A stretch of 64,000 bases of DNA from Candidatus Latescibacterota bacterium (GTDB taxonomy: Bacteria; Latescibacterota; UBA2968; UBA8231), in the NCBI GenBank assembly GCA_965203355.1, contig OZ241889.1, positions 960,001 through 1,024,000 of the forward strand, written 5' to 3'. The notes under the pieces were generated by a model, which was not told the origin of the DNA, searched no databases, and saw nothing but the letters and a program-made list of their open reading frames with translations. Positions 1-64,000 of this stretch are shown in pieces; positions within the stretch are counted from its first letter, which is position 1, and each line of letters begins with the position of its first letter. A program made the translations under genes and the position numbers.

Positions 1-1319
1 AGTTCTAGCAACCGGCGGCGCAGGGCGAGTTGCAGGGAAAACTTCCCCTGCTGCGAACTGGTGCCTGCGACCGCTAAGACGGGCACATCGACTGGGGGCC
101 ATTGCTCCGATGAAAGGAGGGTTTGTCGTATTTCTTTGGAGGACAGGGCTGGATAGTATAACCGCAAGCCCTTGGCTTCAGCCTTTTCGTACAGATCGGC
201 GTACTGTTCGTGCGGCAGTGCCAAGAGGCTGAAGATGTGGACGCCTTGGTCTATGGCGGTTTGGACTGCTTCGCGCAATAGGTCTCTTTTGCGGATGAGA
301 CTCAGTTGGTCCATATAGCCTAAAATAAGGGTGTCGGCTCCCTGTAGGGCGGCGGCCAGACTGGGCGCAATGGACAGGCCCGCTGGCGGCAGGCCAATGG
401 CCTCGCCAGCATCTTGACCGACCAAGCCCTTGCCGACCGGATCGCCTACGCCGACGATCTCAAAGCCGAGCAGGTCGCGCCCGCGCACCAGCGAGTGCAT
501 CTCCTTGTTGTAGGGATAGAGGGCGGCTTTCTGAATGTAGGTGAACGAGCCCTCGGGACGGGGCCGAGAAGCGATTTTAGGTGCGGGGGTACGGGTGGGT
601 TCGGGAAGAGCGTGAGCGCGGAGGATTTCGCGCACCTGTGCTAGGCTCGCGCCGGGCTTGGCTTGGCGGATGAGGGCAAGCAGGCCGGTGATGTGGGGCG
701 CGGCAAAGCTGGTGCCCGCCAGCATGATCTCAGGCGGCTCCAGCCAACACACTCGCTGGAGGTCGCCCCGGGCTATGCACTCGACAGCGTCTCCTTGGCG
801 ATAGTTGTAATCGTATAGATTCTGCAATGGCCCCGCGCCCACGCCGATGACTTGGGGCAAGTGGGTTGGATAGCTCTCGCGGCCTTCTTGGTGATCGGCG
901 GCGACCATTAGAATGCCTTGATCGGCGGCTTGTTGGCAGACGCGGGCCAAAGTGTCTCGCATCGTTACCTCGGTGGTGCCCAAGCTCAGGTTGATGATGT
1001 CCATACCCTGTTCTATGGACCATTTGATGGCTGCGATTAGCAAGCGGCTATCGGCTTGAAGCGATTCGTCGAAGATACGCACACTATACAGAGCCGCTTG
1101 GGGTGCTTTGCGGCGAATGATACCGGCGCAGGCCGTGCCGTGGCCGGCGCAATCGGCGTGGGCGGCACTGTAGTGAATCACGCTGTCTCTGTCTGGCCCG
1201 ATAGTGATGGCGATACCACCAGCCACCGGGCCGATTTTGGGATGATTGGGTACGAGGCCGCTATCGACGATGGCGATCTTGACGCCGTGGCCGGTCTGGT
1301 CGGCAAAGGGAAAGCTCAT
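1..1319 (-). CDS. S8 (subtilisin-like) peptidase fused to a C-terminal DUF1611-like P-loop domain; 3' end beyond window edge
   Basis: Manual translation from ATG at 1319 (ATGA overlap with the rhodanese stop): MSFPFADQTGHGVKIAIVDSG...HGTACAGII...INLSLG...GTSFAAPHITG (D/H/S triad), then KAALYPYNKEMHSL...VLAVAGTSSQQGKFSLQLALRRRL. Open to base 1; not in ORF track. Confidence 0.9.
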   Translation of the reverse strand, partial: MSFPFADQTGHGVKIAIVDSGLVPNHPKIGPVAGGIAITIGPDRDSVIHYSAAHADCAGHGTACAGIIRRKAPQAALYSVRIFDESLQADSRLLIAAIKWSIEQGMDIINLSLGTTEVTMRDTLARVCQQAADQGILMVAADHQEGRESYPTHLPQVIGVGAGPLQNLYDYNYRQGDAVECIARGDLQRVCWLEPPEIMLAGTSFAAPHITGLLALIRQAKPGASLAQVREILRAHALPEPTRTPAPKIASRPRPEGSFTYIQKAALYPYNKEMHSLVRGRDLLGFEIVGVGDPVGKGLVGQDAGEAIGLPPAGLSIAPSLAAALQGADTLILGYMDQLSLIRKRDLLREAVQTAIDQGVHIFSLLALPHEQYADLYEKAEAKGLRLYYPALSSKEIRQTLLSSEQWPPVDVPVLAVAGTSSQQGKFSLQLALRRRLLE

Positions 1320-1816
1320 GGGTTTGTCTCCGCATCTATGGCGATCGGGAATCCGGCTGCCTGCCAAGCCGGCCAACCGCCCGTCAGAACATAGCCGTCA
1401 TCGCGAATCGACTCTTTGACCAGCCGTTTGGCGAGCGCGTAGCTACTCCGGCAACCGCCTCCTGAGCAGTAGGTGATGACTTGGACATTAGCCGGATAAG
1501 CCGCTAACATCTGACGCAGGCTATTTGTGGAAGCATGGGAAGGAACACGTAAAGCACCGGGGATGTGACCGGCCTCATAAGAGTGTGCTGAGCGTGCGTC
1601 CACAAACACGGCGTCGCCGCGGTCGAAAGCCTGTTTGGCCTCGGTCGCAGAGAGCCGGTGAATGCCCTGCATTGCGGAGGAACTAAGCGTTGTATTGGCC
1701 TCTAGGACATCCAACGACAGAGCGGGCTGCACGGTATAGAACCAGATGGCGTACACGCCGCCGGCCAGTACGGCCAGCGAGAGGATTAGACCCATTCTGA
1801 TCAGAAGGCGACTCAT
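1316..1816 (-). CDS. Membrane-anchored rhodanese-like domain protein
   Basis: N-terminal TM helix, VFVDAR...YEAGHIPGA, active-site loop YCSGGGC, LTGGWPAW. Confidence 0.9.
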   Translation of the reverse strand: MSRLLIRMGLILSLAVLAGGVYAIWFYTVQPALSLDVLEANTTLSSSAMQGIHRLSATEAKQAFDRGDAVFVDARSAHSYEAGHIPGALRVPSHASTNSLRQMLAAYPANVQVITYCSGGGCRSSYALAKRLVKESIRDDGYVLTGGWPAWQAAGFPIAIDAETNP

Positions 1817-1827
1817 GCGATTCGCTC

Positions 1828-3561
1828 CTAGGCAGCCTCTTGTTGATGGTGAACAAACTGTGCGTAATAGCCCGACCTTTGGCGCAGCACGCCCGGCGGC
1901 CCCTGCTCGACTACGTGCCCGTTAGACAAGCAGATCACTTCATCTACGCCTTGTACCGCACTGAGTCGGTGGCTGATTAAGAGAATCGTTTTGTCGTGGC
2001 ATAGGTGCTGGATATGCTGAAAGAGGACTTCTTCGCTTTCAGCGTCGAGTGCGGCGGTGGCTTCGTCCAAAATCATCAGGTCCACCGGCTGCAACAGGGT
2101 ACGGGCTAGGGCGATGCGCTGCTTTTGGCCACCGGAGAGTTGTACGCCCTGTTCGCCGATTTTCGTCTGCCGGTCCAAGCCATCCAGTCCTACTTGATTG
2201 ATCACATTTTCGACTCTGGTCGGTTCGCACTTGAAGTTGCCGTAGTGAATATTGTCCCAGACCGTGTCGTTAAATAGGTGGACTTGTTGGCTGACGAAAC
2301 CAATGTGTGCTCTCAGTTCACGTAGGCTGATCTTTTCAAGTGGTGTACCATCTATAAGGATGCGGCCTTGATCGGGCTGATAGAACCCGCACAACAGATT
2401 CGCCAGCGTCGTCTTGCCGCTGCCACTCATGCCAACTAAGGCGTAACTCTTGCCCTTGACGAGCTTCAGGTTCACGCCTTGTAAGACAGGTTGGTCGTCG
2501 AAGCGGAAGTGGATGTCTTGCAATTCAATGGCGCGTTGATAGACGAAGGGTTTGCGCCCGGTGTGAATCGCCTCTTGAGTGGGCAACTGCATGAATTCCA
2601 GCACTCGGCGCATGGAGACTAAGCCGCGCACTAAGTCCATGTACAGATTGTGCAGTCCGCTCACCGGGCCAAACAGACGCGAGGTGTACTGTATAAAGGC
2701 AATGAGCGTTCCGATTGTCATGGCGCCCTGCATTACTTGATAGCCGCCCCAGCCCATGATGAACGCAGGCGTTAGAGCCACTAACCCCGCCGAGATGTTG
2801 TGCATAGACGAGGAGTATAGCACGTTGCGCATGGAGAACGAGATCAAGTCGTTGAGGGCCGATCTAAAGAGATACTTCTCGTGGCCATCGCTGTTGGAGA
2901 GTTGAATCAGCGGGATGTGGCTAAACCGCTCGATGGAATAGCTGGAGAGTTTGGCACTTTGTTGCTGAATGGATTCGACGACCTTTCTGATTTTAGGCTG
3001 AAAGTGGAGTAGGTTGGCCACAAACAGGGGGAGGACCAACACAGAGAGCAGAAACAAGGTGACGTCTAGCCAGCACAAGATCGCCACGAGGCCGATTAAG
3101 GTTAGTACACTATGTAGGAAACTCAGGGCACTTGCCGTCAGCACCGATTGGATTACGCCCACGTCGCTGTTGAGGCGAAAGACGATGTCGCCGACGGTCT
3201 GTCGATTGTGGAAGCTGAGCGGCAAGCGAATGAGGTGTTGGAATAACTCGACGCGGATGTTGCGGACGATGCGTCTGCCGGCCCAAGCATACAGATAATC
3301 AGAAGTGAAGGATAGGATCAAGTGGGTGATGGTGATGCCGATCAAGATGGCGAGGGCAACCAACAGCGGTTGGAGCTGTTTGGCTGGTACAATCTTATCA
3401 ATGATGATTTTTAAGATGTAAGGGGGTGCGAGTGAGCCGATTGTGATGCACAATACGCAGAATAGTACCACAATCCCCTGAAACCAGTACGGAGTTAGAA
3501 AGGGTAGAAAGAAGCCGATGGCGGAACGGGCTGTTTTGGGCGCAGACATGAGAAACCTCAA
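1828..3561 (-). CDS. ABC exporter, fused permease/ATPase (no C39 peptidase domain)
   Basis: TM domain plus Walker A GMSGSGKT, signature LSGGQKQR, Walker B MILDEAT. Confidence 0.95.
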   Translation of the reverse strand: MRFLMSAPKTARSAIGFFLPFLTPYWFQGIVVLFCVLCITIGSLAPPYILKIIIDKIVPAKQLQPLLVALAILIGITITHLILSFTSDYLYAWAGRRIVRNIRVELFQHLIRLPLSFHNRQTVGDIVFRLNSDVGVIQSVLTASALSFLHSVLTLIGLVAILCWLDVTLFLLSVLVLPLFVANLLHFQPKIRKVVESIQQQSAKLSSYSIERFSHIPLIQLSNSDGHEKYLFRSALNDLISFSMRNVLYSSSMHNISAGLVALTPAFIMGWGGYQVMQGAMTIGTLIAFIQYTSRLFGPVSGLHNLYMDLVRGLVSMRRVLEFMQLPTQEAIHTGRKPFVYQRAIELQDIHFRFDDQPVLQGVNLKLVKGKSYALVGMSGSGKTTLANLLCGFYQPDQGRILIDGTPLEKISLRELRAHIGFVSQQVHLFNDTVWDNIHYGNFKCEPTRVENVINQVGLDGLDRQTKIGEQGVQLSGGQKQRIALARTLLQPVDLMILDEATAALDAESEEVLFQHIQHLCHDKTILLISHRLSAVQGVDEVICLSNGHVVEQGPPGVLRQRSGYYAQFVHHQQEAA

Positions 3562-4250
3562 ATATCGGTCAAAATGTGGTTGCCGTTTATGATTTCTAGT
3601 AGAGACACGCCCTCCAGTTTGCTCAGCGGCGAGTCAGTGAAGCTAGCGGTTTTAACGTTGCGTGCTGGTAGGTGGGTAGAGACGAGTTTCCAGAAGAAGA
3701 GTTTGGTGAATTGTTCTCTGCCTGCTAATGGGTAGTGGTATTGGATAATGGTTTGGCGTTCGTCGATGAGAAAGATCGCCGGCGTCTGCTCAAAGAAATC
3801 TGCATACTTTTTTTGATCGTTCACTCGCATAGTTCCCAAGTGGTATTTGAGCTTGAATGCTCGTGCAAATTGAGCGGCAGCCGATGGCATAGAGGACAGG
3901 GCGTATATGGGTAACTGGTCGGGGTCTTCTATATGGTCATACACATGTTGTAGGGTCTCTAACACCAGCTCTAAGCATGGCTGACAGGAGGTGGGATCGA
4001 AGAGTAATACTAAGCCACCTTGAGTTTTGGCGAAGTCAGTGTGAGCGGTCTCGCCATCGACTTGGAAGGAAATCACGGGGAAAGACTGACCGATCCAGCG
4101 GTCGGATTTGAAGATGTTGATTACATAATCGCGGTAGTTTTGCACATCCACGACATAGGTCTTACTGAACCAAGCTACAACGACGGTCAAAGCGACGAGT
4201 TGTAAGAGGTTCGTAGCAGCCAATAGCTTTATTAAGGTCCTTTGTCTCAT
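3558..4250 (-). CDS. Membrane-anchored thioredoxin-fold/redoxin protein
   Basis: N-terminal TM helix, LVLLFDPTSCQPC (CxxC), TPAIFLID cis-Pro-like motif. Confidence 0.7.
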   Translation of the reverse strand: MRQRTLIKLLAATNLLQLVALTVVVAWFSKTYVVDVQNYRDYVINIFKSDRWIGQSFPVISFQVDGETAHTDFAKTQGGLVLLFDPTSCQPCLELVLETLQHVYDHIEDPDQLPIYALSSMPSAAAQFARAFKLKYHLGTMRVNDQKKYADFFEQTPAIFLIDERQTIIQYHYPLAGREQFTKLFFWKLVSTHLPARNVKTASFTDSPLSKLEGVSLLEIINGNHILTDI

Positions 4251-4314
4251 GGTCTCTGTCCCCTATTGTCAAATGGCATCAACGGATAGGTAATGTGTCC
4301 AGTACGCATGTGAT

Positions 4315-5529
4315 CTAATGAGGTTGAAAGACAAGTTCGTGGATCTCCACGGTGCCATTGGAGTCCTCTTCTCTTCCCGGTAGAGGCGATTGATAGGAGT
4401 ATAGACAACCGTCCCAATGCGTAAGGTCGTTTCCAATAAAAGATTGCATAGCCTCTTCAAAAGCATAGGCTTTGATCCGGTTTGGTGTCTTTAGGTCATA
4501 GACGATTCCCTCCCATTTAATCGCGCCTCCGGCTAGAAAGTCAGAGATAGAGGAGGGATGCATGTAGGCAACAAGAATGTACTGGTCCTGCACGAGCACT
4601 ATAGATTGCACTTCACTCATTTTACGGTCCAATTGGCTTATTTCCTCGGTGGTTTTATCCTCAAAGCTGTAGTAGCGCTCCGGCAAGGGACGATACTTCT
4701 CTAGTTGATAGCCGAACTGACGTATCAGCCGACCTGTGTCCGGATCGATTGCTGTGACTTTGTAGTCATTTCTTTTTATATAGTACAACTGATGTCGAGT
4801 CGGACTATAGGCTAAAGAACCGCTGGCCATGAAAGATGGTTGGCCAGTGAACAATGGAATGCGATAAATAGGTTCGTATTTTGCCGAGGTTGCCGGTTCG
4901 AACCGCTGCAATTCTACGATATGGCCACTATCGCTAGTTGAACGGGTCACTCTCGTCAAGTACACTGCGCCGTCTCGTCCAGTGACAATCCGAGCCGCCG
5001 ACGACGTACTAAAACGGGGAGACCGGTCTAAGAACTGCCCCTGCCGATCATAGCGGTGTAAGTATCCTGCCGATCTATCGAGAATGTAAAGATGGCCTTG
5101 GGGGGTTATGGCCATATTGTTAGGGGTACCATATTCTCCCGGTCCCATTCCTCGCTTTCCAATGGATCGGATATACTGGCCGTCCGAGATGCTGAATTCA
5201 AAGGCTTGGTCAACGATAAAGTCCGAGAGTAACAGAGTGCCCTCTGGGGAGAATCCCATCCAGTGCACACCGCTGATGGCGGGGGTATCCTCGTCATAAG
5301 CCAATTCGACTTTCCCTTTCAAGACCAGGTCGACCTGGCCGACATACTCGACCGGCACTTGGGGGATGGTCGACTCGTCAGATGCTCCTGAGCTATCATC
5401 TGCGGACCATGCGACACTTTCCTTGATGTTGTCCCATAGCCCGGCGTCGGCTGATTGAACCGGGAAGGCGAGGACGCTGGCGACGAACAGGAGGCGGCTA
5501 TTGAGCAGGATGGAGTGTGCGGTTTTCAT
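4315..5529 (-). CDS. Secreted 6-bladed beta-propeller (NHL/DUF5128-like) protein, copy B
   Basis: RBS AAGGAG before ATG at 5529; signal peptide ending ADA|GLW; IGKRGMGPGEY motif; paralog of 6008-7264. Confidence 0.85.
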   Translation of the reverse strand: MKTAHSILLNSRLLFVASVLAFPVQSADAGLWDNIKESVAWSADDSSGASDESTIPQVPVEYVGQVDLVLKGKVELAYDEDTPAISGVHWMGFSPEGTLLLSDFIVDQAFEFSISDGQYIRSIGKRGMGPGEYGTPNNMAITPQGHLYILDRSAGYLHRYDRQGQFLDRSPRFSTSSAARIVTGRDGAVYLTRVTRSTSDSGHIVELQRFEPATSAKYEPIYRIPLFTGQPSFMASGSLAYSPTRHQLYYIKRNDYKVTAIDPDTGRLIRQFGYQLEKYRPLPERYYSFEDKTTEEISQLDRKMSEVQSIVLVQDQYILVAYMHPSSISDFLAGGAIKWEGIVYDLKTPNRIKAYAFEEAMQSFIGNDLTHWDGCLYSYQSPLPGREEDSNGTVEIHELVFQPH

Positions 5530-5620
5530 AAGGCGGTTCTCCTTGACCAACAGTTTCAACGAAGACTTGTACCTTGTTGGGCGTCAGTGAATTGTATGCG
5601 ATTTCGTCAACCACGGTTGC

Positions 5621-5656
5621 AGTACTCCGACCCCGGTTAGTTGGGGCCGGAGTACT
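5621..5656 (-). terminator. Stem-loop downstream of precursor B (attenuator or mRNA stabiliser)
   Basis: mRNA AGUACUCCGGCCCC-8 nt loop-GGGGUCGGAGUACU, 14-bp stem with one G-U pair; no U-tract. Confidence 0.7.
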
Positions 5657-5688
5657 TAGGACCGGGGTATGGGTTCTGGCGTAGGGCA

Positions 5689-5895
5689 TTACTTCACGAA
5701 ACAGACCTTAGTGTCGCCTTCGCCGCAGTCGTTTCCTTCTGCGTAATGGCATCCGTAATACTTGGCAAGGCAGGGGTCGCCACCGCAGGTGGTATTTTCC
5801 ACGCGGTACGGTGCCACGTCCCATTCGCCTTCCGTCACGTAGGCTTGGATGAGGAACCTACGCCTCACTGGGGTTTTCTTGCTGAGATTTGTCAT
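5689..5895 (-). CDS. Cys-rich putative RiPP/peptide precursor B (68 aa)
   Basis: RBS AAGGAG; basic leader MTNLSKK...IQAY; core with 5 Cys; paralog of 7360-7569. Confidence 0.85.
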   Translation of the reverse strand: MTNLSKKTPVRRRFLIQAYVTEGEWDVAPYRVENTTCGGDPCLAKYYGCHYAEGNDCGEGDTKVCFVK

Positions 5896-6007
5896 GGGAT
5901 TACTCCTTGGCGAAGCTCATAAATGAGCAGTGTGTGAAAAAGGAAACCAGAACCCATACCTTCTGGTGTGCAAAAGATAGATCGCCGACATGATAGGCTG
6001 GTGTGGT

Positions 6008-7264
6008 TTAATGAAGTTGAAAGACGGGTTCGTAGATCACCACGGTGCCATTGGAGTCCTTTTCCCGCCCCGGTAGCGGTGATTGATAGGAGTATAAACG
6101 ACCATTCCAATGCGTAAGTTCGTTTCCAATGAAACGATGAAAACGAACTATGCTGCTATCCGTAGGGTCAGGATATGATTGAATAGCCTCTTCAAAAGCA
6201 TAGGCTTTGATCTGGTTTGGTGTCTTTAGGTCATAGACGATTCCTTCCCATTTGAGTGCGTTATTGGCTAAATCGTCGAAGACGGAGGGATGTAGGTAGG
6301 TAACGAAAATGTACTGGTCCTGCACGAGCACCATAGATAGCACAGAACTCATTTCACGGTCCAATTCGCTTATTTCCTCAGTGGTTTTAACCTCAAAGTT
6401 GTAGTAGCGCTCTGGTAAGGGACGATACTTCTCTAGTTGATAGCCGAACTGATGTATCAGGCGACCTGTCTCTGGGTCGATTACTGTGACTTTGTAATCA
6501 TTTGTTCCCATGTAATACAACTGATGTCGCGTCGGGCTGTAGGCTAAACGGGTGTAACCGGACATTTTTTGGGAGATGAAAGACGGTTGGTTAGTGGACA
6601 ATGGAGTGCGATAGATGGGTTCGTATTTTGCCGAGGTTGCCGGTTCGAGCCGCTGCAATTCTATGATATAACCACTAGGTGTCCTAACTGATCTCGCTAA
6701 GTACACTGCGCCGTCTCGTCCGGTGACAATCCGAGCCCCTTTAGAAAAGTGAGGAGACCGGTCTAAGAACTGCCCCTGCCGGTCATAGCGGTGTAAGTAT
6801 CCTAACCCTTTATCGAGAATATAAAGATAGCCTTGGGGGTCTATGGCCATATTGGTAGGGAAACCATATTCTCCCGGTCCCGGTCCGTACTTTCCAATGG
6901 AGCGGATGTACTGGCCGTCCGCGATGCTGAATTCAAAGGCTTGGCGACCGACAGCATCCGAGAGTAGCAGAGTGCCTTCTGGGGAGAATCCCATCCAACC
7001 CACATTGCCGATGCCGGGGGTATCCTCGTCATAAGCTAGCTCGACTTTCCCTTTCAAGACCAGGTCGACTTGGCCGACATACTCGACCGGCACTTGGGGG
7101 ATGGTCGGCTCGTCAGATGCTCCTGAGCTATCATCTGCGGACCATGTGACACTTTCCTTGATGTTGTCCCATAGCCCGGCGTCGGCGGGTTGAACCGGGA
7201 AGGCGAGGACGCTGGCGACGAACAGGAGGCGGCTATTGAGCAGGATGGAGTGTGCGGTTTTCAT
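6008..7264 (-). CDS. Secreted 6-bladed beta-propeller (NHL/DUF5128-like) protein, copy A
   Basis: RBS AAGGAG before ATG at 7264; signal peptide; IGKYGPGPGEY motif. Confidence 0.85.
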   Translation of the reverse strand: MKTAHSILLNSRLLFVASVLAFPVQPADAGLWDNIKESVTWSADDSSGASDEPTIPQVPVEYVGQVDLVLKGKVELAYDEDTPGIGNVGWMGFSPEGTLLLSDAVGRQAFEFSIADGQYIRSIGKYGPGPGEYGFPTNMAIDPQGYLYILDKGLGYLHRYDRQGQFLDRSPHFSKGARIVTGRDGAVYLARSVRTPSGYIIELQRLEPATSAKYEPIYRTPLSTNQPSFISQKMSGYTRLAYSPTRHQLYYMGTNDYKVTVIDPETGRLIHQFGYQLEKYRPLPERYYNFEVKTTEEISELDREMSSVLSMVLVQDQYIFVTYLHPSVFDDLANNALKWEGIVYDLKTPNQIKAYAFEEAIQSYPDPTDSSIVRFHRFIGNELTHWNGRLYSYQSPLPGREKDSNGTVVIYEPVFQLH

Positions 7265-7291
7265 AAGGCGGTTCTCCTTGACCAAAATTGC

Positions 7292-7327
7292 AGTGCTCCG
7301 ACCCCGGTTGGTTGGGGCCGGAGCACT
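7292..7327 (-). terminator. Stem-loop downstream of precursor A
   Basis: Plus strand agtgctccgacccc-ggttggtt-ggggccggagcact; compensatory change relative to 5621-5656. Confidence 0.7.
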
Positions 7328-7359
7328 TAGGACCAGGGTATGGGTTCTGGCGTAGGGAA

Positions 7360-7569
7360 TTACTTCGTGAAGTGGACCTTAATATCTCCTTCGCTGCACT
7401 CACTTTTCTCTGGGTCCCTATGGCATCCGTAGTACTTGGCAAGGCAGGGCTCGCCATCGCAGATAGCACGTGTCACGAGGAACGGATTCACGTCCCACTC
7501 GCCTTCCATCGCGTAGGCTTGGATGAAAAGCCTGCGCCTCACTGGGGTTTTCTTGCTGAGCGTTTTCAT
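7360..7569 (-). CDS. Cys-rich putative RiPP/peptide precursor A (69 aa)
   Basis: RBS AAGGAG; leader MKTLSKKTPVRRRLFIQAYA; core with 4 Cys. Confidence 0.85.
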   Translation of the reverse strand: MKTLSKKTPVRRRLFIQAYAMEGEWDVNPFLVTRAICDGEPCLAKYYGCHRDPEKSECSEGDIKVHFTK

Positions 7570-7676
7570 AGGATTACTCCTTGGCGAAGCTCATAAATGA
7601 GCGGTGTGTGAAAAAGGAAACCAGAACCCATACCTTCTGGTGCACAAAAGATGAATCGCCGACATGGTAGGCTGTG

Positions 7677-7800
7677 TACCACGTTTTGTCTCCCGCGCGA
7701 ATCTCGTTCCACAACCCAGCGTTGGCTGGCACAGCCGTGCTGCCGAGGCAAGGAAGCGGGCGGCGAGTACCATGTGAATGTTTGAGAATGTGGTTTTCAT
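7677..7800 (-). pseudogene. Frameshifted, truncated N-terminus of a third propeller-like secreted protein
   Basis: RBS AAGGAG + MKTTFSNIHMVLAA, then in a shifted frame CLGSTAVPANA|GLWNEIR, matching propeller PADA|GLWDNIK. Confidence 0.6.
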
Positions 7801-8108
7801 CAGGCTGTGCTCCTTTTGTTATTAATAAAAGTAGCGATTGTCGTGGCACTTCGGTATCGGGTGATCACCTGATTTTTGACTAATTCTTATCGGGTGATCA
7901 CCTGATTTTTTGAAAAAACGCCTGATGTGATCTTGTCTGGCGGCGAGTAACACGTGGATGTTTGAGAATATGGTTTTCATTAGACTGTGCTCCTTTTGTT
8001 ACTAATAAAAGTAGCGATTGTCGTGGTGCTTCGGTATCGGGTGATCACCTGATTTTTGACTAATTCTTATCGGGTGATCACCTGATTTTTTGAAAAAAAT
8101 GCCTGATA
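7760..8108. repeat. Two direct copies (period 180 bp) of promoter + RBS + gene start
   Basis: ~7760-7927 is nearly identical to ~7940-8108. Confidence 0.95.
7856..8086. promoter_or_regulatory. Four identical 18-bp near-palindromic operator boxes ATCGGGTGATCACCTGAT
   Basis: At 7856-7873, 7889-7906, 8036-8053 and 8069-8086; 33-bp spacing within each pair; adjacent to a LuxR-family regulator gene. Confidence 0.8.
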
Positions 8109-8288
8109 TGGGCTTGTAGCCGAGGTTTGGCGGACTTGTCTGTGCGCCTTTGGACTCCGCTCGTGCGCCAAGAGCGTAGGCATAGCTAGGTGAATCTACT
8201 TAGTACAGGCTGTAAGGTACAGGGCGCAGAGAAAGAGGGAGGGCGAGGCCGTTCTGGGGACTAGTGGTGATTGGGACTGCCACGCCGC

Positions 8289-8942
8289 TTAGCGAGGCTG
8301 GTCCTCTTCGTCCATTAGTCCCTCTCTGATCGCGTACGCTGTCAGTTTGGCCACGCTGTGCAGGTCGAGCTTATTCATTATGTGCTGGCGGTGGGTGCCG
8401 ATGGTCTTTTTGCTCAGATAGAGTTCTTCGGCTATTTGCGCCGTTGTTTTTCCTTGGGCGACGCATCGCAGCACCATGTGCTCACGCGACGTCAGGGTAG
8501 AAAGTGGTTTGCTGGAGGCATCAGAATGACGCGCCTTGCTGGTGTTGATGGGATTAGTCAGTTGCGAACTCACGTACTGGCGACCAGCTTCCACCTCCCT
8601 GAGTGCTTTCACTAACTCGTTGATGAAGTTCGTTTTCAGCAGATACGCCCAGCCTCCCGCTTCGAACAGGCCATCCACAAATCGCTTATCTGCGTGTTCC
8701 GACAGCGCGACGAACTTCACCTGCGGATGCGTCGTCCGTATCTGGCGTGTTACCTCGAGGCCGCTCAGGTCGGGTAGCCCCATATCCACGATCACAAGGT
8801 CGGGGTGGTAGGAGCGGATCAAGTCAATAGCCGTGCGACCGTCGGATGCCTCGCCGACGACTTCAATATCGCTTTCTTGTTCGAGCCGTGTGTGCAGGGC
8901 TTGGCGCACCATAGTGTGGTCTTCTACCAGAAAAATCTTCAT
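8289..8942 (-). CDS. NarL/LuxR-family response regulator
   Basis: REC domain (VEDH, VIVD, YLLK) plus LuxR HTH (LTSRE...IAEELYLSKKTIGTHRQHIMNKL). Confidence 0.97.
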   Translation of the reverse strand: MKIFLVEDHTMVRQALHTRLEQESDIEVVGEASDGRTAIDLIRSYHPDLVIVDMGLPDLSGLEVTRQIRTTHPQVKFVALSEHADKRFVDGLFEAGGWAYLLKTNFINELVKALREVEAGRQYVSSQLTNPINTSKARHSDASSKPLSTLTSREHMVLRCVAQGKTTAQIAEELYLSKKTIGTHRQHIMNKLDLHSVAKLTAYAIREGLMDEEDQPR

Positions 8943-10012
8943 GGGGAATGGCCCTCCTCTTCAGCTAAAGAACGCGGAAGCACTAGTAGGCAACGCGTAC
9001 CTTTACCGGGCGTTGATTGGATGGTCAAATAGCCACCGATATGGAGCAGATGCTCTTGAATGCTGAACAGACCGAAGTGGCTGGCTCGGTCCATCTGCTC
9101 TAGACGCACTGTATCAAAGCCCTTACCCTCGTCTTCTATCACCACCTGCAACTGGGCTACATCTCGCCGCAAGGAGACGGTGGCTTGGTCTGTGTTGGCG
9201 TGCCGTGAGACATTGATCAGCAACTCGCGAATGGACCTGTACACTAAGCCGCGTATGTCGTGGTTGTGTATCTCCCACTTGTCCTCGGCTTCCACGCGCA
9301 CGGTCAATCCATACTGGGAATGGAGGCGGTCGCCGAGGGCCTCTAAGCCTGGTACGAACCCTATGCCGTAGAGCACGGGTGAACTGCTGTCGGATGTCAT
9401 GGATCGGATGTGATGAGCCATTTCGTCCATGTTCTTCTCCAATGTATCGATCAAGGCTTCTCGTTCGGGGTCGTCGGAATGCCGCAGTGAATTGATCTCA
9501 ACCTTCGACAGCACCAATAGCTGCCCGATGGAATCGTGCAGATCGGCCCCAAGGCGCACCCGCTCGCGCTCTCTGTCAATTAAGAGTCTGGTCGCCAGTG
9601 CCTGCAACTTCTGGATGTGTCTTTCCATGCGCTTGTGCTTGCTGATTTTGCGGATGCTACCTTGATAACCTATGAGGGTGCCGTTTGCGGCTCGCCGAAC
9701 CGAGACCGTTAGGAACGCATCGAATTGGTGCCCGTTACCCGTTGTAAAAGCCGCTGTAAAGTCGCACACAACCTCTGCTTGCTCAATCTGTTCCTGAAAC
9801 CGCTTGTAATCATCTAAACGGGTGTAGAGGCGGCGGATGTTGGAGCCGATCAGGTCGGCGCGTTCGTGGGCAAATAGGGTACTGGCGGCAGGATTGGCAT
9901 CGACGATGGTCCCATCTCGCGCAGCGATGAAGAAGGCATCTGGCGACGCTTCAAACAGGTCGCGATAGAGTTTTGGGTCTCGCCTCAACTTTCTTGGCTC
10001 AGGCTTGCACAT
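8939..10012 (-). CDS. Soluble PAS-domain HisKA_3 sensor histidine kinase
   Basis: ATG at 10012 after GAGGAG; PAS domain, ERERVRLGADLHDSIGQ H-box, ELLINVSRHA, DEGKGFD; no TM segment. Confidence 0.93.
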   Translation of the reverse strand: MCKPEPRKLRRDPKLYRDLFEASPDAFFIAARDGTIVDANPAASTLFAHERADLIGSNIRRLYTRLDDYKRFQEQIEQAEVVCDFTAAFTTGNGHQFDAFLTVSVRRAANGTLIGYQGSIRKISKHKRMERHIQKLQALATRLLIDRERERVRLGADLHDSIGQLLVLSKVEINSLRHSDDPEREALIDTLEKNMDEMAHHIRSMTSDSSSPVLYGIGFVPGLEALGDRLHSQYGLTVRVEAEDKWEIHNHDIRGLVYRSIRELLINVSRHANTDQATVSLRRDVAQLQVVIEDEGKGFDTVRLEQMDRASHFGLFSIQEHLLHIGGYLTIQSTPGKGTRCLLVLPRSLAEEEGHSP

Positions 10013-10055
10013 AGCTGCTCCTCGTGATAGAGTAGGCCCGCTAGTCGCCCCTAAA

Positions 10056-10682
10056 CTATGTTGGTGTCTCTCGCCGCGCCAACTTTTGCCATGCCGTTCG
10101 CGCCGCTCGATAGCTTGCCTGCGTGTCCACATCCACAAAGATGCCCTCGTCCTCAACGGGCACTTCGACGACGCTGGCCGCGTTTTTTGCCAAGACCGGC
10201 CGCGCGCCCCGATCGCCCGTCAACGCGAGTAAAGCATCTCGATGGGCCCGGCCGATCGCTACGGGATGGCCGCGCTGCCCAGCGCACACTGGCACGGCGA
10301 TCGCCGCTCTACTTTTTAACGCCTCGGCGACCTTTAGCATTGTCGTACCCGCTATCTGCGGCATGTCTCCTAGGGCCAAGAAGTAGCCTTGCTCGCCGAT
10401 GGCCGCTTCCACGCCCACTCGGATAGAAGAGGCCATCCCGGCGGCAAAATCGGGGTTGTGTACCAACCGCACGGGATAGCGGCGCAACCTTTCCTCTACC
10501 GCTACCCGCTGATGCCCTGTCACCACGACCACCTCCCCCAAACCCACCTCGCAAACCCGCTCCACCACAGCTTGGAGGACGCACTGCTCCTGCCAAGGCA
10601 GCAGCAACTTGTTGGCCTTTTTCATCCTAGCGGAACGCCCCGCCGCCAATACGATCCCGCTAAGGTCTGCGAGTCTGATCAT
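10056..10682 (-). CDS. mocA: Molybdenum cofactor cytidylyltransferase-like nucleotidyltransferase
   Basis: IVLAAGRSARM...NKLLL, LGDMP, GHPV, GDRGAR, DVDT; divergent from cox operon. Confidence 0.85.
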   Translation of the reverse strand: MIRLADLSGIVLAAGRSARMKKANKLLLPWQEQCVLQAVVERVCEVGLGEVVVVTGHQRVAVEERLRRYPVRLVHNPDFAAGMASSIRVGVEAAIGEQGYFLALGDMPQIAGTTMLKVAEALKSRAAIAVPVCAGQRGHPVAIGRAHRDALLALTGDRGARPVLAKNAASVVEVPVEDEGIFVDVDTQASYRAARTAWQKLARRETPT

Positions 10683-10717
10683 TCCAATCTCCTAAGTAGG
10701 CCCGCCCCTACGCGCTT

Positions 10718-10762
10718 GACCACCGACCACTGACCACTGACCACCGGCCACCGACCACTGAC
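10718..10762. repeat. Heptamer tandem repeat (GACCACY)x6
   Basis: gaccacc gaccact gaccact gaccacc ggccacc gaccact gac. Confidence 0.9.
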
Positions 10763-10847
10763 ATCCCGACGCGATTGACAAGAACGGGCAAAATTTTGTA
10801 ATATCCACCTTACATCCGCTTCTGGCCCTTAACAATAGCATCGGCCC

Positions 10848-11297
10848 ATGCAGCTTACAGGCTCTCATACTTTTCGCGCTCCAAGGCAGATCCTGTGGGA
10901 CTTGCTCAACGATCCCGAGGTGTTGGCGCGCATCACCCCAGGCGTCGATACCTTGGAGCAAACCGGCCCCGGCCAGTACCAAGCCGTATTGCACATCAAA
11001 ATGGGGCCGATCAACAGCACCTTCAACGGGGTGCTGCAAGTCGTCGATAGCAAGGAGCCGGAAAGCTATCGCTTGCTCATTGATGTCAACGGCAAGATCG
11101 GCCGCATTGCAGCCGAGGGTCAGGTCCGGCTTTCCGCCCAAGACCACCAGACGACCACAGTGGAACTCGAGGGCGGATCGCAGTTGACGGGCCGGTTGGC
11201 CAGCATGGGGCAGCGCCTGCTCTCGGGCGTGGCGCGGATGTTCACCAACCAGTTTTTCAAGGCACTGGAGCGCGAGATCCCTAATTCAACTAGATAG
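10848..11297 (+). CDS. coxG: CoxG/SRPBCC family protein
   Basis: APRQILWDLLNDPEVLARITPG, G.LAS.GQRL; first gene of cox cluster. Confidence 0.88.
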   Translation: MQLTGSHTFRAPRQILWDLLNDPEVLARITPGVDTLEQTGPGQYQAVLHIKMGPINSTFNGVLQVVDSKEPESYRLLIDVNGKIGRIAAEGQVRLSAQDHQTTTVELEGGSQLTGRLASMGQRLLSGVARMFTNQFFKALEREIPNSTR

Positions 11298-11306
11298 GAG
11301 GCGACT

Positions 11307-11771
11307 ATGGCAGTAGCGATTGAAGTCACTGTCAACGGCCAGACTCACAAGCACGAGGTGGAGCCGCGCCAGATGCTCGTCAGCTATTTGCGCGAGGAGT
11401 TGGGCCTGACGGGCACTCACGTCGGCTGCGACACCAGCAACTGCGGGGCCTGTACCGCTATCGTCAATGGCCAAGCCGTCAAGGTCTGCACCATGCTCGC
11501 GGCGCAAGCCGACGGCGCGGAGATAACGACCATTGAAGGACTTGCAGACAACGGCACACTGCATCCGTTACAGGTCGCCTTCCGCGAGGCCCACGGCTTG
11601 CAGTGCGGCTTTTGCACGCCTGGCATGATCATGGCCGCTTGGCAGTTGCTCGAGCGCAACGCAACGCCCAGCCCCGCCGAGATCCGCCACGCGCTCGAAG
11701 GCAACTTTTGCCGCTGCACGGGCTACGACAACATCATCAAGGCGGTCCAACGCGCCGCCGAGAGCGCCTAG
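11307..11771 (+). CDS. coxS: Molybdenum hydroxylase 2Fe-2S small subunit
   Basis: GCDTSNCGACT, QCGFCTPG, CRCTGY. Confidence 0.95.
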   Translation: MAVAIEVTVNGQTHKHEVEPRQMLVSYLREELGLTGTHVGCDTSNCGACTAIVNGQAVKVCTMLAAQADGAEITTIEGLADNGTLHPLQVAFREAHGLQCGFCTPGMIMAAWQLLERNATPSPAEIRHALEGNFCRCTGYDNIIKAVQRAAESA

Positions 11772-11780
11772 GAGGCCGCT

Positions 11781-14153
11781 ATGGGAGTGATAGGACAATC
11801 CATCAAGCGCGTCGAAGATCAGCGCTTTATCACCGGCAAGGGCCGCTACACCGACGACATAGCCCTGCCGAACTCGACTTTTGCGGCGATCGTGCGCAGC
11901 CCACACGCCCACGCCGCGATTAAAAACGTCAATACGACGGCCGCCGCGGCCGCCGCTGGCGTGGTCGCCGTCTTTACCGGGGCCGACCTCGAAGCGGCTG
12001 GCGTCGGTGGCCTGCCCTGTGGCTGGCAGGTGGATTTCAAAAACGGCGACACCATGAAGGAGCCGGCCCATCCGGTGCTGGCCGCGACCAAGGTGCGCCA
12101 CGTCGGCGATCCGGTCGCCATCGTCTTGGCCGAAAGCCGCGAGCAAGCCGCCGATGCCGCCGAGTTGGTGGCCGTGGATTACGAGGTTTTGGACGCGGTT
12201 GTCTCTGCTACCCAAGCGACGGTCGAGGGCGCGCCCCAGTTGTTCGACGAGGTGCCCAACAACACGTCCTTTGACTGGGCGCTCGGCGACCAAGCGGCAA
12301 CGGACGCCGCCTTGGCCCGCGCCGCGCACGTCACCACGTTGGAGTTCGACAACCAACGGCTCATCCCCAATGCGATTGAGCCGCGCTGCGCCATTGGCGA
12401 TTACGATGGCGCACGCGACCACTACACGCTCTACACCTCGTCGCAGAACCCCCACGTCATTCGCCTGCTGATGACGGCGTTTGTCTTGGGGCTGCCCGAG
12501 CACAAGGTGCGGGTGGTGTCGCCGGATGTGGGTGGCGGCTTTGGCTCCAAAATTTTTCACTATGCCGAAGAAGTCCTCGTCACGTGGTGCTCGCGCCAGC
12601 TTGGCCGTCCGGTCAAGTGGACCGCCAGCCGCAGCGAGGCGTTCCTCACCGACGCCCACGGCCGCGATCATCACACCAAGGTCGATCTCGGGCTCGACGC
12701 CGATGGGAATTTCGTCGGTCTGCGGGTCAAGACGGTTGCCAACCTCGGCGCGTACCTATCGACTTTCGCGCCCTGTGTGCCCACGTATCTCTACGGTACG
12801 CTCTTACAGGGGCTATACACGACCCCGGCGGTCCACGTTGATGTCACGGGCGTCTTTACCAACACCACGCCAGTTGACGCGCTGCGCGGCGCGGGTCGCC
12901 CCGAGGCCACGTACGTCCTCGAGCGCACTATTGAGCAGGCCGCCTTGGAGACCGGCCGCGACCCGGCCCAACTGCGGAGCCAAAACTTCATCCCGCCTTT
13001 TGACGGCGTCGAGCAAGAAGGCTACCAGACCCAAGTAGCCCTGCAATACGACAGCGGCAACTACCGGGCCGCGCTCGAAAAAGCCCTCGCAGCCATCGGC
13101 TACGACGAACTGCGGGCCGAGCAGGCCCAGGCCCGCGCCGCCGGCCATGGCCGTCATATCGGCATTGGCTTTTCGACCTACATCGAAGCCTGCGGCATTG
13201 CGCCGTCGGCCGTGGTTGGCGCGTTGGGGGCGCGCGCTGGCTTGTTTGAGAGCGCGGGCGTCCGGGTCCAGCCCACCGGCAAGGTCACGGTATTTACCGG
13301 CAGTCACTCGCACGGGCAGGGCCACGAGACGACCTTTGCCCAAGTGGTGGCCGACGGGTTGGGCGTGGGGATCGAAGACGTGGACATCATTCACGGCGAC
13401 ACCGAGTCCGTGCCCTTTGGCATGGGCACGTATGGCTCGCGCTCGCTGGCCGTCGGCGGCACAGCCATCGTCAAGAGCATGGACAAGATCAAGGAGAAGG
13501 GAGCCAAGATCGCCGCCCACTTGCTCGAAGCCGCCGAGGAGGACCTCGAATTCGTCGAGGGCCGTTGGACGGTCAAGGGCACCGATCAGTCGATCTCCTT
13601 TGGCGAGGTCGCGCTGGCCGCGTATGTGCCGCACAATTTTCCCGCAGGGCTGGAGCCGGGGCTGGAGTTTACCAGCTTCTACGACCCGGCCAATTTCACC
13701 TTCCCCTTTGGTGCTCATATAGCGGTCGTGGAGGTGGACGCCGAGACTGGCGTAGTCGCGGTGCGGCGCTACGTCGCTGTCGACGACGTGGGCAATATCG
13801 TCAATCCCATGATCGTCGAAGGTCAAGTTCACGGCGGCATTACGCACGGCATTGGCCAAGCCCTGTTTGAGGAGGCTGTGTACGACGACAGCGGCCAGCT
13901 CATTTCCGGCTCGTACATGGACTACGTTCTGCCGCGCGCCGACGATTTGCCTTCCTTTGAGACCGACCACACTGTCACGCCCTGCCCGCACAATCCCCTC
14001 GGCGTCAAGGGTGCTGGCGAGACCGGCACGATTGGTTCGCCGCCGGCCATTGTCAACGCCGTGATCGACGCCCTGTGGCCGTTGGGTGTGCGCGACCTTG
14101 CTATGCCGCTGACGCCGCAGAAGGTGTGGCAAGCCATCCAGCAAGTTAGCTAA
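11781..14153 (+). CDS. coxL: Form II CO dehydrogenase-like / xanthine oxidase family molybdopterin large subunit
   Basis: [36 protein letters not shown]; S-L-M gene order. Confidence 0.92.
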
Positions 14154-14167
14154 GGAGAAGATAGACC

Positions 14168-14983
14168 ATGATACCTGTCGCGTTTGACTATCATCGTCCC
14201 GCTTCAGTAGATGAGGCGATTGAACTCCTCTCGGACGACGCCCAGCTCTTAGCGGGTGGCCACAGCCTGTTACCGGCCATGAAGCTGCGCTTGTCGTCGC
14301 CGGGTGCGCTGATCGACATTGGCCGGATCGCGGAACTCAACTACATCAGAGAGGACGGCGGCACCCTTGCTATTGGTGCTACTACGACTCACCACCAGAT
14401 CGCGTCCTCGGGCTTGGTGCGTGCCAACGCCTCGGCTCTGGCCCAAGCCGCCTCGGTCATCGGCGATCCGCAAGTGCGCAACAAGGGCACCATTGGCGGC
14501 TCGCTGGCCCACGCGGATCCGGCCGCTGACTACCCGGCCGCGATTTTGGCGCTGGGTGCTGAGATGGTCGTCCGAGGACCCGACGGGGTGCGTTCGATTC
14601 CGGCTGAGGAGTTCTTCGTCGATCTGTTTTTGACCGCACTCGCGCCGGACGAAATCATCACCCAAGTGAGGGTCCCGGCTGCGGACAAGTCGGCGTATGT
14701 TAAATTTCCGCATCCAGCCTCGCGCTTTGCCGTGGTGGGCTGCGCTGCTGCTTTGGCTGGTGGCGCGGTCAGGGTGGCCTTTACGGGCGTGGCTAATGCG
14801 GCTTTCCGCGATAGTGGGGTTGAAGCGGCTCTCAGCGGCGGCTTGAGCGAGGAAGCAATCGCCGCGGCCGCGGCCCGGGCAACCGAGGGACAGGAGGTGC
14901 TCGCCGACCACTTTGCTGGCGAAGAGTACCGCCGCCACTTGGCCAAGGTTTTTGCTCGCAAGGTGCTTGCGGCCATCGCCTGA
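14168..14983 (+). CDS. coxM: Molybdenum hydroxylase FAD-binding medium subunit
   Basis: AGGHSLLPAMKLR, QVRNKGTIGGSLAHADPAAD. Confidence 0.93.
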   Translation: MIPVAFDYHRPASVDEAIELLSDDAQLLAGGHSLLPAMKLRLSSPGALIDIGRIAELNYIREDGGTLAIGATTTHHQIASSGLVRANASALAQAASVIGDPQVRNKGTIGGSLAHADPAADYPAAILALGAEMVVRGPDGVRSIPAEEFFVDLFLTALAPDEIITQVRVPAADKSAYVKFPHPASRFAVVGCAAALAGGAVRVAFTGVANAAFRDSGVEAALSGGLSEEAIAAAAARATEGQEVLADHFAGEEYRRHLAKVFARKVLAAIA

Positions 14984-15006
14984 GTGCCTTTGCCTCTAGC
15001 AGCAAC

Positions 15007-15048
15007 AGCCCCCGCCGCTCAACCCGCGTCGGGGGCTTTCTCTTTTTT
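15007..15048 (+). terminator. Intrinsic terminator of cox operon
   Basis: agcccccgccgc...gcgtcgggggct stem followed by ttctctttttt. Confidence 0.75.
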
Positions 15049-15192
15049 ATTCTGTTTCGGGTATAAAAATTGCTTCGATCGGCGCGGCAAATACGCGGGC
15101 GATCTTAAACGCCAGCGGTAGGCTTGGGTCCAGTCGCGCTCGGCGCGCAACACCTTTAGGCGATTTTTTAGCTGAAACGCGCTTAGGGGCAT
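15019..15192 (-). pseudogene. Chimeric stub: MPLSAFQ fused to an XRE-type HTH fragment LKNRLKVLRAERDWTQA
   Basis: ATG at 15192 overlaps the end of 15183-15389; HTH similarity stops after WTQA. Confidence 0.5.
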
Positions 15193-15389
15193 AGGCGGTC
15201 GGCCAAGATAAGTCCCGGTCGGCCTCCGTGTAGGCGCAAGCCGCGGGCGATCTCGGGGAGGTCGCTGACGCCGATTGTCAGATCTCGGCGCATGTACCAA
15301 AAACAGCGGGCGTGGTACTCGGCAAAGGCTTGGTGTGCGAGTTGCAGACGCTCGGTTTCGCTCAGGGTGTTTTGGCGTTTTGGCGGCAT
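15183..15389 (-). CDS. Small hypothetical protein, possible antitoxin partner of an AbiEii-like nucleotidyltransferase
   Basis: AFAEYHARCFWY...LRLHGGR...LCP resembles small genes recalled upstream of MPL..FQ nucleotidyltransferases. Confidence 0.55.
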   Translation of the reverse strand: MPPKRQNTLSETERLQLAHQAFAEYHARCFWYMRRDLTIGVSDLPEIARGLRLHGGRPGLILADRLCP

Positions 15390-15529
15390 GGTTTGTTGCG
15401 GCGGGATTGTGGGCGATGAATTGTACTTGGCAACATTCTTTCGGGCAAGCGGCGTTGATTGCCGTTGTTGAGCGTCGAGGGCTGCCTTAGTGTATGGGCG
15501 CGTTGGGATTAAAAAAAGAAAGGCTCACT

Positions 15530-16675
15530 GTGGATTACTTGCGTGGCTTGTCTATCGTCGTGATGTGCGTCGGTTTGTTGTGGGGTTGCTCTAACCAGAA
15601 GGCCCGCGAACAGCTCGTCCTAGACGTAGAGCGGCTTGTTTTGGAACACGAGCGGTTTGTCCAAGATGTCGAACGATACCATCAAGAGCGCGAACGGCTG
15701 GCGGGGCGCACGGTTGGGTTGGTTGCCAGCGTCTTTTTCTCTGATGGAGCGGTGGATTTGACCGGGGAAGCCGCACGAATAGCCGAAGATGCCAGCCAGT
15801 TCGCCCCGGAAGCCGAGCGGCTTTATAAAGAAGGTGAACGACTGGCGTGGGAATTGCGGCGTGCCTACGAAAAGCGCGACCAATATGTGCCCGAAGCCGA
15901 GCAGCTTACCCAAGAGCGCAACCGGCTTGCTCAGGACTTGGATCAGATGTACCAGACAGTGGATTTGATAGAGCAAGAGATTTTGCAGAATAATCAAGCG
16001 TTGGATCGTGCCGATCAAGCCCGGAAGCGAGCCTTGGCTCAGGCCAATCAAGCGTTGGCTCGGGCCGATCAAGCCTATGATCGTGCCGAGCAAGCCCGGA
16101 AGCGAGCCTTGGCTCAGGCCAATCAAGCGTTGGCTCGGGCTGAGCAAGCCCGGAACCAAGCCTATGATCGTGCCGAGCAAGTATGGAAGCGAGCCTTGGC
16201 TCAGGCTGAGCAAGCCCGGAATCAAGCGTTGGCTCAGGCCGATCAAGCCCGGAACCAAGCCCGGAAACAGGCCGACCAAGCAGGGTGGAAGCAAGCATTG
16301 GAGCGTTTCGATCAAGCCCGGAATCAAGCGTTGGCTCAGGCTGAGCAAGCCCGGAACCAAGCCACCCAAGCATGGAAGCGAGCGTTGGATCGGGCCGATC
16401 AAGCCTGGAACCAAGCCACCCAAGCATGGAATCAAGCGTTGGATCGGGCCGATCAAGCCCGGAATCAGGTTGAGCAAGCATGGAATCAGGTTGAGCAAGC
16501 CCGGAATCAGGCCACCCAAGCCCGGCAGCAAGCCGCCCAAGCCCGGCAGCAGGTCGTCCAAGCATACAACAGGTTAGACCAAGATCTAGAGCGGGCGTAC
16601 TTGAACTGGAATTGGCTGAGACCGTACTTGGATCGGCTTGTTCGAGATATGGGCTTGCGCGTCCGCATGGATTGA
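15530..16675 (+). CDS. Lipoprotein with long Gln/Ala-rich 7/11-residue coiled-coil repeats
   Basis: GTG at 15530; lipobox-like LWGC; repeats QALARADQARN/QAEQARN at ~15990-16560. Confidence 0.75.
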   Translation: MDYLRGLSIVVMCVGLLWGCSNQKAREQLVLDVERLVLEHERFVQDVERYHQERERLAGRTVGLVASVFFSDGAVDLTGEAARIAEDASQFAPEAERLYKEGERLAWELRRAYEKRDQYVPEAEQLTQERNRLAQDLDQMYQTVDLIEQEILQNNQALDRADQARKRALAQANQALARADQAYDRAEQARKRALAQANQALARAEQARNQAYDRAEQVWKRALAQAEQARNQALAQADQARNQARKQADQAGWKQALERFDQARNQALAQAEQARNQATQAWKRALDRADQAWNQATQAWNQALDRADQARNQVEQAWNQVEQARNQATQARQQAAQARQQVVQAYNRLDQDLERAYLNWNWLRPYLDRLVRDMGLRVRMD

Positions 16676-16743
16676 ATTTTTAACGTTTCTTTTAATTCGG
16701 TGAAACTTGGGACGATGGGCTTGCGCGTCCGCGTGGATTGAAT
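16649..16743 (+). repeat. 29-bp direct repeat pair with 37-bp spacer (degenerate CRISPR-like)
   Basis: ATGGGCTTGCGCGTCCGCRTGGATTGAAT at 16649-16677 and 16715-16743. Confidence 0.6.
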
Positions 16744-16997
16744 CGGAGCATTAGTATCCCAAGGCGTGGTAATCTGCGGCAGATATGGGCGGCCTAATTG
16801 AGTTCACGGGCGGCTCTTACGCGCTCATGAGCAGCAGGGGGGCGGCCCATGAGCATGGGGTGCCGGGCGTTGTGGTGGGTCGTGTGGGCGTACTGCTGGC
16901 GGCGGGTGTGTTGAACGCATGGCCAACCGTTCCCACAGATGACGTGCGGGGCGTCTGCATCCCAGCGGGTTAAGCCTCGGCCAGCCGGGACGAATGG

Positions 16998-17198
16998 TCA
17001 GGGCAAGCGCGACAAGATCAGGCCCCCTAGGGCGAGCAGGGTCGTAAGCTGGATTCCGACCAGCCAACGAAAGTCGCGGCGGTGCTCCTGTCGCAGCGCG
17101 TCAATGGCGCGGTCTAACGCATCAAATCGGGCGTTAGTCTGGCGATTTTGCTCGGTCAACTGCTCGGCGATCCCGGCCAGCCGAGTAGGTTCGCTCAT
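16998..17198 (-). CDS. Small coiled-coil protein with C-terminal TM anchor (DUF1640-like)
   Basis: ARFDALDRAIDALRQEHRRDFRWLVGIQLTTLLALGG; RBS AAGGA. Confidence 0.65.
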   Translation of the reverse strand: MSEPTRLAGIAEQLTEQNRQTNARFDALDRAIDALRQEHRRDFRWLVGIQLTTLLALGGLILSRLP

Positions 17199-17279
17199 AG
17201 CGGCATCCTTTCGTTTGTGAGCCAAGAGCTTACAACTTCGGCGTCGTTTGGGAAGAACGTCCCTACCGGCCTCGCGGCC

Positions 17280-17942
17280 TCAGCCCTCGGTGAGGATGCC
17301 TTGGATCATCCCCGCCAAGTCCGTCTGACCAAAAGAGACGTCCCTGAGAATCCCCTTGCGATCTACTAATATGGTAGAAGGCGTTCCGCGCAGAGCGAAC
17401 TTCTCAAACGTCTCGGCCGAATATTCCCTGGCCTTCAGATAGTCCTTCACCCTCTGTGTGATCCGCGTCCGGTAGTGCTCAGGCTGGGCGTCGAAGTCGG
17501 GTACTTGGGGGTAAATCACGTCCATTATCGCTTCGTGGCTGGGCTCGCCAGACAGCCTCGTAAGGTTGTCCATGCCGAGCGGAAACGGGATCTTGTAGGG
17601 CAACCTGTCGCCTTCTTGCAACTGCCCGTTCATTGCAAGTGCGCTCTTGGTCTCCCCGATCACTTGGCCGGTCTCGGCTAGGAGCTTGAGGTTGCCGAGC
17701 GTGTTTTTGTCAAAGTCCTCAAAGGCCGTGGCCAGCCCTAAGACGCGCACCCCGTCATCCTTGTACCTGTGATACGCGCGTATCGCCTCGGGTATGGCAT
17801 ACATGAAGCAGCCGGGACAATTGACTTGGAAGACTTCCAGCACCACGATGTGATCCCGCTCTTGATCGAAATTGGTTGGGTCGCCCTGTACCCAGCTTGA
17901 GACCCCAAAGTTGGGGGCTATCTGTCCTATCTCTACGGCCAT
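17280..17942 (-). CDS. TlpA/AhpC-like thioredoxin-fold protein
   Basis: VLEVFQVNCPGC, GTPSTILVDRKG. Confidence 0.85.
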   Translation of the reverse strand: MAVEIGQIAPNFGVSSWVQGDPTNFDQERDHIVVLEVFQVNCPGCFMYAIPEAIRAYHRYKDDGVRVLGLATAFEDFDKNTLGNLKLLAETGQVIGETKSALAMNGQLQEGDRLPYKIPFPLGMDNLTRLSGEPSHEAIMDVIYPQVPDFDAQPEHYRTRITQRVKDYLKAREYSAETFEKFALRGTPSTILVDRKGILRDVSFGQTDLAGMIQGILTEG

Positions 17943-17966
17943 GAGGTGTGGATTCCTTTAGCTGTG

Positions 17967-19649
17967 TTAGGCCCGCGTCAACTGGCGGTAGCGGACCCGC
18001 TGAGGCACGATGGAGTTTTCGCCTAGCCTCGTTTTTTTGTTTTCTTCGTACTCCGAAAAGTTGCCCTCGAACCAATAGACTTGGCTGTCGCCTTCAAAGG
18101 CCAAAATGTGCGTGGCGATGCGGTCCAAAAACCACCTATCGTGGCTGATGACCACCACGCAACCGGCGAAGTTTTCCAACCCCTCCTCTAATGCGCGTAG
18201 TGTATGCACGTCGAGGTCGTTGGTCGGCTCGTCGAGTAGGAACACATTGGCCTGCTCCTTGAGCACCTTGGCTAGATGCAGCCGATTGCGCTGGCCGCCC
18301 GAAAGCGTACCAACCCGCTGCTGCTGGTCGGCACCGAGAAAGTTGAAGCGCGCGAGGTACGCCCGCGAATTTACCTTGCGCTCGCCCAGCTCAATCTCCT
18401 CCTCGCCGCCCGAGACCTCCTGCCAAACGGTGTTTTCGCCCACTAAGGTCTCCCGGCTCTGATCGACGTACCCCAGCCGCACGGTCTCGCCGATGCGGAG
18501 TTGTCCGCTGTCGGCGGTCTCTTGGCCGGTAATCAGCCGGAATAGGGTCGTCTTGCCCGCGCCGTTGGGGCCGATGACGCCGACGATCCCGCCCGAGGGC
18601 AGCGCAAAATCCATGTTCTCGAAGAGAATGCGGTCGCCGTAGCGCTTGCTCACGCCTTTAGCTTCAATGGCGATGTCGCCCAGCCGCGGCCCCGGCGGAA
18701 TGTAGAGCTGCACGGACTCGTTCCGCCGCACCCGGTCTTGGTTTAGCAATTCCTCGTAGGCCCTGATCCTCGCTTTGTTCTTCTGTTGCTTAGCCCTCGG
18801 CGTCATGCGGATCCACGCCAACTCGCGCTCCAGCGTCCGCTGCCTTTCGCTCTCGCTCTTTTCTTCCAGCCGCAGCCGCTCCTGCTTCTGGGCTAGCCAC
18901 GACGAATAATTCCCCTTCCACGGTACGCCGCGTCCCTGATCCAGCTCCAAGATCCAGCCCGCTACCTTGTCGAGGAAATACCGGTCGTGCGTGACGGCGA
19001 TCACCGTCCCTTGGTACTGATGTAAATGCCCCTCCAACCACGCCACGGTCTCGGCGTCGAGGTGGTTGGTCGGCTCGTCGAGGAGCAGAATGTCCGGTTG
19101 GCGGAGCAACAACCGACACAGTGCCACCCGCCGCCGCTCGCCGCCCGAAAGCGTAGCGACCTCTTGGTCTTCGGGCGGGCAGCGCAGCGCGTCCATGGCC
19201 ATGCCCAGCCGACTGTCCAGGTCCCAAGCGCCGGCCGCGTCGAGCCGTTCGGCTACGGAGGCCTGCCGCTCGATCAGGGCGTTCATAGCGTCATCGTCCA
19301 GCGGCTCGGCGAACTGGGCGTTGATGGCTTCGTACTCGCGCAGCAAATCCACGGTCTCCTGTACGCCTTCTTCGACGATTTCCTTGACCGTCTTGCCCTG
19401 CTCCAGCTCGGGCTCCTGCTTTAGGTACCCCACGGTAAATCCCGGCTGGATGCTAATGGTCCCCTCGTAGGCGGAATCCATGCCCGCCATGATCCGCAAC
19501 AGCGTACTCTTCCCCGACCCGTTCAAGCCCAACACGCCGATTTTGGCTCCGTAGAAGTACGACAGTGAAATGTCGGTGATAATCGCCTTCCGGTTGTAGT
19601 GCTTGCTCACTTTGTACATCGAATAGATGATTTTTTCCGCGTCGCTCAT
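17967..19649 (-). CDS. ettA: Energy-dependent translational throttle ABC-F ATPase
   Basis: [16 protein letters not shown], two ABC domains, [41 protein letters not shown]. Confidence 0.95.
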
Positions 19650-19650
19650 G

Positions 19651-20586
19651 TCAGCTTAGCCCTTTGTATGCTGTAAATACAATGCCCAAATCCCGTTCCG
19701 CCCGCGCCAAGTTTGAATATGGCTGTCGGCCCGGATCCTGCAAACACCGTAAGAAGTCACGGATCATGCCTTGGTAGCCCATCAAGTCCCTCACGCCCGG
19801 AAAGTAGAGCCGCTTCCGCCGCCCCTGCAACCGCACATATAGCCCATTGCACTCGAAGACGATCCGCCCTTCCGTCCCCAAAATCCGCCCGTGCTGAAAG
19901 GTGCCCTTTGTCAAGCTGAAGGCGTTCCAAGCGTAGCGCAACACCAGTTCGGCCCCAGCCGGGTACTCGACCCGCACTAGCGAACTCCGCTCCGGCGCGC
20001 CCGCTTGGTGGCCGGGAAACTCGGCGGTCACCCGCTGGGGCGCGGCGGCGAAAAGATCGGCTCCGAAGGCCACGAAGTGGATCCCGCCCTCCAGGAGTGC
20101 GCCATAGCCGCTTTTCCACCCCATGGTCTGCTGCGCGAAGCACTTGCCAAGGGTCGCCTGCTGCACTTGACCGATAAAACCTTGGCGGATGATCCACTTG
20201 AGCCGCTTGAGCGAGGGCTTGTAGTAGTAGTTTTCTGCGATCATCAGCAGTGCGTCTCGATGGGCGGCGGCGGCCGCGCCAATGGCCGCTAAATCGTCCT
20301 CTGTGGCGCACAATGGTTTTTCCACTAGCACGCCCTTGCCGGCTGCCAACGCGGCAATGACCTGCGACCGATGGGCATCCGGCGGCGAGCTAATCAGCAC
20401 CGCATCCACCGCGCTGTCGAGCACTTCATCATAGGATGCGAAAATTGGCCCGCCGCCGCACTGGCGGCTGAGGGTTTCTGCGCTAGCCTGTGTGCGGCTG
20501 TGAAAAGACAACTCGACCTTGCCGACGAGGTTTTTCGCGTGCCGGCGACCGATGGTGCCGCAGCCTATTAGACAGACCTTCTTCAT
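19651..20586 (-). CDS. Gfo/Idh/MocA family oxidoreductase
   Basis: MKKVCLIGCGTIG, VLVEKPL; ATG at 20586 overlaps GMC stop. Confidence 0.9.
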   Translation of the reverse strand: MKKVCLIGCGTIGRRHAKNLVGKVELSFHSRTQASAETLSRQCGGGPIFASYDEVLDSAVDAVLISSPPDAHRSQVIAALAAGKGVLVEKPLCATEDDLAAIGAAAAAHRDALLMIAENYYYKPSLKRLKWIIRQGFIGQVQQATLGKCFAQQTMGWKSGYGALLEGGIHFVAFGADLFAAAPQRVTAEFPGHQAGAPERSSLVRVEYPAGAELVLRYAWNAFSLTKGTFQHGRILGTEGRIVFECNGLYVRLQGRRKRLYFPGVRDLMGYQGMIRDFLRCLQDPGRQPYSNLARAERDLGIVFTAYKGLS

Positions 20587-22070
20587 TGCTGCTCCAGTAT
20601 CCGCTCGGCGACCCGCAGGGCGTTGGCTGCGATGGTCAAACTTGGATTTACCCCACCCGAAGACGGCATGAAGCTGCCGTCGGACACGTAGAGATTGTCG
20701 CTGCCCCAATAGCGACAGTCCACGTTGAGTACGCCTTCTTCTGGCGCGGTGGCGCAGCGCAGGGTCCCCACGGCGTGCGAGAAGGAATCGATCAAGTAGC
20801 GATAGCGCAGCAAACCGCCCGCTTGGCGCAACACGGCTCCTGCTTTGGCCAGCAGGTAATCGCGGCGGCGACAGTCCGAGTCGCTGTAGGCGTGTTCTAT
20901 TTGCACCAGTTCCATGCCGAAGCGGTCCTGCTCGTCGGACAATGACACGCGGTTGTCGCGGCTCGGATCGTCCTCGGCAATGCAGAGCAAGTTCTGCATA
21001 TAGCCAGTCAGCAACCCGACGAGCGTCTTGAAGCCCCAAGGGCTGTGGTGCCGGATGATGGGGGGAGCCGGCGTGTAGATGTCTTGGATGACGCCCACGG
21101 CCGTGCCCAGCTCCGCACGCAGGTCTTCGTAAAAATCGGAAAAGCAGAGTTGTTTGTGAAACACCTGTTGCGGATTGGTGCGAAAGGGAAAGAGGCCGTT
21201 GGCAATCCCGTTGCAGTGGCGCATGAGAAAGCGCCCGATCAGGGGATGGTCAAATCCCGAGCAGAGCATCAGGGCCGGGCTGTTGAGTGCGCCAGCGGCC
21301 AAGACCACTAAGTCGGCTGAGAGCGCGTGGGCTTGTCGGGAGGTGCTATCTACGTATTCGACTTGCTCGACGCGCCCGCTCCGTTGCACCAGCCGCCGCG
21401 CCACCGCGCCGACGATGATCGTTAGGCCGGCCGCCGCGGCCGCGGCTAGCACGGTGGAAGCCATGTCGTTTTTGGCCTCCACTTTGCAGGGGAATCCGTC
21501 GCAGGTGATGCAGCGCAGGCAGAGGGGCCGGGTGTGATCGGAAAAGTTGATGGCCAGTGGGATCTTGAATGGCCGCAGCCCCAGCGCGGTCCCCGCTTGG
21601 TACATGCGCTGGGCCGGTGCGCTCAGCGCAATGGTGGCGTGCGGATACGCGGTGAGTCCCGGGGGTTCGTGCGGATCCGCGCCTACTTCGCCGTGGACTC
21701 CGAGGAGTTGCTCGGCGCGGGCGTAGTACGGCGCTAGGTCTGCATAGGACAAGGGCCAGCGGGCGAAATCCGCTGGCCGCAGCCGCAGCGACGCCCCGCC
21801 GTAAAAAACCGAGTTGCCGCCGACGACCTCGTTGGGATAGGTGCGCTGGAAGGTGCGGCGTCCGTACTGCTTGACCAAAAGGGGCGAGGCCGTGCGATAG
21901 CGCTTTTGCAGGAGAATGGTGCGCTGGTCCCAGTCCGCGGCGTCGCGCTTGGCCCATTGGCCCCGCTCCAGCAGCGCGGTTTTTAGCCCGGCTTGCACCA
22001 GCGCGTGAGCCACCAGCGCCCCGCCGAACCCGGAGCCGATGACTACGGCGTCATAACGCGCCGCGTTCAT
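20583..22070 (-). CDS. GMC family FAD oxidoreductase
   Basis: DAVVIGSGFGG, VGGNS, CLRCITC, HAVGT, DGSFMPSSGGVNPSLTIAANALR. Confidence 0.92.
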   Translation of the reverse strand: MNAARYDAVVIGSGFGGALVAHALVQAGLKTALLERGQWAKRDAADWDQRTILLQKRYRTASPLLVKQYGRRTFQRTYPNEVVGGNSVFYGGASLRLRPADFARWPLSYADLAPYYARAEQLLGVHGEVGADPHEPPGLTAYPHATIALSAPAQRMYQAGTALGLRPFKIPLAINFSDHTRPLCLRCITCDGFPCKVEAKNDMASTVLAAAAAAGLTIIVGAVARRLVQRSGRVEQVEYVDSTSRQAHALSADLVVLAAGALNSPALMLCSGFDHPLIGRFLMRHCNGIANGLFPFRTNPQQVFHKQLCFSDFYEDLRAELGTAVGVIQDIYTPAPPIIRHHSPWGFKTLVGLLTGYMQNLLCIAEDDPSRDNRVSLSDEQDRFGMELVQIEHAYSDSDCRRRDYLLAKAGAVLRQAGGLLRYRYLIDSFSHAVGTLRCATAPEEGVLNVDCRYWGSDNLYVSDGSFMPSSGGVNPSLTIAANALRVAERILEQQ

Positions 22071-22851
22071 GGGCGTAGAGCGCGGCCAGCCCGGCGATGA
22101 TCGCCAAGGCCGCGTAGTGGAACTTCTCGCGGGTGTCCAATTCGCGCTGGATGCGGGGGAGGTTGGGTTGGAATTTGCCGGACATATTGCGCTGGATGTA
22201 GGTCTTGTAGTACTCGACGGTGAAGCGCTCAAGCCCGCCGTTCATGTAGATGAGAAAACCCAATCCAACTGGGTGTTCGGGATGGCCGAGGAAGTAAAAC
22301 AGCGGACTCAAGGCGGCCAAGACGACGCCAGAGCGCTGGAACTTGAGCCACTTGAATCCCTCAAAGGGCGCGTCTTTGTACGCTCCGCCCAAAGCCACGA
22401 GTAGCCCCGTGCAATATCCGGTTATCAGATAGCCCCAGAAGCTCTTGACGGGCGCGGCGACGAGCAGGAAGGCGAAGACAATGGCGACGATTAGCCCCCC
22501 CGCGCTATAGCGGAGCAGATCGCTGGTGACGGGCCGGCCAAAGAAGGTGATGCGCGAGGGAACGAAGTACTTGTGCTGGTCTTCGGTGCGGAAGAAGCCC
22601 TTGTAGATTTCGGCGAGGAAGCGCTCTAGGCCCATGATCAGGAAGAACATTTGCACGAGGCCAAGGTGCTGGAATTGCGCGCTGAAATACGGGATGAAGT
22701 ACAGCGGCAAAAAGATCGCTACATGGAAGTACATGCTGCGCGGAAAGGTCTTGGGCTTGAAGCCTTCATACGGCGCGTCTTTGAACGCGCCCCACAGACA
22801 GGTGTAGAGGCCGGAGACGAGGGCTGTGATAAACGAAAGGGCGAAAGGCAT
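22051..22851 (-). CDS. Hypothetical polytopic membrane protein with two-fold internal repeat
   Basis: GAFKDAPYEGFK/GAYKDAPFEGFK and GLERFLAEIYK/GLERFTVEYYK; several TM segments. Confidence 0.8.
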   Translation of the reverse strand: MPFALSFITALVSGLYTCLWGAFKDAPYEGFKPKTFPRSMYFHVAIFLPLYFIPYFSAQFQHLGLVQMFFLIMGLERFLAEIYKGFFRTEDQHKYFVPSRITFFGRPVTSDLLRYSAGGLIVAIVFAFLLVAAPVKSFWGYLITGYCTGLLVALGGAYKDAPFEGFKWLKFQRSGVVLAALSPLFYFLGHPEHPVGLGFLIYMNGGLERFTVEYYKTYIQRNMSGKFQPNLPRIQRELDTREKFHYAALAIIAGLAALYAHERGAL

Positions 22852-23004
22852 GGTTTCGTTGGACGCTTATTTAGCGTGGTCAAAACATCAAATAGTAGGC
22901 TTCCCACTCTAATTCGGCAACCGCCGCGCGTGTTGACCTTAGTTGTGCCAATGGTCAGTTTTGAATGACGGTCCACTGCCCAACTTCAACAAGGAGTTTT
23001 GCCC

Positions 23005-23868
23005 ATGCGGCTCGGCGTCGTCGGCATGTTGCCCCCGGATTTTCGCGCCATTAGCGACCAACACTTAGCGGCCATCAAGGCACTCAACCTCACCGGCGCG
23101 GCCTTTCACGCCCCCGGGGGAAAGCTGGCGGCTGTCACGGCCACCGAGTGCTACAAGGTGCGCGATACCATAGCGGCCGCGGGCCTGGAACTGCCCCAGT
23201 TCGGCATTGGCTTTTCCGAGTGCCTGTTTGATCCGGACGCGGCGGTGCGCGACCGAGTGGTAAGCAAAATTGAGCGCGGCATTGAAGTCGCCCGCGACTT
23301 GGCCGCCCACACCTGTCTGATCCGCACGGGCAGCCTCAACCCAGCCGGTTCGTACGCGCCGTCTCGGGACAATCTCGCGCCCGCGGCGCGCGCCCTGCTC
23401 GTCGAAACCCTCAAGCGCGTGGCCGCCAAAGCCGAGGCCGAAGCCGTCACTATGGTCATTGAGACGCATCTGCTCACCATCATGGGGTCGCCGGCAATAA
23501 ACCGCGACGTGCTGCAAGCCGTTGGCTCCGAGCGCATGACCGTGGTCATGGACTACGTCAATCATTTCCAAAACTTAGACCAAGTGTACAACAGCACCGA
23601 GCGCTTGCAGCACATATTTGAGATTATGAACCCCATCTCCGTCGTCGGCCATTGCAAGGATATCAAGCTGTCCAGCGGCTTGGTGCTCCACATTGACGAG
23701 GAGATACCCGGCGACGGCGAGCTCGATCTCGCCACCGCGCTCAAGCTGTGGCACGACGCCCATCCCGACGGCTACATGCTCCTCGAACACTTGCCCGACG
23801 AGCAATACCCCAGAGCCGCCGCCAATGTCCACGGCATCCTTGCCGAAGCCGGCATTCCCGTGCATTAA
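23005..23868 (+). CDS. Sugar phosphate isomerase/epimerase (TIM barrel)
   Basis: VIETH, MDYVN, HCKD, LLEH metal-binding motifs. Confidence 0.85.
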   Translation: MRLGVVGMLPPDFRAISDQHLAAIKALNLTGAAFHAPGGKLAAVTATECYKVRDTIAAAGLELPQFGIGFSECLFDPDAAVRDRVVSKIERGIEVARDLAAHTCLIRTGSLNPAGSYAPSRDNLAPAARALLVETLKRVAAKAEAEAVTMVIETHLLTIMGSPAINRDVLQAVGSERMTVVMDYVNHFQNLDQVYNSTERLQHIFEIMNPISVVGHCKDIKLSSGLVLHIDEEIPGDGELDLATALKLWHDAHPDGYMLLEHLPDEQYPRAAANVHGILAEAGIPVH

Positions 23869-23894
23869 ACGCCCATCTAACCAAGGAGAATACT

Positions 23895-25085
23895 GTGATC
23901 AAACCCCATGGCGCAGAAGAACTCAAGCCACTCTACGTCGAAGACGATGCAGTGCGTGCCCAGTTGCTAGCAGAAGCTGATAGCCTGCCGGCTGTAGTCG
24001 TCTCTTCGGCGGCTGCCGCCTCAGCCGTCATGCTCGGATCGGGCTACTTTACCCCGCTTACAGGCTTTATGGATGCGGCCGACGCCAAAAGCGTGGCTGC
24101 CAACATGTGCGCGACCGACGGCCTGCTGTGGCCCACCCCGGTCGTCAATCTGATCCCCGGCGATCAGGTCCCGGCGGGCGTGGCTCCCGGTAGCCGCATC
24201 GCCTTGTTGGATCCCAACGTAGAGGGCAATCCCGTCCTCGCCATCGAGGAAGTGACTTCGGTCGAATCGCTGTCGGATGCGGAACGCGCCGCCATCGTTA
24301 AACAAGTCTTTGGCACGGACGACGACGCCCATCCCGGCGTTGCTGCGTTCAAGGCCGCGGGCGACACCCTCATCGCCGGACCCATCGAGGTGCTCAACTT
24401 TTCGTACTTTCCCGGCGACTTTCCCCAGACCTTCCGCACGGCGGTTGAGTTGCGCGCCGAGATCGCCGAGCGCGGCTGGAACCGAGTGGTGGCGTTCCAG
24501 ACCCGCAACCCCATGCACCGCGCCCACGAAGAGTTGTGCCGTATGGCGCAGCAAGCCGTCGAGGCCGATGGCATTCTCATCCACATGCTGCTGGGCAAGC
24601 TCAAGGCCGGCGACATCCCAGCCGACGTGCGCGACGCCTCCATCCGCAAGATGGTCGAACTCTACTTCCCGCAAAACACGGTTATGATCGCCGGCTATGG
24701 TTTTGACATGCTCTACGCTGGTCCGCGCGAGGCCGTGCTGCACGCCATCTTTCGCCAGAACAGCGGCTGCACCCATCTGATCGTCGGCCGCGACCACGCC
24801 GGCGTTGGCGATTACTACGGCGCGTTTGACGCGCAGACCATTTTTGACGGCATTGCCGACGCCCTCGAAATCGAGATTTTTCGCGGCGATCACACCGTCT
24901 GGTGCAAGGAGTGCAACGAGGTGGTGATGATGCGCGAATGTCGGCACGGGGGCGACGCGTACCTATTCTTGTCGGGGACCCAAGTCCGCGAGATGTTAGC
25001 CGCTGGGGAGGCTTTGCCGCCGGAATTTGCGCGGCCGGAAGTGGCCGAGATCCTGGCGGAGTACTACCAGCGCGAGGCTGTTTGA
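23895..25085 (+). CDS. sat: Sulfate adenylyltransferase
   Basis: GTG after AAGGAG; VAFQTRNPMHRAHE, YAGPREAVLHA, IVGRDHAGVG, LSGT. Confidence 0.95.
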   Translation: MIKPHGAEELKPLYVEDDAVRAQLLAEADSLPAVVVSSAAAASAVMLGSGYFTPLTGFMDAADAKSVAANMCATDGLLWPTPVVNLIPGDQVPAGVAPGSRIALLDPNVEGNPVLAIEEVTSVESLSDAERAAIVKQVFGTDDDAHPGVAAFKAAGDTLIAGPIEVLNFSYFPGDFPQTFRTAVELRAEIAERGWNRVVAFQTRNPMHRAHEELCRMAQQAVEADGILIHMLLGKLKAGDIPADVRDASIRKMVELYFPQNTVMIAGYGFDMLYAGPREAVLHAIFRQNSGCTHLIVGRDHAGVGDYYGAFDAQTIFDGIADALEIEIFRGDHTVWCKECNEVVMMRECRHGGDAYLFLSGTQVREMLAAGEALPPEFARPEVAEILAEYYQREAV

Positions 25086-25239
25086 GCAAAGTGCAGACTG
25101 TATTTTGCACGTTTTTGAGGTGCTAAATGCAGATACCTTATGTCTATCGCACCGGAGACGATAAGGCCCGCGTCTTCAACCCTACGCTCGCTGACCAGAT
25201 CCGCCGTCCGCCTACCCCACGTATAGAAAGGACCTCCTT

Positions 25240-25712
25240 ATGCCGCGCAAAAACAAAGTGCTCAGGCTTGGCGACATGGCCCCCTTATTCACGCTCCCCT
25301 CACAGCAAGAGCAAGAGGTATCGCTCGCAGCGCAGCTAAAAAAAAACACGTCGTCCTAATTTTTTTTCGGGGAACATGGTGACTGAATAGCCGCCGCCAG
25401 TTGGCGGCAGTACAAGAACATCTCCCCACTTATGCCGAATGCGATGCGACGCCGCTCGCCATAACCGCGCAGTGGCCTCGCGCACTGATCGGATATGGGG
25501 TCACCTATCCGTTGCTAGCGGACACAGAACGGCGCGTGATCAAAAGCTATGGGGTGTATCACTGGCTTGGGCCAACCACGTACAAACTTGCCCGTCCGGC
25601 GACGTTTATCATCGATAAGAGCGGCGTTATTCGATATATGTATATTGGTTCAAATCAATTCGATTTGGCAAAACAAGTAGATATTTGCGATCATTTAGCA
25701 TTGCTCAAATGA
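25240..25712 (+). CDS. AhpC/TSA peroxiredoxin-like selenoprotein (UGA at 25380), reading frame broken at an A9 run
   Basis: MPRKNKVLRLGDMAPLFTLPSQ.../HVVLIFFRGTW-UGA-LNSRRQL...LLAD...ARPATFIIDKSGVIRY; hairpin 25393-25408. Confidence 0.75.
25393..25408 (+). promoter_or_regulatory. Putative bacterial SECIS element
   Basis: GCCGCC-AGUU-GGCGGC; loop starts 16 nt after the UGA and carries GU. Confidence 0.6.
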
Positions 25713-25753
25713 CGTTCACGTCTTATTGCGTCCGCACTGTGCGAGGCTGAGAA

Positions 25754-26536
25754 ATGGCAACCGCTAAAAAATTACATTACCCCGATGATTTCATAGACCG
25801 ATTTATCTGTGGCAATACCACGGATATTATGCAGCAACTACCTAGCGGTAGCGTCGACTTGGTTGTGACCTCACCGCCCTATAACCTCAAGAATTCGACG
25901 GGCAACGGGATGAAAGACGGCCGGGGCGGCAAGTGGTCTGGTGCCGCATTGGTCGATGGCTATTCTCACTACGGCGACAACGTACCACACGAAGAATACG
26001 TGCGCTGGCAAAGATCGTGTTTACAGGAAATGTTGCGCGTCATTCCTGAAAATGGCGCAATTTTCTATAACCACAAATGGCGAGTACAAGCAGGTTTATT
26101 ACAAGATAGGAACGACATTATTTCTGGTTTTCCCGTTAGGCAGATCATTATATGGAAGCGAAAGGGAGGTATAAACTTTAACCCGGGTTATTTTTTGCCG
26201 ACGTATGAAGTGATATATATGATTGCCAAACCAAAATTCAAATTGGTGGAAAAAGCAAATGCTCACGGCGATATATGGGAATTCGGTCAAGAGAGCAAAA
26301 ATAGACACCCGGCCCCTTTTCCCGTCGCTTTGATAGAGCGCATAATTTCGTCTACAAATGCTAAAGTCGTCCTCGATCCTTTCATGGGTTCCGGTACCAC
26401 GGCCCTCGCAGCAAAGAATCTCGATAGAAACTTTATCGGTATAGACCTTTCCCCCGAATATTGCAATATGGCCTTACAAAGGCTTAACGATCCTCCATCG
26501 GTCGCAAGAGGCGGCAAAAAAGTTTCTTTTATATAG
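25754..26536 (+). CDS. Site-specific DNA methyltransferase (N4-C/N6-A, beta class)
   Basis: VTSPPY before HPAPFP and VLDPFMGSGTT. Confidence 0.95.
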   Translation: MATAKKLHYPDDFIDRFICGNTTDIMQQLPSGSVDLVVTSPPYNLKNSTGNGMKDGRGGKWSGAALVDGYSHYGDNVPHEEYVRWQRSCLQEMLRVIPENGAIFYNHKWRVQAGLLQDRNDIISGFPVRQIIIWKRKGGINFNPGYFLPTYEVIYMIAKPKFKLVEKANAHGDIWEFGQESKNRHPAPFPVALIERIISSTNAKVVLDPFMGSGTTALAAKNLDRNFIGIDLSPEYCNMALQRLNDPPSVARGGKKVSFI

Positions 26537-26651
26537 GACTCCTATACGACAAGTAACAATAGATGACATTTTTTTCTATTTAATCGGTAATCCAATAACA
26601 GGAACAGAAGATCTGGTATGTGTATAATAAAGCAAAGTCAGGTGTTGCGAT

Positions 26652-27842
26652 ATGAGAAAGCTAAAAGTAGATTATCAAAGCGAACTCTTAGAGTACTGTA
26701 AGACAAACTCTAAAAAGCTTTCTTCAGAGTTAAAAAGACTAGGATTGAACTATGATTCGTTGATTTATGAAAATAACAAAGAGATAGGTAATATGTTTAC
26801 TGAATGCTCAGAATACAAAACACTTAGTGATTTTAAGAGACTTAAAAAAGACGTACCACTGGTAAGTTTTTTTTCTGGATGCGGCGGTCTTGACTTAGGG
26901 TTTGAGTTCGCTGGATTCAAGACAATGGCAATGGTGGAGATAAACGAAGTTTTCTGCAATACATTGCGCGACAATTTTTCTACAACTGTTGTTGGACCTC
27001 CCGAATATAATGGTGACGTTAAATATACTGACACAATTATAGAAATACTAAAAGATATTGGTATTAAAGAAAATTTCCCAGGTGTTTTTATCGGGGGGCC
27101 GCCTTGTCAGCCTTTCAGCATCGCTGCTAATCAGCGGTTTTCAAAGAGTGGGACAAAATTCAAGAGGATAGGTTTTAATAACAAAGATTACGGCAATCTC
27201 CTTTTCGATTACATATTTCTCGTTAAGGTATTTAGACCAAAGGCATTTTTGATCGAAAATGTGGAGGGCTTACTAACGCTGGATGGTGGTCGCCAAGTGT
27301 CTGAGGTTTGTCAGATTCTAACAGAGCTAGGATATACGGTAGCAAAACCCACTCTACTGAATGCAGCTAATTTCTTTGTTCCTCAGAATAGGTGGCGCAT
27401 GTTTATCGTCGGAATTATGAATGGTTCTTTTCGATTCCCGCAGAAGCAACCTTCTACGGTCTCGTGTGGCAAAGCACTAGAAAAGCCGGTAAGTGGTTTA
27501 GCTAACAACAAAACTAGAGAGCATAAGGCGGAGTCTATTAAAAGATACATGAAACTGGATTATGGAAAGAGGGACGCATTGGGCAGGGTGGATAGGCTGG
27601 ACCCGACGCTACCCTCAAAGACGGTCATTGCTGGCGGCACCAAGGGTGGTGGAAGATCGCATTTACACCCCCATATACCCCGGACTATGTCTGTGAGAGA
27701 GTGCGCTCGCTTACAAACATTCCCGGACGACTTTGTTTTTACTGGGTCTCCGGCGCGGCAATTTACTCAAGTGGGGAATGCAGTCCCGCCGATATTGGCT
27801 TACCATATCGCCAGACAGATATTTGAGGGGCTTAACGCCTAA
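26652..27842 (+). CDS. DNA (cytosine-5) methyltransferase
   Basis: FFSGCGG, GGPPCQPFS, ENV, Q.R.R, RECARLQTFPD, QVGNAVPP. Confidence 0.95.
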   Translation: MRKLKVDYQSELLEYCKTNSKKLSSELKRLGLNYDSLIYENNKEIGNMFTECSEYKTLSDFKRLKKDVPLVSFFSGCGGLDLGFEFAGFKTMAMVEINEVFCNTLRDNFSTTVVGPPEYNGDVKYTDTIIEILKDIGIKENFPGVFIGGPPCQPFSIAANQRFSKSGTKFKRIGFNNKDYGNLLFDYIFLVKVFRPKAFLIENVEGLLTLDGGRQVSEVCQILTELGYTVAKPTLLNAANFFVPQNRWRMFIVGIMNGSFRFPQKQPSTVSCGKALEKPVSGLANNKTREHKAESIKRYMKLDYGKRDALGRVDRLDPTLPSKTVIAGGTKGGGRSHLHPHIPRTMSVRECARLQTFPDDFVFTGSPARQFTQVGNAVPPILAYHIARQIFEGLNA

Positions 27843-27874
27843 AGCCACTAAAGTGATAGGAGCTATATTATATA

Positions 27875-28891
27875 ATGAAATACCGCAGAATGGGCCGCAC
27901 CGGCCTCAAAGTATCGGAAGTTTGCCTCGGGACCATGACCTTTGGCCACAGCACTGACGAGCGCGAGGCCAAGCGGATCGTCGATCTGGCGTTTGACGCG
28001 GGCATCAACTTCTTCGACACGGCTGACTCGTATGGCCGCGGCGAGTCCGAGATCATAACCGGCAAGGCGCTCAAGGATCGCCGCCGCGATGCGGTCATCG
28101 CCACCAAGTTTTTCAACCCCATGGGGCCTGGCCCCAACGACTCGGGGATGTCGCGGGTGCGCATTATGAACGCGGTCGAGGACAGCCTCCGGCGACTGCA
28201 AACAGATTACATTGACCTTTATTACATCCACCACGTGGATACCCAGACTCCGTTGGAAGAGATGCTGCGTGCGCTCGACGATTTGATCCGCCAAGGCAAG
28301 GTGCGCTATACCGCCTGTTCCAACTATCAGGCGTGGCGCTTGATGGAAGCGTTGTGGATTTCAGACGCGCATGGCTTGGCGCGCTTTGAGTGCTATCAGC
28401 CGCAATACAGCTTGGTCGTGCGCGACATTGAGCAGGAGTTGATTCCGGTTTGTCAACTCAAGGGGCTGGGCGTGGTGGCGTGGAGCCCGCTCGGCGGCGG
28501 CTTTCTCTCCGGCAAGTACAAGCCCGGTGAGCGCACCCTAGCCGGTACGCGTTCCGCCGATGCGTGGGCGTACCCGCAAAGCTATTTTGCCGCCAATGCC
28601 GACGAGACCTTAGAGACGCTACTAGCGGTAGCCGACGAGATAGGCCGTGCGCCAGCGCAAGTGGCTCTGCGTTGGGTGTTGGAACAACCGGCCATCACCT
28701 CGGTCATCATTGGTGCGCGCACGGTCGAGCAGGCGAGGGACAACATGCTCGCCGGTAGCTTTTGTCTCCCGGACCAGGCCCGCGCCCGGCTCGACGAAGT
28801 TTCCCACCTCCCGCATCGCTACCCAGAAGCCATGGAAGCGAACATGCACGCGCGCCGCGATGACGCGGTCGAGATGCCGACGCTGGAGTGA
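27875..28891 (+). CDS. Aldo/keto reductase
   Basis: LGTMTFG, FDTADSYG, SLRRLQTDYIDLY, WSPLGGG. Confidence 0.95.
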   Translation: MKYRRMGRTGLKVSEVCLGTMTFGHSTDEREAKRIVDLAFDAGINFFDTADSYGRGESEIITGKALKDRRRDAVIATKFFNPMGPGPNDSGMSRVRIMNAVEDSLRRLQTDYIDLYYIHHVDTQTPLEEMLRALDDLIRQGKVRYTACSNYQAWRLMEALWISDAHGLARFECYQPQYSLVVRDIEQELIPVCQLKGLGVVAWSPLGGGFLSGKYKPGERTLAGTRSADAWAYPQSYFAANADETLETLLAVADEIGRAPAQVALRWVLEQPAITSVIIGARTVEQARDNMLAGSFCLPDQARARLDEVSHLPHRYPEAMEANMHARRDDAVEMPTLE

Positions 28892-28894
28892 CGA

Positions 28895-30247
28895 GTGACC
28901 GAGCCACCCCTTCAGGTTGCCAAGACCTGCGAGCTGCACGTCCACATCGGCGGCAGCCTCTTTGCCGCTGATCTCCTCGACTTGGCCCGCGACCACTATG
29001 AAAAAATCGACTGGTCGCTGTTTGTCGATAGCTTTGAACGCGCCTATGGCCGTCGGCCCGAGCCGGTCGCGCTGTTCCGCGAGGTGCTCGACAGCCAATG
29101 TCTCGACGCGCTCAAGGCGCACTGCGTGTACAGCGCGGAGGACGAGAGCGACTTTGCTCATTTCCAAGCCAAGTTCAACTTGGCCATCTGCGTCTATCGC
29201 TATTGGTGGAACGTCTTGGGCAAGCCAGAAGAAATTTTGCAGCGCGTGTTCGCCCACCATCGGCGCGAAGGGCTGCGTTACGTCGAATACCGCGCCATGG
29301 CTTCCTACGACCACATCCAATCCGAAGCCTTCGTGCAGTTTCACGCGCTGATTGCGCGCGCCATTGCCCAAGCCTGCACGGAGGACTTTACCGCCCGCTA
29401 TGTCATCAGCCTGCCGCGCTGGGCGCCGCTTGAATGTTATAAATTGGTCCAACGCCTGCTCGACGAAAATGAGGATTTGCGGTCCGCGATCGTCGGGCTC
29501 GATTTCTGCCACTTTGAGGAGGGTTATCCGCCCGCGAGCACCCGCGCCTTCTTCCGGCGCCTGCGTCGCGACAACGAACGGCACCCGGAGCGCGCCCTCG
29601 ACGTGGCCTATCACGTCGGCGAGGTCTATTTCGACAAGTCGCTCGAAAGCGCAGTGCGCTGGTGCCACGAAGCCGCGGAGTTGGGTGCGCTGCGCTTGGG
29701 GCATTGCACCGCGCTTGGGCTCGACCCAGAGGTTGCTGTGGCCCGTCGGTCCCAAGCCCATGCGTGCGAGCCGGTCAGCGAACGCCTGGCCCAGATTGCC
29801 TACGATTTGCAACACAAGAAAGCATTGGAAGAATGCGGCGTTCCGGTTGACGACCACGCCCTGATGCAGGAGCGCAGCAACCTCTCGTCCCGTCCCGGCG
29901 ATGCGCTGGTTTGCCGCGCCTACGATCCTTCGCGCTTCGAAGCAGTGCGCCGACGGCAGGACTTTGCACTCAGCCGCTTGGCCACGCTCGGCACCGTAGT
30001 AGAAACTTGCCCGACCTCCAACTTGCGCATTGGTGCCGTACCCGACGCGAAAGATCACCCCGTGCATCGCTTCTTGGCCTCTAATGTCCGCCTAGCTATC
30101 GGCGCCGACGACCCTGGTCTTTTCGAATGTACACTCGCCGATGAAGTCGATTGGGTCCAACGCCACACTGACCTGACTCCAGACGCGCTACAAGCCCGCC
30201 TTGGCGACCCACGCGACTACCGATGCGGCGCAACGCGCATCCGCTAG
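28895..30247 (+). CDS. Adenosine/AMP deaminase-like metallohydrolase
   Basis: ELHVHIGG, HVGE, RLGH, VETCPTSN, ADDPG. Confidence 0.8.
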   Translation: MTEPPLQVAKTCELHVHIGGSLFAADLLDLARDHYEKIDWSLFVDSFERAYGRRPEPVALFREVLDSQCLDALKAHCVYSAEDESDFAHFQAKFNLAICVYRYWWNVLGKPEEILQRVFAHHRREGLRYVEYRAMASYDHIQSEAFVQFHALIARAIAQACTEDFTARYVISLPRWAPLECYKLVQRLLDENEDLRSAIVGLDFCHFEEGYPPASTRAFFRRLRRDNERHPERALDVAYHVGEVYFDKSLESAVRWCHEAAELGALRLGHCTALGLDPEVAVARRSQAHACEPVSERLAQIAYDLQHKKALEECGVPVDDHALMQERSNLSSRPGDALVCRAYDPSRFEAVRRRQDFALSRLATLGTVVETCPTSNLRIGAVPDAKDHPVHRFLASNVRLAIGADDPGLFECTLADEVDWVQRHTDLTPDALQARLGDPRDYRCGATRIR

Positions 30248-30253
30248 GAACCC

Positions 30254-31735
30254 GTGATTACCCCGCAAAAGATGTTCAAGGGGTTTTTCTACACCTTGGG
30301 CACGGGCTATGCCGCACGGCTGTGCAGTGTGGGGTTGACGGTGTTGATCAAAAGGCAGCTCGCCCCCAGCGTTTTTGCCGATGTGTTTTTGGGCGTGACG
30401 GTCTTTATCCTGCTGTCCAGCCTGCGCGAGTTTGGCTTAATGCACGCGCTGTTGCACTTCCAAGACCGAGTCGAGGAATTCGTCGGTACGCACTTTGCGC
30501 TGAATGTGTGCATTACCCTGCTGTCGTGTTTGCTCACCAGCGGGGTCGTCTTGGCCTTGGCGTTGCTTTTCCCGGCCGATTTTTCCTGGACTTTTGCCCA
30601 AGTCGCGTGGGTGCTGGCGGCGTTGCACTGCGTGCGCCAACTGACCCTGACTTCAGAGGCCCTGCTGAGGATGGATTTTGAGTTTGGCCGGCTCTCGGTG
30701 TTTCACGGACTGGGGACGCTGTTGGCCTTGAGCAGTGCGCTGCTGGCGGCCCACGCCGGGTGGGAAGAGTGGAGCCTGATATTGGGAGGGTGGACTACGT
30801 ACTCGGTGCTCAGCGTGGTGTACGTGTTGTTTTTTTCTGCGGCCACTTGGTGTAGCCGTCCCCTGCGCCGCGCCTCTTGGCGCTTTGATTGGGTTTGGGC
30901 GCGCCGCCTACTGGGTTATGGCGTGTGGATCTGGATTGGCTGGGTATTGCAGATTTTTATTTGGTGGTATGACAAATTGGTCGTGCGCTTGGTCGTTGGC
31001 GATACGGCACTCGCGCTCTACGAGACAGCGTGGTGGCTGGTGCAGATTCCCACCGCGGTTATCGCGCATATCATCCTCAACTACAGCGGTGCCCTGTACT
31101 CGCGGTATCGGCACGAGCGCGAGCGGCTGGGCGCGTTGTTCTCCAAGATGATCAGCCTAGTACTGAGAGTGTCGGCTCCCGTGTCGCTGATCTTGGTCTT
31201 CAATGCCCGCGAGGTAATCGCCCTCTTAGGTGGCCAATGGGCTGGGTCGGCGCCCATTGTGGTTTGGCTGGGGGCGTATGCGCTGTTGGGCCCGCTGCTC
31301 AGCGATGGATTTAGCCTGCTGTGGGCGGTAGGGGCGACGCGCCGGTCCGCGTACATAGTGGGGATTCAGGGGGCGGTGGCCCTTTTTGCCGTCCCGGTGC
31401 TGGGCGCGTTGTGGGGCGTGGAGGGCGTGGCGTACAGCATGGGCGCGGTGGCTGGCACGGGTTTCTTGGGCCTGTGCGTTGGTTTGCGCGCCTATGTGAG
31501 CGTCCGTTGGTTCGAGGTCTTGGCCGCGCCGGGCGTGGGATTGTTGGCGGCCGCGGTATGCGGATGGTTGTACGATCATTGGGCCTTGGATTATGCCGTG
31601 GCCGATTTTGCCTTGCGGAGCGGAATTATGGCGTTGGCATACGGGATTGTTCTCGGGGTGCTAGAGCGCCGCATCATCGTCGAGGAGCTCGGACACTTGC
31701 GCCGCATTATGCGTGGGAGCGCGGAAGAGGAATAG
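30254..31735 (+). CDS. Oligosaccharide flippase (Wzx/PST family)
   Basis: About 12-14 TM segments; D-x-L-VV-R...LALY pattern. Confidence 0.75.
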   Translation: MITPQKMFKGFFYTLGTGYAARLCSVGLTVLIKRQLAPSVFADVFLGVTVFILLSSLREFGLMHALLHFQDRVEEFVGTHFALNVCITLLSCLLTSGVVLALALLFPADFSWTFAQVAWVLAALHCVRQLTLTSEALLRMDFEFGRLSVFHGLGTLLALSSALLAAHAGWEEWSLILGGWTTYSVLSVVYVLFFSAATWCSRPLRRASWRFDWVWARRLLGYGVWIWIGWVLQIFIWWYDKLVVRLVVGDTALALYETAWWLVQIPTAVIAHIILNYSGALYSRYRHERERLGALFSKMISLVLRVSAPVSLILVFNAREVIALLGGQWAGSAPIVVWLGAYALLGPLLSDGFSLLWAVGATRRSAYIVGIQGAVALFAVPVLGALWGVEGVAYSMGAVAGTGFLGLCVGLRAYVSVRWFEVLAAPGVGLLAAAVCGWLYDHWALDYAVADFALRSGIMALAYGIVLGVLERRIIVEELGHLRRIMRGSAEEE

Positions 31736-32315
31736 GGATTTCGCCGGTTGCGACCCGTGTGAGGGTCGCCGCGTAGAGTTGGTGCTCTACGGCTAATACC
31801 CGCTTTTGCAGGGTCTCAGGCGTGTCTTCTGCTTTAACCGGAACCTTTTTCTGCGCCAGCACTCGCCCGTGGTCGTATTCTTCATCCACCAAGTGGATCG
31901 TCGCCCCGCTCTCGTGCTCTCCAGCGGCCAATACCGCTTCGTGGACCCGCATTCCGTACATGCCTTGTCCGCCGAACTTGGGCAGCAGGGCGGGGTGGAT
32001 ATTCAAGATCCGCCCTTCGTAGGCTGCCAAAACTTCTGACCCCAGTTTCTTCATGTATCCGGCTAGACAAATCACCTCGACCCGGTGCCGCTGCATCGCC
32101 GCCACCATCGCCTGCCCCAGCGCATCGCCGTGCGTTCGCTCGCTCAGGTGGTACGCCGCGATGTTCGCTTGCCGCGCCCGCGCCAGCGCACCCGACTGCG
32201 AGTTGTTGCTAATCACCACGTGCGGCTCGGCCGCTAGCGTCCCGGTCTGACAGGCCGCGATGATCGCCTGCATGTTCGACCCGGCGTGCGAGGCGAGAAA
32301 CCCCAGTTTTAGCAT
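31707..32315 (-). CDS. purN: Phosphoribosylglycinamide formyltransferase
   Basis: SHAGSNMQAII, LAGYM, LNIHPALLP, GATIHLVDEEYDHG. Confidence 0.96.
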   Translation of the reverse strand: MLKLGFLASHAGSNMQAIIAACQTGTLAAEPHVVISNNSQSGALARARQANIAAYHLSERTHGDALGQAMVAAMQRHRVEVICLAGYMKKLGSEVLAAYEGRILNIHPALLPKFGGQGMYGMRVHEAVLAAGEHESGATIHLVDEEYDHGRVLAQKKVPVKAEDTPETLQKRVLAVEHQLYAATLTRVATGEIPIPLPRSHA

Positions 32316-32663
32316 TTAGAGGAGGGCCAAAACTCGTTCCGGTGGGCGCCCGATGCGCGCTTGGCTTCCCTTGACTACAATCGGCCGCTCGATCAGGATG
32401 GGATGTTCCGCCATCGCCTGAATGAGCTGCGCCCGATCCGCGACTTCGGCCAGTCCGAGCGCCGCGTATTCGTCCTCTTTGGTCCGCATCAGTTCCCGGG
32501 GTTCCAGTTTGAGCTTTTGCAAAAGTTCGTCTAGGGTCTCGGCGTCTGGCGGTGTCTTCAAGTACTCGACGACGTTAGCCTCGACGCCTTGCTCGGCCAA
32601 GAGAGCCAACGTCTGCCGACTTTTAGCGCATCGCGGGTTGTGGTACATTGTTACTTCGGCCAT
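32316..32663 (-). CDS. arsC: Arsenate reductase (glutaredoxin-type ArsC family)
   Basis: MAEVTMYHNPRCAKSR, LIERPIV, IGRPPE. Confidence 0.9.
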   Translation of the reverse strand: MAEVTMYHNPRCAKSRQTLALLAEQGVEANVVEYLKTPPDAETLDELLQKLKLEPRELMRTKEDEYAALGLAEVADRAQLIQAMAEHPILIERPIVVKGSQARIGRPPERVLALL

Positions 32664-32717
32664 TTTCTTTCCTCGTTGAGTGTTGATTGCCACCGCCAAA
32701 ACTAAGGTCTTACCCTC

Positions 32718-33557
32718 ATGCCTACAATAAACCAATCTAGCAGCCCCGATAGTGCGGCCGGACTGCTCAGCCCGGCGACGCCAGCCGACGCGGATTTCTT
32801 TCGGCAAAACGGCTACATCCGCTACGAGCACTTCTTCTCCGCCGCGGAGATCGCCTCGCTGCGCCATGCCATTGACCACGCCATGGACACGCATCGCGCC
32901 CGCATCAAAGGGGCCGAGAATGATGGCCGCGTGTCGGGAGAGTACGAGCGCGTCTTCAATCAGATGGTCAATCTCTGGACCGACTATCCGGCCGCTAAAG
33001 CGATCGCTTTCCATCCGCGCTTGGCCGAAACCGCCCGCCGCCTGAGCGGCTGCCGCCACGTGCGCATCTACCACGATCACGCGATGATCAAGCCCCCCGG
33101 CCAAACGAGCAAGGAGACGAACTGGCATCAGGACGCTCCCTATTGGCCGATGGACCCGGTGGGTGCGCTGTCGGCGTGGATCGCGGTGGACGACGTGACC
33201 GCAGACAATGGCTGCCTCCACTTTGTGCCCGGCTCTCACCAGTACGAGCGGCTCGAGCCGATCAAACTCGGCGTCGCTGGCGAGAGTATCGTCGATAAGA
33301 TGAAGGAACGGGGCTACGACGTGCCCGAGCCGGTGACCATGGACATGAAAGCTGGCGGCGTTACCTTCCACCACGGCTGCACCTTCCACTACGCCGGTCC
33401 CAACCAGACCGCTGCACCGCGCCGGGCGTTCGCCATTATCTACATGCCCGACTACACCGCGTTTACTGGGACGCACGATGCGGCTGGCGCGGCTGACGAG
33501 ATGACCGCTGGTGGCCCTTGGGACCATCCGCTGCATCCCATTCTGGCAGGTGAATGA
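32718..33557 (+). CDS. Phytanoyl-CoA dioxygenase family protein
   Basis: WHQD, NGCLHFVPGSH, TFHYAGPN, RRA. Confidence 0.92.
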   Translation: MPTINQSSSPDSAAGLLSPATPADADFFRQNGYIRYEHFFSAAEIASLRHAIDHAMDTHRARIKGAENDGRVSGEYERVFNQMVNLWTDYPAAKAIAFHPRLAETARRLSGCRHVRIYHDHAMIKPPGQTSKETNWHQDAPYWPMDPVGALSAWIAVDDVTADNGCLHFVPGSHQYERLEPIKLGVAGESIVDKMKERGYDVPEPVTMDMKAGGVTFHHGCTFHYAGPNQTAAPRRAFAIIYMPDYTAFTGTHDAAGAADEMTAGGPWDHPLHPILAGE

Positions 33558-33594
33558 GGCCGCGGCGGCCGCGATCTGGCCGAGGGAAGTAGAA

Positions 33595-34755
33595 ATGCAG
33601 ATACAATCCATCCGCGTAGTTGATCTCAAAATTCCGCACAACCCGCCCCAAACCGCGCCGCGCCGCCCCTCTTGGAATCAGCGTGCGCCGCGTTCATTGC
33701 CGATCAACAAGTATCCAGAATTTTCGCGCCTACCCGGGCAGATGCCGGGGATGGGCGGTGGCCCGGTCTGGGTCCAAATCACCGCTGAAGACGGTACTTG
33801 GGGTTTGGGTGGTTGCTCCTTTGGCGCCCCGGTCGCTGCCATCGTCGAGCAGGTCTTCGCGCCCCTGCTGGTGGGCCGCGATTGTCTGGCCACGGAATTT
33901 CTCAACGACCTGATGTGGCGCGCTGCTCAGCGCCTCGGTCATGCTGGGACCGCCGCCGTTGCCCAAAGCGGCATTGACTTGGCGCTCTGGGACCTCAAGG
34001 GCAAGCTGCTGGGCCTGCCCGTGTACCGCTTGCTCGGTGGCCCTTGCCGCGACCACATTGAACTCTACGCCACTGGCGACGATCTCGACTGGGGCCTCGA
34101 GCTGGGGTTTAGCGCCTTCAAGGTTACCAATCCGGTCCACTACCGCGAGGGTCAAGCAGGACTCAACCGCCTTGAAGACAAGATCGCCCGGGCGCGCGAG
34201 ACTATCGGCCCGGACTGCGAGCTGATGCTCAACGCGGTCATGTCCTACAACGTCGAATACGCCATTCAAGTCGCCGAGCGGCTCAGGCCCTACCAGATGC
34301 GCTGGATTGAGGAGCCGCTGATTCCCACCGATCTCGAAGGGCACATCGCGCTCAAGCGGGCTGCTCCGTACGTGCCCATTGCCACCGGCGAGGACCACCA
34401 TGGCCGTCAGGCCTTCCGCCAGCTAGTCGAACACCGCTGCGTTGATGTGCTGCAACCGGATCTCAAGTGGTGCGGCGGTTTTTCCGAAGCAGTCAAGATC
34501 TACTACATCGCCGAAGCCGCCGGCCTTGTCACCGTGCCCCACGGTGGTGCCAACACGGCCTACGGTCAACACTTCGCCCTTGCCTTTCCCGAATCGCCGC
34601 TGGCCGAGTTCTGGCTCGGCTCGCCTCCGGGCATTCCCCTAGACGAAGTCCCCGCCATACCGGGCACAGCCGTGCCTCAAAATGGGTGCTTGGTCCCTTC
34701 GGACGCGCCGGGCTTTGGTATGGAAATAGCAGACGAGTGGATCGCACCGCGCTGA
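33595..34755 (+). CDS. Enolase-superfamily acid-sugar dehydratase (L-rhamnonate dehydratase-like)
   Basis: DLALWDLKGK, WIEEPL, IATGED, LQPD..WCGG. Confidence 0.88.
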   Translation: MQIQSIRVVDLKIPHNPPQTAPRRPSWNQRAPRSLPINKYPEFSRLPGQMPGMGGGPVWVQITAEDGTWGLGGCSFGAPVAAIVEQVFAPLLVGRDCLATEFLNDLMWRAAQRLGHAGTAAVAQSGIDLALWDLKGKLLGLPVYRLLGGPCRDHIELYATGDDLDWGLELGFSAFKVTNPVHYREGQAGLNRLEDKIARARETIGPDCELMLNAVMSYNVEYAIQVAERLRPYQMRWIEEPLIPTDLEGHIALKRAAPYVPIATGEDHHGRQAFRQLVEHRCVDVLQPDLKWCGGFSEAVKIYYIAEAAGLVTVPHGGANTAYGQHFALAFPESPLAEFWLGSPPGIPLDEVPAIPGTAVPQNGCLVPSDAPGFGMEIADEWIAPR

Positions 34756-34758
34756 GGC

Positions 34759-35187
34759 ATGGCTGAGCGGTTCGACTTATCCACCAGCCCCGGTGCCAGC
34801 CTGCGCCTGATTTTTGCTCTATTGGGTATTGGCCAGTTGATATTGAGCACCATCGCCTTCCAGCGCGGCGGCTTTGTGTATGGACTCGCGGTACTCGGCG
34901 GTGGGATCGCGGCGTTCTGTGCGGCAGCTTTCTTCGTCCACCGCCTCCATCGGTGCTGGGTCTGGCTGGGGCCGGCGGGCGTGACGGTCGAGGAGGGCTT
35001 GTTTGGTCGGCAGACGCTGACGTGGGCCGAGGTCAAAAAAGTGAGCCTGTCACCGGCGGCGACCGTGTTCCACGCGGCGACGGGTGAGGATATAGTTCTC
35101 CACAACACGGCCCATCAACCGCGGGCGATCGCTCCGTTTTTAACGCGATTGCGCGCCTTGGTGGCCGAGCGCGAACTGAACGGTTAG
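34759..35187 (+). CDS. Hypothetical membrane protein with PH-like domain
   Basis: Two TM segments followed by a soluble beta-rich segment. Confidence 0.6.
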   Translation: MAERFDLSTSPGASLRLIFALLGIGQLILSTIAFQRGGFVYGLAVLGGGIAAFCAAAFFVHRLHRCWVWLGPAGVTVEEGLFGRQTLTWAEVKKVSLSPAATVFHAATGEDIVLHNTAHQPRAIAPFLTRLRALVAERELNG

Positions 35188-35188
35188 C

Positions 35189-35632
35189 CTACTCGGCCGC
35201 CTCTTTTTGCTTGGCTTGGGCGGCGAGGTGCGTTGTGATTTTGCCGACGATCTCAGCCGCGGAGTTTTGCTTGGTCACCGTTTCTAGCAGGGTGCGGTCT
35301 TGGGCGTTGATGAGTAGGACGAGGCCGGTTTTGTTATTGGCCTTGAAGTGGTCTTCCACGCCGAGGGCGGCGGCAAGCAAGCGGGCTTGGGATGTCAACG
35401 TCGAGTCGGTAACGTCCAGTTGGACGAAGAGGACGGGCTGATCGGCCACCCCGGCTTGGACTTCTTTGAGGATTGGCCCGAGGGCGGTGCAGGAGCCGCA
35501 CCAATCGGCGTGGACCTTGACAACATACAAGGCCGGGTCGCCTTTGCCTTCTACCGAGACGGTGCCGGCGAAAGTGGGGGCTGGGGCTAGCAAAAAGGCC
35601 AAGCCGGTGAGTGCGATGACGCATTTCAGCAT
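35189..35632 (-). CDS. Exported thioredoxin family protein
   Basis: Signal peptide, HADWCGSC; RBS AGGAG. Confidence 0.85.
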   Translation of the reverse strand: MLKCVIALTGLAFLLAPAPTFAGTVSVEGKGDPALYVVKVHADWCGSCTALGPILKEVQAGVADQPVLFVQLDVTDSTLTSQARLLAAALGVEDHFKANNKTGLVLLINAQDRTLLETVTKQNSAAEIVGKITTHLAAQAKQKEAAE

Positions 35633-35873
35633 GATTTGCTCCTGTTTGGAAAAGTTGTTGGGGTCAGTCCGTCGAAAGACGCCCTGACTCGTTGGGAAGT
35701 TCCTCGCTTGCATTTTCAACTGTGGCTAGGCAGGCAATGGACGCGCGTAGAACTCGACGACATGAGTGAGGCAGAAGCGACATTGTACCGGCCGTACGCC
35801 TCTTTGTGATCCTCCGGCAATTTGGTATCATTGTAACCTTTCAACAAGCGATGTGCAACCAGAGGAGCCTCCG

Positions 35874-36878
35874 GTGAAAATCACTCAAGTAGAGCTGTAC
35901 GAAGTCGAAATTCCGCCGATTCCGGTGATCGCCCGCTACTTTCCCAAGATCTACGACATTACCCTCTGTCGCATCCAAACGGACGAGGGCTTAGAGGGCT
36001 GGGGTGAGTTCCTCAGCAAAAAGTCTGCTGGTCAAGATCAAGCCGACGCGCTCGTGGGCCAAGACCCGCTGGCCTTGGACCCGTACAATCGTCCTGACGC
36101 TTTCACCTGTGCGCTGCTCGACATTGCGGGCCAAGCCTACGGCATCCCGCTCCACCGCTTCTTCGGGGCGCAGGTGCGCGACAAGGTGCCGGTGTCGTAT
36201 TGGTCGTGTCCCATGACGCCAGAAGAGACTGCGGCCGCGGCGGAAATAGGGGCCGAGCTGGGCTTTAGCAACCACAAGCTCAAGGCGCGATCGTGGAATA
36301 TCGTCGAGACAGTGCGGCTAATAAAAGAAGCGGCGGGTGCCGACTACACGGTCGGCGTTGATCCGAATACTGAATTTGCCCTGTTGCCCAAGGCCGCGCG
36401 CTTGGCGAGCGAATTGGAGCCTTTTGGCACGGTGTCGGTCTTTGAAGATCCCATGCTCAAAAACAATCTCGAATGGTACCGCATCCTGCGCGAGAAGACG
36501 CACATTCCCATCGCTTTGCACTTGGGAGCACCATCGGGTGTGCTGGCGGCGCTCAAGGCCGATTGTATTGACTACGTGAACTTGGGTGGCCCGGCACTGC
36601 AAGTGCGGAAGGCCGCGGCACTGGCGGAGGCTGCGGACGTGCCCTGCTGGGTCCAAATGGGCGGTTTGTGTACCGGGGTGTTGGCGGCCTATTCAGTGCA
36701 TTTGCAAGCGACGCTGCCCAACGCCACGCTGCCCTGCGACGAGCTACCTTTTACGCGGGAGGCCGATGTTGTGGCCGAGGGGCTGGCACTGGAGAAGGGA
36801 CACTTTATCGTGCCCACAAGGTCGGGGTTGGGGATCAAGGTCGATATGGAGGTGGTGGAGCGCTATCGCGTCGCTTGA
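35874..36878 (+). CDS. Mandelate racemase/muconate lactonizing enzyme family protein
   Basis: GTG after GAGGAG; ALLDIAG, KLK, VDPN, FEDP. Confidence 0.88.
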   Translation: MKITQVELYEVEIPPIPVIARYFPKIYDITLCRIQTDEGLEGWGEFLSKKSAGQDQADALVGQDPLALDPYNRPDAFTCALLDIAGQAYGIPLHRFFGAQVRDKVPVSYWSCPMTPEETAAAAEIGAELGFSNHKLKARSWNIVETVRLIKEAAGADYTVGVDPNTEFALLPKAARLASELEPFGTVSVFEDPMLKNNLEWYRILREKTHIPIALHLGAPSGVLAALKADCIDYVNLGGPALQVRKAAALAEAADVPCWVQMGGLCTGVLAAYSVHLQATLPNATLPCDELPFTREADVVAEGLALEKGHFIVPTRSGLGIKVDMEVVERYRVA

Positions 36879-36932
36879 GATGTGCTCCGCAATCGCCGTT
36901 TGCAACCAAGAGTTTTATAGGAATGAAAAAAT

Positions 36933-37883
36933 ATGAAGCTGTTGACCAATGACTCATTCGAGAAGGCGAGAACTTTCGTGATGGAGCAGGGTCGGGAGTT
37001 AGAAAGGCGGCTTCTATCGTACTATTTCGACGATGGAACTCCAGCCGCCGTCTTGGACGAACTCGCTAGCTATCAGAATCGAGATGGCGGTTTCGGCAAC
37101 GGCCTTGAACCCGATATCCAACTGCCCGATTCATCCGTTATCACGACGACCCTTGCGCTGCGCATTCTCAGAGAGGTCAAAGCGACGAGTAAAGATGAGA
37201 TTGTTCGCCAGGCGATCCAGTATTTGCTGGCCGAATGCGATTCGGCCCAGAGCCGCTGGCCGATCGTTCCGCAAGCGGTGGATGAATACCCCCATGCGCC
37301 ATGGTGGAATTTTGAGAATACGGCGGATACTTTTGGCGGTTTCCTGACCAACCCTCGGGCGGAGATCGTGGGCTATCTTCATGAATATCGCGAGTTGGCA
37401 CCTACAGACCTGATTAAACGGCTCACTGTAGAGGTCATAGAGCATGTAAAAACACTACCAGATGAGATGGACATGTACGATTTTATTTGCTGTGTTCATC
37501 TGGTTGAGACGACTGCTCTGCCTCAATCCGCGAAAGACACGCTGGCGAAAATACTAATTCGGCGTGTGCATTCTGTCGTCGTTCATACGCCGGAAGAATT
37601 GATGCAACCCGCTGCCAGACCGCTCTGGTTAGCGCCTACGCCCACCTCGTTGCTAGCTGAGACCCTGAAGGGCGAAATAGATATGAATCTGGACTTCGAT
37701 GTTAAACATCAGAACTCAGATGGATCTTGGTCGCCTACTTGGACTTGGTATGGCCAGTATCCAGAATTTTGGCAACAAGCCGAACAGCATTGGAAGAGCT
37801 GTTTGACTGTTGAAACACTAAAGGCGTTGAAAGAATTCGGGCGGATTGAAGGTCATCGCCACTGGTATCAGCAACGGCAATGA
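36933..37883 (+). CDS. Prenyltransferase/squalene-cyclase-like alpha/alpha barrel protein
   Basis: YQNRDGGFGNGLEPD, QNSDGSW QW-like repeats, HAPWW. Confidence 0.75.
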   Translation: MKLLTNDSFEKARTFVMEQGRELERRLLSYYFDDGTPAAVLDELASYQNRDGGFGNGLEPDIQLPDSSVITTTLALRILREVKATSKDEIVRQAIQYLLAECDSAQSRWPIVPQAVDEYPHAPWWNFENTADTFGGFLTNPRAEIVGYLHEYRELAPTDLIKRLTVEVIEHVKTLPDEMDMYDFICCVHLVETTALPQSAKDTLAKILIRRVHSVVVHTPEELMQPAARPLWLAPTPTSLLAETLKGEIDMNLDFDVKHQNSDGSWSPTWTWYGQYPEFWQQAEQHWKSCLTVETLKALKEFGRIEGHRHWYQQRQ

Positions 37884-37895
37884 GGAGGAGTCGAG

Positions 37896-38237
37896 ATGAT
37901 GTTTAGGATTCGCCGATATCAGGTCGTCCCCGGTAAGACGGAAGCGTTCAACGACTTCTTCTTAACGAGACTATTTCCCGTTCAGAAGAGATACGGTGCC
38001 CGTCTCGTCGGTCGTTTTCAAACAGACGATGGGCGCCAGATTATCGCTATCTGGGTTTACCGGAGCTTTGAGCATTACAAAAAAGTGCAGAGCTTAGTCG
38101 CCGCGGATGCCGACTCGATGGCGGCCCAAGAACACCGACGACAAGTATTGGATCCGATCTTCACGGAGACGGATGAGTCTTTCATGAGTTCAACGGTACC
38201 AATTGCATTGACGGAACTTTCTCATTTGGAAGCGTGA
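37896..38237 (+). CDS. NIPSNAP family protein
   Basis: RIRRYQVVPGK...YGARLVGRF. Confidence 0.8.
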   Translation: MMFRIRRYQVVPGKTEAFNDFFLTRLFPVQKRYGARLVGRFQTDDGRQIIAIWVYRSFEHYKKVQSLVAADADSMAAQEHRRQVLDPIFTETDESFMSSTVPIALTELSHLEA

Positions 38238-38247
38238 ACGCATCTCA

Positions 38248-38391
38248 GAAGCGTTTTTAAGATTCCTCTTATTGCCCTTTGCGTCAAAAAAGAACCTAGT
38301 AGCAATGGCGTCTCGCCTTCGGAAAACGCCCGATCCAGGAACCGCTCGACGGCCCGTTGAAGTAGTTCGACGAGAATTTTAAAAACGCATC
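38248..38391. mobile_element. MITE-like element, copy 1
   Basis: TIR GAAGCGTTTTTAA...TTAAAAACGCATC flanked by TCA/TCA; similar copy at 60743-60887. Confidence 0.8.
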
Positions 38392-38410
38392 TCAAGCCGA
38401 AAAAAGAAAA

Positions 38411-39232
38411 ATGAAACGCGACCATCGGCTCCAGCTAATCGCCTATCTGACGATCGCCTTTTGGGCCGTTGTTTTTTTGCAGGCACCCATTCCGCAAGAC
38501 CCGGCCTATCACCAGTTCGCCGATCAGCGCACCTTGTTGGGTATCCCCCATTGTCTGAACGCGATCTCCAACCTGCCGTTTCTGTTGGTGGGATTATGGG
38601 GATTCAGTGTTGTTTTTCGCCTCGCTACAGATCCCGCGCAACAGGCGTTTGTGCGCCCGGTCGACTCGCTGGCGTATCAGATCCTCTTTGTCGCGGTGGC
38701 GCTGGTTGGCCTCGGATCTACCTACTATCACCTAGCCCCCAGTAACGAAACGCTTCTTTGGGATCGCCTGCCGATGAGCATTGCCTTTATGGCGTTTCTC
38801 GCTACTGCGATCACCGAGCGTTTGGACCGGCGCGCTGGCATCATCACTTTGTTGCCGCTGATCGCCTTCGGCCTTTTCAGCGTGTTGTACTGGCACTATA
38901 CCGAACGGGCCGGCGCTGGCGATCTTCGTTATTACATCATCGCCCAAGCCTACCCGATTTTATTCGTGCCTCTCATGGTTCGTCTGCTGCCGTCGCCGTA
39001 CACGCGCGGGTCCGATCTCTACATCGCCGGCCTGTTTTATCTGCTCGCGAAGGTCGCCGAGATGTTTGACCAAGATCTCTATGCGGTCGGCGGATTGATC
39101 AGCGGTCATACGTACAAGCATCTGCTTGGTGCCTTGGGAGCCTATTGGGTGCTGCGGATGATTCGGCGGCGGCGGCTCAGCCAATCCCAACCTGCGACTT
39201 TCCGCAGCAATTCCATCCTCTCCGGGATGTGA
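38411..39232 (+). CDS. Ceramidase-like (CREST superfamily) membrane protein
   Basis: YHQFAD, SNLPF, GSTYYH, WDRLPM, SGHTYKH. Confidence 0.85.
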   Translation: MKRDHRLQLIAYLTIAFWAVVFLQAPIPQDPAYHQFADQRTLLGIPHCLNAISNLPFLLVGLWGFSVVFRLATDPAQQAFVRPVDSLAYQILFVAVALVGLGSTYYHLAPSNETLLWDRLPMSIAFMAFLATAITERLDRRAGIITLLPLIAFGLFSVLYWHYTERAGAGDLRYYIIAQAYPILFVPLMVRLLPSPYTRGSDLYIAGLFYLLAKVAEMFDQDLYAVGGLISGHTYKHLLGALGAYWVLRMIRRRRLSQSQPATFRSNSILSGM

Positions 39233-40122
39233 TAGTTCAATAGCAGGCGTCGTAGCACCGCTACTGTTAGAAACCACCGGAGGACGCCGTCTTTTTCAAA
39301 GGGTGCAGGCTTGTCGGTTGCCGCGATATACGCCTCGATAAAATGCTTGGCGAGGTCCAGCGATACTTCGGGGAAAAGACATTCCCGACCGCCGAATTGA
39401 AGTGCCGCAAATGCCACATCGTAGAGCGAGTAGTCAATGACAGCCATGTCGAAGTCCCACACTGTGGCGATCTTCGACGCCCGTATCCGCAAGTTGGCAG
39501 GGCGGTAGTCTTGGTGTGTGATCGACAGCATGCCCCACTCATCGCATAGTGACTTTACGGCGGCGGCGTTGGACTGTATGAAGCGGAGTTGCGAGCGAAG
39601 GAATGCTGCGTCATCATCGCTTAGATCGTTCCATTGGAAAGCGCTGGCAATTTTAGCAGCCAATTCAGCCCATCTGGTCGAAGGTACGTAGTACCAACCC
39701 AAGTCTTCTCTTGCTGATTCGGCTCGGAGTTCACTTCCGTAGTTGCGACCTGCTAAGTGCAATGCCGCTAGCGTCTGGGCTGCCTCGGTAATCAGCTCAC
39801 GTGAGCCCCACGGAGGGTGATCGACGGATGGCATGTAGGAGTTCAGCACCCACCAGTCTTCTCCGACTCGGTAGCAGTACTTTCCATCCAGCGTCTGAAT
39901 CGGCAGTGAAACTTGTCTAAAGCCGTTGTAATTGAGGACTTCCATTAGCTGGAATTGATAGCTCTTGGCCATTCTGTCTGCTTGGAATGGAGAGCAGGAC
40001 AGGACGAATCGTCCTTGGGACGATTCTACGAAGAAGTGATTGCTGAAATGCGTGCGCGATTCAACCAACCGCAGCCCATTGAGACCGTAGGCGGCGGTGG
40101 CGACGTCGTTCCAGCCGGTCAC
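39142..40122 (-). CDS. Aminoglycoside phosphotransferase/homoserine kinase-like protein
   Basis: LAALH, THQDYRPAN, WDFD. Confidence 0.8.
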   Translation of the reverse strand: MTGWNDVATAAYGLNGLRLVESRTHFSNHFFVESSQGRFVLSCSPFQADRMAKSYQFQLMEVLNYNGFRQVSLPIQTLDGKYCYRVGEDWWVLNSYMPSVDHPPWGSRELITEAAQTLAALHLAGRNYGSELRAESAREDLGWYYVPSTRWAELAAKIASAFQWNDLSDDDAAFLRSQLRFIQSNAAAVKSLCDEWGMLSITHQDYRPANLRIRASKIATVWDFDMAVIDYSLYDVAFAALQFGGRECLFPEVSLDLAKHFIEAYIAATDKPAPFEKDGVLRWFLTVAVLRRLLLNYHIPERMELLRKVAGWDWLSRRRRIIRSTQ

Positions 40123-40327
40123 GTATAGCCGCCTGCGGCCGGGCTTGAAACGGCCAAGATTCCTACGATCGGCAGGAGGCGCATTTCACGTACCTTTCGG
40201 TTGGTCGTAGGCGCGCATACTACCGTGCAGTGCAAAACTGCGATTGAATTGTCCACAGTGCCGCCATTTCAGGTTGCTGGTCCACGCTGGTGTCTATCCG
40301 GAAAAGGTGTTGTGATTTGCGGAGTTG

Positions 40328-41113
40328 TTACCGCCATTTCAGGAGGAATATCATTTCGGGTGCCTCGGGCCCTATCGGTATCCGAGCAAATGATCCGAAT
40401 TCTCCTACACTTTCAAGACCCACAGCTTGAAAAAGAAGTTTAAGGTGAGGATACGTATAGAAACTCATCTTTAATGACTGTACTTCCTCAGACAGGACTT
40501 TGTTACCCTCGCACAATCGGAAGATAAACCGGCCCGAGAAATTCAGGTTGATCAGGTCAATCTCGTCCTTTACAAAGTACCGTCGAATGATCCGATCCGT
40601 CCCATCTTGTGCAGGCCACTCGAATTCCAAGAACTCTTCGCCGACGCCCGATATAATTTTGTCGAAGCGGGGATTGAACACATCAAAGGCGAGGATACCA
40701 CCATTTGCCAAATGCCGTCTAGCGTTTTTCAGGGCTGCCAGTTGATCTTCCGTAGTGTACATATGCTGCATGGGTCTGAATGGAATTACTACCAAGGAAA
40801 ATTGATCGCCCAAGTAATGGGTGCGAAAGTCTCCTTCTACGACGCGCGTTCTCCGCCTTACGCTGTCGCTTTCTTTGGCGAGCTTTGCCCGCAAGACTTC
40901 CAGCATGGAATGAGAAGCATCCATCCCGGTGACATCCACGCCTTGTCTCGCCAGTGGCAAGGTAATTCTCCCAGTGCCGCAACCAAATTCGAGGACCGGC
41001 CCACCATACTCATTGGCTAGATCGAGATAGAAATCTCTATTCACCAGATTGTCTTTGACACTGTATGCAGCGTCGTAGTACTTCGCTCCTGAACTATAGG
41101 AATCATCAAGCAT
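40328..41113 (-). CDS. Class I SAM-dependent methyltransferase
   Basis: VLEFGCGTGR, GMDAS, LANGGILAFD. Confidence 0.9.
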   Translation of the reverse strand: MLDDSYSSGAKYYDAAYSVKDNLVNRDFYLDLANEYGGPVLEFGCGTGRITLPLARQGVDVTGMDASHSMLEVLRAKLAKESDSVRRRTRVVEGDFRTHYLGDQFSLVVIPFRPMQHMYTTEDQLAALKNARRHLANGGILAFDVFNPRFDKIISGVGEEFLEFEWPAQDGTDRIIRRYFVKDEIDLINLNFSGRFIFRLCEGNKVLSEEVQSLKMSFYTYPHLKLLFQAVGLESVGEFGSFARIPIGPEAPEMIFLLKWR

Positions 41114-41383
41114 GGTTAGAGTCAATCTCCATTTCAGGTAATGTCTGACACTTGGACTTTCGCCGTCTCGTACGCTCGGAACGGCTCTGTTATCGCGCAT
41201 TGTCGTGTTGTTAGAACGGAATCGGATGAAAAGGTATGGCTCTTGATGTACAGTCGCAATCGCAACGAGCCCCGGCGGCACACGCGAGGTCTTCTCTAAC
41301 TCAGTATCCGCACAACCGTTTGTTGACGTTACTACTTCTGTTGTATAAACTCGATGCTCGCAATGTAGAAGGATCTCCAAAAT

Positions 41384-41809
41384 ATGAGCGAAACCCGTCC
41401 TGTAATCGTGTACGATGGCGAATGCCGCTTCTGCCTGTGGAGCGTCGGCCGCATTCGCCGCTTTGACCGCAACAGTCGCTTTGAGTACCTGCCGCGCCAA
41501 GCGGACGGCATTGAAGAGCGGTTTCCGGTCCTCTCCAGTTCCGACTTTAACACGGGCCTGCGTCTCATCCACGCCGCCGGGCAGGTTGATGTCGGGGCAG
41601 ATGCTGTGTACCAGATTTACCGTCGGCTTCCTCCTTGGAACCTGTTCACTTGGGTGTACTGCATTCCGGGGCTGAAGCAGCTCTTTCGCGCTGGCTACGG
41701 GCTCGTCGCGCGCAATCGGCATCGGTTTGGCAGGGTCGAATGCGCCGATGAGGCGTGTGCCATCCCGTACGGCGAGCGGCACAAGGGCACTTCTGAATCG
41801 GCCTTATGA
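41384..41809 (+). CDS. DCC1-like thiol-disulfide oxidoreductase (DUF393)
   Basis: VYDGECRFC, YGLVARNR. Confidence 0.9.
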   Translation: MSETRPVIVYDGECRFCLWSVGRIRRFDRNSRFEYLPRQADGIEERFPVLSSSDFNTGLRLIHAAGQVDVGADAVYQIYRRLPPWNLFTWVYCIPGLKQLFRAGYGLVARNRHRFGRVECADEACAIPYGERHKGTSESAL

Positions 41810-43143
41810 CCACCCAGCGCAACGTTCTATTCCTCATCGCCGACGACTGGAGCCGCATCGCCGCCTGCTATGGCAATCGCGTCGTCCGCACGCCCCGCAT
41901 TGATTCGTTTGCCCGCGAGAGCACGGTATTTGACCAAGCCTTCTGCACCAGCCCTTCGTGCGCGGTCAGTCGCGCCTGCATCCTCACTGGATACCACAGC
42001 CACACCCACGGCCAGTACGGACACTGTCACGGCATCCACGGATTCTCCACGCATCCCCACATCACCTCCACACTCTCCAGCCTGAAGGCGCACGGCTATG
42101 CCACGGCCTGTATCGGCAAAAAACACGTCGAGCCGCCCAGCGTGTACCCGTTTGACTTTGAGCCTAAGGTCAATGCCAGAAACGGCGTTGAATTGGCCCG
42201 CGCTGCGCGTGACTTTTGGGCTGCTCATCCCGATCAGCCGTTCTACCTGCACGTGGGGTTTACCGATCCCCACCGCGCGGGTCGAGGTTTTGGCAATGAG
42301 CACCCGTACTCCGATGTGCCGGAAACGCAGTACAGCCCCGACGACGTGGCCGTGCCGCCCTATTTGCCCGATGTGCCGGATGTGCGCGCCGATCTCGCCG
42401 AGTACTATCAGGCGGTCTCCCGCTTCGACTTTGGCGTGGGGTGCCTACTCGATGCACTGGAGGAATCGGGTCGGGCCGACGAGACCTTGGTCATCGTCAC
42501 AACCGATCACGCCATGCCCTTCCCCGGGGCCAAGGCTTCCTGCTTCGACAGCGGCCACCACTGCCCCTTCATCCTGCGGGCACCGGGCATCACTACCCCC
42601 GCCACCCGTAGTCAGTCCCTCATCAATTGGACCGATATCCGCCCCACGTTGCACGACTGGTGCGGGGTGCCCGCGCCCGAGGACTTGCCGGGTCGGTCCC
42701 TCCTGCCGGGCCTAGCCGATCCGTCCGTCCCCGACTGGGAGCACACGTTCTTTTCGCACTGCTTTCACGAGGTGGTTGATTACAATCCCTACCGGGTGCT
42801 GCGCGGCCGGTGCTACAAATTTGTGCGCAACTTGGCCGCTGGTCTCACCACTATGCTGCCTACGGATATATTTCGTTCGACTACGTGGACGGCGGTGCGG
42901 CGCGACGCGATTCCCGCCATGGGCCAGCGCCCCACTCGCCACGTGATCACGCGGGCACCCGAAGAGCTATACGATCTGGAGGCCGATCCCACTGAAAGCG
43001 TCAATCGGATCGACGATCCCCACTTGCAGGAGGTGGCCGCTCAGATGCGCACCCAACTCTACCAATTCCGCCGCGACACGTCCGACCCTTGGTTGGAAGT
43101 GGACTTTCAGGAAGGACGCATCGACCGCCTCAAACCTCGATGA
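41806..43143 (+). CDS. Sulfatase (N-sulfoglucosamine sulfohydrolase-like)
   Basis: IADD, SPSCAVSRACILTG, GKKH, DPHR, TDH, ELYDL..DP.E. Confidence 0.92.
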   Translation: MTTQRNVLFLIADDWSRIAACYGNRVVRTPRIDSFARESTVFDQAFCTSPSCAVSRACILTGYHSHTHGQYGHCHGIHGFSTHPHITSTLSSLKAHGYATACIGKKHVEPPSVYPFDFEPKVNARNGVELARAARDFWAAHPDQPFYLHVGFTDPHRAGRGFGNEHPYSDVPETQYSPDDVAVPPYLPDVPDVRADLAEYYQAVSRFDFGVGCLLDALEESGRADETLVIVTTDHAMPFPGAKASCFDSGHHCPFILRAPGITTPATRSQSLINWTDIRPTLHDWCGVPAPEDLPGRSLLPGLADPSVPDWEHTFFSHCFHEVVDYNPYRVLRGRCYKFVRNLAAGLTTMLPTDIFRSTTWTAVRRDAIPAMGQRPTRHVITRAPEELYDLEADPTESVNRIDDPHLQEVAAQMRTQLYQFRRDTSDPWLEVDFQEGRIDRLKPR

Positions 43144-43351
43144 TCCTCAGCCGTGCCCGGCCGACGCTCTGGTTGCAGTTCTCAACGCGGTCATCAGCGC
43201 GTCGGCCCGCTTGGGCCTTGTGCCGTAAATCGCGCCTCGCGGCCGTCGCCATCAGCGAGATTGACCGCCTTTGGCTAGGTTGCTATTATTGCAACTCCTA
43301 AGCGCTGAAACCCTTCTTCCCTACGCCCCTAAACGACAAAAGATAGCCACC

Positions 43352-45199
43352 ATGCAAACGAAGAAAGCTGGCCACAATTCTCTCTATCGCATAGGCTGCC
43401 TCATGGTTCTTTCCGCCGGATTTACCGCGGCCGATACTTTGCCCGACGGGCCGGGCCTCTTCCTCGAAGATCGCGACGGACGAGTCTATGTCGCTGTCCT
43501 TGGCTCTGCGGGGATGGTCGCTCGCAACGCTGCTGATGACGCGGACACTTGGGAAGTTGTCGCTGACGGGCGCGTCGAGGGGCTGCAAATGACCCCGGAC
43601 GGGGATTTGTGGATGGCCCTCGACGACGAGGTTCTGCGCTACCCGCACGAGGGCGGCAAGCCGGTTGCTCGGACGCCTTCCTTCTTGCTCAATGGCTCGC
43701 CCGGACCATTGCTGGCGACGCGCTGGGGCGATGTCTGGTGCGCTGGGTGTGGTGCTGTGCGCCGGGGTGATGCCCTGTTTGAAGCGGCGCCGACCGCCCC
43801 ACCCGGATGGAAGATCACGCCGGTGTGCGACGATCCCTTTGGCAATGTGTGGGCTGTTGCTGACGATGGTCAGCGGCGGGATGTCGCCGTCTTGACGGCC
43901 CAACGTCCCCACGGCTGGCAGCGCCTCAACCTGCCGGCAAATCAACTCGCTGGCTCTTGGCAGGGTGCTGTGACCGACGATGCCGGCTTTGTCTGGATGG
44001 CTTTGGATGCCGCCGTCCTGCGCGTCGATCCCCGCTCGTCCGGGCCTCATCGCTCCTTTGCCAATCCCGTTGATGCCCGCATCACGGCGATTGCGCGTGG
44101 CGGCGATCAGATCGCAGTTGGCTTTGCCGATGGCAGCTTGCGCGAGCTGACGGTGCGGGCCGACGGTCCGCCGGCTTGGCGAGTGATTCGGGCGGGCGGC
44201 GATGGTCCGGTGCAGGCGTTGCTACACGCTCGCGATGGGAGCCTCTGGGTGTTGCACGCCGGGAAAGTTCAGCGTCTCGCCGATCTTGAGCAAGCGTGGC
44301 ACGAGCACTGGGACGAACAGCCGAGGATGCCGGCGGGTAATCACGATCACATTTTTGCGCGCATTGGCGACCGTCTGTACACCGCCGGTGGCAAGACCTT
44401 CTTTGGTTGGCCAGCGGCGGAGTGGGTCAATCTCGACCACGTGTGGTCCTATCACATTCCTTCGGGTACGTGGCGCGTGGAGCCGCCCATGCTCGAGCCG
44501 GGCAAGGCTTACTCCGGCATCGCCGCCCTCGACGACGAGCTGTGGCTTTTGGGGGGCCTTTTCCGCGATGGCAGCGGGACGCGGGCGACGGAGACCGTTG
44601 AAATTTTTGATCCCCACACGCGGAGTTATCGCCTTGGTCCGCCGTTGCCGCGCAAAGCAGGCCAAGTGGTGGCCCTCGCGGTCCATGAGCGGTTGTACGC
44701 CGTGGGCGGTGCCGACGACGATGGCCCGACGGCAGAGGTCCTGAGCATTGGAGCCGGGGAGACGAGTTGGCGGGTTGACGCGCCGGCACCCGGCCCGGTG
44801 TTGCAGGCGAGCGGCTGCGTGCTGAATGGCAAGATCTACATCGCCGCCGGGCCTTTGTCCCAATGCCCGGGTTTGTTCGTCTATGATCCCGAGCAAGACA
44901 ACTGGAGCCAAATCGAGCATCCGGCGCGGCCTCCCGGTGCCCCGCTGTGTACGGCCTTCAACGGCAGCGTCTGGGTCATGGGAGGACGGGGGGTCAACAG
45001 CGGCCAGACCGCGAGCTTTGCCTACACACCGGATACGGGCCAGTGGCATCGCGGTCCCGACTTGCCCTCGCCAGTTAGCTGGGCGGCGGCGGCTGTTGTC
45101 AATGGCCGCTTGCTGATCGCCGGTGGTGCCTACCGCGACGAGCGGGTCGGCGATTACTTCAACAGCGACCGCGTGTTCCTGCTGCGCGACGCTAGGTAA
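43352..45199 (+). CDS. Secreted multi-propeller protein with C-terminal Kelch repeats
   Basis: LYTAGG, LWLLGG, LYAVGG, VWVMGG, LLIAGG Kelch motifs; N-terminal D..G.LW repeats. Confidence 0.82.
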   Translation: MQTKKAGHNSLYRIGCLMVLSAGFTAADTLPDGPGLFLEDRDGRVYVAVLGSAGMVARNAADDADTWEVVADGRVEGLQMTPDGDLWMALDDEVLRYPHEGGKPVARTPSFLLNGSPGPLLATRWGDVWCAGCGAVRRGDALFEAAPTAPPGWKITPVCDDPFGNVWAVADDGQRRDVAVLTAQRPHGWQRLNLPANQLAGSWQGAVTDDAGFVWMALDAAVLRVDPRSSGPHRSFANPVDARITAIARGGDQIAVGFADGSLRELTVRADGPPAWRVIRAGGDGPVQALLHARDGSLWVLHAGKVQRLADLEQAWHEHWDEQPRMPAGNHDHIFARIGDRLYTAGGKTFFGWPAAEWVNLDHVWSYHIPSGTWRVEPPMLEPGKAYSGIAALDDELWLLGGLFRDGSGTRATETVEIFDPHTRSYRLGPPLPRKAGQVVALAVHERLYAVGGADDDGPTAEVLSIGAGETSWRVDAPAPGPVLQASGCVLNGKIYIAAGPLSQCPGLFVYDPEQDNWSQIEHPARPPGAPLCTAFNGSVWVMGGRGVNSGQTASFAYTPDTGQWHRGPDLPSPVSWAAAAVVNGRLLIAGGAYRDERVGDYFNSDRVFLLRDAR

Positions 45200-45381
45200 G
45201 CGGCAACGCTGGAGAGCGCACCGCCACTAGCAAGGGTAAATGCGACCCGGTACAACGCCGCTCATCTGGTTGATTTTTGTTCTGGCAATGACGATTTTTG
45301 CGTTTAAGGTGGTCTCGTTAGGCTAGTCCACATGAGCGGCTTGAAGGCCGTTATCTCCCGATAAATCCGATAAGGAGCAGT

Positions 45382-47754
45382 ATGGTCTATCTGTCAATGC
45401 TCGCGACTTTGCTAGTCGTCTATCCTATAACTATAACGGCCCAGCCAGCGGCCCGGCTAAGTGGCAAGATAACCGACGCGGGCTCTGGCGAACCGCTGCC
45501 CGGGGCCAACATTCGCCTCGTGGACACTCTGCTGGGGGCTGTCACAGATTTAGAAGGCCAGTTCGTATTGTCGGCCGTGCCGGCGGGCACCCACCAAGTG
45601 GAAATTAGTATGATCGGTTATGGCATCCGCACTGAGACCTTGCAGGTGGTCGCTGGCGAGCAAGCTCGCTTGAACGCCGCCCTGACTCCCAACCCCGTAC
45701 ACATGGGCGAAATGCTGATCCAAGCCGACCGGGCCTTTTCCGCGGCTTCCTCGCGGGCGGTGCGCCAATTCGACCTGCAAACCCGCCCCAGCCGCACGGC
45801 CCATCAGATGCTGCAACTGGCCCCTGGCCTCATCATCGCCCAACACGCTGGCGGCGGCAAAGCCGAACAAATTTTTCTGCGCGGTTTTGACGCTGATCAC
45901 GGTACGGATGTGGCCATTTCGGTGGATGGGGTGCCCGTGAATATGGTCTCCCACGGCCACGGGCAAGGCTACGCCGACCTGCACTTCCTCATTCCCGAAG
46001 TCGTCGAGGAACTGGAGGTCAAGAAAGGGCCGTACTTTGCCGAATTTGGCAATCTGGCTACGGCCGGGGCCATCGCCTACCGCACCCGCGACCACCTCGA
46101 CGGCAACGCCATTCACCTCGAAGGGGGCGGGTTCAATACGGCCGAGTACACCATGCTCTACCAGATTCCGCTGGCCGATACTAAGCAAAGTGCCTATTTC
46201 GCCGGCAAGTACTACCACACCGACGGCCCGGTCAAGCGGCCTCAGGGCTTGCAGCGTCTCAATCTCTTCGGCAAATACCACAACCACCTCTCCGACCGCT
46301 CCACCCTTACCTTGACCACCAGCGGGTTTAGTTCGGCTTGGGACGCCTCCGGGCAGATACCGCAACGGGCCATAGAACAGGGCCTCATTGATCGCTGGGG
46401 TGCCATTGACGATCTGGAAGGGGGCACCACCGGTCGCCAGGATTTCCACGTCAATTTCCACGTTGAAGAGGCCGGTACTAGCACCTTCGATCTACAGGCC
46501 TATTTGGTGAGCTATCAGTTCAAGCTGTTTTCCAACTTCACTTTCTTCCTCGACGACCCCGAGCACGGCGACACCATTGAACAGACCGATGATCGCCAAG
46601 TTACCGGGATCAACAGTCGCTATTCCTTCTTCCACACCTGGGGCCCGTACTTGGCTCACACTTCGATAGGCGGCGGCCTGCGCGCTGATAATGCGGCCGT
46701 GGGGTTGTGGAAGAGCCCCGACCGCCAACGCCTCGCCTCGCTGGTCAATGCCGATGTGGTGGAGCGCAATCTGTTTCTGTGGGTCCAAGAAGAACTTGCT
46801 TTCACTCCGCGCTTGAAAATGATTCTAGGTCTGCGCGGCGATTACTTCACTTTCAATGTTGACGACCACCGCGAAGGGTTTCCCAGCGAGCTGCCCCACG
46901 CTTCGGGTTTTGCCCAAGCCTCCATACTCAGCCCGAAAGCAACCTTGGTATATAGTCCAAGCCGCACCGTAGATCTTTTTGCCAATGTCGGCACTGGCTT
47001 CCATTCCAACGACGCTCGCAACAATGTCATTGATGCTCGGGCCGCGCAAATTCGTCGGGTCATGCGGCGCGATGGGCACAGCGAGACCGACATTGCCGTC
47101 GAGTTAGCGGGACGCTATATCGATCCGGGCCACCTTGAAGAAGGGACTTTGCCGCGGGCAGTGGGGGCCGAAGCCGGCCTGCGGACTCGGTTATTTGATC
47201 GGTTGAATGTGGGGGCGGCTCTGTGGTGGCTGGATCTAGCAAGCGAATTCGTTTTTGTCGGCGATGCCGGCACGACCGAAGCCAGCGGAAAAACCCGGCG
47301 GGCGGGGCTGGATCTGGAAGCCCGTCTGCGGCTTCGTCCTGGGCTGTGGGCCGATGTGGACCTCAATCTCGCCCGTGGTGAGGCCGTGGGCGAACCCGAC
47401 GACGCCAATAAAATCCCACTGGCCCCCCAACGGACCTCTACCGGAGGCTTGACTTGGTACCATCCCACTGGCTTAGAAGGCGGCTTGCGCTACCGCCACA
47501 TCGGCGACCGGCCCGCCAACGAGAATGGCAGTATCACGGCCGAGGGCTACACTGTCGTCGATTTCAACGGAGCCTATCGCCTGGGGTCTTGGCGGTTTAA
47601 TTGGGGCGTAGAGAACGTGCTGAATACAACGTGGAACGAGGCGCAATTCGACACGGAATCGCAACTGCGGGACGAGGCGGAACCTGTTTCGGAGATCCAT
47701 TTTACCCCAGGGAATCCCGTCAATTTGTGGCTGGGGGTGAGTTTTTCGTTCTAG
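45382..47754 (+). CDS. TonB-dependent receptor
   Basis: CarboxypepD_reg-like N-terminus, plug AGGGKAEQIFLRGF, C-terminal Phe. Confidence 0.93.
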   Translation: MVYLSMLATLLVVYPITITAQPAARLSGKITDAGSGEPLPGANIRLVDTLLGAVTDLEGQFVLSAVPAGTHQVEISMIGYGIRTETLQVVAGEQARLNAALTPNPVHMGEMLIQADRAFSAASSRAVRQFDLQTRPSRTAHQMLQLAPGLIIAQHAGGGKAEQIFLRGFDADHGTDVAISVDGVPVNMVSHGHGQGYADLHFLIPEVVEELEVKKGPYFAEFGNLATAGAIAYRTRDHLDGNAIHLEGGGFNTAEYTMLYQIPLADTKQSAYFAGKYYHTDGPVKRPQGLQRLNLFGKYHNHLSDRSTLTLTTSGFSSAWDASGQIPQRAIEQGLIDRWGAIDDLEGGTTGRQDFHVNFHVEEAGTSTFDLQAYLVSYQFKLFSNFTFFLDDPEHGDTIEQTDDRQVTGINSRYSFFHTWGPYLAHTSIGGGLRADNAAVGLWKSPDRQRLASLVNADVVERNLFLWVQEELAFTPRLKMILGLRGDYFTFNVDDHREGFPSELPHASGFAQASILSPKATLVYSPSRTVDLFANVGTGFHSNDARNNVIDARAAQIRRVMRRDGHSETDIAVELAGRYIDPGHLEEGTLPRAVGAEAGLRTRLFDRLNVGAALWWLDLASEFVFVGDAGTTEASGKTRRAGLDLEARLRLRPGLWADVDLNLARGEAVGEPDDANKIPLAPQRTSTGGLTWYHPTGLEGGLRYRHIGDRPANENGSITAEGYTVVDFNGAYRLGSWRFNWGVENVLNTTWNEAQFDTESQLRDEAEPVSEIHFTPGNPVNLWLGVSFSF

Positions 47755-48380
47755 GTTCTGTGTGGCAAAACCAGATGCGGCGGGCTTGGCTCCATCCAAG
47801 CGATCAACTGGCGCACGATGCGAAAGGTTAGTCCCCACAGCAGCGGGCGATTCGGCCCCAACAGGTCGAGTGCTGGAAACGCCTGCTCTTCGCCGCGGCG
47901 TTGCATTCGGTGCTGGGTCTGCTTACTGGGGTCGCGCAATGGATCGGCTCCTATCCAAAAGGCCGACTCGACCTCTTGGCTGAGGGTCAAGGCCGCTGGC
48001 GTCTCCAAGCGATAGACGAAACCAGATACCACTACTGGCAACAGATGCCCGGTCCGATCATCGACTCGGCCCCAATAGTCGGCTTCGGACAGATCGAGCC
48101 CGACCTCCTCCAAAGTCTCGCGCTCGGCCGCCGCGCGCGGGGAGGGGTCGTCTGCTTCAATGCGGCCGCCGGGAAAGGCGATGTGCCCGGACCAAGGGTC
48201 GTCCGGGTGCTGGGCGCGTTCGATAAAAAGCAACTGCAAGCCCTCTGGCGTTGGCCCCAAGACCACGGTCACCGCGGCTCGCGTCTTGTCCGTTGAGCCG
48301 ACCAAGTAGGGCTGGTGCTGGGCGAGCCCGGCCTGCACCGCAGCCCAAGTGCCTATGTCTACGGTCGCGGTTTGGCGCAT
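47751..48380 (-). CDS. Nudix hydrolase (CoA pyrophosphatase-like)
   Basis: SGHIAFPGG...AERETLEEVG, LWGLT. Confidence 0.9.
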   Translation of the reverse strand: MRQTATVDIGTWAAVQAGLAQHQPYLVGSTDKTRAAVTVVLGPTPEGLQLLFIERAQHPDDPWSGHIAFPGGRIEADDPSPRAAAERETLEEVGLDLSEADYWGRVDDRTGHLLPVVVSGFVYRLETPAALTLSQEVESAFWIGADPLRDPSKQTQHRMQRRGEEQAFPALDLLGPNRPLLWGLTFRIVRQLIAWMEPSPPHLVLPHRT

Positions 48381-48463
48381 AGGTGGACTTGGTTCATGGT
48401 CGTTAGCCTTGTCGTTCCCCGGGGTGCCGTTGACTTCGACGCTGTTGTCATGCGCTGTGTCCG

Positions 48464-49378
48464 CTAAATCGCCGCGAAATAGTCCTTATCTACTTCTACG
48501 CGCTCGACCATCTGCGCGGACACGCCGAGTTTGAGTTCCTTCATTTTGTCCATTAGCAGTTCGCCGTCAATCAGGTCTATCGGCGTCGCGCCGTCCCGGG
48601 TGGCTTCTCGTTGTGCCTCGTTTGTGAAGCCGCCCGTCGTCAAGATAAGGCCCTTTTCTGCGCGTCCGGCCATCGCGCCGCGAAAGTCCCGGACGACGCT
48701 TGCGCCGACACGGCCGCTGTAGCGCTTGCATTGGAACAGTACGGGAAAGCTGATCAGCCCCGCGAGGCGGATTATTCCATGCCCGTCAATTCCGCCATCG
48801 CCTGATTTTCCGGTGACCTCAACTTCGATAAAGCCCGATTCCCGCAACAGCCTTTGGCACAAGCGTTCGAACGCGTCGGGCGGAATGTTGCGGAGCGTGT
48901 CGAGCAAATCCTCGCGCCAAGCAGCGGTTTCATCTGCGTGGCTTTCGGCTGAGTCGTCGATTTCTTCGGCTAAGGCGACTCTTTCCGTTGCGACCTGTTT
49001 GCGGGATCGCTTCTGTTTCAGGTCTCGCATATAAGAATCGACAACTTCTTTGGCATCAACGCGTTGTGTCTCCCGCCCTTTAGCCGTAAGATGCCATATC
49101 CCTCGTTTTGAGCTATCAATCAAACCGTACTTTCTGAGATAGGTTCTCGCCCAACTCAATCGGTATTCTAGCTCTGTCATGCGTTCTGCTTGCCCGCTTT
49201 TTTTTCCTCGTGCACAAGGTATTTGAGTGATAGCAGCAGACAGGCCCATATCTTCAATTACTCGATCGGCGATTTCGCCAATGGAAGCACTGCCGCCAAG
49301 CGAATGGAACGCAGCCAGCGTTGGGCTTATTAGCTCATGATACTTTGGAACGTCATTTATATTGACGTTATCAGTCAT
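48464..49378 (-). CDS. mrr: Mrr-family type IV restriction endonuclease
   Basis: WARTYL Mrr_N domain, FERLC, DGGID, QCKRY, IDLIDG. Confidence 0.92.
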   Translation of the reverse strand: MTDNVNINDVPKYHELISPTLAAFHSLGGSASIGEIADRVIEDMGLSAAITQIPCARGKKSGQAERMTELEYRLSWARTYLRKYGLIDSSKRGIWHLTAKGRETQRVDAKEVVDSYMRDLKQKRSRKQVATERVALAEEIDDSAESHADETAAWREDLLDTLRNIPPDAFERLCQRLLRESGFIEVEVTGKSGDGGIDGHGIIRLAGLISFPVLFQCKRYSGRVGASVVRDFRGAMAGRAEKGLILTTGGFTNEAQREATRDGATPIDLIDGELLMDKMKELKLGVSAQMVERVEVDKDYFAAI

Positions 49379-49497
49379 CGCAAAAACTCCTTTGCAGCAA
49401 TATCCGCGTCCATGCGGAAGACAGGTCGGCTGAGAATATGGCAAATTAGCGGGCGGCAGAGTAGCCCATTATCGCTAATTTTCCGTAATTATTGTCC

Positions 49498-51413
<1,916 letters not shown>

Positions 51414-51417
<4 letters not shown>

Positions 51418-51788
51418 AACGCAAGCACATACCGACCCGCAGCGCGTTTGGCGCCGAGTTTGGTTATTCGCGCGCCGTGCGCGTGGACCGGCACATTCAC
51501 GTCGCTGGCACCTGCGCCCAGCCGCCGCACGACCAAGGCGATGCGTACGAGCAAGCCCAAGGCGCGTTGCAGATTATCGCCAAGGCCCTCGACGAGACCG
51601 GTGCTAGCCTCAAAGACGTGGTGCGGACGGTCGTGTACATTACGGATGGGGACCATGCTGCTGGCGTCACCCGCGCTCACCGCGAGGCGTTTGGCGAGAT
51701 TTTGCCGGCCTCGAGCTTGATCGTGGTGGCCGCGCTGCTAAAGCCGCATCTGGTCGTCGAGATCGAAGCCTACGCCATTTTGCCCTAG
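51414..51788 (+). CDS. RidA/YjgF family protein
   Basis: GYSRAVR, VVRT, LVVEIEA. Confidence 0.9.
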
Positions 51789-51920
51789 TTGGCAGCCCGT
51801 GAACAAAGAGAGTCCGCTCCAGACGAGGGCCGATGTGGAGGATGGAACGCAAACGATTCGCGCCATGGCCCGCGGCGATTGGGTCCGCTTGGCGACCGTC
51901 ACCGGCGGCGTATAGTACCT

Positions 51921-53444
51921 ATGTCTTCGACTGGCCCCCGCTTATGGCCCCTCTATCTGCTCGTCGGCATCGTCGTCTTAGCGCTGCTGTGGATCTGGTT
52001 GCCCGAAGCCCCTCATCGCCAGCGACAGACGATGAGCACCATGGCCACCTTCGCGCTCGCCCTTTTCTTCGCGTTGCTCTGGCTGCTCTTTGCGTCGCGG
52101 CTGGCTTGGGGATGGCGGCTGCGCTATTTCGGCGGCATCGTCCTCGTCCTCGCGCTTGGCATCGGATGTTTTCGCATGAAAGGTCTGAGCGGCGACTTCG
52201 TGCCGGTCCTCGAATGGCGTTGGAGTACTGAGGATGAATCCACCGCGGTCGAAGGAGGGGACGCAACCGCGCTCGCCGCGCGCGATTGGCCGCAATTTCT
52301 CGGCCCCGAGCGCAACAGCCGCCTGCGCGGCGTCCACCTCGAGCGCGACTGGACCAAACATCCGCCGCGCGAAGTCTGGCGTCGCCCCGTCGGTGCGGCG
52401 TGGTCCTCTTTTGCCATTGTCGGGGGCCGGGCCGTAACGCAAGAGCAACACGGCCCCGAGTAACAGGTCGTCTGCTACGACTTGGCGACGGGCCGCAAGC
52501 TGTGGCAGCACGCCGACTCGACCCGCTACGAGAGCGCCGTAGCAGGCATCGGCCCGCGCGCTACGCCCACCATCGCTGGAGACCGGGTTTTCGCGCTGGG
52601 TGCTACTGGCATCCTCAACTGCTTAGAGCTGGACAGTGGGAAGTTGGTTTGGTCGCGGAACATTATCTCCAGCAACGAGGCGCAGGCCCATATGTGGGGC
52701 GTAAGCTGTTCGCCGCTGGTCCTCGACAGTTTGGTCGTGGTCAGCGCTGGAGGCCCGGCTGAGCGCTCGCTAGTGGCCTATCACCGCCAAACCGGCGCGT
52801 TTGTCTGGGGCGGGGGTGCGGATCGGGCCGGCTTCAGCTCGCCGCGGCTGGTCGCGTTGGCTGGACGCGAGCAGATCCTGATCTTCAATAGCCACAGCGT
52901 CGTAGCGCACGATCCGCAGAGTGGGGTTCCCCTCTGGCGCGAGCCTTGGGATCCGGTCGAATGCGTTGCCAATCCCCTGCCCTTGCGAGGCGATCGGGTT
53001 TTGGTCTCCACTGGCTACGGCATTGGCGCCAAGCTGTATCAAGTGAACGCTGCGCCCGATGGCGGCTTGACGACCGATATTGTCTGGAAAAGCCCCCGGC
53101 TCAAGGCCAAATTTGCCAACATGGTCTATCGCGATGGCTTTGTCTATGGCCTCGACGATGGGGTGCTGGTCTGCCTGGATCCGCAAGACGGCCAGCGGTG
53201 CTGGAAGCGCGGGCGCTACGGCCACGGCCAGCTCATCCTGATAGACGATATTCTGCTGATAATGAGCGAGTCCGGCGACGTGGTGCTGGTCGAGGCCCGC
53301 CCCGACCGCCACGTCGAACTAGCGCGGATGACGGCCTTTGATGGCAAAACCTGGAATCCCCCGGCCCTTGCTGCACCCTATCTGTTGGTGCGCACGGACA
53401 GGGAGGCCGCCTGTTACGAGTTGGCGCTTGCAGACGCCCCCTAG
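51921..53444 (+). pseudogene. PQQ-like beta-propeller membrane protein interrupted by in-frame TAA at 52461
   Basis: DWPQFLGPERN...QEQHGPE*QVVCYDLATG continues in the same frame. Confidence 0.8.
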
Positions 53445-53468
53445 ACGCGAACTGGTAAGGAGAAAATC

Positions 53469-54338
53469 GTGGAAGACTATTCGCACGTTCAGAAGCCAGA
53501 CTTGGGCTACCGCTATGAGTTTGCCACCGACGAGCTCGACCGAATGGACGAATGCTTGGCGGCGCATGGCTTTGCGATAATCAAAGATGTGCTGCCGTCG
53601 GCGATCGTCGCCAAGCTCAAGCAGGCGGTGTGGGACGGCACGGACCCGGAGCGCGCGTTGCAGCCGGGCGAGAGCCGCACGCGACACGCTTGGATCGAGT
53701 CTGGGCCGGGTGCTTGGGAGTTGCTGGACTACGCGCCCTTCATGGCTATTCATCGGCACCTGATCGGCGCGGACGAGCTGACGATCCACCGCTCGGCGGC
53801 CATCATTCGCCGGAGCGGTTCCGCCCCGGTAACGTGGCATACCGATTGGTGCGGCTATTCGACTGAGATCAAAAATTCGGGCGATGTGCTCAATCGCGGG
53901 TTGTGGCCGTCGGGCAAGTGGTTCTACCTGACCGGCTCGCGGCCCGAGCACGGCGGCCTGTGCGTCATTGCGGATTCCCACGTCGAGAACTGGGCGGGGC
54001 CAGCGGGATTCTGCATGACGACCGACCGACGCTCCTTTTACCCGGCGGGCACGGAGGAACGCGCCTACAACGGCTTCGACATCCCCGGCCTCGTCCCGCT
54101 CTTCACCAACGGCGGCGACATGATCGTCTTCGCCCATCGCACGTATCACGGCGCGTTCCCCAACCGCATTGAAGAGCCGCGTCTTTCTTGCGCGATTGGC
54201 TTCCGCTCCCGCAGCCACCGCATCGAGATCCCGTGGGAAATCCCCGAGGAAGGCCAGTGGTTTTTAGCCAATCTACCCGATCACTTGCGCCGCTATACGG
54301 ACGGGTACACGAGCATCGATTTGGCGTGGCGGGGCTAG
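53469..54338 (+). CDS. Phytanoyl-CoA dioxygenase family protein
   Basis: WHTD, GGLCVIADSH, TYHGAFPN. Confidence 0.88.
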   Translation: MEDYSHVQKPDLGYRYEFATDELDRMDECLAAHGFAIIKDVLPSAIVAKLKQAVWDGTDPERALQPGESRTRHAWIESGPGAWELLDYAPFMAIHRHLIGADELTIHRSAAIIRRSGSAPVTWHTDWCGYSTEIKNSGDVLNRGLWPSGKWFYLTGSRPEHGGLCVIADSHVENWAGPAGFCMTTDRRSFYPAGTEERAYNGFDIPGLVPLFTNGGDMIVFAHRTYHGAFPNRIEEPRLSCAIGFRSRSHRIEIPWEIPEEGQWFLANLPDHLRRYTDGYTSIDLAWRG

Positions 54339-54456
54339 GGGCGATTCTGTAAGCAGGCCAGTACATGTCGGCGAAGGGGCATCGCCAGCGAGAACGAATA
54401 GAGCATGATGTTCTTTATTAGCAAAAGTGACAAAACGCGCTACTAAGGAGGAAAAT

Positions 54457-55341
54457 ATGGGACGATTTCACGGGGTGGTCCCGGCGATCATCAGCCCGAA
54501 AAACGAGGATGACACCCTAAACGAAGCGGCCTTCCGCGCCACAATGGAGTTTAACATACAAGCCGGCGTACACGGCTTTTGGGTCGCTGGCGGCACTGGC
54601 GAGAGCGTCCTGCTCGACGACGAGGAGAACCAACGCATCGCCGAGATCGCCGCCGACCAGAACGCAGGACGCACCCAAGTCATCATGCACGTGGGGGCCA
54701 ATACGACGGCCCGCGCCGAAAAACTAGCGGCCCACGCCGCCCGCGCCGGAGTGGAAGCTGTCTGTGCGGTCCCGCCCTTTTTCTACCGAGGCGACGACGA
54801 TGGCGTAGTAGCATATTATCGGGCTGTGGGAGCGGCGGCCGACCGGCCGCTGTTCATCTACAATTTGCCTAGCTGCACCGGTCTCGATGTCAGTCCAGCC
54901 CTGATGCAGCGTCTAGTTGAGGAAGTGCCCCAAACGGTCGGTTTGAAACACTCGTCGCCGGTATTCGCCAACCTGATCGAATTCGCTGGCATGGGGCTAG
55001 ACGCCTTTATCGGCAGCGGCAAGCTGATGTTGCCCGCCATGACCGTCGGCGCTGTCGGGTCGGTTGACGGTCCTTTGTGTGCAGCCCCGGAACTGTGGAT
55101 GGCCATTTGGAAGGCGTACCAAGCGGGCGATCTGGTCGCCGCAAAACAAGCTCAGCAACGGGCTAACGCCTTTCACCGCACCGTGGCGCAATTCGGCTAT
55201 TTCGGCAGTATCTTGGCCGTGGTCGGCCAGCGCATCGGGATGGAGTGCGGCGATCCTCGGCGTCCGTTGCGCCCGGTGCGCGATGACGAGCGCGAGACGC
55301 TGTTGGCGCAGGTGGCGGCTTTTGGGCTGGAGGGCGTATGA
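54457..55341 (+). CDS. Dihydrodipicolinate synthase/N-acetylneuraminate lyase family protein
   Basis: GGTGES, PPFFY, IYNLP, GLKHS. Confidence 0.92.
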   Translation: MGRFHGVVPAIISPKNEDDTLNEAAFRATMEFNIQAGVHGFWVAGGTGESVLLDDEENQRIAEIAADQNAGRTQVIMHVGANTTARAEKLAAHAARAGVEAVCAVPPFFYRGDDDGVVAYYRAVGAAADRPLFIYNLPSCTGLDVSPALMQRLVEEVPQTVGLKHSSPVFANLIEFAGMGLDAFIGSGKLMLPAMTVGAVGSVDGPLCAAPELWMAIWKAYQAGDLVAAKQAQQRANAFHRTVAQFGYFGSILAVVGQRIGMECGDPRRPLRPVRDDERETLLAQVAAFGLEGV

Positions 55342-55374
55342 AAGCCGTATGATTTGAAGACCAGAGAGACTCGA

Positions 55375-55674
55375 ATGACTAACAAGACTCCCAACCCCAG
55401 CGACCCTATCGGCGGTATCGCCAAACAAATCTTACGGGAAGTTCCAGACGACATGCAGCGCGATTTGGCCCGAGGGGTCGCGATCCTCAAAGAAGCGGGC
55501 TGTCAGCAGGTGTATGTTTTCGGCTCAATCGTTGAAGGCCACGTCCGGCCCGATTCCGATATTGACTTTGCGGTCCGCGGCTGCCCCGCGAAACTGTTCT
55601 TCAAACTCGGGCCATTCCTGCATTTTCATCGCCCACAACATCCATCGCGTCTTTGCGGTCGTGGGGATGGCTAG
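55375..55674 (+). pseudogene. Minimal nucleotidyltransferase (MNT), apparently 3'-truncated
   Basis: VYVFGS...DSDIDFAV, then similarity is lost after FFKLG; no HEPN partner. Confidence 0.6.
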
Positions 55675-56960
55675 GGGTTGACCGCGTTGTCGGCGATGGA
55701 TACCTCGCCCGATGCCGCGCGGTCGGCCAAGGCTTGGGCTTCGCTCGTAGGTAAGTTGCCGTTTTCAACGATGAGTACGTTGCCCCCAATGCCGACGAGA
55801 TTGGCCAGCCCGGCGAGGCTCGCCAGTTTTTCGTTTTCGTAGATGTTGAGGTTTTGGGCGACTTGCGCCAGGCTTTCTAACCCGGCCAACGCGACTAGTT
55901 TTTCGTTGTTGTAAATGTTGAGGTTGCCGCCGACGCGGCTGAGGCTCGTCAGCCCGGCGAGGCTCGTCAGCCGCGGGTTGCTGTAAATGCTCAGGTCTTG
56001 GCCGACGTCCGTTAGGCTGGATAGATCCTCGACCCGGTCCAACGCGGCATTGCGCCCGAGGCGGAAGCTGCCGCCGATTTTCTGGAGAGACGATACATCT
56101 TCTAGCGCGGTGAGGGCCAAGTTGTCCTCGATAGCGAAATCACCGCCAACGCGGCTGAGATTCGAGAGGTCTTCTATGAGTTCGAGCGAGGGATTAAACG
56201 CGATGGTGAAGCTACCGCCGACCGCAGTGAGGCCGAACAGGCCGTCGATATGAGCCAATTGGTTGTTGTTGTCGATGCGCGCGTTGCCGCCGACCGCGTT
56301 GAGTTTGATTAGACCATCCACGGCGGTCAGCTTGTCGTTGTGGGAGACGCGGAAGTGCCCGCCGATAGTACTGAGAAAGGACAGCCCTTCGATATCGAGG
56401 AGCTCGTCGTTGTCGCGGATGGTGACATCGCCACCTACAGAGGCGAGATCGACCAGCCCCTCAAAGTTTTTGAGTTCGTCGTTGTCGTAGATGGCGAGGT
56501 TGCCATCTATGGCACTGAGCTGTTTCAAGCCCTCAAAAAGGGCGAGGTCTAGGCGCGTGATTTCGAGGTCTCCAGCAATGGTGTAATTGCATCCTCCCGC
56601 CTTCTCCAGCGCGTCGGCGTCTTCGCGCGAGCGCACGATGCGGTCGCCCGGCAGAACGTTGCCAGCACAATCGCCGCCCAAGATGCCAACCACGCCCGGA
56701 TCCTTGCCGCACCCGGCCAAGACGAGCAACAAGACGAATAGGTTGGCGGCGGCGATCAAGCTAGGTACCCGAGCGCGTACAGGCGTTTTTGCCGGCTGTT
56801 GTTCCTCGAACCGACATCTGTTGGTATGCGTATTGTGCGTGTGCGATGGGTCAGCGCAAACCAAGTCGTCGCGCCCGTGTGGATTGACGCGACTGCTGAC
56901 CACTGGCCACTGACCACTACACTCTGCGGCCGGCGCACTTGAGGATAGACGAGAAGGCAT
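55671..56960 (-). CDS. Lipoprotein with receptor L-domain/leucine-rich repeats (true start probably near 56780)
   Basis: Lipobox LAGC; about ten 25-aa repeats L.GL..L..VGG.L.I..N..L. Confidence 0.8.
   Translation of the reverse strand: MPSRLSSSAPAAECSGQWPVVSSRVNPHGRDDLVCADPSHTHNTHTNRCRFEEQQPAKTPVRARVPSLIAAANLFVLLLVLAGCGKDPGVVGILGGDCAGNVLPGDRIVRSREDADALEKAGGCNYTIAGDLEITRLDLALFEGLKQLSAIDGNLAIYDNDELKNFEGLVDLASVGGDVTIRDNDELLDIEGLSFLSTIGGHFRVSHNDKLTAVDGLIKLNAVGGNARIDNNNQLAHIDGLFGLTAVGGSFTIAFNPSLELIEDLSNLSRVGGDFAIEDNLALTALEDVSSLQKIGGSFRLGRNAALDRVEDLSSLTDVGQDLSIYSNPRLTSLAGLTSLSRVGGNLNIYNNEKLVALAGLESLAQVAQNLNIYENEKLASLAGLANLVGIGGNVLIVENGNLPTSEAQALADRAASGEVSIADNAVNP
56891..56918. repeat. Heptamer tandem repeat (GACCACT-like)x4
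   Basis: gactgct gaccact ggccact gaccact. Confidence 0.7.
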
Positions 56961-57159
56961 CCGTCTTCAGTCAGGTCGCCGGGGTGTGCGCGGACGGACT
57001 CGTCGGCTTGGGAAACTTTTTTGTCGGACAAGGCCGCTGCGTTTTGCACGGGTTGCAACTCAGGGCTTGGCGTGAAAAAATGTTGCGAGAATATACGCAT
57101 AGAGGCGTCTGATGCGAACATTAGGTAGATTTAGCTAACCGACCAACGAAAGGAGCCCC

Positions 57160-58116
57160 ATGTCTTTCAAGTTCGTCTTTCTGTCACCTGCCAGCGATTT
57201 AGCCGCTGCTATGTCCGAAGCGGTCCCCACGATGGAGATCGTCCAATGCGAAAGCCGCGCCGAAGCCCTAGCGGCTTTGCCTACGGCGCAAGCCTGTTTC
57301 GGGACTTTGGATCCCGCGCTGTTGGCCGCGGCCGTCCAACTCAAGTGGTTGGCCGCCCCAGCGGCCGGCCCGCCCAAGGGGTATTACTTCCCGGAACTCA
57401 TTGCCAGCGACGTGGTGGTGACCAATTTCCGCGGCATTTTCAACGACCACATCTCCGCCCACATCATGGCCTTTGTGCTGGTGCTCTCGCGCGGTATGCA
57501 CCGCTACTTCCGCGACCAGTTCGCCGGCCAATGGCGCAGCAGCGGCGAGTCGAGCCCCTCGACCTATCTGCCCGAAGCTACCGCGCTGATCGTCGGCGTC
57601 GGCGGGATTGGCGCAGAGACCGCGCGTCAGTGCAAGCACTGGGGCATGACGACCATTGGCATTGATCCGCGCGTTGAGTCGCCGCCGCCGGGCATTGACG
57701 AATTATATCGCCCGGACGCGCTCGACCCGCATCTGCCGAGAGCGGATTTCGTCATTCTCACCGTGCCGCAGACGCCGCAAACCGAGGGCTTTTTCACCAG
57801 TGCCCGGTTTGAGCAGATGAAGACCAGCGCGTACTTCGTCAACATCGGTCGCGGCGCAAACGTCAAATTGGCCGATCTCGACCAAGCCCTGCGCGAGGGC
57901 CAGATCGCCGGGGCAGCCTTGGATGTGTTTGAGCAAGAGCCGCTGCCGCCGGAGCACCCGCTGTGGACGGCCCCGAACTTCCTGATGACTCCGCACGTGG
58001 CCGCGGCTGGCCCTTATCTGAACGAGCGCCGGCGCGACCTAATGGTGGAGAATTGCAAGCGCTTTGCCCGCGGCGCGGCGCTGGTAAATGTGGTGGATAA
58101 AGCGAACTGGTTCTGA
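57160..58116 (+). CDS. D-2-hydroxyacid dehydrogenase
   Basis: GVGGIG, VNIGRG, ALDVFEQEPL, TPHVA. Confidence 0.95.
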   Translation: MSFKFVFLSPASDLAAAMSEAVPTMEIVQCESRAEALAALPTAQACFGTLDPALLAAAVQLKWLAAPAAGPPKGYYFPELIASDVVVTNFRGIFNDHISAHIMAFVLVLSRGMHRYFRDQFAGQWRSSGESSPSTYLPEATALIVGVGGIGAETARQCKHWGMTTIGIDPRVESPPPGIDELYRPDALDPHLPRADFVILTVPQTPQTEGFFTSARFEQMKTSAYFVNIGRGANVKLADLDQALREGQIAGAALDVFEQEPLPPEHPLWTAPNFLMTPHVAAAGPYLNERRRDLMVENCKRFARGAALVNVVDKANWF

Positions 58117-58122
58117 GCGCGT

Positions 58123-58746
58123 CTAGGGCTGGGTGCCCGTGATGAGCAGGTACGCGTCGGCTTTGACCTCGCCGTCAACCGCCCACTCTTTGAGTTCGCC
58201 GCCGAGTTTCCCGATGACCTTCTCGCTCAGCTCGTGAAAGGGCGGGCGCCCTGGGTCGGCGATGATGATCTGCCCGACCTCGACCTCGACCGCCTTTTTG
58301 ATCAGCCTGTAGAGCGGCTTGACCATGTCGTCCCAGAAGCAAATATCGGCTCCGATGATCAGGTTGGTTTGGCGCAGGTCTTTCTTTTTTACCTTCTCGA
58401 ACTTGCAGCGATAGGTATCTATCTCAACGCCGTTGATCTCGGCGTGTAGTTGCAAATAGGGAAAGACCGCTGCATCCGCGTCCATTCCCGTGACGTCGGC
58501 ACCGTGGTTTTTAGCGCAGTATATCCCGGCGAGGCCCCAACCGCAGCCTATGTCCAAAACCCGCGCCTTTGGCGGTAGCCCCTGATGCGATAGAAAGTCC
58601 ATCACGCACCAACTCGAACTCCAGAATTTGTTGCCGTGGATACAGGGTTCGTGCTTCTTTTTTTGGGCACGCACGCGAGGGTGAGCGGCTTTGAGTACCG
58701 TGATGCCATACGCTTGGCGCGAGGTTTTCTTTTTTTGTCTAGCCAT
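58123..58746 (-). CDS. SAM-dependent methyltransferase (protein-lysine MTase-like)
   Basis: HGNKFW, VLDIGCGWG, GADICFW, IADPGR. Confidence 0.85.
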   Translation of the reverse strand: MARQKKKTSRQAYGITVLKAAHPRVRAQKKKHEPCIHGNKFWSSSWCVMDFLSHQGLPPKARVLDIGCGWGLAGIYCAKNHGADVTGMDADAAVFPYLQLHAEINGVEIDTYRCKFEKVKKKDLRQTNLIIGADICFWDDMVKPLYRLIKKAVEVEVGQIIIADPGRPPFHELSEKVIGKLGGELKEWAVDGEVKADAYLLITGTQP

Positions 58747-58773
58747 TTCGTTCTGCTGATTCCCACCGGAAAG

Positions 58774-59553
58774 TTAGAATCCCCACACGTGCGCCGCGGT
58801 CTTTCCCATGACCCACTCAATATCGTCGCCATCGGCGAAAGCTCGATGTTCAAGGACGCCGCGCAACGTGTTGGCGTAGCCTTCTCTGCCTGCGCTGGGC
58901 GGGAAGTCGCTGCCCCACATCATGCGTTGTACGCCGAATGCGTCCTTGGCTCGCTCGAAAAGCGGCGGCACGTGGTCGAATTTGAGCGCGGGCAAAAGGC
59001 GCGGCGGGCGGGCGCAAATTTCGCCCAAGCCGGGGACTTTGATGCTGGTGTTGTCGCGTTCGCCGTGTTGCAGTGCTTTGGCGTAATCGGCGTAAGGCGG
59101 CTCGGCAATCCCCACGCCGGCGAGATGTTCGAGGATGACGTGCGTATCCGGGCACGCATCGAGTACGCGCGAGAAGGCGTCGGCCGCGAACTGGGCTGCG
59201 TTGCCGATGCTTGAGACGACGAGGCCGAGTTCGCCGGCTCTGCGCCAGATGTCGTACGGACCGGCGTGGGCGAACCGATCATTCGGGGCCAGGCGAACGC
59301 CAGCGGCTCCTTGTTCTGCGAGTTGGGCGAGATCGCCGAGTGGATCGCGGGACTCGGGATCCACGAGGACTGCAACCTTGAACCGGCCCGGTCGCTTGGC
59401 GGCTTCTTGGAGGAGGTAGGTGTTGTCGTAGGTGCCGCCGTGTTGGATGAGGACGGCCTGGTCAACGCCGTTGCGGTCCATCTCGAATTCGAGCGTTTCG
59501 ATAGGCTCGAACCAGTTGTTACCGGCGTGGCAGTGTGCGTCGATTATCAGCAT
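58774..59553 (-). CDS. Amidohydrolase_2 family protein
   Basis: IDAHCH, LEHLAG, MWGSDFP. Confidence 0.9.
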   Translation of the reverse strand: MLIIDAHCHAGNNWFEPIETLEFEMDRNGVDQAVLIQHGGTYDNTYLLQEAAKRPGRFKVAVLVDPESRDPLGDLAQLAEQGAAGVRLAPNDRFAHAGPYDIWRRAGELGLVVSSIGNAAQFAADAFSRVLDACPDTHVILEHLAGVGIAEPPYADYAKALQHGERDNTSIKVPGLGEICARPPRLLPALKFDHVPPLFERAKDAFGVQRMMWGSDFPPSAGREGYANTLRGVLEHRAFADGDDIEWVMGKTAAHVWGF

Positions 59554-59718
59554 TTGGAGTTGCCTTTCAATCAGGATTCTTTGCCGCGCAAAAGTGTAGA
59601 TGTGTTACGCGGCTTCTTCAGGGCCTAAAATTTGTGGGTGTTGAGCGATGCTACTTGAAGATCGGGTGAACATCTTGTTGAGAAACAGTGGTGTATCTTT
59701 GACAGGACGCCCATGGAA

Positions 59719-60297
59719 TCACGTTTCCCAGTTTGATCTGTACGAACGGTTTTCGAGGCGTTCTGCAAGTTCAGTCAGCACGGCTAGAGACCTGTTTAAC
59801 CGGGCCGTCGTTGCGTCGTCGAGTTCACCGCCCGCCGCCCAATTGCCGTTGTGAGCGTACACGTTATACGGACTAATAATGCACTTGAAATCTAGCATGA
59901 GGGATGTTGCCAGCGACGCGAATGCCATATAGCTATGCGGCGATCCACCTGCATTGACGAACATCACTATCTTGTCGTAGAAAGCTCCTTTGCGCGACCC
60001 GTCTGGTGGCGTAGAGCCTATATACTCGACGAATTTCTTGAGTTCGGCGCAACACGCCCAGTTGTACACCGGACTCGCCAAGATAACGGCATTAGCTGCC
60101 GCAATGATCCCATGGCACGATTGGTACGCCTCGGATGAATAGATCGCGTCGTTGTCGAAGTTTGGCGGATCAAGTTGTCGAAGATCAATAAAGTCAACAC
60201 AAATACCTTTGTCCTGCAAAGCGGTGCGACACATGGTAGCAAGCACCTTGCTGTTACTATCGGGATCAAGGCTACTGCTGACGACTGAAATCCTCAT
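59719..60297 (-). CDS. NADPH-dependent FMN reductase
   Basis: SSLDPDSNS, ASPVYN, LKKF. Confidence 0.88.
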   Translation of the reverse strand: MRISVVSSSLDPDSNSKVLATMCRTALQDKGICVDFIDLRQLDPPNFDNDAIYSSEAYQSCHGIIAAANAVILASPVYNWACCAELKKFVEYIGSTPPDGSRKGAFYDKIVMFVNAGGSPHSYMAFASLATSLMLDFKCIISPYNVYAHNGNWAAGGELDDATTARLNRSLAVLTELAERLENRSYRSNWET

Positions 60298-60334
60298 CTG
60301 AATCTCCTAACGTGTGCTGAGTTGCGAACTTTCT

Positions 60335-60730
60335 TCACGTCGAAGATCGGGAAAATCTATCTAGACCGGCCGGAATATTGGACCACGGGACGGCCATTTC
60401 GGTCCAGATTTCTCTGGTGGGTCGCAGGTCTTCGGAATGGTCTAGGGTGCCGGCCTTGATAAACACCAAGTCTGGGTAACGGGTGAACAATTGTGAACCA
60501 CACGTTGGGCAGAATTCGCGAATCTTTGTGTGGCCTTCGTCGTTGGTAGATTCGTATCCCTTGGTTTTGCCGCTTAGTTGAAATGTGGACGCTGGCACGC
60601 CGACTCCAACGTTGAAAGCGCTGCCTGTAACCCTACGGCAGTCGTCACAGTGGCAATAGGTTACAGATTGGGGCTCGGCGGTGCTTACATAGCGGACCGC
60701 CCCGCAAAGACATCGACCTGTTAGCGTCAT
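60335..60730 (-). CDS. GFA (glutathione-dependent formaldehyde-activating) family protein
   Basis: GRCLCGAV, CHCDDCRR, FCPTCGS. Confidence 0.92.
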   Translation of the reverse strand: MTLTGRCLCGAVRYVSTAEPQSVTYCHCDDCRRVTGSAFNVGVGVPASTFQLSGKTKGYESTNDEGHTKIREFCPTCGSQLFTRYPDLVFIKAGTLDHSEDLRPTREIWTEMAVPWSNIPAGLDRFSRSST

Positions 60731-60742
60731 TGATAGTCCTGA

Positions 60743-60887
60743 GAAGCGTTTTTAAAGTTATTCTTAATTGTTTTTTGATCCCCCAAAAAGCCTAGTAGTA
60801 CTGGAGTCTCGCCCTCGGAAAACGCCCGATATAGGAACCGCTCGACCGCCCGTTGAAGTAGTCCGACGAGAATCTTAAAAAGGCTTC
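60743..60887. mobile_element. MITE-like element, copy 2
   Basis: TIR GAAGCGTTTTTAA...TTAAAAAGGCTTC flanked by TGA/TTA; shares internal sequence with 38248-38391. Confidence 0.8.
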
Positions 60888-60934
60888 TTAGATAAACGAT
60901 CAGGCTGTAACTTTGACCGTACTATAAGAGAATC

Positions 60935-61140
60935 ACAAATGGACATCGCTGTTGTGCGAGTTCCCAATTCTCCGTGTAGATCATACCATGCCGAAACATG
61001 TCGCAGAGCGCGTTTGGAAAATTGGCCTTCATATCGACCGTGATGTCATAGTCACCGTATATAGCGTGGAAATGGGATGGTCCAGGCTCTCGATGAAACA
61101 CACCAATCGCGATCCCAAGAAATCAGCTAATTTCCGGCAT
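60935..61140 (-). pseudogene. DUF4160-family toxin-antitoxin gene, degraded
   Basis: MPEIS*FLGIAIGVFHREPGPSHFHAIYGDYDITVD, then frameshifted EGQFSKRALRHV..W and ENWELA. Confidence 0.75.
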
Positions 61141-61392
61141 GGTTGTATTTTGTAACCTGACCCGCGCAGTAGGTTGCCGAATGGTGCTGTTAAACGTCAG
61201 GAAGGTACGCATTGATGTGAAAAGTCGCAATCAGTTCTACGGAGCTGAAATACGCTGTGTTCAGAAGGTTGGGATAGACGCTTCGGATTGTCCCGCGACC
61301 CATCGCAAATCGGTCTGGCGCATGAGTTCCTTTTTTCTTTTTTTGCCCATTGTACTTCGCTGGATAAAAGCTATCAACAAAGGATTTTCCCT

Positions 61393-62412
61393 ATGCCTGT
61401 AAACAATCGCCCGGTGCGCGTCGGCATCTATGGCACCGGCCGTTTTGCCAACCAAACGCACCTGCCCAATCTGAGTAAGCTGGACGGCGTCGAGCTGGTC
61501 GCCGCGACCGACTCCAACCCGGACAACCTCGCCGCTACCGCGCAAAAGTTCTCCATCGCCCGGACCTATGCAGACCCGCATCAAATGCTCGCGGAGGAAC
61601 GGCTGGACGCGCTCTATTCGGTCGTGCCGGCCTTTGTGCGCACGGATGTGGAAGCGGCGGCCGCCGCGCAGGGCATCCACCTCTTCAGCGAAAAACCGCA
61701 AGCGACTAGCATGGCTGTTGCGCGGCGCATTGCCGATGCGGTCGCTGAGAGCGGCGCCATTGCAACGGTTTGTTTTCGCGAGCGCTACCGCCCGCTCTTT
61801 CAGGAGGCCCGCCGTCTGCTCGCGGATAAATCCATCACCCACATCCGCTTCCAGAGCACGGCCGGCCTGCCCCTGCTCAAAGCCGAGGTTCCCGACCCGG
61901 ATAGCTGGCACTATCAGATGGACAAGAATGGCGGCGCGGCCTTCGACTGGGGGGTCCACGCCGTTGACTACGCACGCTTTATGAGCGGCCTCGACATTAC
62001 CCAAGCCCAAGCGTTTTACCACCATCCTCCTCGGTACAACACACCGCTGTCGTGTTCGTTTAACTTTCTGTTGACAAGCGGAGCGACCATGACCTCGACC
62101 TTCCTCGCCACCACGCCCGCTGCTCCGGGAGACGAGCCGCGCTTCACTGTTTTTTACGAAGGAGGATGCTTGGCGCTGTGGATGTACGACCGGATCGAGG
62201 TCAATGGCGAGGTCGCGTACGCGCCAGAGGAATTCGACCCGTGGTTCGAGCAAGATCGCGTCTTCATTGAGGCCGTGCGCACCGGCAACCGCGCCCTGCT
62301 ACTCAACGACTATGCCGATGGCCTTTATTCGCTGGCTCCGGTACTGGCGGGGTGGGAATCGGCGCGGCGCGGTGGGGAGTTGATTGGTCTGGCCGAATTT
62401 GCGGCGAGTTGA
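61393..62412 (+). CDS. Gfo/Idh/MocA family oxidoreductase
   Basis: VGIYGTGRFA, FSEKP, DWGVH. Confidence 0.92.
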   Translation: MPVNNRPVRVGIYGTGRFANQTHLPNLSKLDGVELVAATDSNPDNLAATAQKFSIARTYADPHQMLAEERLDALYSVVPAFVRTDVEAAAAAQGIHLFSEKPQATSMAVARRIADAVAESGAIATVCFRERYRPLFQEARRLLADKSITHIRFQSTAGLPLLKAEVPDPDSWHYQMDKNGGAAFDWGVHAVDYARFMSGLDITQAQAFYHHPPRYNTPLSCSFNFLLTSGATMTSTFLATTPAAPGDEPRFTVFYEGGCLALWMYDRIEVNGEVAYAPEEFDPWFEQDRVFIEAVRTGNRALLLNDYADGLYSLAPVLAGWESARRGGELIGLAEFAAS

Positions 62413-63809
62413 GCGTGGGGCGCATCGCTAGGCGGTGGGGAGCCGCAGGCGGGTATCGGGAGTTTTTGGGGATTGCCCTGCCCCTGATTCTGAGCACGGC
62501 TAGCTGGAGCATCCAGCACTTTATCGACCGCGTCTTTCTCTCGTGGTATTCCACCGAGGCACTGGCGGCTGCCATGCCGGCGGGCATGGCCAACTTCACC
62601 TTCATCAGTCTCTTCATGGGCACGGCCCAATACGCCAACACGTTTGTCGCCCAATACATGGGGGCGCGGCGGCTGACGCGCGTGGGGCCGGCCGTATGGC
62701 AAGGGGCGTATTTGGCGCTGTTTAGCGGCCTGTTGGCCTTGCTGCCGGCCGCCTTTGCCGGCGAACTCTTCGCGTTCATCGGCCACGACCCGGCCATCCG
62801 CGCCGCTGAAACAGATTACTTCCGCATCCTTTGCTACGGCACCGGGCCGCAGGTGTTGGCTACGGCGTTTTCGTGTTTTTTTACCGGGCGCGGTCAGACG
62901 TGGGTGGTGCTGGCGGTCAATGCCGTGGCGATCAGCGTCAACATCATCTGCGACTACGGCTTGATATTCGGACGCTGGGGACTGCCCGAACTGGGGATCG
63001 TCGGGGCGGCGTGGGCCACCAACATCGGCTTGGTGGTCTCGGCTCTGTGTTTCGCGGTGCTGTTTTTGGGGCCACGCTATCGCAGCGAATACGCTACGTT
63101 GCGCGGCTGGAAACCCGATCTCAAACTGCTGCTGCGCCTATTGCGCTTTGGCGGCCCCAACGGCGTCAACTTCATGCTCGACATCATGGCCTTTACCTTC
63201 TTTTTGTTTATCGTGGGTCGCTTGGGGCCGATCCCGCTGGCGGCGACGAATTTGGCCTTTCACATCAATAGTCTCGCCTTTATGCCGCTCATTGGTTGTG
63301 GCATTGCCGTCTCGACGATGGTCGGCCAGCACTTAGGGCGCGATCAGCCTGACGCTGCCGAGTACTGCACGTGGTCGGGTTTGCATTTGGCCATGCTGTA
63401 TATGGGAACGATGTCCGCGGGCTACATCCTGGTGCCGGAACTTTTCCTCGCGCCTTTTGGCGCCGACCGGGACGCCGACTTTGCGGCGGCGCATCAAGTC
63501 GCCGTGATCTTGCTGCGCTTCGTAGCGTTGTACTGCGTCTCCGATGCTGCCTATATGGTTTTCACTGCGGCCCTGAAAGGCGCAGGCGACACCCGTTTTG
63601 TCATGTGGATTTCGATCTTGCTGGCTTGGGCGATTATGGTTGTGCCGTCTTTCGTCGTCCTGACGTACTTCGACGGAGGGCTGTATTTGATATGGAGCTT
63701 TACCTGCGTGTATGTATGCGTCTTGGGCGTGGTGTTCTACTTGCGCTTTCGCACGGGTCGTTGGAAGAGTATGCGGGTTATTGAGCGGGCCGATGAGAGT
63801 AGTGAGTAG
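62409..63809 (+). CDS. MATE family efflux transporter
   Basis: ALPLILS, IDRVFL, PELGIVGAAWAT, GAGDTR; about 12 TM segments. Confidence 0.92.
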   Translation: MSVGRIARRWGAAGGYREFLGIALPLILSTASWSIQHFIDRVFLSWYSTEALAAAMPAGMANFTFISLFMGTAQYANTFVAQYMGARRLTRVGPAVWQGAYLALFSGLLALLPAAFAGELFAFIGHDPAIRAAETDYFRILCYGTGPQVLATAFSCFFTGRGQTWVVLAVNAVAISVNIICDYGLIFGRWGLPELGIVGAAWATNIGLVVSALCFAVLFLGPRYRSEYATLRGWKPDLKLLLRLLRFGGPNGVNFMLDIMAFTFFLFIVGRLGPIPLAATNLAFHINSLAFMPLIGCGIAVSTMVGQHLGRDQPDAAEYCTWSGLHLAMLYMGTMSAGYILVPELFLAPFGADRDADFAAAHQVAVILLRFVALYCVSDAAYMVFTAALKGAGDTRFVMWISILLAWAIMVVPSFVVLTYFDGGLYLIWSFTCVYVCVLGVVFYLRFRTGRWKSMRVIERADESSE

Positions 63810-63819
63810 CGAGCGAATG

Positions 63820-64000
63820 CTACAAATGGGATGGGGCGTTGGGATTCATTGTCAGCGCGTCCTTGAGAAAACTGAACACATCAAAGAGCGTTGACTTGCC
63901 CGTTCCATTTGCGCCCACGACTATGACCATCGGGGGTAAATCGTCAAATACGGCGTGGCGAAAGCAACGGTAGTTCCTGATTTCAATCTGCTCAATCCTC
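63820..64000 (-). pseudogene. Truncated N-terminal fragment of an AAA/RecF-SMC-like ATPase (start just outside window)
   Basis: RIEQIEIRNYRCF...VVGANGTGKSTLFDVFSFLKDAL followed by TAG at 63820 after about 60 codons. Confidence 0.7.

Follow-up and report, generated by a model that had tools for sequence, protein, structure and literature searches.

The 64,000-nt stretch of DNA analysed here (the window) carries part of a conserved gene cluster of about 20 kb which, on a slight balance of the evidence, produces small ribosomal peptides, exports them and deals with them afterwards, by a logic like that of small-subunit maturation in quinohemoprotein amine dehydrogenase (QHNDH). The first-pass annotation of this DNA had proposed a conserved and undescribed peptide system; the cluster genes were indeed found together in other genomes, and no description of this peptide system was found in the literature searched.

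Organization and regulation of the locus

All ten genes of the cluster are encoded by the minus strand of the window and follow the order given by the first-pass annotation. The kinase/regulator and redoxin/ABC exporter junctions overlap by 4 nt, and the rhodanese stop overlaps the start of the S8 gene, taken as that of the full-length database protein. The G+C content is 0.48–0.55 across positions of approximately 2000–9500 vs. 0.60–0.65 in the flanks. Together, these features bear out the earlier description of ten co-oriented, tightly joined genes of lower G+C than their surroundings. Beyond the kinase, genes for MobA-like and CoxG proteins, a 2Fe-2S subunit and a molybdopterin subunit were found.

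The sensor kinase (8939..10012) contains the Pfam domains PAS (52 bits), HisKA_3 (29.9 bits) and HATPase_c (42 bits). Its reading frame is open to 10156, and 10012 is the likely start because the start of the L001 orthologue maps there. No hydrophobic segment was seen in the translation, and the kinase is predicted from its sequence to be cytoplasmic. It is followed by a NarL/LuxR-type response regulator (8289..8942) with Response_reg (88.8 bits) and GerE (65.4 bits) domains. Both genes, or the regulator alone, adjoin the cluster also in L001, L039, L118, L119 and L125–L130.

A repeat search revealed a 180-bp tandem duplication (160/180-bp repeats over 7759..8098; copies at 7759–7918 and 7939–8098, 94% identical), within which an 18-nt palindrome occurs four times (7856, 7889, 8036 and 8069). 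The 10-nt core of this palindrome, GGTGATCACC, has four copies in the 64 kb, all of them in the repeats, vs. 0.03 expected; the "operator array" noted at first reading is thus real. In the orthologous locus L119, the propeller gene is preceded by three palindrome copies, again spaced by 33 nt. We regard the palindromes as candidate response-regulator operators, to which the regulator may bind.

Conservation of the cluster in related genomes

The order of genes in relatives is propeller, precursor, redoxin, ABC exporter, rhodanese, S8-DUF1611 fusion, ACP, a 211-aa protein, a BtrH-like protein, HlyD and AcrB, and it is kept in L003, L004, L005, L009, L039, L118, L119, L123, L126, L127 and L129. 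In 15 loci the propeller family is accompanied by the S8 fusion or by the redoxin; an ORF of the leader type adjoins the propeller gene in 14 of them, L001 being the sole exception. Along with the propeller and the leader-bearing ORF, 14 of 15 related loci retain a redoxin, an ABC exporter, a rhodanese and the S8-DUF1611 fusion.

The ACP, BtrH-like and RND genes were seen only in relatives; in the three closest of them, the DNA equivalent to that left of base 1 encodes the ACP, the 211-aa protein, the BtrH-like protein, HlyD and two AcrB proteins. The ACP gene is present in 33 of 48 loci (L001–L048), mostly immediately downstream of the S8 fusion, and the ACP serine is invariant in 20/20 sequences. 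Ten loci encode BtrH-like proteins, and 16 encode a remote homologue (hhalign 94%, E 1.4e-7). At the position left of base 1, where the first-pass annotation had suggested looking for a radical SAM gene, the three closest relatives have none. The window itself holds no radical SAM gene and no modification enzyme of known chemistry. A radical SAM/SPASM gene does occur in L005 and L123, but not across the syntenic relatives as a whole.

Precursor peptides

The small ORF A (7360..7569) encodes precursor A, a 69-AA product with a 19-aa leader ending in A-Y, followed by an acidic core of about 50 aa with Trp25 and four cysteines. A Shine-Dalgarno-like GGAG lies 8 nt ahead of its ATG. Precursor B (small ORF B; 5689..5895, 68 aa) is its paralogue, and so are the two cassettes, with 65% identity between the small ORFs and 78% between the propellers. 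A hairpin with a T-run lies about 50 nt upstream of precursor A (7620..7641, minus strand) and is repeated upstream of precursor B (5946–5967); it belongs to the duplicated cassette unit.

The leader follows the pattern M-x-x-L-x-K ... V/I-x-A-Y. In support of the earlier reading, the small ORFs share it with ORFs adjoining S8-DUF1611 genes in many loci, the cores behind the common leader being highly variable. Four residues (L4, Y19, W25 and C58) are invariant in 22 propeller-linked precursors. With a leader HMM (E<1e-3) run on 20,095 six-frame segments, 28 of 28 matches were on the strand of the S8 gene; 26 of the 28 are training rows, and the statistics are partly circular because the regular expression and the HMM derive from the same kind of ORF. 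Matches were obtained also in genomes outside the training set (L119, L118, L122, L129 and L128). Searched against the protein collection, a precursor profile found 16 proteins already called as genes, all of them without a name.

About half of the propeller-family genes of the phylum lie outside such clusters, and some form tandem arrays preceded by a redoxin protein and by an ECF sigma factor; neither a recognisable small ORF nor a precursor was found there, and the propeller is therefore not strictly peptide-dependent. These arrays, together with L120, L124 and L130, in which the propeller and RND genes remain while those for the precursor, the ABC exporter and the S8 protein are missing, speak for a reading in which the small ORFs yield no product of the system and are either untranslated or only regulatory upstream ORFs. 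The real function would then reside in the propellers, redoxin and transporters, for example in envelope redox or stress handling. We consider this very improbable. The small ORFs retain their frame, start and GGAG, the leader is present also in loci without any propeller, and the Trp and Cys are invariant over the 22 sequences. The precursor dN/dS values (0.40–0.75) are only moderately below 1, yet they are <1 in 6/6 pairs. Moreover, the 16 matching proteins were called as genes by other pipelines, and the small ORF models as a confident partner of the propeller.

The S8-DUF1611 fusion protein

The gene for the S8 peptidase-DUF1611 fusion is partial (3..1376, likely start at 1319): the window holds the first 439–458 residues of the 638-aa protein, the remainder being encoded left of base 1. 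An identical full-length database protein (P0001) carries in addition PF07755. The fusion, which is cytoplasmic, matches PF00082 (96.3 bits) and, above threshold, DUF1611_N (29.2 bits), and its catalytic Asp, His and Ser and a P-loop-like G-x4-GK motif are invariant in 17/17 sequences.

The best match of the S8 domain is QhpE (147–149 bits, cut-off 165). Judged by sequence comparison, the domain is closer to QhpE than to anything else, a candidate that had not been considered at first reading. The fold of the C-terminal domain matches 2g0t, 2obn and DgcN (7xrj), with Foldseek E values of 1.5e-14 to 6.5e-13. DgcN is a D-glutamate N-acetyltransferase; the fold is the same and the P-loop-like motif is conserved, whereas identity is only about 16%, and the cluster domain is protease-fused and ACP-paired while DgcN is free-standing.

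The first-pass annotation had linked the fusion to TIGR04066 and DUF1611 and the locus to the CLI_3235 system. The former link is real, as the C-terminal domain has the DUF1611/DgcN fold and aligns with TIGR04066 over the whole model (2–360 of 361), but distant, the score being 113 bits vs. a cut-off of 200. Membership of the CLI_3235 system was not upheld: the small ORFs have no match among NCBIfam models at E<=0.1, and both the window and, in the closest relatives, the DNA just downstream lack a radical SAM gene. The cluster further departs from CLI_3235 by its additional genes for the propeller, the anchored redoxin, the rhodanese and the RND pump. To our knowledge, that system (TIGR04065/TIGR04066/TIGR04068) consists of computational families on which no experimental work exists. 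Resemblance to it is seen in the Firmicute loci L046–L048 (about 30% identity), in which the same S8-DUF1611 fusion occurs with a short Cys-rich precursor, a radical SAM/SPASM gene, an ACP-like gene and ABC exporters.

Propellers and predicted pairing with the peptides

Propeller A (6008..7285; the database protein starts at 7264) matches PF17170 (DUF5128) with 44.2 bits, and propeller B (4315..5559; database protein start at 5529) is its paralogue. The AF2 model of propeller A (pLDDT 83.3) gave Foldseek matches to NHL domains, 4raa and 3fvz. As modelled, it is a six-bladed NHL-like beta-propeller; it is predicted to be secreted, and its N-terminus, read from the translation, is signal-peptide-like.

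A complex model of the precursor A core with propeller A scored 0.87, the best control scoring 0.01; of 80 solved complexes, 58 attained the mark for this score, as did 2 of 110 mismatched pairs. Three runs had at least 81% of contacts in common, with a partner pLDDT of at least 67, and predicted a large interface of 85–101 contacts. The peptide is placed on one face of the propeller, beside conserved NHL loops. The interface residues lie in loops, which are more variable anyway.

Between propellers A and B, 16 of 42 interface residues are identical vs. 261 of 324 elsewhere (Fisher p 3e-8), so that the two paralogues differ most at the predicted contact residues. The modelling supports binding of the mature peptide to its propeller, and the earlier suggestion of one propeller partner per peptide is thereby backed by synteny, a controlled complex model and interface divergence.

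The same model could represent an enzyme with its substrate, the propeller being a periplasmic tailoring enzyme (a lyase or cyclase like six-bladed PAL) that acts once on the exported peptide before an acylated, disulfide-bonded RiPP leaves via the RND pump. PAL (3fvz) is indeed among the Foldseek matches (E 3.8e-10), the peptide sits beside the conserved loops, and the RND pump is conserved downstream in relatives. We nevertheless find this reading unlikely: the 53 propellers compared share no conserved metal-binding His or Cys, and the use of one propeller per peptide, contacted through its most variable part, is better explained by specific binding than by catalysis at a conserved active site.

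Redoxin, rhodanese and ABC exporter

The redoxin (3558..4250) is a ResA/TlpA-like thiol-disulfide oxidoreductase with an N-terminal hydrophobic membrane anchor, as read from its translation. Pfam Redoxin/AhpC-TSA matches it weakly (E about 0.01). When six relatives were combined into a profile, this matched a thioredoxin-like protein (E 1.8e-7) as well as ResA chains (E 2.2e-5), and the CxPC motif (C89, C92) is invariant in 6/6. The membrane-anchored rhodanese-domain protein (1316..1816; PF00581, 67.3 bits) has C117 and C122 (C-x4-C) invariant in 5/5, while the following Arg is not. The half-size ABC exporter (1828..3561) consists of ABC_membrane (145.5 bits) and ABC_tran (128.3 bits), with no peptidase domain among the Pfam domain calls, and it falls under all NCBIfam cut-offs, the best being an MsbA-like match of 384 bits.

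Comparison with the QHNDH pathway

As described in a published account (PMC7876137), the QHNDH gamma-subunit pathway comprises the QhpC leader, the radical SAM protein QhpD, the subtilisin-like protease QhpE, the efflux transporter QhpF and the propeller subunit QhpB; QhpE cuts the QhpC leader in the cytoplasm, the ABC transporter QhpF then exports, and the small Cys/Trp subunit is paired with the propeller subunit. The cluster has corresponding elements in its leader-bearing Cys/Trp peptide, cytoplasmic S8 protease, protease-less ABC exporter and periplasmic beta-propeller partner. Unlike in QHNDH, the protease is fused to the DUF1611/DgcN-like domain and followed by ACP and BtrH-like genes, and the cores are duplicated as well as hypervariable. 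Membership of the QHNDH family was rejected, all curated cut-offs being missed.

The parallel raises the alternative of a QHNDH/MADH-like two-subunit periplasmic protein, with the peptide as a permanent, unreleased small subunit of the propeller, possibly bearing a Trp/Cys-derived cofactor or cross-links, and with the S8 protease, ABC exporter and redoxin serving small-subunit biogenesis only. Besides the QhpE-like S8 domain and the parallel between the exporter and QhpF, the invariant Trp and Cys pair of the core and the large predicted interface would fit it, as would the MauE- and MauD-like genes of sister loci and the radical SAM/SPASM proteins of L005 and L123 (228 bits on the QhpD model, below the qhp cut-offs). 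However, the propeller is six-bladed and NHL-like as modelled, with no amine dehydrogenase chain among the Foldseek matches listed, and neither a His nor a Cys is invariant across its family. Genes for a radical SAM protein, a flavoprotein or a cytochrome are absent from the window, and no cytochrome, QhpG- or MauG-like gene is present among the annotated neighbours in the cluster or its relatives. Hypervariable cores are unusual for a catalytic subunit, and we hold a two-subunit protein to be improbable.

Proposed pathway

For the peptide-producing pathway that we favour, the PAS kinase and the NarL-type regulator would turn on the operon via the four palindromic sites, and two precursors would be made whose cores share a single invariant Trp and a pair of conserved Cys. 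The leader would be removed in the cytoplasm by the S8 domain, probably after A-Y, a cut that would leave an aromatic residue at P1 and a hydrophobic one at P4, as suits subtilisins. The DgcN-like domain, with the ACP and BtrH-like transferase of relatives, would probably add an acyl or aminoacyl group. Butirosin BtrI/BtrH carry out ACP-dependent acyl transfer to an amine; similarly, relatives encode an ACP with a conserved Ser and a BtrH_N/DUF4872 protein directly after the S8 fusion, although these genes lie outside the window and a peptide would have to serve as acceptor. The literature search yielded no paper that links BtrH to a precursor peptide.

The protease-less ABC exporter would then move the core to the periplasm, where the anchored CxPC redoxin and the two-Cys rhodanese may set its disulfides; since ResA/TlpA-type proteins are usually reductants, this redox step might run in either direction. 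Each secreted NHL-type propeller would capture its own peptide through the hypervariable face, as escort or for self-protection, and the downstream RND pump seen in relatives would expel the peptide or guard against it. In lantibiotic self-protection, a LanI-type lipoprotein binds the peptide and an efflux transporter is added. The present binder has an unrelated fold and belongs to a diderm setting with an RND pump instead of LanFEG, but the cluster likewise encodes an efflux pump and a predicted cognate binder, secreted or lipid-anchored, one per peptide.

Gene organization and regulation of the cluster

The ORF table, combined with Pfam and NCBIfam matches, gave ten co-oriented minus-strand genes at 3-10012, in the same order as read in the first-pass annotation. 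A PAS/HisKA_3 kinase (8939-10012, its frame open to 10156) and a NarL/LuxR response regulator (8289-8942) are followed by two cassettes, each composed of a small ORF and a DUF5128 propeller: ORF A (7360-7569, 69 AA) with propeller A (6008-7285), and ORF B (5689-5895, 68 AA) with propeller B (4315-5559). The remaining genes encode a thioredoxin-fold protein, the redoxin (3558-4250), an ABC exporter without a peptidase domain (1828-3561), a rhodanese (1316-1816) and an S8 peptidase-DUF1611_N fusion (3-1376) that runs off the window. The kinase/regulator and redoxin/ABC gene pairs overlap by 4 nt, and the rhodanese stop is overlapped by the S8 start that agrees with the full-length database protein. 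Cassettes A and B are paralogous, with 65% identity between the small ORFs and 78% between the propellers. The lower G+C content claimed for the cluster was also seen (0.48-0.55 over approximately 2000-9500 vs. 0.60-0.65 outside).

Between the regulator gene and ORF A lies a 180-bp tandem duplication, with copies 94% identical and four 18-nt palindromes. The 10-nt core of the palindrome occurs four times in the 64-kb window (0.03 expected), all in the duplication. The orthologous locus L119 has three copies of it 5′ of the propeller, and their 33-nt spacing is that of the window. Lacking a membrane segment, the kinase would respond to an internal cue and not to the peptide.

Each 180-bp repeat copy also contains AAAGGAG with an ATG seven bases on. 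Two short minus-strand ORFs (7591-7800 and 7822-7980; 69 and 52 AA) start with M-K-T-(T/I)-F-S-N-I-H, and the upstream one spans both palindromes of the downstream repeat copy. They could be a chance outcome of the duplication or a small regulatory ORF. An identical 7-bp-stem hairpin with a T-rich run is found at 7620-7641 and 5946-5967 (minus strand), about 50 nt 5′ of each precursor start; it belongs to the duplicated unit and could serve as an attenuator or processing site, or terminate the gene before it. Beyond the kinase (10056-14153) are a minus-strand gene for a MobA-like nucleotidyltransferase and plus-strand genes for CoxG, a 2Fe-2S subunit and a molybdopterin large subunit of the CO/xanthine dehydrogenase family, all with G+C above that of the peptide cluster.

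The S8-DUF1611 fusion and its distribution

The part of the fusion inside the window is identical to P0001, a database protein of 638 AA. It belongs to Peptidase S8 (PF00082, 96.3 bits vs. a threshold of 21.8), and its S8 domain matches subtilisin BPN' at E 2.2e-21. DUF1611_N was matched with 29.2 bits (threshold 22.6), and PF07755 is precomputed on P0001. The Asp/His/Ser triad (D19, H60, S204) and a G-x4-GK motif are invariant in 17/17 aligned members. Of 8000 candidates scored against P0001, 984 are relatives at E ≤ 0.001; both PF00082 and PF07755 are present in 118 of the 120 relatives listed, the remaining two being short.

For the C-terminal domain, a model was folded from 33 relatives with the L003 orthologue (approximately 88% identical) as the first row. 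The model reached a pLDDT of 88.6, and its Foldseek matches were 2g0t (1.5e-14), 7xrj (the N-acetyltransferase DgcN, 3.0e-14) and 2obn (6.5e-13), 2g0t and 2obn being DUF1611 structures. P0001 scored just 16 bits against the cut-off of 480 of the NCBIfam DgcN equivalog, so the domain shares the DUF1611/DgcN fold family and is not DgcN itself.

Scanning one genome per species for fusion relatives gave 504 loci, the count behind the multi-phylum reading proposed below; 80 of these were kept, of which L049-L080 match the S8 domain only and were left out of the locus analyses. The best 48 fusion loci come mostly from Latescibacterota and Gemmatimonadota MAGs, often with multiple copies per genome. 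Bacteroidota, a myxobacterium and Firmicutes contribute more distant members, with approximately 30-36% identity. A second S8-DUF1611 fusion (P0027, 72% identical) is probably encoded in the genome of the window, which would then contain at least two such systems.

Genes beside the fusion

To survey the neighbours, ORFs of the related loci L001-L048 were clustered, representatives were scanned against family libraries, and tblastn counts were made over the 48 loci. An acyl carrier protein (ACP) was found in 33/48 loci, in most of them directly 3′ of the fusion, and its attachment Ser is invariant (20/20). A BtrH_N/DUF4872 protein occurs in 10 loci and a 344-AA protein without a Pfam match in 16; the latter is remotely related to the BtrH-like group (hhalign probability 94%, E 1.4e-7). 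HlyD and AcrB genes were counted in seven and eight of the 48 loci, respectively. Seven loci have a 211-AA protein beside the ACP, which gave no Pfam or NCBIfam matches and falls only in 'hypothetical protein' clusters of the protein atlas.

The content of the region left of base 1, the side where the fusion runs off the window, was deduced from L001-L003, the three loci nearest to that of the window, with 84-86% identity in the S8 fusion. In these the fusion is followed by the ACP, the 211-AA protein, a BtrH-like protein, HlyD and two AcrB genes; by tblastn none of these genes lies inside the window, and they are known from the relatives. A radical SAM enzyme, for which the first-pass annotation had suggested inspecting this side, was absent within 10 kb 3′ of the fusion in L001-L003, and the radical SAM protein of L005 used as a tblastn query had no matches in the 64-kb window. 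In the syntenic loci L005 and L123, a radical SAM/SPASM maturase is located 5′ of the propeller. The L005 enzyme scored 247 bits with SCIFF, 228 with QhpD (cut-off 453) and 151 with TIGR04068, the CcpM maturase model (cut-off 500), all below cut-off. A Firmicute locus, L046, combines an ACP-like gene, a radical SAM/SPASM gene, a 39-AA Cys-rich ORF and two ABC exporters.

Precursors and their common leader

Same-strand small ORFs adjoining the propellers of five related loci (L003, L004, L005, L009, L039) carry the leader of ORFs A and B, 19 AA long, ending in A-Y and joined to an acidic core of about 50 AA. The leader regular expression derived from those ORFs matches also ORFs in propeller-less loci. 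When 26 leader-type ORFs were aligned, only L4, K6, A18 and Y19 were conserved, a pattern that is partly by construction since the ORFs were picked with it, and the cores were unrelated. Of 20,095 six-frame segments, 28 matched a leader HMM at E<1e-3; all share the strand of the S8 gene, and 26 had been training rows. In genomes outside the training set the HMM matched at L119 (E 3.6e-6), L118, L122, L129 and L128; the leader-type ORFs of L126 and L127 were spotted by eye.

L4, Y19, W25 and C58 never vary among 22 propeller-linked precursors, and M1, R11, A18 and C49 hardly do. The start codon is preceded by GGAG, and dN/dS was 0.40-0.75 in six pairs. A look-up of sequencing runs gave four entries from two studies, with no RNA among them. 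A profile of eight propeller-linked precursors retrieved 16 called proteins from a collection of 5.8 billion, with no Pfam family and no name beyond 'hypothetical'. With a hydrophobic P4, Ala as P2 and Tyr as P1, the end of the leader has residues that suit subtilisins and is a candidate cleavage site.

Other readings were considered and dropped. The leader contains an R-R motif, but a Tat signal also requires a hydrophobic h-region, and the 19-AA leader runs straight into the acidic core without one. The cluster was not taken for a double-glycine bacteriocin system since the leaders end with A-Y and not G-G, and the exporter has no C39 peptidase domain; in agreement with its earlier description as protease-less, only ABC_membrane and ABC_tran domains were detected. 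TGA and stop codons flagged in matched sequences, which could be read as selenocysteine or as signs of pseudogenes, proved to be merely terminal stops.

L026, L027 and L031 (at about 2800-4400) carry precursors in tandem series of three or four. Their leaders are almost identical, and their cores are hydrophobic, rich in Gly and Ala and contain Cys, which makes them look like class II bacteriocins. They are served by the S8-DUF1611/ACP core, with no propeller.

The propeller family and predicted peptide binding

Both window propellers belong to DUF5128 (PF17170, 44.2 and 40.6 bits vs. a threshold of 22.9). They have a signal-peptide-like N-terminus, and a lipobox is present in several relatives. 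The AF2 model (pLDDT 83.3, residues 1-52 disordered) is six-bladed and NHL-like; Foldseek matched NHL domains (E 2.7e-13), two Bacteroides proteins of unknown function and PAL, with no amine dehydrogenase chain among the matches listed. The family has no invariant His or Cys. It is small, with 54 proteins at E ≤ 0.001 and 51 matches in 25/167 genomes of the phylum, and no relatives were found in metagenome contigs scanned with the propeller alignment. Fifteen loci contain a propeller together with the fusion or redoxin (the window, L001, L003, L004, L005, L009, L039, L118, L119, L122, L123 and L126-L129), and a leader-type ORF adjoins the propeller in 14 of them, the exception being L001.

Complex prediction with propeller A residues 53-418 and precursor A core residues 20-69 gave scores of 0.87, 0.88 and 0.81 in three runs vs. 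0.01 for the best control, with contact agreement of at least 81% and partner pLDDT of at least 67. In a benchmark, 58/80 solved complexes and 2/110 mismatched pairs attained the value of 0.87, a rough guide since own alignments were used. The modeling thus supports binding of the precursor A core by propeller A. Propellers A and B are identical at 16/42 contact positions vs. 261/324 elsewhere (Fisher p 3e-8). Across the family, the contact positions are also more variable (2.50 vs. 1.33 bits), with the caveat that they lie in loops, which tend to vary in any case.

Comparison with known peptide maturation systems

The first-pass annotation had linked the cluster to the clostridial CLI_3235-type Cys-rich peptide system, and this was borne out as a distant relationship only. 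P0001 matched TIGR04066 over the whole model (positions 2-360 of 361), but with 113.1 bits it missed the cut-off of 200, as did the part inside the window (64.8 bits). The suggested likeness of the precursors to TIGR04065 failed: ORFs A and B had no NCBIfam matches at E ≤ 0.1 (release 20.0, confirmed to include TIGR04066 and TIGR04068).

The best curated match of the S8 domain was QhpE, the protease of quinohemoprotein amine dehydrogenase (QHNDH) maturation, with scores below the cut-off of 165 bits for the window part (148.7), P0001 (147.3) and relatives in genomes G001 and G139 (144-146). Control genomes had no QhpE matches above the cut-off. The QhpD radical SAM enzyme, QhpG flavoprotein and QhpA dihaem subunit are not found among the ten window genes. 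As every tested curated cut-off was missed for qhp and TIGR04066, the cluster is a member of neither.

According to PMC7876137, the leader of QhpC is cut off by QhpE while still in the cytoplasm, and the peptide leaves through the ABC transporter QhpF. The working logic of the cluster appears alike to this route, with the difference that its propeller is predicted to be six-bladed and NHL-like, not of the amine dehydrogenase type. Open-access papers and preprints searched held no report on the S8-DUF1611 fusion, on a BtrH-like enzyme with a precursor peptide or on the propeller family, nor any precedent for a protease/DgcN-like fusion beside a carrier protein or for per-peptide propeller partners.

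Redox accessory proteins and proposed mechanism

The redoxin is anchored N-terminally, its CxPC motif is invariant in 6/6 sequences, and its profile matches ResA-type oxidoreductases. An anchor is present in the rhodanese too; its two Cys (C-x4-C) are kept in 5/5 sequences, and the following Arg is not kept. Sister loci encode ResA-like and MauE/DoxX-like proteins in place of these.

From these data we infer a mechanism that follows the QHNDH paradigm. The S8 domain would remove the leader from the precursor, and the DgcN-like domain, ACP and BtrH-like transferase might acylate the peptide. Transfer to the periplasm would be the task of the ABC exporter; there the redoxin and rhodanese could set the peptide's disulfides by oxidation, isomerisation or reduction, and the matching propeller would bind each peptide. 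The RND pump, known from relatives, may export the peptide or protect against it. Of this scheme, gene content, synteny, motifs and folds were shown, the binding step has support from modeling, and the other steps are inferred.

We extend this tentatively to a joint reading, which we consider possible and, as a whole, rather improbable. The S8-DUF1611 fusion, ACP and BtrH-like protein would form the core of an undescribed multi-phylum RiPP class, in which leader removal is coupled to carrier-protein-dependent acylation of the new N-terminus; its Latescibacterota/Gemmatimonadota branch would have hypervariable peptide-propeller pairs that act like periplasmic toxin-immunity or ligand-receptor modules. 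If true, this would reveal a large unannotated family of ribosomal peptides in poorly known phyla, with a new leader type and a leader protease-DgcN-like fusion working beside a carrier protein, the pairing being unreported in the searched literature. It would also give DUF1611 its first functional context outside D-glutamate catabolism, and one branch of DUF5128 propellers its first. The predicted one-to-one pairs with a fast-evolving contact face would be a tractable model of how specificity evolves in the periplasm of diderms, and the leader motif combined with the S8-DUF1611/ACP pair could serve as a handle for genome mining.

Propellers outside the peptide cluster and a decayed locus

L120, L124 and L130 lack the precursor, redoxin, ABC, rhodanese, S8 fusion, ACP and BtrH-like genes and have HlyD and AcrB genes directly after the propeller; they look like versions of the cluster with its central part removed. 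About eight further propeller sites are orphan copies or tandem lipoprotein-propeller arrays, with no leader-type ORF found in them. Both groups argue against a strict dependence of the propeller on a precursor.

Three arrays (L133, L134 and L135 in genomes G055, G057 and G051) each contain three or four tandem lipoprotein propellers. They follow genes for a sigma factor of the ECF type, a 440-AA protein whose C-terminal domain is a redoxin, and a membrane protein of the RDD family, which indicates that the propeller-redoxin pairing recurs outside the peptide cluster. We considered the tandem arrays as orphan-immunity islands and set this aside, as the ECF sigma/redoxin/RDD context gives no specific support.

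L001, the closest relative, with 86% identity in the S8 fusion, has decayed. Its region 4400-10100 contains a response regulator broken into two frames and an ABC gene that has lost half its length; the redoxin, rhodanese and precursor are absent, and the propeller is intact, with a GNAT gene before it.
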